Assembly: GCA_963842525.1 (NCBI GenBank) | Contig: CAWJGT010000034.1 | Location: 448,001 to 512,000, forward strand | Length of the DNA: 64,000 nucleotides | Direction: 5' to 3' | From: an uncultured Holophagales bacterium | Lineage (GTDB): Bacteria; Acidobacteriota; Thermoanaerobaculia; Multivoradales; UBA5704 | Notes under the pieces: model-generated | Databases searched by the model: none | What the model was told of the DNA's origin: nothing | What the model saw: the letters and a program-made list of their open reading frames with translations, nothing else | In this document: positions 1 to 64,000 of the stretch, piece after piece | Layout of the letters: each line of letters opens with the position of its first letter | Numbering within the stretch: the first letter of the stretch is position 1 | Position numbers and translations under genes: made by a program

Positions 1-161
1 TCTGAGCCTGCGGCAGTGATGGGGAGCCAGAGGCATGGGACGCGCAGCCTCCGCCACGGGCGGAGAGGTCCAGAGGCTCGTATGCTCGCAGCGGCATCCC
101 TGTGCTAGCCTTTCCGTCAACGCTTCGTTGCCGGCGTCACTCCGTATCCAGGGAGGTCCCG

Positions 162-2972
162 ATGAGACAGACGTGCCGTTGCCTGCTGCTCGGTTTCCTG
201 CTGCTCCCTCTGGCCACGGCTTCGTGGTCCCAGACGACGGGGGGCATCGTCGGCCGTGCCACCGACCCGGAGGGGGCGGTGCTGCCCGGGGTGACGGTCG
301 AGGCGCGCGGGCCTTCGCTCCAGGGCTCCCGGGTGGTCACGACCGACGAGACCGGGACCTATCGCCTCACCCTGCTCCCCCCCGGCGAGTACACGGTGAG
401 CTTCGCACTCGAAGGGTTTGCCGCCGACAACCGCGAGCAGGTGGCCGTGGGCCTCGACCGCGACACGGTGCTCAACCCGGTGCTGCGCCCGGCCATGGCC
501 GAGGAGATCACCGTCACCGGGGAGGTGCCGGTGGTCGACACCACCGCGACCGCGCTCGGCGCGAACCTGGACCAGCGCACCATCGAGAGCCTGCCGACGG
601 GGCGCAACTATTCGTCGGTCGTCCAGATCGCCCCGGGCGTCTCTTCCGATGCGCATCCGGAAAACACCTCGCAGGGGTCGATCACCGTGTACGGCTCGAC
701 CGGCGCGGAGAACGTCTTCTATGTGGACGGGGTGAACACCACGGGCGTCGAATACGGCTTCCAGGGCAAGGAGCTGAACTTCGAGTTCATCCAGGCGATC
801 GACGTCAAGACCGGCGGCTATGAGGCGGAGCTCGGACGCTCGACAGGCGGCATCATCAACGTCATCACCAAGTCGGGCGGCAACGAGCTCCATGGCGACG
901 TCTTCGGCTACTACGACGCCGACGACCTGCAGAGCAGCGCCGACCCGGTGGTCTCGACCGGCGGCACGACCGCCGGCTTCACCCGTGAGGACTACGGGCT
1001 CGACCTGGGCGGCTATTTCGTGAAGGACAAGCTCTGGTTCTTCGCCGCCTACGACCGGGTGTCGAACTCGCTCGACAGCTCCCTGCCGGCCGGACCGCTC
1101 GAGGGGCAGATCGTCACGTCCGAGAGCGATCGCGACCTCGCGGCATTCAAGCTGACCTGGCTGCTGACGAGCAACCACTCGCTGGTCGGGACCTTTTTCC
1201 AGGACCCGCGGGATGACACGGGTGCGATCAACGACGCGCAGCACACCCTGAACGGCGAGCCCTCGACCTATGAGGGCGTGCGCAGCTTCGGCGGCAAGGA
1301 CTACGCCTTGCGCTACGACGGCCTCGCCGGCTCGGCCTGGGTGTTCTCGGCGCAGGCTGCCCAGCACCAGGAGGAGAACTCGGTCGCGCCGGCCACGGCG
1401 GAAGGCGACACGATCCAGTACAGGATCGTGGACAGCAATTTCTTCCAGACCGGCGGCTTCGGCCTGATCCAGGACAAGGCGTTCGACCGCGACTTCTACG
1501 GCGCCTCCGCGACCCGCTACCTGGGGTCGCACGAGGTCAAGGGCGGGCTCGAATACGAGACGGAGTCCGCGGACGTGGTCCGCCGCTATTCAGGCGGCCA
1601 GCAGGTGGACGTCTTCGCCAATCTGGTGAACCCGAGCCAGCCGATCTACCAGCACTTCTACTGGACCACGCCCACGGCCACGGTCGGCAATGCGCCGGTC
1701 TCGGCCCTGATCGCCGCGCCCGAGCACAAGGTCACCACGGTCTACCTCCAGGACCGCTGGTCGCTGCGGCCCAACCTGACGTTCAATTTCGGTGTGCGCT
1801 GGGACCGGCAGGAGATCTTCGACGCCTCGGGCGAGAAGCGGATCGACCTCAAGGACGACTATGCGCCGCGCCTCGGCTTCATCTGGGATCCCAAGGGGGA
1901 CGCGCGCTCGAAGGTCTTCGGGTCCTACGGCCGGTACTACGAGCAGCTCCCCATGGACCTGGTCATCCGCTCCTTCTCCTTTGAGCGGCAGACGCGCATC
2001 TTCAACTACAGCCCGACGAGCACGACTCCCGATCCGCAGGCCGAAGCGGACATCGACGACGAATCGACCATCTTCGGCGGCTTCACCGAGCCGGTGGATC
2101 CCAACCTCGAAAACCAGTTCATCAACGAATATCTGCTGGGGTATGAGCGCGAGGTGATGCCCGACATGGCACTGGGGGTCAAGGCGATCTATCGCGATTT
2201 TGGCCAGGTGATCGAGGACTTCCTCTGCGCCGACGACGGCACCTACTGCATCGGCAATCCGGGCGAGGGATTGATGAGCCGGGTTTTTACGCTCGACTAT
2301 GCCCAGACCTTCGAGGCTCCCAAGGCGAAGCGGGTCTTCAAGGGGGTGCAGGTCGATCTCCAGAAGCGGCGATCGAAGAATTGGCAGGGGCTCGCGTCCT
2401 ATCTCTACTCCAAGCTCGAAGGGAACTTCGACGGCCTGTACGCCCCGTTCACCAACATCGGGCCGGACCCGAACATCACGGCGGCCTACGACTACTTCGA
2501 CTTCTTCACCAACGGCAGCGACCTGTCGCGGATCACCAACACGGGGCCGCTGTCGAACGACCGGCGCCATCAATTCAAGCTGTCGGGGGTCTACTTCACC
2601 CCGTGGAAGCTGTCGGTCGGCGCCTCGGCTTACTGGCGCTCGGGCACGCCGGTCACCCGCTACGGCTATTCGGACATCTACGGCCGCTACGAGTTCTTCC
2701 TCTCCCGCCGCGGCGCCGAGGGGCGCACGCCGGACAACTACGAGGCGGACCTCCACCTCGGCTATCCGCTCGACGTAGGGCCGGCGTCGATCAACTTCCT
2801 GGTGGATGTTTTCAATATTCTGAACGCCCAGCGGGCGGTCCTGGTCGACCAGCGGTGGGGCTTCCAGGAGGCGGATAACGCCTTGCCCTCCCCCACAAAT
2901 CCAGGCTACAAGCAGCCGGTCCTGCGAACGCCGCCGACCTCGTTCCGGCTGGGGGTGCGCGTCAGCTTCTGA
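162..2972 (+). CDS. TonB-dependent receptor, Oar-like, with N-terminal carboxypeptidase-regulatory-like domain
   Basis: Signal peptide (MRQTCRCLLLGFLLLPLATASWSQ) after GGAGG RBS; GAVLPGVTV..TDETGTYRLTLLPPGEYTV..LEGF domain; plug motifs (IDVKTGGYEAELGRSTGGIINVITKSG); C-terminal beta-signal LGVRVSF. Confidence 0.92.
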   Translation: MRQTCRCLLLGFLLLPLATASWSQTTGGIVGRATDPEGAVLPGVTVEARGPSLQGSRVVTTDETGTYRLTLLPPGEYTVSFALEGFAADNREQVAVGLDRDTVLNPVLRPAMAEEITVTGEVPVVDTTATALGANLDQRTIESLPTGRNYSSVVQIAPGVSSDAHPENTSQGSITVYGSTGAENVFYVDGVNTTGVEYGFQGKELNFEFIQAIDVKTGGYEAELGRSTGGIINVITKSGGNELHGDVFGYYDADDLQSSADPVVSTGGTTAGFTREDYGLDLGGYFVKDKLWFFAAYDRVSNSLDSSLPAGPLEGQIVTSESDRDLAAFKLTWLLTSNHSLVGTFFQDPRDDTGAINDAQHTLNGEPSTYEGVRSFGGKDYALRYDGLAGSAWVFSAQAAQHQEENSVAPATAEGDTIQYRIVDSNFFQTGGFGLIQDKAFDRDFYGASATRYLGSHEVKGGLEYETESADVVRRYSGGQQVDVFANLVNPSQPIYQHFYWTTPTATVGNAPVSALIAAPEHKVTTVYLQDRWSLRPNLTFNFGVRWDRQEIFDASGEKRIDLKDDYAPRLGFIWDPKGDARSKVFGSYGRYYEQLPMDLVIRSFSFERQTRIFNYSPTSTTPDPQAEADIDDESTIFGGFTEPVDPNLENQFINEYLLGYEREVMPDMALGVKAIYRDFGQVIEDFLCADDGTYCIGNPGEGLMSRVFTLDYAQTFEAPKAKRVFKGVQVDLQKRRSKNWQGLASYLYSKLEGNFDGLYAPFTNIGPDPNITAAYDYFDFFTNGSDLSRITNTGPLSNDRRHQFKLSGVYFTPWKLSVGASAYWRSGTPVTRYGYSDIYGRYEFFLSRRGAEGRTPDNYEADLHLGYPLDVGPASINFLVDVFNILNAQRAVLVDQRWGFQEADNALPSPTNPGYKQPVLRTPPTSFRLGVRVSF

Positions 2973-2976
2973 GAGC

Positions 2977-3005
2977 TTGACAATTTATAGATCTCCTGCT
3001 ATATA
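2977..3005 (+). promoter_or_regulatory. sigma70-like promoter TTGACA-17bp-TATATA
   Basis: AT-rich patch in a GC-rich genome: ttgaca(2977-2982) atttatagatctcctgc tatata(3000-3005), with TG extended -10. Only a gene remnant follows. Confidence 0.5.
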
Positions 3006-3009
3006 GGCC

Positions 3010-3240
3010 CGCACGAGCGGGCTCACGCTGCTCCAGGAGGTGAGCGTCGGCACCATCTCGACGAGCACCTTCCATACGCTCGCCCTGGTCTTCGAGGGAA
3101 ACCGGATCTCGCTGGTCTACAACGGCTCGACGCTCGCGCAGGTCAACGACTCCACCGCCGGCCACCTCCTCGGCGGGATCGATCACGGGGATCACCTCGG
3201 GAGGAAACTCGGTGACCTACACGACCGAGACGATCAAGGG
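3010..3240 (+). pseudogene. Gene remnant, beta-sandwich (ConA/DUF1080-like) fragment
   Basis: Reads ..VGTISTSTFHTLALVFEGNRISLVYNGSTLAQVNDST..GGI, resembling a lectin-like beta-sandwich end. No convincing N-terminus. Confidence 0.35.
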
Positions 3241-3242
3241 GG

Positions 3243-4182
3243 TCAGCTATGCGGTGTTTGCGGGTGCGGCGGGGACGTATTCGGTGACGTACGCGCCGTA
3301 GGGCGCACCGACACCGCCACGCCCACGATGACCAGGGCCGCGCCCATCATCACCCGGAGGGTGATGGGCTCGTCCATGAAGACGCTGCCGACGATCACGG
3401 CGACGACCGGGACGGCGTAGTTGATCAGCGAGAGCCCGGTCGCCGTGTGGCGCTTGAGGAGCCAGAAGTAGACGGTGAAAGGAAAGGCGGAGCCGACCAG
3501 GCCGAGGTAGAACAGGGCGAGCGACCGGCCGCGGGGAGAAAGTCACCTCGCGGCCGGCTTCGGCGACCCGGGAGATCGGTCCCAGGGCCAGGGCGCAGAG
3601 GCCCATGGGCACCGCCGCGGTCGAGAGCGGGTGGATCCCCGCGCCCCACTTCTTGACCGACACGCTGCCGATCGCCGAGAAGACCGGGCAGAGCAGCAAC
3701 ACCGACGCCGCGAAAGCCACCTTCGGGCCGAGCAGCGCCCGGAAATCCTCCGAGAAGATCACCGCCACCCCTGCGAAGCCGATCAGCACGCCGACGGCGC
3801 CGCGCCGCGTGAGCTGCTCGCCGGGCAGCGCAAAGTGAGCGATCACGGCCACGATCAACGGGAACGTCGCGAAGAGGACCGCGGCGAGCCCCGAGGGCAC
3901 CCACTGCTCCGCCCAGTAGAGGAGGCTGTAGGAAAGGCAAAAGGTGAAGAGGCCGTTGGTGATCCAGACCGCCCACTCGCGCCGGCTGTTCCCCAGGCGG
4001 ACCTTGAAGACCGGAAAGAGGGCGAGCAGGGCCGCCGCGGCGATGCCGAAGCGCAGGGCCACGCCGGTCAGCGGCGGGATGCCTTCGAGGCTGATCCGGA
4101 TGGCCGCCCAGGTGGTCCCCCAGATGAGGACCAGGATGGCCAGAGCGGCCCAGGTCCTCCACTTCTGCCCCTCGGCCGTCAC
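3243..4182 (-). CDS. EamA/DMT family transporter (apparent frameshift near 3525)
   Basis: LIWGTTWAAIRI..ALRFGIAA..GLAAVLFATFPL; after the shift it continues LFYLGLVGSAFPFTVYFWLLKR..INYAVPVVAVIVG..EPITLR to TGA at 3243. Confidence 0.85.
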
Positions 4183-4188
4183 ATTGTC

Positions 4189-5517
4189 CTACGGATAGAT
4201 CTTGTACAGCATCCGCGGATAGGGAATGGTCTCGCGCAGGTGCGACAGGCCGCACATCCAGGCGACGAAGCGCTCGATGCCCATGCCGAAGCCGCTGTGC
4301 GGGAAGGCGCCGTACTTGCGGAGGTCCAGGTACCACTGGAACGCCTCGACCGGCAGGTTGTGCTGGTGGATGCGCTCCAGCAGCAGGTCGTGGTCGTGGA
4401 TCCTCTGGCTGCCGCCGATGATCTCGCCATAGCCCTCCGGCGCGATCAGGTCGACGCCGAGGACGAGCTTCGGGTCTTCCGGATCGGGTTGCATGTAGAA
4501 CGCCTTGAAGGCGGCCGGGAAGCGCGTGACCATCACCGGCCGGTTGAACTGGCTGGCGAGGATCGTCTCCTCGTCGCCGCCGAAGTCGTCGCCCCACTGG
4601 ATGGGGTTGCCTTCGCGGTTGAGGATCTCGACCGCCTGCGTGTAGGTGATGCGCGGGAACCCGGGCTGCACCTGCTCCAGCTTCGTGGTGTCGCGCTCCA
4701 GGATCTTGAGCTCTTCCTTGCAGCGCTCGAGGACCCGGCCGGTCAGGTAGACCACGAGCTCCTCGGTCAGGTCGCAGAGGCCCTCGAACTCCAGGAAGGC
4801 CACCTCGGGCTCCACCATCCAGAACTCCATGAGGTGGCGGCGGGTCTTGGACTTCTCGGCGCGGAAGGTCGGGCCGAAGCAGTAGACCTTGCCCAGGGCC
4901 GCGGCGGCAGGTTCCAGGTAGAGCTGGCCGGACTGGCTGAGGTACGCCTTGTCGCCGAAATAGTCGGTCTCGAAGAGGGTCGAGGTCCCCTCGCAGGCCG
5001 CGGGGGTGAGGATCGGCGAGTCGATCAACGTGAAGTCGCGGTCGTAGAAGAAATCGCGGATCGCCTGCTCCACCTCGTTGCGCACCCGGAGGGCGGCGCG
5101 CTGGCGGCTGGAGCGCAGCCACAGGTGGCGGTGCTCCATCAGGAACGCGGTGCCATGCTCTTTCGGCGTGATCGGGAAGTTCTCGGTCAGGTAGAGGATC
5201 TGGAAGCTCGCGAGCTGGACCTCGACGCCGATCGGCGACCGCTTGTCCTCCTTGACCCGGCCGGTGACCCTGACGGTCGACTCCTGGGTGGCACGCTCGA
5301 TCTCGGCCCAGGACTCGGGCGAGACGTCGTTACGGCCGGCGACGCCCTGGACGGTGCTGCCGCCGATGCGGATCTGCAGGAACGCGATCTTGCCGCTGGA
5401 GCGCTTGTTGTCCACCCAGCCGTTGAGGAGGACCTCCTCGCCGATGTGGCGTTTCAGGGCGCGGACGGAATCGACGTGGACAGGCGCGGTCGTGGTTGTT
5501 GAGATGGGCTCGCTCAT
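4189..5517 (-). CDS. asnS: Asparagine--tRNA ligase
   Basis: OB fold ([16 protein letters not shown]), motif 2 [33 protein letters not shown], motif 3 [12 protein letters not shown]. Confidence 0.95.
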
Positions 5518-5548
5518 AGGAGGCGGGATTCTAGCATTTGATCCCGAT

Positions 5549-5582
5549 CCCCTCACCCCGACCCTCTCCCCAGGGAGAGGGA
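5549..5582. repeat. REP-like hairpin (CCCTCACCCC..CCCTCTCCC..GGGAGAGGG family)
   Basis: cccctcaccccgaccctctccccagggagaggga between rnc and asnS; same family as 11073-11323 and 39083-39113. Confidence 0.7.
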
Positions 5583-5594
5583 GCCACGCACGCC

Positions 5595-6308
5595 CTACGG
5601 CGTCGATTGGCTGGAGACGCGCGCCAGGGCCTCGGCGGCGGCCTTCTGCTCCGCGGACTTCTTGCTGGGCCCCTCGCCGCAGCCGGCGAGCTCGCCCGCG
5701 ATCCAGCACTCGATGGTGAAGACCTTGCTGTGGTCGGGGCCGGCCTCGCGGGTGAGCCGGTAGTCGGGCAGGTCCCAGCCCAGAGCCTGGGTGACCTCCT
5801 GAAGCTGCGTCTTGGCGTCCGCGGCGAGAAGCTGGGCCAACTGGGCCGGCGCTTCGCCCGCGTCCTCCAGCATCGGCAGGATGACCTGCCGGGCCGCGTC
5901 GAGGCCGGCGTCGAGGAAGACCGCTCCGAAGACGGCCTCCAGGGCGGCTTCGAGAATGGAGGCCTTGTTCCGCCCGCCCGACCGGTCCTCCCCCACTCCG
6001 ATCCGCAGCTCCTGTCCGAGCCCGATCTGTTGGGCGTAGCGCGCCAGAGATGGCCGGCTGACGAGTTGGGCCTTGCGCTTGGCAAGCTCGCCCTCGGGCA
6101 GCTCGGGGTTGTTGTGGTACAGCCATTCGGCGGTGACCAGGCCGAGCACCGCGTCGCCGAGAAGCTCCAGCCGCTCGTAGTTCTCCGGCATCCCCTGCTC
6201 ATTGGCCCACGAGCGATGCGTGAGCGCCAGCTCCAGCAGATCCTGCCGCTTGAACCGGTGCCCGATGCGGGTCTCCAGGGCGGTGGCGGGGCGGCGACCG
6301 AAGAGCAT
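5595..6308 (-). CDS. rnc: Ribonuclease III
   Basis: [20 protein letters not shown] signature, [11 protein letters not shown], dsRBD ([30 protein letters not shown]). Confidence 0.95.
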
Positions 6309-6321
6309 GAGAGGAATGGTA

Positions 6322-6726
6322 TCAGCCGGAGGCAAAGTCCCTGGGGTGGACGGCAGGAGGCGTGAACTCCGTCAAGATATCGCGATCGGTTGTGACCAGC
6401 GGAAGATCCAGTTGACGGGCCAAGGCGACGAACTCGCAGTCATAGGCCGAGCACTGCGAGCTCGAAGCCAACCCGAGGATCTGGGACGACTCGACATGGA
6501 ACTCGCCACCGCGGAGCAGATCCTCCGCTTCGCGGACGAGCTGCAACGCCTCACCGAGCGAGAGCAGCCTCCTGCGCATGTAGGTCGCCAGCACATTCCG
6601 GAACTCGCTCCGCCAGAGGAGCGGAGCGACCCAGGCCGGGTCCTTCCGCAACACGGCACGGGCAGGTGCACTGTGCTCTCCCTGGATCAGAAGGTAGGCG
6701 ATCAAGTTGGTGTCAACGACGATCAC
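6322..6726 (-). CDS. VapC/PIN-domain toxin
   Basis: MIVVDTNLIAY..SEFRNVL..SAYDCEFVALA..LVTTD; ATGA overlap with the upstream antitoxin. Confidence 0.9.
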   Translation of the reverse strand: MIVVDTNLIAYLLIQGEHSAPARAVLRKDPAWVAPLLWRSEFRNVLATYMRRRLLSLGEALQLVREAEDLLRGGEFHVESSQILGLASSSQCSAYDCEFVALARQLDLPLVTTDRDILTEFTPPAVHPRDFASG

Positions 6727-6965
6727 GGCCGCCCTTCCGCCTTGGCCTTCTTCAGGATCTCGTCGGTCAGAGGTGGAAGCGAGATCCGCTTCTGAAGGGA
6801 GTCGATGCGTGCGAGGAATGCCTCGGGGTCAATGCGCCGGCTCTGGAGGGAGCGCTCCAGGCAGACGATCACCTCGCTGTTTATGCTGCGGTGGTTCTCC
6901 GTCGCGCTCTCCTTGAGGCGCTCGTAGAGAGGCTCGGGGATTGCTTTGATCGTCAGCGTCGGCAT
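6723..6965 (-). CDS. Arc/FitA-like ribbon-helix-helix antitoxin
   Basis: MPTLTIKAIPEPLYERLKESATENHRSINSEVIVCLE; upstream repeated tggaaccat-like operator motifs at 6983-7012. Confidence 0.88.
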   Translation of the reverse strand: MPTLTIKAIPEPLYERLKESATENHRSINSEVIVCLERSLQSRRIDPEAFLARIDSLQKRISLPPLTDEILKKAKAEGRP

Positions 6966-7035
6966 GTGAGCCTCCTCCCAAGGTTCCATCCTGGAACCAT
7001 CCTGGAATCCATTTTACCTCAGCAGCTCCGGGCGT

Positions 7036-8856
<1,821 letters not shown>

Positions 8857-8935
8857 CCACGGGATTGTACAGGGGGAAGAAGTCGCGCAGGGGCGGATAT
8901 GTTCGCTGTATACTTTCCTCCGACTGGAGCTGATC

Positions 8936-9169
8936 ATGACGACGAAGCTGACCCTGGACGTGGAAGACAACCTCATCCGCTTCGGAGAAGAGTGGGCCCG
9001 GAATCGTGGGAAGTCTCTTTCGAGCCTTTTTGCCGATTACCTGAGCACCCTGGAGAAGTTCACCCTCGATGAGCAGGAGCTTCCCCCCATCACTCGCCGG
9101 TTGCTCGGGGTCGCCAGCGGAGTTGATGAGGAGGACTACCGACGCTATCTTGAAGAGAAGCATCGTTGA
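8936..9169 (+). CDS. DUF6364-like antitoxin
   Basis: MTTKLTLDVEDNLIRFGEEWARNRGKSLSSLFADYL..YRRYLEEKHR; overlaps the downstream PIN gene. Confidence 0.8.
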   Translation: MTTKLTLDVEDNLIRFGEEWARNRGKSLSSLFADYLSTLEKFTLDEQELPPITRRLLGVASGVDEEDYRRYLEEKHR

Positions 9170-9594
9170 GAATCCTGTTCGACACTAACGTGGTGCTCGA
9201 TGTAGTGCTCAAGCGGCAACCTTTCTTGGCTCCAGCGGCCCGGCTTGCGGGCAGGGTCGAGCGGAAGGAGTTGGAGGGGGTCCTCGGAGCCACGACCCTG
9301 ACAACTATCTTTTATCTCGTCGAAAAAGCCATGGGCACGAACGTGGCCCGTGAGACAGTCCGCGATCTTCTGGCACTCTTTCAGATAGCAAAAGTAGACC
9401 AACAGGTGCTTGAGAGCGCTGTTGCATCACCCCTGGAGGATTTTGAGGATGCGGTTCTCCTCGAGGCAGGGCGTACGGTCGGGGTCGATGTCCTCGTCAC
9501 CCGCAATGCCGACGACTTTCGCGAGGCGACACTGCTTGTGCTATCGCCCGAAGAGTTGGAGGCCTCGTTGACAGTCCTGGAAAACAAGGCCTGA
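9166..9594 (+). CDS. PIN-domain toxin
   Basis: RILFDTNVVLDV..DFEDAV..LVTRNADDF, TTG start. Confidence 0.88.
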   Translation: MRILFDTNVVLDVVLKRQPFLAPAARLAGRVERKELEGVLGATTLTTIFYLVEKAMGTNVARETVRDLLALFQIAKVDQQVLESAVASPLEDFEDAVLLEAGRTVGVDVLVTRNADDFREATLLVLSPEELEASLTVLENKA

Positions 9595-9609
9595 TATCGC
9601 CCCCGTAGC

Positions 9610-10206
9610 CTACCGCCCCGGCTCCTCCCCCCGCCCGAGCCGGATCTGATTGTGGACATCCGACACACCGCGGACGCTGTCGGCGACCGCTTCGGCCAGG
9701 CGCTTGGTCCGGCGGTCCGGGACCGTGCCGGTGAGGGTCACCTCGCAGCCCTCGACCTTGACCTCGATATCTCTCGCATCGATCTGGCCGTGCGCCTCCA
9801 GACGGTCGCAGATCTCCTCGCAGATCCGCTCGTCGGACCGCTTGTAGCCGCGTGGGCCGCGGCCGCGGTGCGGCCCTTCGATATCCCAGGTGAAGGACTC
9901 GACCTCGCCATAGGTGCTGGTGCGCTGATAGTCGTACAGACCTCCCCGGCCCATTCGGGGACGGGAGTCGCGCTCCCCGCCGCCGCGGATATGGACCGCC
10001 GCCTCCTCTGGAGACAGCTCCGGGGCTCCCTGGAGATCTCCCCCTTCGGGTCCGTACTCGTAGCTCCGCTCCCAGTGCTGGTGGCGCTCCGGGTAGTAGG
10101 GACCGGCGTCGTAGCTCCGGTACGCCCTCCCGTAGTTGCCACCGGGGCCGCGGCGCCCGTGATAGATGTCCTGACTGTAGCCGTAGCTCCGCTCTGAATC
10201 GTCCAT
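9610..10206 (-). CDS. BON-domain protein with Tyr/Gly/Arg-rich N-terminus
   Basis: GPHRGRGPRGYKRSDERICEEICDRL..IDARDIEVKVEGCEVTLTGTVPDRRTKRLAE..GVSDVHNQIR. Confidence 0.88.
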   Translation of the reverse strand: MDDSERSYGYSQDIYHGRRGPGGNYGRAYRSYDAGPYYPERHQHWERSYEYGPEGGDLQGAPELSPEEAAVHIRGGGERDSRPRMGRGGLYDYQRTSTYGEVESFTWDIEGPHRGRGPRGYKRSDERICEEICDRLEAHGQIDARDIEVKVEGCEVTLTGTVPDRRTKRLAEAVADSVRGVSDVHNQIRLGRGEEPGR

Positions 10207-10251
10207 CGATCCACCTCCTGGATCGAATGATTTGCAAACAGCGGGCCGACG

Positions 10252-11076
10252 CTACAGAGGAAGGAGCCGGTAGGGCGGGCTCTTCAAGGTCTCGCCGCGG
10301 CGGGCGACGACGAGGGTGTTGCCCCAGGCACGGCGCCAGAGGGGGACCAGACGCAGGGCCTTGCGGAAGAGGCCTCGGAGGCCGCCGGGATCGGGACGGT
10401 GTGGCAGGGTCCGGTGCTCCAGGATCTCCAGGCCGGCTGCGCGCAGGAAACGGACCATCTGCCAGGACTGGGCCACATGGACCGCATCCGCGTCGGGTAC
10501 ATATCCTTCGGTCAGGACCCGCGGCTCGCGGACGGTGTCGAAACGGTGCCGCCGGTCAACGACCGAGACGATCTGGCGGCCGAGGCGGCGGACCGCGACC
10601 TCCACGCGGCGGCCCGGGTCGAGGCTCGGCGGCATCTCGTAAGGGAGATCCCAGGCCGAGCCCACCAGCAGGAGGAGGCCGCCGGGGCGGACGATGCGCG
10701 CAGCTTCGAGCAGGGTCCTGCCCGGCTCGCTGAAGTGCTCCAGGGCAAACGTCGAAAGAACCGCGTCGACGCTCCCGGAGGCAAACGGGAGGCTCTCGCC
10801 ATCTCCGCGCACGCGCAGCCCGGGCCTCCCCCACTCCCCCGCCATGACCAGGGCCGCGGTCGAGACGTCGAAGCCGACGTAACGGCAGACCTCCGGCATC
10901 CAGAGCGCGTTCTCGCACGAGCCGCAGCCGAGATCGACGACCCGTTGGCCCGGCCGCAGATAGCCGAGCAGAAGCTGCCGCTCCGGCGAGGCCTCCGGGT
11001 TGGCTGCCGCAGCCCGTTCGTAGTAGTCGCGGCTCCCGTCCCAGAAGGCGGACAGCCGCCGGCGGGTGTCGAGACC
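10252..11076 (-). CDS. Class I SAM-dependent methyltransferase (start obscured by the adjacent repeat element)
   Basis: The frame stays open upstream of the tracked ORF: LDTRRRLSAFWDGSRDYY..RVVDLGCGS..YVGFDVS..GDGESLPFASGSVDAVLSTFALEHF..RIVRPGG. Confidence 0.8.
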   Translation of the reverse strand, partial: GLDTRRRLSAFWDGSRDYYERAAAANPEASPERQLLLGYLRPGQRVVDLGCGSCENALWMPEVCRYVGFDVSTAALVMAGEWGRPGLRVRGDGESLPFASGSVDAVLSTFALEHFSEPGRTLLEAARIVRPGGLLLLVGSAWDLPYEMPPSLDPGRRVEVAVRRLGRQIVSVVDRRHRFDTVREPRVLTEGYVPDADAVHVAQSWQMVRFLRAAGLEILEHRTLPHRPDPGGLRGLFRKALRLVPLWRRAWGNTLVVARRGETLKSPPYRLLPL

Positions 11077-11321
11077 TCACCCCCTGTCCCCCTCTCCCAT
11101 CGCCCCCCCACCGACCGGGAGAGGGGGGACGGCTTTCCGGGAGGTCATCGAAGCGTCCCGCGCCCCGGGTTGACAACAGGCTCTTCTGAGCCCGGAGGGC
11201 GCCATCTGGTAGCCCAGGGTGTGAACCCTGGGCGTCTTTCGACCTCGAACAGAGGCTCCGCCTGCGTCCCCCCTCTCCCGGTCGGGGGGAGGGCGATGGG
11301 AGAGGGGGACAGGGGGTGAGG

Positions 11322-11323
<2 letters not shown>
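11073..11323. repeat. REPIN/MITE-like element with ~59-bp terminal inverted repeats and an internal hairpin
   Basis: Left arm gacctcaccccctgtccccctctcccatcgccc..gggagaggggggacg (11073-11131) is nearly the reverse complement of 11265-11323; internal gcccagggt-gtga-accctgggc hairpin. Confidence 0.85.
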
Positions 11324-14063
<2,740 letters not shown>

Positions 14064-14163
14064 TGCATCCTCCGTTCCGCCTGAACCGACCAGCGCATCC
14101 GGGGTGGAGACTACCAAAGATCCTCCCCTCTGGCCGCTCGGCCTCAGGGGACGGGATCAACCA

Positions 14164-15858
14164 TCACCGCGGCGGCTTGTTGCGCCAGACCCGCCAGTCG
14201 TCGTTGATCAGGATGCTCAGGACCAGGATGAAGCCGCAGGCGGCGGCCAGCAGGAAGAGGACCATCGCGAGGCCGGGATAGCCGAAGATCGTGAAGCTCG
14301 TGCGCACCTGCATCATCAGCGATGCGCCGACGATCAATGCCGCGAGCACCAGGCCGGACGAGATCCGGTTGGCGATCTTCTGCAGGTTGCTCATCAGGCG
14401 CGTCTCGTCCAGGGCATTGACCTTGATCGCCAGCTTGTTGTTGGCCAGCGCTTCCAGGAACGAGTTGAGCCGGCCCGGGAGTTGCTGGACGAAGTCGTAC
14501 ATGTCCAGCGTCGAGGAGAAGACGGCGCTCGGCGAGAAGCGCTTCATCATGTGGCGGCGCAGGAGCGTGTCGCTGTACTGCCGCACGAGCCGGTTGGGAT
14601 CGAGCTCGGGATCGAGGGTGCGCGCGACCTCGTCGAGGTGCAGCAGGGCCTTGCCGAGCATGGTCAGCTCAGGGGCAGGGCGGACCCCGTTCTCGGCCGC
14701 GTGGCGGGACATCCCCAGGATGATGCGCCCGACCTTGACATGTGCGGCCGTCACGCCCTGATAGGAGCCCACGAGGTCGGCCACCTCCCGCCGGAAGCGC
14801 TCCTCGTCGACCAGTCCCTCGATCGGCGTGCCGATCTGCAGGGCGACCTGGGCCGCCTCCTGCCCGCGGCCATCGGAGATGGCGAGCAGGAGCTTGAGCA
14901 GACGCTCCTGCATCTGCGGGTCGATGCGGGCAACCATGCCCAGGTCGAGCAGTGCCAGCCGGCCGTCGTCCGTGATGAAGACGTTGCCGGGGTGCGGGTC
15001 GGCATGGAGGAAGCCGTCGACCAGGATCTGGTCCAGGTAGGCCCGGCACAGCTCCTCGGCCAGGGCGTGGCCGTCGATGTCGATGCGGGCGAGCGGCGAG
15101 AGGTCGGTGATCTTGGTCCCCCTCACATACTCCATGGTAAGCACGCGCGAGGTCGTATAGTCGTCGACGGGCTGCGGGACCACCAGGCGCTTGTATTCCT
15201 CGAGGTTCTTGCCCAGCGTCACCAGGTTGGCGGCTTCGCGGCGGTAGTCGAGCTCGCGCAGCAGGGTCTTCCGGAACTCCTCCACCATGTTCCCGAAACC
15301 GAGCCGGCGCCCCATCTCCGTGTGGCGTTCGAGGAGGCCCGCGATCTCCGCAAAGGCCTCGAGGTCCTCCAGGATCACCTGTCGGATGTCGGGCCGCTGC
15401 ACCTTGACCGCGACCTGCCGGCCGTCGCGCAGGGCGGCGCGGTGCACCTGGCCCAGGGAGGCCGCCGCCAGGGGCACGTGGTCGAAGTCGGAAAAAGCCT
15501 TGGACAGACGCACGCCCAGCTCGGAGGTGACGATCTCCTCGACTTCCGCGAAGGAGAAGGGCTCGACCTTGTCCTGGAGACGGGCGAGCGCCTCCAGATA
15601 AGGGGCCGGCAGGAGGTCGGAGCGGGTCGACAGGAGCTGTCCCAGCTTGATGAAGGTCGGCCCGAGCGCTTCGAGGTCGCTGGCGAGCTCTAAAGGATCG
15701 GGCCCCCCTTCGATCAGCTCAGCGACCTCGTCCTCCGGCAGCGCCTCGTCGGCCTGGACCACCTTCGCCAGGTCCGCGCGCCCGAACTTCAAGAGCAGGC
15801 GGGCAATGTCCTTGTACCGCTTCAGATGCGCTGGCTTGAGGGAAAGAGAAGAGACCAT
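14164..15858 (-). CDS. ABC1/AarF/UbiB family atypical kinase
   Basis: LGPTFIKLGQLLSTR, AAASLGQVH, VAVKVQRP, HADPHPGN, LDLGMV; two C-terminal TM helices. Confidence 0.93.
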   Translation of the reverse strand: MVSSLSLKPAHLKRYKDIARLLLKFGRADLAKVVQADEALPEDEVAELIEGGPDPLELASDLEALGPTFIKLGQLLSTRSDLLPAPYLEALARLQDKVEPFSFAEVEEIVTSELGVRLSKAFSDFDHVPLAAASLGQVHRAALRDGRQVAVKVQRPDIRQVILEDLEAFAEIAGLLERHTEMGRRLGFGNMVEEFRKTLLRELDYRREAANLVTLGKNLEEYKRLVVPQPVDDYTTSRVLTMEYVRGTKITDLSPLARIDIDGHALAEELCRAYLDQILVDGFLHADPHPGNVFITDDGRLALLDLGMVARIDPQMQERLLKLLLAISDGRGQEAAQVALQIGTPIEGLVDEERFRREVADLVGSYQGVTAAHVKVGRIILGMSRHAAENGVRPAPELTMLGKALLHLDEVARTLDPELDPNRLVRQYSDTLLRRHMMKRFSPSAVFSSTLDMYDFVQQLPGRLNSFLEALANNKLAIKVNALDETRLMSNLQKIANRISSGLVLAALIVGASLMMQVRTSFTIFGYPGLAMVLFLLAAACGFILVLSILINDDWRVWRNKPPR

Positions 15859-15912
15859 GGTTTCCTCGTCTCCCCCGCGCGTGCAAGTCTTCGGCCAGGT
15901 TAGACTTCAGGG

Positions 15913-16674
15913 ATGCTCCCCCTGGCCGGCCTCCGCGTCGTGATCACCCGGGCCGCCCATCAATCCGAAGGCACGGCCGCGGCTTTCCAAGCGGCGGGTG
16001 CCACGGTCGAGCTCCTGCCTCTGCTGGAGGTCGTGCCCCCGGCCGATCCCCGGCCGCTGGAGCGGGCGGCCTCGGAGCTGGCCCTTTATGACTGGCTGGT
16101 CTTCACCTCGGCCAACGCGGTCGACGCCTTCCTGCCGCTGACCGGCGGAGCCCTCCCCCACCGCCTGCGCACGGCCGTGGTGGGGCCGGCGACCGCCGAG
16201 GCCCTGCGCGCTTTCGAGATCGAGCCCCACCTGATCGCGGCCCGGGCTGACGCCGAGGGGCTGGCGGCGGAGCTGGCCCCGTACGTGGACCGCCGCCGTC
16301 GGGTCCTCCTCCCCCAGGCGGCCGACGCGCGGCCGGTCCTGGCCGAGGAGCTGGCGCGCGCCGGCGCCGAGGCGGTGACGGTCGTCGCCTATGACAAGGG
16401 GCTGCCCGCGGACGCCCCCCGGCGCGCCGCGGAGCTGTTCGATGCAGACCCTATCGGCTGGGTGACCTTCACCAGCCCGCGGATCGCCCGCTCCTTCGCC
16501 AAGCTGTTCGGGGCAGACTGGGAGCGGCGGCGGCCCGAGCTGCGTGCCGCCTCGATTGGACCGGTCACCAGCGCCGAGCTGCGGCGGCAGGGGGTCGAGC
16601 CTGCCGCCGAGGCTGCGGAGCCGGGGGATGAAGGGTTGGTCGAGGCGGTGGTGCGGACGGTGCGGAGCGGTTGA
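15913..16674 (+). CDS. hemD: Uroporphyrinogen-III synthase
   Basis: LRVVITRA, YDWLVFTSANAV, AVVGPATA, VTFTSP, ASIGPVTSAEL. Confidence 0.9.
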   Translation: MLPLAGLRVVITRAAHQSEGTAAAFQAAGATVELLPLLEVVPPADPRPLERAASELALYDWLVFTSANAVDAFLPLTGGALPHRLRTAVVGPATAEALRAFEIEPHLIAARADAEGLAAELAPYVDRRRRVLLPQAADARPVLAEELARAGAEAVTVVAYDKGLPADAPRRAAELFDADPIGWVTFTSPRIARSFAKLFGADWERRRPELRAASIGPVTSAELRRQGVEPAAEAAEPGDEGLVEAVVRTVRSG

Positions 16675-16735
16675 TTACGCTTCGGCGTTCTCGGGGATAC
16701 CCTCGGTCTGGTCCTCCTCGGCCGAGCTGTCCGCG

Positions 16736-18946
16736 TTACTCCTCCGGGCAGGGGATGACGTCTCCAGCCTGGAAGACGGCCGCTTGACTGCGAGCGCTTT
16801 CCACGTGGTCGCGGCCATCCCGGTCCCAGGTGACCGCTGCCCGATTGCTCACCTCGCCTTCAAGCACGTCGAGGACGGCGACGATGGTGATCGTCACCAC
16901 CTCTCCCTCTGGAGGCAGCGATCCGCTCCAGCGGACCGTGCGCGCGACGGCATCGGCGGTGGCGGTCCCGCGGTCGGCGCTGGCCGTGACCACGGAGACC
17001 TCGGGCGGCAGGAGATCCAGGAGCTGCGCCGGAGTCTCCGGCACCTGGGAGACCGCATCGGAGAGGGAGAGAGTGTAGACCACGGTGCTGCCGTCGTCCG
17101 TGCAGACCTCCTTGGTGATCACGACACTGCACGCACGTTCGTCGTCCCCGTTCTCAGCGGGATTGGAACGGACGATGCCGTCGAAACGAGGGTCCTCGCT
17201 CACGGACTGCACGGCGACTTCGAAGGGCTGCGGCCCGTCGCAGAGCGCATCGTCCTCGCCTCTGACCTGGACCGTCCGGGTGAGCTCCTGGTCCCCGGCC
17301 GCGAACGTCAACTGGCTGGGTGAGACAGTCCCCTCCGTCGGATCCGTGGAAGTGAAAGACACGGTGACTGCCGCAGACGGCGAAGCGCTCAGTCTCACTT
17401 CCACTGTCGCGGAGGTTCCGTCTTCCCGGGTTGTCAGCGGCCCGGGTGTCACGACGAGATAGGTGTTGTCGTCGATCGTCACCCTGTGGAGGGTCGGTGT
17501 CCTGCCGCCGGCCGGGAACCGCGGCAGGAGCCGCACCGTGAAGGTCTCGGCCCCCTCGCCCTCGTCGTCGGACACAATTGGCACCGCGATGCGGAGCCGC
17601 GTCTCACTGGCCGGAATCGTATATGTGGATTCCGGTGGCACGAAATCTTCGAGGGGCGTTGCTGTGCGCACCTCTTCTTCCGGCGGACAGATCTCGAGGT
17701 CGAACGTAACCGGAGACGTTCCTCCGGGAGGCCTGATGACAACGATGTCCAGCGCGGCGGTCGCGGCCGACTCCAGGACGACGCTCGCGGGGCGCTCGAA
17801 GCCGACCTGCACCGCGGCCTCGAACCGGTACGCCGCACCGGCTCCGCCGTCCTCGCGAAAGGCGCCGACGACCACCATGCCGTCGTCGATTGCCACCGAG
17901 AAGCCGAATTCGGCGCCGGCTTTCAGCGGCGGCGGCAGCTCTTGCGAGCCGCCGGCCATCCCATGGACATAGGCGGCGCCACGCCTTTCACCATGGGCGT
18001 ACCGCGCTCCGATCACCGCGGTCGTGCCGTCGAGAGCGACCGCGACGCCGAGCTGATCCCCCACCTCGCCCACCCGGACCGGCTGGGCGACCAACTCCCA
18101 ACTCGTGCCCGAGCGCTCGAACCGGTAGACAGCCCCCGCATCCGTGCCGCCCCGGTCCGCCAGGGGCGCGCCCACCAGGATCCGGCCGGCGTCGATGGCC
18201 ACCGAGTAGCCGAACGCCGCCTCAGCCTCCAGCTCCGGAGGGAGCCGAAGAGGGACCGGGCTGCGTGGAGAGCCATCGGCTCCCAGCTCGACAACGTACG
18301 CTACGCCCGGGGAGCCGCTGCCGCGATAGGGAACGGGAGCCCCCATCACCAGCGTCGAGCCGCTCAGGGCGACGGACTGCCCCAGCTCGGCCCGCTCTGC
18401 CAGGCGGTCAGGTGGCGGAACCGCCCGGAGGGACCCTTCAGCTCCGACATAGACCCGGCCACGCCCGGAGGCCGCTCCGCGCGCACCGATCGCCAGGATG
18501 TTTCCGTTGATCGCAACCGAAGAGCCGATCTCGTCGTCCGGCAGGGCGCCGGCTATCGCGAGCCGCCGCAGGCTTCTCAGACTCCCGTCTTGCTGCAACT
18601 CGATCAGATACGCGGCTCCCGTACGCTCGGCGCTGGGCGCTCCCACGAGCAGCCGGTTCCCATCCATCGCCAGATCGAACCCAAACCATCCATCGGCAGC
18701 GGGTCCGGGAATCGTCGTGACTGGAGCACAGCCGGAGGATCCATCCCGGTGGAAGAGATACACGACGTTCTTGCGATAGGCGCCGATCGCGATCCAGTCC
18801 GACCCCACTGCCACCGCGGAGCCGAATTCGTCGCCGTGCACAAGATCGGCCGGGCAGAGCGGGTTTGTCGCCACCCAGTCCTGGCCTGCGACCGGCGTGC
18901 CGGTCAGGAGCAGCAAGAAAAAGCCCGTCGCCAGGGTGCGGCTCAT
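16736..18946 (-). CDS. Secreted FG-GAP repeat (beta-propeller) protein with Calx-beta and DUF11-like Ig domains
   Basis: Signal peptide; about 7 FGxxVAlxG..lvGAp..GavY repeats; Calx-beta (IVSDDEGEGAETFTVRL); VVITKE..VVYTLSL..NRAAV. Confidence 0.85.
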   Translation of the reverse strand: MSRTLATGFFLLLLTGTPVAGQDWVATNPLCPADLVHGDEFGSAVAVGSDWIAIGAYRKNVVYLFHRDGSSGCAPVTTIPGPAADGWFGFDLAMDGNRLLVGAPSAERTGAAYLIELQQDGSLRSLRRLAIAGALPDDEIGSSVAINGNILAIGARGAASGRGRVYVGAEGSLRAVPPPDRLAERAELGQSVALSGSTLVMGAPVPYRGSGSPGVAYVVELGADGSPRSPVPLRLPPELEAEAAFGYSVAIDAGRILVGAPLADRGGTDAGAVYRFERSGTSWELVAQPVRVGEVGDQLGVAVALDGTTAVIGARYAHGERRGAAYVHGMAGGSQELPPPLKAGAEFGFSVAIDDGMVVVGAFREDGGAGAAYRFEAAVQVGFERPASVVLESAATAALDIVVIRPPGGTSPVTFDLEICPPEEEVRTATPLEDFVPPESTYTIPASETRLRIAVPIVSDDEGEGAETFTVRLLPRFPAGGRTPTLHRVTIDDNTYLVVTPGPLTTREDGTSATVEVRLSASPSAAVTVSFTSTDPTEGTVSPSQLTFAAGDQELTRTVQVRGEDDALCDGPQPFEVAVQSVSEDPRFDGIVRSNPAENGDDERACSVVITKEVCTDDGSTVVYTLSLSDAVSQVPETPAQLLDLLPPEVSVVTASADRGTATADAVARTVRWSGSLPPEGEVVTITIVAVLDVLEGEVSNRAAVTWDRDGRDHVESARSQAAVFQAGDVIPCPEE

Positions 18947-21273
18947 CGGTTTTCTCTCGGCAACGTGAACACGGTGATCCGGTCCCCCCGTTTATTGCCA
19001 GGGCTTGTAGCCACTGCGAAGCCGGAGGAAAGAGCGACCGAGGAACCAAAGCCATCGTCCTTCTGCGGCTTCAGCGCCAGGATCTCCGTCCACACCTGGC
19101 TGTTCCGGTCAAAAAGGAAGGCGCGGCCGGAACCGTCGGAGTCTTGAGCGCCCACCGCTAGCCAGTCAGCGCGCGGTGACAACGCCACGGAGGCACCGAG
19201 GCTGTGGGCTTCCGAGATTGTTGGTAAAGGAAGAGGCACCTCTTGCCATGCCCTGCCCCCGCCGGTCTCTTCGAACAAGTAGGCGGCGCCGATTCCACCG
19301 TTCGAGCCTGGCGCGCCCACTGCGAGCATCCCGAGCATCCCTTTGGCGACCGAGACCGAAGAGCCGAACCGGGATGATGCGGCGCCCTCCAGCTTTTGCG
19401 GCAACAAAACCCATTTCTGAGGATCGCGGACCGCGAGGTAGACGGCACCCACCTTACCGTTCTCGCCGGGCGCGCCGATGGCCAGCACTCCGTTCGAGAG
19501 CGAAACCGAGGCCCCGAAAGCGTTGGACGGGGATCCGAACGTGAGGGAGCCAGGCTGTATCCACTCTTTGCCGATCTTCTCCGCGACGTAGACGGCGCCG
19601 GGGTCGATGCCGCGTGGGGCCCCTATTGCCAAGGCATCGCCTACGATGGCGACGGAGGTCCCGAACACCTCCCCCAGCGCCGGAAGTTTCGGATCGAACG
19701 GTTCCTCGAGTTCCCAGGAGCCCCCCTGTCGGGAATAGAGAAAGACAACACCGTTGTGGTTGCCACCGTGAAAGCCTTTCGGTGCCCCGACAGCCAGGCG
19801 CAGGCGCTCTTCGTCCAGGGCGACCGACGAACCGAAGCCGTCGAGGGGATCGTCCGAGGTCAGCCGCGCCTCCTGCCGCCAGCCGTTCCCGGCCTTCCGG
19901 TATATATAGACCGCGCCGTGGACGCCGTCTTTGCGGGGCGACCCGATGGCCAGGTAGTTCTCCGTCACGGCCACGGAGACGCCGAACTGCACAGCCATGG
20001 GATCGTCGCGGGCCAATGCTTCGGCTTCTTCCATACAGGCGTCCGGGGCCGGGCAGCGGAAAGACCAGGCTGCCCCGGCGGCACTGTCTCCCTGATCGCC
20101 AAGCACGCCCCCGACGGCTACGCGCTCACCAGAGATCGCCACGGCGAAGCCGCTGAGGTCGCGGACCTCCGAGTTTCCCGGCACCAGAGGCGCCACGGCC
20201 TGCTCGACCCAGGAGGCTCCCGCGCGCCGGAACACGTGGATACCACCGGTGCCGTCGCCCGGAGGCGGCGCGGGAGCACCAACGACCAAGAGGTCTCCGG
20301 AGAGGGCCAACGAGTAGCCGAGTTGGTCATGCTCGCCGACCTGCGGCGCTTCCACGAGACTTCCAGAACCCCATCTTCCATCCTGTTGCGCAAAGACGTA
20401 GACAGCCCCGGAATTGCCCCCCCTCACGTCGGCCGTTGGCGCGCCGGCCGCGATCTCTCCATCCGCCAGAGCGACAGCGAACCCGAGCTGGTCCCCTGCG
20501 AGCTCCGCCAGAGCCCCGGGTGAGGAGGCTGCGCTCTCAAGCGAGAGAAGGGGCTTCTGCTTCCAAGTGCCGGCTTCGAAGAGATACACCGCTCCGGCAT
20601 CGGCCGCCTCACGATGAGGACCGAGATCGCGGCCCGGCGCACCTACGGCGAGAAGCTTGCCTTCCAAAGCCACGGCGGAGCCGAACCGCTCGCCCTCCTG
20701 CGGAGCCTGCGGCCGGATTATCTTTCGGAAGTCCCAAGTGCTCACGCCATAGAGGTAGACCGCGCCTGCCGTCCCCCCATGGGCTCCGAAAGCTCCTACT
20801 GCCAGGCGGCCTCCTCCGAGCGCCAGCGATCGCCCGAACGATCGAGCCCCGTGACTCTTCCCCGTCAGCCGCTTCTGCAGGACCCAGCCGCCGACCTGCT
20901 TCACAAAGACGTAGACCGCTCCTTCGCCGGGCGCCCCGGCCGCGAGGACGTTGCCGCGGAGGGCCAGGGAAAATCCAAGCTGTGCTCCCGGTGGACCGGC
21001 AAGCAGCTTGTCGGTTTGCTCCCAGGTCGTCCCGGACCATTCGAAGAGGTAGACGGCCCCGGCGTCGTGATCACCTTCGAGATGAGCGCCCATGGCCAGC
21101 CGGTCGCCGTCCACGGCCACGGCATAGCCGCGCTGGGCGTTGACGCTGGGCGCGGCTGGAAAGAGCTCGGTTGCCTTGTACGGCGGACCGGTTACCAAGT
21201 CGGTGGCTGGAAGAGTCGCCGCGGCGAGCGCCAGGACAGCGAGGGCGGCAGGACGGAGACGTAGGAGCCTCAT
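18943..21273 (-). CDS. Secreted FG-GAP repeat protein (about 14 repeats, two propellers)
   Basis: Signal peptide; repeated FGSSVAL..LAVGAP..GAVYLF units; ATGA overlap with the next gene. Confidence 0.88.
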   Translation of the reverse strand: MRLLRLRPAALAVLALAAATLPATDLVTGPPYKATELFPAAPSVNAQRGYAVAVDGDRLAMGAHLEGDHDAGAVYLFEWSGTTWEQTDKLLAGPPGAQLGFSLALRGNVLAAGAPGEGAVYVFVKQVGGWVLQKRLTGKSHGARSFGRSLALGGGRLAVGAFGAHGGTAGAVYLYGVSTWDFRKIIRPQAPQEGERFGSAVALEGKLLAVGAPGRDLGPHREAADAGAVYLFEAGTWKQKPLLSLESAASSPGALAELAGDQLGFAVALADGEIAAGAPTADVRGGNSGAVYVFAQQDGRWGSGSLVEAPQVGEHDQLGYSLALSGDLLVVGAPAPPPGDGTGGIHVFRRAGASWVEQAVAPLVPGNSEVRDLSGFAVAISGERVAVGGVLGDQGDSAAGAAWSFRCPAPDACMEEAEALARDDPMAVQFGVSVAVTENYLAIGSPRKDGVHGAVYIYRKAGNGWRQEARLTSDDPLDGFGSSVALDEERLRLAVGAPKGFHGGNHNGVVFLYSRQGGSWELEEPFDPKLPALGEVFGTSVAIVGDALAIGAPRGIDPGAVYVAEKIGKEWIQPGSLTFGSPSNAFGASVSLSNGVLAIGAPGENGKVGAVYLAVRDPQKWVLLPQKLEGAASSRFGSSVSVAKGMLGMLAVGAPGSNGGIGAAYLFEETGGGRAWQEVPLPLPTISEAHSLGASVALSPRADWLAVGAQDSDGSGRAFLFDRNSQVWTEILALKPQKDDGFGSSVALSSGFAVATSPGNKRGDRITVFTLPRENR

Positions 21274-21280
21274 GACGTTT

Positions 21281-21989
21281 CTAGTTCGGAAGGTCCAGGC
21301 GGAGGTTCAGATTGGGTGGATCCGGAGGCAGGAGCCCATCGAAGTCGGGCGGCCCTAATGGTCCACCGTTCGGAGGTATCGGTGCTGGAGGCGTGGGAGG
21401 TCGGCCGATTTCGATTCGGGTCCACTCCCCGGCAACGACCTCAATCCGGTCCCCAACCTTGGGCTCGATCTCCACCCGCCCCTCAGTGACCGCCACCGTG
21501 GTGGTCCCGGTCCGGCGGTCCACCTTGACATAGACTGCGGTCCCCAGGAGCCGGATCTTCTCCCCACCCGGGGGTTCGATCCAATACTCGCCTGCCGCCG
21601 GTATGGGCCCTGTAGGTCTGAAGATAATCCCGAGCATTCCGAACGCCATCTTCCAGCTCATCGTGGGTTTGAGCCCCCGCGCCCGGTCCACCACGTATTC
21701 GGTGAAGACCACCTCAGTGTTCGGTCCGAGGAGCACCATCCCCTCCTTGTTGGGCTCCAGGGCATTGACGGTGATTTCCGCTCCGGCCCACCGCCGCGTC
21801 CTGACACGCATGCCGCGGACGACCTCGTCCCCTTTCTTGAGGCCCTTCAGTGCCTTCTCAAGAGGCCCCTGGCCCTCTACGTCAGGCTTGACCCCTGCCA
21901 CCTCTCCCACCGAACGCTCGTCCTGGGCGGACAGCTCGAGAGCGGTCCCGAGGAAAAGCAGAACGAAGAAGGGGAGCTCGAAGACACAT
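21281..21989 (-). CDS. FecR-domain periplasmic protein (probable indel in the signal-peptide region)
   Basis: VGEVAGV..LKKGDEV..VRT..LLGPNTEV..IRLLGTAVYVKV..TTTVAVTEGRVEI..VVAGEWTRI; in-frame upstream hydrophobic FFVLLFLGTALELSAQ, with the ATG at 21989 off frame. Confidence 0.7.
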
Positions 21990-21991
21990 GA

Positions 21992-23395
21992 TCAGAAGAT
22001 CCAGCGCAGCCCCAGGGAAAGGATGGTCCTCTCATAGTCCAGCAGCGGCGAGCCGGGCAAAAGCTCCACGTTCGAATCGCGCCGGACGTATGTCCCCCGG
22101 GCCGTCCAGAAAAGGTGATCCGTCGATTTCCAGAGGGCCGCGGCGCCGGCCCGCCAGGTGGTGTCGTCGCGCGGCGGGCCGAAAGGGTCTCCCACGTTCG
22201 ACTCCGGGTGTTCGTATTCGTCCTTGCGCAGGGCGCCGAAGAGCGACAGCGCCCAGCGTCCGGAGAGGGGAGCCGCGGCTTCGGCGCTGGCCTCGATGAA
22301 CGAAGCCGCGAAGCTACGGTCCGCCTCGCTGATGCCATAGGCGGCTCCCAGCCGGAGATAGCGGTCCCGGCGGCCGAAGAAGAAGAGCTGGTCCGCGGCC
22401 ACGGAAGCCTCGTCCTCGTTGCCGCGGCGCAACGCTCCGCCCGCGCCGCCCGAGTAATCCCGCCCGCGCAGCACAGCGGCCAGCCGGGTTTCCGTGCGTG
22501 CAGCCTGGCGAGCGATCACCGAAGCCGCCGCCTCCCAAGAGGTCAGGAAATCTTCGTTCCCCAGCCGCCCGTAAAGACCACCTCCCTGCAAAAGGAACGT
22601 GAGACCGCGGCCGGCCGGCACACGCACGTTTCCGAGCGGACCCGCGGCGATCCCACCGGGGTCGTGCCCCCAGGCCAGCGAGGCGGTGCCTCGCGCCAAC
22701 GAGAGGTCCGTCTCAGCGAGATCCGGGTGCATGGACTGGTGCCCCTGGACGTTCCATCCAAGCGTCCAGCCGCCGCGGTCCCAGACCGGCAGGTGATCGA
22801 TACGGAAGCCCAGCAGGGCCGCGGCGTCACCAGGAACGTCGCCCAGAGCCACTCCGGAAACCGGGATGTCGAGGTCTTCGGCCAGCAGGCCCGGATTCGA
22901 ATCGTACGCAGATTCCAGGGCGATCTCCCCCTCCCAACGCGGCGGGTCGCCAGGGAACCGGATCTTCAGGAGGCCGGCCGGCTCCGGAATGTCCGGCAGC
23001 CCCACGCCGCGCTCCAGGCTCTTCCGCACCCGGCGCAGCTCCGACCGCACCCGCCGCCGCCCGGAAACCGGCGGACGCTCCGCCGCAAGGCTCTGCTCCA
23101 GACGGGCCACTGCATTGGTGCCGCGCCCCTTGCGGAGATGGGCGATGGCCAGCCAGTGCAGATAGGTCCCCTCCGCCGGATCGTTGCGGACCGCCTCCTC
23201 GAACAGGCCGGCGGCCTCCTCGTAGCGTTCGTGGTGAAAGGCCACGACCCCATGAGCGAAGGCCACCCGGGCCACGGCGCGGCTTTCCTGGGCACAGACC
23301 GGCAAGCCGGCCGCCAGCGCCAGCGCGGCACAGAGAGCGGCTTTCCGAAGAACAAAGCGCCCCCAGCAGGCGGGTGGTTCTCTTTCGGTTCTCAT
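21992..23395 (-). CDS. TPR + outer-membrane beta-barrel protein (SLAM/DUF560-like)
   Basis: Signal peptide, TPRs (AFHHERYEEAAGLFEEAVRNDP..YLHWLAIAHL), YDSNP barrel start, amphipathic strands, C-terminal LSLGLRWIF. Confidence 0.75.
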   Translation of the reverse strand: MRTEREPPACWGRFVLRKAALCAALALAAGLPVCAQESRAVARVAFAHGVVAFHHERYEEAAGLFEEAVRNDPAEGTYLHWLAIAHLRKGRGTNAVARLEQSLAAERPPVSGRRRVRSELRRVRKSLERGVGLPDIPEPAGLLKIRFPGDPPRWEGEIALESAYDSNPGLLAEDLDIPVSGVALGDVPGDAAALLGFRIDHLPVWDRGGWTLGWNVQGHQSMHPDLAETDLSLARGTASLAWGHDPGGIAAGPLGNVRVPAGRGLTFLLQGGGLYGRLGNEDFLTSWEAAASVIARQAARTETRLAAVLRGRDYSGGAGGALRRGNEDEASVAADQLFFFGRRDRYLRLGAAYGISEADRSFAASFIEASAEAAAPLSGRWALSLFGALRKDEYEHPESNVGDPFGPPRDDTTWRAGAAALWKSTDHLFWTARGTYVRRDSNVELLPGSPLLDYERTILSLGLRWIF

Positions 23396-23464
23396 GGTAC
23401 TGCTATATTATGGCAGAGTCTCCCGAAATATTTCCCGGGGGGGATCCTGCTCGGGACTCGCGAC

Positions 23465-55695: not shown

Positions 55696-57510
55696 CTATT
55701 GCCACGTCTTCACCTGCGACAATCGCTTCTCGATCACCTCGACGAGGTTTCCGTCGGGATCGAGGCAATGGAACGAGAGTTCACCCCACGGAAGCGCCAC
55801 GATGGGATGAACAGGTCCACCGAGCGAAGACACGCGCGCATGCGCCGCGTGGATATCGCTGACATGCAATTCAACACGGTTCCTGCGATTCGCGAGCTCG
55901 GGCACCACGAGCCTTCCCGAAAGCTCTATAGCCGTCTGCGCATCTACCAGGGAGAGCGCGCCGAACTGCACGAAGCGGCTGCTCTTCCTCGTATGCGTGA
56001 GCCCAAGCCGTTCATAGAACGACGCCGACGTCGCGAGGTGCGAGACCGTAAGCTTCACACCTCCGGCGCGCACGTCGAGCTTCTCCTCGGCCCGAGGCGT
56101 CGACTGCTTGGGAGGAGGCTCCGAAGGTCGTCGCTGGGCGGCCTCCTGTGCCATCTCTTCCTTCGACATCCTTCCGATCTTCGTGACGTACAGGGTCTGC
56201 CCGTCTGACGTCGCTAGCTGCCATCCCGCTGCCGTGATGGACGGCGTCGCAGGCGTGAGCTTATAGGGCTCTACGACACGGGCGCGGCGTGTCCCTCCGA
56301 ACTCAAGTTCTCCCTCATACCCTCCGACAAGTCTCTCTATGATGTTTTCGAGGGCTTTAGGGGTGACAGCCGGATGCTCCGGCGTCGCGGCTTCTGCGGG
56401 CTGGCGGGCGGCGAGTTGGTTCGCCATCTTCCGCAAGTACTCGCTGTCCTGTACACCGGCCCATTCTGGAGCCAGCAAGTCAGCCCCTCCTAGCGCTCCA
56501 ACGAGGCCGCCCGTCATGGCAGCGATCGTGTCCGTGTCTGAACCCAGGGCGAACGCTGCGCGCAACACGCCTTGAGTGGGCTGCGTCGCGTATCGCGCGG
56601 CGAGATAGATCGCGGCGGCGGCGCTGATGGTGCCGGAGCCCTTGTCGCGACTGAACGTGCCCATCCGCTCCAGAACAGCATCGTCATTGGCGAGGACTCC
56701 CTCCTCCAGGCCTTTCAGGCCGAAATGGAGCAGTTGCCGCATTTCTTCGACGACCGCAGCCCAGCGCTCCTCGTAGTCTTGGAGGGCGTTGTCCCCGGCT
56801 TCGAGCCACCCGTTCTTGGTCGAGGACGCGACAGGCGGCAGACCCCAGGTGGACGAAGTTTCCAGGAGGACAGTCAGGAGCTCGCCAAACCCTACCGTGT
56901 GCTGCGCGCGCAGGAGCCACCAAGCTGCGTACGCGTAGGCAGCGGCGCCAACGAGCGCACGAGGATGACCGTGCGTGGCCGCGCCGTCCACGACGACATC
57001 CTTCTGCATCGCGGCGGGTTCGTCGGCTTCAGCGTGGAGGACAGCATGCGGAAGTACGCGCATTGCCACGCCGTTCCCGCCCGCCTCGAAGTACCGCCTC
57101 ACGGCCTCTGCATCCGACTGCTTCCACGGGGCCAGGCCGCGCAGCCAGCTTGCCGCTGCGCGCTTCGTTGCACCTCCACCACCCCGCTCGTAGAGCGTCC
57201 ACAGCGGCAACTCGTTCCTCGTGAAATGCTGCCACCATGAAGAGCCAGCGGTGAGGCGCGAGCGGGCAATCGCCAACGTGAGCTGCGTGTCGTCGCTGTA
57301 CTCGCCCGCTCGGATGATCTCGGTGTGCGGGTAGAACCGCCCGCCTCCACGCCGCTCCCAGTCACGAAACGAAGCGGTGGGTTGTACGCGGTGCCTCCGG
57401 TTGACGAACTCTTGCGGCCAGCCGAGTGCATCACCTGCGGCGAGGGCGGTGAACGCCCCTTCGACACGGGCTCTGGCGACCGGCGGTCGCTGTTCCTTGC
57501 CGCTGGTCAT
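55696..57510 (-). CDS. ADP-ribosylglycohydrolase (ARH/DraG family) fused to a C-terminal VOC/glyoxalase-like domain
   Basis: AAGDALGWP, GEYSDDTQL, GNGVAMR, THGHPRA, GSDTDTIAAMTGGLVGA; VOC: LTVSHLATSASFYERLG..LHVSDI..PWGELSFHCLDPDGNLVEV. Confidence 0.92.
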   Translation of the reverse strand: MTSGKEQRPPVARARVEGAFTALAAGDALGWPQEFVNRRHRVQPTASFRDWERRGGGRFYPHTEIIRAGEYSDDTQLTLAIARSRLTAGSSWWQHFTRNELPLWTLYERGGGGATKRAAASWLRGLAPWKQSDAEAVRRYFEAGGNGVAMRVLPHAVLHAEADEPAAMQKDVVVDGAATHGHPRALVGAAAYAYAAWWLLRAQHTVGFGELLTVLLETSSTWGLPPVASSTKNGWLEAGDNALQDYEERWAAVVEEMRQLLHFGLKGLEEGVLANDDAVLERMGTFSRDKGSGTISAAAAIYLAARYATQPTQGVLRAAFALGSDTDTIAAMTGGLVGALGGADLLAPEWAGVQDSEYLRKMANQLAARQPAEAATPEHPAVTPKALENIIERLVGGYEGELEFGGTRRARVVEPYKLTPATPSITAAGWQLATSDGQTLYVTKIGRMSKEEMAQEAAQRRPSEPPPKQSTPRAEEKLDVRAGGVKLTVSHLATSASFYERLGLTHTRKSSRFVQFGALSLVDAQTAIELSGRLVVPELANRRNRVELHVSDIHAAHARVSSLGGPVHPIVALPWGELSFHCLDPDGNLVEVIEKRLSQVKTWQ

Positions 57511-58208
57511 AGCGGACCTCCAGGGTGAAACAGCGTCTCATGTGGAACCATGCCGCGACGGAGCTGGGTGCTGAGCTGATCGGGCCTGAAGAAATCGGGG
57601 GCGACGAAGATCGGCGGGATGACCGCTCTCATCAACTTCAACCGCGAGATCTCGCGTTTTGCCTGGGACTCGTCAGCAACGGCTACCCCCAGGATGTCCT
57701 CGCGAGAAACGCGGTCGGGGATAAGGATTTCAGCCTGCTCGTCCGTGGGGAGCCACGAGGGGTGGTTCGGGGTGCGGTTGAAGACCCGGCCGTACGCGCC
57801 CGGCACCTCGGACCTGAACATAGAATCGAATGCGTCCCCGCCCTCTGCGACCCCGGCTCCTCTGTTTGCCGCAGCGTTGCGCTCGGAGAACTTCGTTCCC
57901 GGCGCCCACAGGTGGTCGGGTTTGATGAACAGCACGACCCAGTCGGCAAACAGGTTCTCGTTGTTCCGCGCGGTCCTGAAGTACCAAGCATTCGGGTACT
58001 GAATCGAGCAGCAGACGTGGTCAGGGAACCCGTCGTACCGCACGATGTCGGTGGCATTGAACACGGCCTTCTCATCCGTCCGCAGGCGCGCGGTGGACAG
58101 AATGCCGTTGGGGTCGGAAACGATGTGCAGCAGGTTTCGAGACGGCGTGAAGTGGCAGAGCCGGGTGATTTGCCGCGTCGTGACCTTTTCGCGAATCAGC
58201 CCCGTCAT
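57507..58208 (-). CDS. darT: DarT-family (DUF4433) ssDNA ADP-ribosyltransferase, DarT1-like
   Basis: LCHFTPSRNL..GILS, RYDG..HVCCSIQYPN, WVVLFI, NAA, PTDEQAEILI (catalytic Glu). Confidence 0.88.
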   Translation of the reverse strand: MTGLIREKVTTRQITRLCHFTPSRNLLHIVSDPNGILSTARLRTDEKAVFNATDIVRYDGFPDHVCCSIQYPNAWYFRTARNNENLFADWVVLFIKPDHLWAPGTKFSERNAAANRGAGVAEGGDAFDSMFRSEVPGAYGRVFNRTPNHPSWLPTDEQAEILIPDRVSREDILGVAVADESQAKREISRLKLMRAVIPPIFVAPDFFRPDQLSTQLRRGMVPHETLFHPGGPL

Positions 58209-59590
58209 CGCGAGCTCCTTTGCAGGAGACCAGCATCGGCGGGCACGAGTGCGGAGGGAGCGCCGGTGTGCGTGAGAACGAGGTCCGACTTCGCGCGTGT
58301 CACGGCGACGTAGAGGAGCTTCGCGTTGCTTGCCGCTGCATCATTGGCACCGAACGCCTCGACATCAGGCGGGTGCGGCAGACGCGCGGACGAAGCGAAG
58401 GGAACGATGACCGCGTTGAACTCTAGCCCCTTCGCCGCGTGATACGTGCCATAGAACACCCGGGGACCATTCGGCCAGCGTCCTAGCTCACGGTGAAGGC
58501 GCGTTGCGGAAATGCGTAACCGCTTCTCAAGCTCTCGATCACGAAAGAGCACCGCGACCGTTCCCTTCTTCGCGTACTGCTGCGCCAGCTCCTCGACGAA
58601 GCGCATCTCCGCGTCTTCGGAGCTGAACCCTACGAGCGCAGGGAGCGGGCCATCAGCCCGTACGGAGTTCGGTTCGATGAGATCTGCAACTCCTCGATAG
58701 AAGGGCGAGCGAGCGAGCGCGAGGGCGAGCTGCGCGATCTGCTTCGAGTTGCGGTAGTTCTCCTCGAACCTCCACACGTTCGCGACGTTGAGCCCCGCGC
58801 TACGCCACGAGATCTTATGACCATAGATCTGCTGTGCCATGTCGCCGAAGAACGTCAGGCTACCGTCTGGGGGAATTGCAGCAGCGAGCGACTGTAGCAT
58901 CACCGGCGAGAAGTCCTGTCCCTCATCGATAATTACGTGCTTGTAGAACCGCTGACTGCTGTCACTCGCGAACTCAGATACGACGGTCTGCGCGAGGTCG
59001 TCCCAGTCATAGGGCTTGCCGGCAGCGATGCGAAGCTCTCGGTGGTGCTGATACGTGGTGAAGAGCACGGGACGACTCGCCCTCGGCACGCGAGAGCCTT
59101 CCCGCCCATCGTTCTCGGCCTCCAAATAGTCGTCGACGCTCGTGATCCAGTTCTGCGAGAGCCAGCGAAACTCCTCCGCGATGAAGCCGATGGGACGGTC
59201 TAGGACCGCGTCCGTCGCTCCGGTCGCCTTCACGGCATCGACGGCGGTTTGTGCGTACGCCTCAGCGGTATCGCCATCGGCGATCGCTTTCCACGACATT
59301 TTCCCGCGCCGGTCCAAGTAGCCACGGGCGAAGTGGTGGTAGTTGCGCACGTCGACTTGGCCGAGCCCGGCGCCAAGGGATTGCAGGTACGCCACGAGGC
59401 ACTTGTTGAAGGTAACCAGCAGCGTTCGCCCGCCGTGATCGGTATCGGAATCCGCGAGGAACGCTGCTCGATGGATCGCGAGCGTGGTCTTGCCGCTCCC
59501 GGCAGTTCCGAGTACGACGATGTGCCCCGATGGGGGCAGTGCCAACACCTCTCTCTGTCGGCCAATAGGCGTCGGCAGCTTCGAAGTCAT
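58205..59590 (-). CDS. Compact UvrD/Rep-like superfamily 1 helicase
   Basis: Q motif RQRE, GTAGSGKT, VTFNK, IIDEGQD, FGDMAQQIY, ENYRNS, TYHAAKGLEF, LLYVAVTRAK. Confidence 0.92.
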   Translation of the reverse strand: MTSKLPTPIGRQREVLALPPSGHIVVLGTAGSGKTTLAIHRAAFLADSDTDHGGRTLLVTFNKCLVAYLQSLGAGLGQVDVRNYHHFARGYLDRRGKMSWKAIADGDTAEAYAQTAVDAVKATGATDAVLDRPIGFIAEEFRWLSQNWITSVDDYLEAENDGREGSRVPRASRPVLFTTYQHHRELRIAAGKPYDWDDLAQTVVSEFASDSSQRFYKHVIIDEGQDFSPVMLQSLAAAIPPDGSLTFFGDMAQQIYGHKISWRSAGLNVANVWRFEENYRNSKQIAQLALALARSPFYRGVADLIEPNSVRADGPLPALVGFSSEDAEMRFVEELAQQYAKKGTVAVLFRDRELEKRLRISATRLHRELGRWPNGPRVFYGTYHAAKGLEFNAVIVPFASSARLPHPPDVEAFGANDAAASNAKLLYVAVTRAKSDLVLTHTGAPSALVPADAGLLQRSSR

Positions 59591-59729
59591 TTCAGCCTCC
59601 CAAGACCTTCATCGCGGCGGCATTCCGGTGCCCGCCACGCTGCCCATTGAGCATAGCTCCGGCAAGTTGGTTGAGTCGACCAGGTACTACCGCCTGAATG
59701 CATACCTTCCGGGGACAGCGGTCTAAGCC

Positions 59730-59755
59730 CGGTTCAAATCCGATCGTCGGCTCCA
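59730..59755 (+). mobile_element. tRNA 3'-end fragment (probably tRNA-Thr), att-like site
   Basis: cggttcaaatccgatcgtcggctcca = T-loop + acceptor 3' strand + T-CCA; the 5' part of the tRNA is absent. Confidence 0.75.
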
Positions 59756-59780
59756 GCTCAAGTCCTTTCCTTCCAACAAC

Positions 59781-60569
59781 TTACTTTGCACCGGTCCCCC
59801 CGCTCGGCGCATCGCAGCAAGCCTCGCAAGCGAGAAAGAAGAGCGACTTCCGGATCGATCTCTGCGCGCTCCACTCTCGATGGTCCCAGCTCTCGCCTCC
59901 GACGTTGTCTCCCGCATAGAGGAGCTGGGCCACGAGGACGTTGCGGAAGTCGCCGACGGCGAAGAGCGCGGCGGCCTCCATCTCCACGACGATCGCCCCC
60001 TCGGCCCGCCTCGCCTGGATCTTGGAACGCGTCTCGCGGAAGATGGCGTCGGTCGTCCAGGTCTTGCCGAACAGGTACGGATGGCCCTGGCTCTCGAGCA
60101 CCTCACGGAGGATCTCGAGACCGAGGGGATTCGCCGCCACCTCGCGTCCAGGCGGGAGGTAGTGATACGAGGTGCCCTCGTCACGAATCGCGGCAGTTGG
60201 AACGATGATCTGCCCCAATGGGATCGCCGGATCGAGCACCCCTGCGCCGCCGCAAGCGATGACCACTCTGGCGCCATGAGCGATCGCCCCCTCGAGCAGA
60301 CCCGCAGCCAAGGGCGCCCCGGAGCCCGCATGAAAGATAGCGATGCGGCGCTTGCGATAGGTGATCTCATAGATGGGGTGCTGCCCCATCTCGCTCCGCT
60401 GCGCGGTCAGCGGAACCAGGTTGTCGCGCAGGACGATGTCGTCTATGACGTCCTTGAAGAAACACGCCACCGCCAATTCCGGGATCGAGACCGATGTGAT
60501 CGTGCCGTGGGGCTCGATCAGCGCCGACCTCTCCGGATCGAATTCAAGGAGGGGGAAGTCGTGGGTCAT
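59781..60569 (-). CDS. Nucleoside phosphorylase (PNP/UDP family)
   Basis: GSGAPLAA, ACGGAG, AIRDEGTSYHY, TWTTDAIFRET, VVEMEAAALF. Confidence 0.9.
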   Translation of the reverse strand: MTHDFPLLEFDPERSALIEPHGTITSVSIPELAVACFFKDVIDDIVLRDNLVPLTAQRSEMGQHPIYEITYRKRRIAIFHAGSGAPLAAGLLEGAIAHGARVVIACGGAGVLDPAIPLGQIIVPTAAIRDEGTSYHYLPPGREVAANPLGLEILREVLESQGHPYLFGKTWTTDAIFRETRSKIQARRAEGAIVVEMEAAALFAVGDFRNVLVAQLLYAGDNVGGESWDHREWSAQRSIRKSLFFLACEACCDAPSGGTGAK

Positions 60570-60570
60570 G

Positions 60571-63500
60571 TTACTCCGCCAGAAGCTCGGCCTCTTCGTC
60601 GGTGAGGCTGTCGATCTGCTCGATCAAGAGCTCCTGGATCGCCGCGCCGAGCCGGCGGACGGTGGGGGATTCGAAGAGGAGGCGCAGGGGGATCTCGAGG
60701 CCCAGGGCGTCGTAGACGCGGGAGGTGAACTCAATGGCGAGGATCGAGTGCGCCCCCACGTCGAAGAGGTTGTCGTCGCGGCCGATCGGCCCGCGCCTCA
60801 GGAGGTCCTGCCAGATGCCGGCGACGAGCTCCTCGAGCTCGGTCTCCAGATCGCCGCCGGGCTCGGCCGCGGGCGCCAGCTCGTCGGCCGGGAGGCGGGC
60901 GCGCAGGGCGCCGCGGTCCACCTTGCCGCTCGGGGTGAGCGGCAGGGCGTCGACGAGCGCAAAGTCGGCGGGCACCATATGCTCCGGCAGGACGCGGCGG
61001 AGGGCGTCGCGGAGCTCCCCCGCCTCCGGCCTGGGCCCCGGTCCCGCCGGCACCACCCAGGCGGCGAGCCGCACCTCCCCCGGCCCCTCCTCCCGCGCCA
61101 CCACCGCCGCCTCGCGGACCGCCGGATGGCCGGCCAGCGCCGCCTCGATCTCCCCCGGCTCGATGCGGAAGCCGCGCAGCTTCACCTGGTCGTCGGTGCG
61201 GCCGAGGAACTCGATCTCGCCGTCGGCCGAGAAGCGCGCCAGGTCGCCCGTCCGATAGAGCCGCTCGCCGGGCCGGCCCAGCGGATGGGGGACGAAGCGC
61301 TCCGCCGTCAGGCCGGGCCGGCGGAGGTAGCCGCGCGCGAGGCCCGTCCCGCCGATGTAGAGCTCGCCGGGCACTCCCAGGGGCACCGGCTGGAGCTCCG
61401 GATCGAGCAGCCAGAGCCCCAAGTTCGCGATCGGGCGCCCGATGGGGACCGTGCGCCGTGCCGGGTCCGGCAGCGTCCGGTGCGCCGTCACGTCGACCGC
61501 CGCCTCGGTGGGACCGTAGAGGTTGTGCAGCTCGGTGATCCCCGCCGGCCCCGCCGGCCCGGCAGGCCCGAGCGCGCCTCCGAGCAACTCGTGGAAACGC
61601 GCCGCAAGCTCGGCCGGCAGCGCCTCGCCGCTCGCCATCACCCGCCGGAGCGAGCGGCAGCGGCCGAGGCCGGGCTGCGCGAGGAAGGCCTGCAGCATCG
61701 GCGGCACGAAGTGGAGCGTCGTCACCCCCTGCTCCTCGATCCGCCGCATCAGGTAGGCCGGATCGCGCTGGCCGCCCGGCCGCGCCAGCACCAGCCGCGC
61801 GCCGACGGCGAGCGGCCAGAACAGCTCCCAGACCGACACGTCGAAGGAGACCGGGGTCTTCTGCAGCACGCGGTCGGCGGGCGTGAGGCCGTAGGCCCGC
61901 TGCATCCAGGCGATCCGGTTGACGATGCCGCGGTGGGTGCTCATGACGCCCTTCGGCCGCCCCGTCGAGCCCGAGGTGTAGATGACGTAGGCGAGGTTGT
62001 CCGCCCCGGCGCCGCCGTCGAGGGGGGCCAGCAGGGGGTTGTCGGCGTCGCCCGCCGGGCCGGCGGCAGCATCGAGGTCGATCAGGCGGGCGCCGGCCCC
62101 CGCCACGGACGCGGAGAGGAGCTCGACCTGCGCCAGGAGCACCGGTTTCGCGAGGCCGTCGAGCCCGTCCTCGATCATGAAGGCCAGCCGCTCCGACGGA
62201 TAGGACGGGTCGAGCGGCAGGTAGGCGCCGCCGGCCTTCAGGATGGCGAGGAGACCCACGACGAGCGCCGGCGAGCGGTCGGCGCAGATCGCGACCGGCT
62301 CGTCGACCCGCACCCCCAGCCGGCGCAGGCGGCGGGCCAGGCGGTTGGCGCGGGCGTCGAGCTCGCGGTAGGTGAGCGATTCGCTCTCGCCGACGACCGC
62401 CGTGGCGCCCGGCGTCAGCGCCGCCTGCCGCTCGATCCAGCGGTGCAGCAGGGGTTCGGCGTCGCCGACCCGCCGACCCGCCGAACACCGCCGAGAAGTC
62501 GGCCGCCGTGTCGTTCAGCTCGACGGCCACCTGCTGCCGCTCGGCCGGCGACAGCAGCTCGATCGCCGCCACGCGGCGCGACGGGTCGTCGCCGCCGCCG
62601 CCAGCAGGTGGAGGAAGTGCCCGGCGAGGCGCTCCATCGTGGTGCGGTCGAAGAGGTCGGTGCTGTACTCGAGCCCCCCGCCGAGCTCTCCCCCTGCTCG
62701 GAGAGGGCGAGGCTCAGGTCGAAGCGGGAGACCCGGGCGGAGAGGTCGAGCGGCTCGACCGCGAGACCGCGCAGGGCGAACGGGACCCGCGGCGTGCTGT
62801 TGAGCGCGAGCATCGTCTGCACCAGCGGCGGGCGGCTGCGGTCGCGCGCGGCGTTGACCTCGTCCACGATGCGCTCGAAGGGGACGTCGGCGTGATCGTA
62901 CGCCGCCAGGGCCGTGTGCCGCACCCGCGCCAGGAGCTCGGCGAAGCTCGGATCGCCGCCGCCGTCGGTGCGCAGGGCGAGCATGTTGAGGAAGACGCCG
63001 ATGAGCGGCTCCAGCTCCGGCCGGGTGCGGTTCGCGACCGGCGTGCCGACGGCGAAGTCGGTCTGCCCGGAATGGCGCTGGAGGAGGGCGTGCCAGACGG
63101 CGAGGACGGTCATGAAGACGGTCGCCTGGCCGCGCCGCGCCAGGCGGCGGAGGTCATCGGCGAGCGCCGGCGGCAGGTCGAGCCGCAGGGAGTTGCCGCT
63201 GCCGCTCGCGACCGGCGGCCGCGGGCGGTCGGCCGGGAGGTCGAGGGCCGGCGTGCCGGCGAGCCGCTCCTTCCAGTGGGCGAGCTGCGCCGCGAGCGCC
63301 TCCTCCGGCCAGGCGCGCTGCCAGGCCGCGAAGTCGGCGTACTGGAGGGGCAGCGGGGCGAGCGGCGACGGCTCCCCCGCCAGCGCGGCGGCGTAGAGGG
63401 CCGACAGCTCGCGCCGCAGCACCCCCTCCGACCAGCCGTCCGACGCGATGTGGTGGAGGGTGAAGAGGAAGGCGTGCTCGTCCTCCTCCAGCCGGAGCAG

Positions 63501-64000
63501 CGTGGCGCGGAGCATCGGGTCGCGCCGGAGGTCGAAGCCGCGGCCGGCCTCGCGGCCGGCGAGCGCGGCGAGCTCCGCCGCCCGGCGCTCCGGCGGCAGA
63601 CCGGAGAGGTCGGCGAGCGGCAGCGGTGCCGGTGGGGTTGGCGGGGGCGGACCGACCTCCTGTCCCGGCTCGCCGTTCGCGACGGCGACGATCCGCGTGC
63701 GCAGCGCCTCGTGGCGGCGCACCACCTCGGCCAGGGCGGCGGCGAGCGCCGCCGGCGCAAACGGCCCGCGCAGGAGGTAGCCCGAGGAGATGTTGTAGGT
63801 CGGGCTCTCCGGCGCCAGCCGGTCCATGAAATAGAGCCGCCGCTGCGGGTAGGACAGCGGCAGGACGCCGTGCCGGCTCGGGAGCGGCACGATGGGTGGC
63901 AGCGCCTCTTCCTGCCGGCCGGCCGCCGCCATCGCCGCCATCGCCGCGATGGCCGCGGCGAGGCCGGCCACCGTCGGCGCCGCGAACACCCGCTGGACCG
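60571..64000 (-). CDS. NRPS 3' end: (T)-C-A-T terminal module without thioesterase; several frameshifts at about 62460-62700; continues beyond the window
   Basis: C: LSYPQRRLYF, HHIASDGWS, QYADFAAWQ; A: YTSGSTGRPKG, FDVSVWE, NLYGPTE, YRTGDL, SGKVDR; T: LFDVGAHSI. Confidence 0.93.

Follow-up and report, generated by a model that had tools for sequence, protein, structure and literature searches.

The three minus-strand genes at 55696–59590 of the window, the 64,000-nucleotide stretch of an uncultured Holophagales genome analysed here, encode a helicase, a DarT ADP-ribosyltransferase and an ARH-fold hydrolase. This helicase-DarT-ARH trio is real, widespread and already published as DarHTG, and the copy in the window is, by its architecture, an added member and not a new system. 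DarHTG (Liu-DS3) of E. coli was described by Liu et al., under the name TgaH-DarTG in the preprint (bioRxiv, December 2025) and as DarHTG in NAR (April 2026, PMC13069673), which overturns the statement in the original prediction that no described system contains the trio. The idea itself was right in substance and has since been confirmed independently by others. The operon is probably a DarHTG-type three-gene toxin-antitoxin or abortive-infection system that was acquired horizontally by a high-GC genome, with the nearest trio in Kofleriaceae. The three genes can be annotated as darH, darT and darG3.

The open reading frames of the helicase (58205–59590), DarT (57507–58208) and the ARH protein (55696–57510) form one translationally coupled unit, in which both the helicase/DarT and the DarT/ARH junction are ATGA overlaps on the minus strand. 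Positions, lengths and junctions are exactly those predicted, and Pfam searches with the HMMs proposed as a check (UvrD, DarT PF14487, ADP_ribosyl_GH PF03747 and Glyoxalase PF00903) return the expected 461-aa SF1 helicase, 233-aa DarT and 604-aa ARH/DraG-family hydrolase fused to a VOC domain. A GGAG-type motif is found 7–9 nt 5′ of the start codon in 3/3 genes. The catalytic signatures of all three proteins are intact: their motif residues are mostly invariant, and nearly all others are at least 90% conserved (27 DarT, 72 ARH and 62 helicase sequences). The genes, whose codons were noticed by eye to be less GC-biased, lie in a stretch with a GC fraction of 0.62–0.67 over 55.5–59.5 kb, as compared to 0.74–0.78 at 60.5–64 kb and 0.69–0.73 at 48–52 kb. 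The 190-nt intergenic region 5′ of the helicase gene (59591–59780, minus strand) is a putative promoter region, judged from reading the sequence; a consensus scan reveals no sigma-70-type site in it, and calls no promoter or terminator for the operon.

The darH-like gene encodes an SF1/UvrD-type ATPase-helicase, with Pfam matches to UvrD_C (6.6e-17) and UvrD-helicase (1.5e-13). In alignments with PDB sequences, residues 22–313 correspond to residues 26–312 of UvrD, and residues 374–441 to residues 555–619 of PcrA. Only ∼60 residues lie between 1A/1B and 2A, versus ∼240 in UvrD and PcrA, and the protein therefore lacks the 2B domain, the position of which follows from the domain boundaries of UvrD. 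An alignment of 62 sequences has a mean column identity of 58%; invariant are G28, A30, G31, S32, G33 and K34 of the Walker A motif GTAGSGKT (residues 28–35; 59486–59509, minus strand), as well as D222, E223, Q225 and D226 of the Walker B motif (motif II) DEGQD (residues 222–226; 58913–58927, minus strand). The best PADLOC match is C3a187 'NERD+UvrD' (1.6e-26), and the PADLOC GajB models match in part only (best 7.8e-16). As a compact SF1 UvrD-like ATPase within a defence operon, the helicase resembles GajB of Gabija and other defence UvrD-like helicases. Unlike Gabija, the operon lacks a gene for a GajA-type (OLD/TOPRIM) nuclease and consists of the three coupled genes only.

The DarT protein matches Pfam PF14487 (4.9e-19, 69.3 bits, cut-off 22.5) and the PADLOC DarT model (2.5e-06), and its translation contains all the motifs named beforehand, HFT (residues 19–21), RYDG (57–60), CCSIQYPN (66–73) and PTDEQAE (154–160). 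All 27 sequences share T155, Q158, A159 and E160, and the PTDEQAE motif aligns with a TDVQAA stretch of E. coli C7 DarT1 (PDB entry 8baq). Following the DarT literature, Glu160 (codon 57729–57731, minus strand) is presumed to be the catalytic residue. The assignment to the DarT1 type, originally made on the basis of the motifs, agrees with a profile search of the PDB, in which 8baq is the sole real match (2.8e-30). DarT2 structures are not matched by the profile at E≤1, and the NCBIfam model toxin_DarT (NF048013) gives 14.6 bits, far below its cut-off of 150. The same search gave a D-amino acid oxidase (12.8 bits, E 0.61), which was taken as a chance match.

The DarG3-like protein occupies the antitoxin position of the operon, and its AlphaFold2 model (mean pLDDT 88.6) comprises an ARH domain, a middle β-domain and a C-terminal domain. 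The ARH domain (residues 13–368; 56407–57474, minus strand) matches ADP_ribosyl_GH PF03747 at residues 18–344 (1.2e-40). The top Foldseek matches of this domain are the archaeal MJ1187 (1t5j), ARH3, Tri1 (6dre) and DraG, each with a probability of 1.00. By sequence it is nearest to DraG (TIGR02662, 2.5e-15; 2woe, 5.4e-12) and Tri1, which remove ADP-ribose from protein arginine, an observation that counts against the overall explanation favoured here. Residues S72, D73 and D74 of SDDT (residues 72–75; 57286–57297, minus strand), which from ARH/DraG structures we take to be a metal-binding motif, and D325, T326, D327 and T328 of DTDT (residues 325–328; 56527–56538, minus strand) are invariant in 72 sequences. 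The middle domain (residues 384–459; 56134–56361, minus strand) is modelled with high pLDDT as a helix, a four-stranded sheet and a second helix, with the signature W..L.T.DGQTLY, in which G437 and Q438 are invariant in 72/72 ARH partners; searches for relatives yielded no PDB sequence match at E≤5 and no match in the ESM Atlas. It is followed by a disordered linker (468–480) and a C-terminal domain (residues 485–594; 55729–56058, minus strand) that is predicted to adopt the paired βαβββ fold of the VOC/glyoxalase superfamily. This domain matches Glyoxalase PF00903 at residues 485–592 (8.2e-07, 29.9 bits, cut-off 20.6) and, in Foldseek, 2qnt (TM-score by target 0.80), glyoxalase-like proteins, and proteins that bind mitomycin and bleomycin. 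The first-strand position that provides metal-binding residues in catalytic VOC members varies among the VOC-tailed partners in a sequence alignment inspected by eye. Across loci, the ARH and the conserved β-domain are followed by a tail that differs by clade: VOC, a winged-helix-like type in a nested clade, or a third type in Bacillota.

Across phyla, the three genes are passed on together. In 80 loci fetched by DarT similarity, using two DarT motif patterns, the gene order helicase-DarT-ARH is colinear in 72, from many phyla, a repetition that places the arrangement far beyond chance and agrees with the expectation that the trio would be conserved elsewhere. It also occurs on a Streptomyces plasmid, adjoining an integrase, on a Ralstonia megaplasmid and on one IMG/VR contig. 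The distribution is patchy and in a tree at odds with taxonomy, and the operon has the marks of an accessory element: DarT is present in one of 60 relatives and in none of five genomes of the same genus, synteny with three same-genus genomes ends at ∼52.72 kb, and the GC fraction is below that of the flanks. No integrase or tRNA was found in the window. The anticipated association with defence genes is borne out at other loci, with neighbours from PADLOC defence families in 21 of the 73 loci with flanks examined, but not in the window, where the immediate neighbours, a PNP_UDP_1 gene and a MacB/FtsX permease, match no PADLOC family. Recurrent neighbours are PglX (10 loci), PglZ (6), PDC-S05 (5), BrxL (4), a type I MTase (4), Ppl (3) and a SIR2/pAgo-like family (3). 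At 13 loci the trio is flanked by BREX genes of the same orientation, and in one clade the trio lies within BREX loci, between pglX and pglZ/brxL, which provides a natural setting to study cooperation with BREX.

DarHTG as published consists of the helicase DarH, which lacks 2B, DarT, and the ARH-like antitoxin DarG3, a new DarG subfamily (PMC13069673). According to the same report, E. coli gains protection from T4, T7, T5 and SSL_2009a by this system, defence is lost in mutants of the DarT active site and of the DarH ATP site, and DarG3 mutants could not be constructed. The window shares with it a single three-gene operon with a DarT homologue, a UvrD-like 2B-less helicase with an intact ATP site and an ARH-fold protein in the antitoxin position; the published DarG3 was likened to archaeal and eukaryotic ARHs, in line with the Foldseek matches MJ1187 and ARH3. 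The originally proposed replacement of DarG by an ARH-fold enzyme is thus found both as a conserved unit and in a published system, and the reading of the trio as a phage-defence-linked DarT1-like toxin with an ARH antitoxin and a compact helicase is upheld by the domain calls, the 8baq match, the survey and the published experiments. Membership in DarHTG, as part of an explanation that as a whole is considered quite likely, would rest on architecture, with the E. coli proteins compared by their description. A blastn search of three related loci against the E. coli genomes collection gave no match. The main text on DarHTG makes no mention of a β-domain or of a VOC/glyoxalase or other C-terminal domain in DarG3, whereas the window protein has both a β-domain and a VOC domain, and this three-part architecture with its clade-specific tail is new relative to that text. 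In addition, DarHTG was tested in E. coli, whereas the window comes from an environmental bacterium of high GC content, and Thermodesulfobacteriota and Bacteroidota, in which most DarHTG occurrences were reported (PMC13069673), are absent from the 80 loci fetched with the two DarT motif patterns.

The operon can also be compared with other systems that combine an ADP-ribosyltransferase with an ADP-ribose hydrolase. In DarTG1 (e.g. E. coli C7; Schuller et al. 2023, PMC11543638) a toxin like that of the window is paired with a NADAR, an antitoxin that two helicase-linked loci retain; the window operon differs by the added helicase and by an ARH-fold protein in place of a NADAR. In DarTG2 (Thermus, Mycobacterium), too, the toxin belongs to the DarT family and the antitoxin behind it hydrolyses ADP-ribose linkages, but these are a DarT2 and the macrodomain DarG; the window operon lacks a macrodomain, and its DarT neither reaches the NF048013 cut-off nor matches DarT2 structures at E≤1. 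Tre1-Tri1 and DraT-DraG also couple an ARH-fold hydrolase genetically to the transferase whose product it reverses, and the best hits of the window ARH, both by sequence and by fold, include Tri1 and DraG. In contrast, their transferases modify protein arginine and do not belong to the DarT family, and the pairs lack a helicase, β-domain or VOC tail. A third antitoxin fold and an essential helicase extend the DarTG family.

In the mechanism proposed for the operon, DarT would use NAD+ to ADP-ribosylate bases of ssDNA, most likely at guanine N2, and thereby block replication. By metal-dependent hydrolysis in its ARH domain, DarG3 would clear the adduct, such that DarT is harmless in uninfected cells, and its β-domain and clade-specific tail may contribute to regulation, to the binding of DNA or ligands, or to dimerisation. 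DarH, as a 2B-less UvrD-like ATPase, most likely senses or generates phage ssDNA or replication intermediates, and may in this way direct or license DarT.

The nature of the adduct is suggested by an exchange of antitoxins. At two loci (L068 and L112) a DarH-like helicase and DarT are accompanied by a NADAR-DarT1 protein (PF22397, 1.9e-85 and 1.2e-86), and ARH is absent. The L068 DarT groups inside the helicase-linked DarTs in the tree. This swap suggests that NADAR and the ARH act on one adduct, which is probably guanine-ADPr; the occurrence of both antitoxins on one helicase-DarT backbone predicts its removal by DarG3, a reaction that would widen the known chemistry of ARHs. A DarH-like helicase was found in none of five further NADAR-DarT1 loci, fetched as a Bacillota sample. 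As expected if no NADAR or macrodomain partner acts in trans, NADAR PF08719 has no match in the window's own genome (96.4% complete), and macrodomain PF01661 is absent from the operon, its sole genome match lying on another contig, C25; the genome has one ARH. NADARs are described as the only family that removes guanosine-linked ADPr from RNA, and in the same account the ARH-like SCO5809 and human ARHs do not remove it (PMC11833690); the guanine-hydrolase step would therefore be unprecedented for the ARH fold. Tentatively, with the odds somewhat against it, DarG3 might be the first ARH-fold enzyme to free a DNA base, at guanine N2, from ADP-ribose; the ARH would have taken over from NADAR in an older helicase-DarT1 unit, and the C-terminal modules would be clade-specific regulators or sensors. 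If so, a removal of guanine-N2 ADP-ribose so far credited to NADARs only would extend to the ARH fold, and the modules would time the release of DarT by the antitoxin, with a small molecule as a possible ligand of the VOC version.

It is unlikely that DarT has another target than DNA guanine, such as thymine, RNA or protein arginine, and that the ARH reverses that linkage as DraG and Tri1 do. Such a target would fit the sequence matches of the ARH, the inactivity of assayed ARH-like enzymes on guanosine-ADPr RNA (PMC11833690), and the long branch (1.49, support 95) that separates helicase-linked DarTs from the three helicase-less DarT1s sampled, but DarT1 is the sole real PDB match of the profile, and the family that replaces the ARH at two loci is described as specific for guanine-ADPr. 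Similarly improbable is a type II mode in which the β-domain of DarG3 binds DarT directly and this binding accounts for most of the neutralisation, with ARH catalysis secondary or for another purpose. Canonical DarG is described as acting like both type II and type IV antitoxins, and G437-Q438 is retained in all β-domains while the tails swap. The invariance of both SDDT and DTDT in 72 sequences argues instead for selection on catalysis, and a NADAR that takes the place of the ARH protein comes without the β-domain: at L068 the 225-aa partner is NADAR throughout. The preferred reading, a guanine-directed DarT reversed by ARH catalysis in a phage-defence system, also has to be set against a growth-control or stress module in which reversible DNA ADP-ribosylation tunes replication and transcription and the helicase processes adducts, as might be thought from the repair functions of UvrD-type helicases, the non-defence neighbours in the window and the control of stationary-phase growth by DarTG in Mycobacterium tuberculosis (PMC12170906), but this is very unlikely given that a matching architecture, that of DarHTG, defends E. 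coli from phages (PMC13069673), that the trio occurs patchily and against the order of taxonomy, and that its neighbours elsewhere include genes of BREX, RM and other defence systems.

Three open reading frames (ORFs) on the minus strand of the window encode a helicase of 461 aa (58205-59590; darH-like), a DarT protein of 233 aa (57507-58208) and a 604-aa protein in which an ARH domain is combined with a VOC domain (55696-57510; darG3-like). The ORF calls and translations agree exactly with the coordinates and lengths of the original prediction, and the ATGA overlaps that it described are present on the coding strand at both junctions. A GGAG-type motif precedes each of the three starts. GC content is 0.62-0.67 over the operon versus 0.74-0.78 rightward and 0.69-0.73 leftward. 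No promoter was called in a scan around the operon, and the terminator scan yielded a single terminator-like site, inside darT on the opposite strand, a count below the shuffled expectation. There are no convincing direct repeats flanking the island and no tRNA genes in the window.

The finding is real and its interpretation was good overall; what does not stand is the claimed novelty of the trio, since the arrangement is already in print as DarHTG. In the accessible text of Liu et al. (NAR 2026; PMC13069673), this system, also designated Liu-DS3, includes DarT and DarH, a UvrD-like helicase without a 2B domain, and guards E. coli from T4, T7, T5 and SSL_2009a; construction of DarG3 mutants of the E. 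coli system was not achieved. A preprint of December 2025 used the name TgaH-DarTG. Like DarH, the helicase of the window is without a 2B-sized insert, and the third protein of the operon is likewise modelled with the ARH fold of the antitoxin DarG3. By its architecture, the window operon is a new member of the system published in 2025-26. Searches of E. coli genomes by blastn at a distant setting, using the trios of loci L023 and L065 and the helicase-DarT-NADAR locus L112, gave no match; the 23 plasmid records retrieved by tblastn with DarT include none from E. coli, and the K-12 chromosome was without a match. Three aspects remain of interest: the guanine-ADPr hydrolase activity predicted for an ARH fold, the modular build of DarG3, and the helicase-DarT-NADAR intermediates with the BREX-embedded copies.

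The 461-aa protein matches the Pfam families UvrD-helicase and UvrD_C. Residues 22-313 align with residues 26-312 of UvrD and residues 374-441 with residues 555-619 of PcrA, and approximately 60 helicase residues occupy the place of approximately 240 in UvrD and PcrA. With the limits that we take the 2B domain to have in UvrD and PcrA, this short interval in the sequence is consistent with loss of 2B. The Walker A and Walker B motifs are invariant in the helicase alignment, which comprises 61 of the 76 helicase rows. An identity as GajB can be ruled out, since in PADLOC 2.0 the GajB models give weaker and partial matches compared with the top model, C3a187 'NERD+UvrD' (1.6e-26).

The 233-aa protein is recognized by the DarT family of Pfam (69.3 bits, cut-off 22.5) and by the DarT model of PADLOC 2.0 (2.5e-06), and scores 14.6 bits against the NCBIfam DarT equivalog, which has a cut-off of 150. 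In the PDB the DarT profile matches E. coli C7 DarT1 only (8baq, 2.8e-30), and none of the DarT2 structures at E<=1. Residues T155, Q158, A159 and E160 are invariant across the DarT alignment. In the DarT tree a branch with a support of 95 splits 81 helicase-linked rows from three helicase-less DarT1 proteins; among its rows, L057 is labelled as helicase-DarT-ARH, with neither helicase nor ARH visible on its short contig.

Conservation of the trio elsewhere is evident. At E<=1e-3, 858 of 1016 candidates are DarT relatives, nearly all of about 233 aa. A scan with one genome per species provided 117 stretches with the motif pattern, 85 of which encode a DarT relative, and the best 80 of these 85 were taken as loci; helicase, DarT and ARH genes are colinear and adjacent in 72 of them. 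In the remaining eight, the helicase is displaced or fragmentary (two loci) or without a match (two), the ARH gene is displaced (one), the genes are rearranged (one), NADAR replaces ARH (one, L068), or DarT stands alone on a short contig (one, L057). The hosts comprise Myxococcota, Acidobacteriota, Latescibacterota, Pseudomonadota, Cyanobacteriota, Planctomycetota, Chloroflexota, Actinomycetota, Bacillota and two archaeal MAGs, and the ARH tree is at odds with this taxonomy. The trio is also carried by a Streptomyces plasmid, next to an integrase and with the helicase annotated by PGAP as '3'-5' exonuclease', by a Ralstonia megaplasmid and by one IMG/VR contig. The two archaeal-labelled MAG contigs with the trio are L056 (Bathyarchaeia) and L047 (Nitrosopumilaceae); the ARH of L056 nests within Bacillota sequences, beside L069, and the archaeal label of this trio could reflect either transfer or a binning error.

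In the 604-aa protein Pfam identifies an ADP_ribosyl_GH domain (residues 18-344, 1.2e-40) and a Glyoxalase domain (residues 485-592, 8.2e-07), and no PADLOC 2.0 model matches it. An AlphaFold2 model calculated from a 72-row alignment of ARH partners has a mean pLDDT of 88.6 and places the ARH domain at residues 13-368, for which the top Foldseek matches are MJ1187, ARH3, Tri1 and DraG. The motifs S72-D73-D74 and D325-T326-D327-T328 are invariant in the ARH partners. In each of the 72 aligned partners the ARH domain is followed by a shared extension, and in the model this contains a β-domain (residues 384-459) built of a four-stranded sheet between two helices, with the signature W..L.T.DGQTLY, of which G437 and Q438 are invariant in the 72 partners. 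A disordered linker (residues 468-480) leads to the VOC domain (residues 485-594). For the β-domain profile no PDB sequence match was obtained at E<=5, and the ESM Atlas gave nothing usable; Foldseek with the C-terminal model listed mostly VOC matches. The best fold matches of the VOC domain are 2qnt, glyoxalase-like proteins and binders of mitomycin, bleomycin and other antibiotics. The ARH alignment was drawn from 77 loci that have an ARH match on the plus strand; six of them, with a cut or odd length (L004, L035, L047, L052, L061 and L070), were left out. A complex prediction for DarG3 and DarT returned a score of 0.00 with the verdict 'no answer', which is evidence in neither direction.

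The C-terminal tail is variable. Pfam calls Glyoxalase in 21 of the 72 partners, versus 23 that are VOC-tailed when tail types are assigned by a rule that combines length, a small set of motifs and a manually compiled list. A clade of 26 rows (support 100) carries a winged-helix-type tail with weak but consistent matches (TrmB in 14 of 22, HTH_29 in 12 of 22), and a Bacillota clade of 20 rows has a third type, which is short and helical. Mapped on the ARH-core tree, in which the winged-helix clade is nested among VOC-tailed rows, the tail labels require 6 changes, versus 35.3 on average after shuffling; each clade has thus passed on its tail by inheritance, with replacement on a few occasions. 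The accessible NAR main text does not refer to a glyoxalase/VOC or C-terminal domain of DarG3 (PMC13069673). A literature search linking DarT, ADP-ribosyl and glyoxalase surfaced only DefensePredictor (PMC13092281), in which 'a glyoxalase' and 'a purine phosphorylase domain' are among the uncharacterised predicted defence domains, neither being linked to DarT.

An eraser acting in trans would offer an alternative to the ARH protein of the operon, but the genome, which is 96.4% complete, contains no NADAR. Genome-wide there are one DarT, one ARH, which is the operon copy, and one MacroD-type Macro match on another contig. The nature of the adduct is approached through two loci with a different partner. 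On a Bacillota contig (L068:5573-8348) a DarH-like helicase (2e-78), DarT (5.4e-44) and a 225-aa NADAR-DarT1 protein (PF22397, 1.9e-85) are colinear, and ARH is absent from the locus; in L112:674-3536, from the class of genome G003, helicase and DarT are accompanied by a convergent NADAR-DarT1 gene (1.2e-86). The DarT of L068 falls inside the 81 helicase-linked rows, paired with L057 (support 98), with a weak deeper placement. Among 400 genomes sampled from the class of G003 there are only three further DarT matches, all weak and all with NADAR. NADAR-DarT1 occurs in 6 of 401 sampled Bacillota genomes, and none of the five other fetched loci has a DarH-like helicase. The accessible text of the three papers that combine DarT1, NADAR and helicase does not describe a DarT1-NADAR pair linked to a helicase; earlier work or supplements may already mention DarT neighbourhoods linked to ARH or a helicase.

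L068 and L112 tie the helicase-linked DarTs to DarT1/NADAR chemistry, in which DarT1 acts on guanine in ssDNA and the cognate NADAR erases the resulting adduct, according to the accessible parts of the reports (PMC11543638, PMC11125620). On the simplest reading, ARH and NADAR serve as interchangeable erasers of one kind of adduct, probably guanine-ADPr. This reading is weakened by the inactivity on guanosine-ADPr RNA of the ARH-like enzymes tested so far, as described in the accessible text of PMC11833690, and by the ARH domain being closest in sequence to the arginine-specific DraG and Tri1. Within the mechanism, the target base, the enzymatic reversal and the roles of the helicase and of the VOC tail are all inferred. 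Immediately after the closest relative of the L068 DarT, L057:144-827, come PTS sorbose/mannose genes, and no hydrolase is seen downstream; its contig starts 143 nt upstream, and a partner may lie beyond the edge.

The flanks of 73 loci were clustered, and with recurrent clusters annotated by PADLOC models, each through one example protein, a defence-type neighbour is found in at least 21 of the 73. These neighbours include PglX (10 loci; example bit score 1637), PglZ (6), PDC-S05/RhuM (5), BrxL (4), a Type I methyltransferase (4), Ppl (3) and SIR2/pAgo-like proteins (3); a large serine recombinase recurs near the trio in 4 loci. Same-strand BREX genes (PglX, PglZ and BrxL by PADLOC) flank the trio in 13 loci (L011, L013, L022, L026, L028-L031, L033, L035, L038, L039 and L056), several of which have the end of pglX within tens of bases of darH. 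The trio therefore appears as cargo inside BREX loci.

DarT is present in 1 of 60 relatives and in none of five same-genus genomes. Three same-genus genomes share synteny with the window through hemB, hemL and a ferredoxin gene, as far as about position 52720, and the next 4-10 kb of these genomes show no match to window 52.7-60.4 kb. The nearest trio, in a Kofleriaceae MAG (L002), has a DarT that is 88% and an ARH core that is 92% identical, in a different context. The sole relative with the trio, from another genus of the same family, carries it at L099 (G435:C37:64750-68442), where the DarT match is interrupted by a TAA stop and the helicase is apparently split into two ORFs; this may be a decaying copy. 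The small ferredoxin-like gene (52426-52722, plus strand), with which synteny ends ahead of the variable region, contains two copies of a repeat encoding a cysteine motif; its product is 87-94% identical in the three same-genus genomes, in which the hemL-ferredoxin interval is about 1.1 kb longer.

Neighbours of the operon in the window are a MacB/FtsX permease gene (53074-55491) and a PNP_UDP_1 nucleoside phosphorylase gene (59781-60569, minus strand), located 190 nt ahead of darH and still within the stretch of lower GC; neither has a PADLOC match. A 'purine phosphorylase domain' is on the DefensePredictor list (PMC13092281), but the PNP_UDP_1 gene is found with the trio at 0 of 80 loci and is ruled out as a fourth operon member. 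Only one base separates its start from the stop of an NRPS gene, one of the separate minus-strand ORFs at 60571-63998 that encode an A-PCP module (60571-62313) and a condensation domain (62415-63998). A short condensation-domain fragment with an HHIIFDGWS region (52863-53012) lies just left of the permease gene on the plus strand, opposite to the NRPS genes, and may be left over from a rearrangement where the variable region borders on its surroundings. Further left (47995-50036, minus strand), the ORF list contains two adjacent genes with GGVGKTT and GKGGVGKT P-loops, whose putative products by eye resemble ArsA/Get3-type ATPases.
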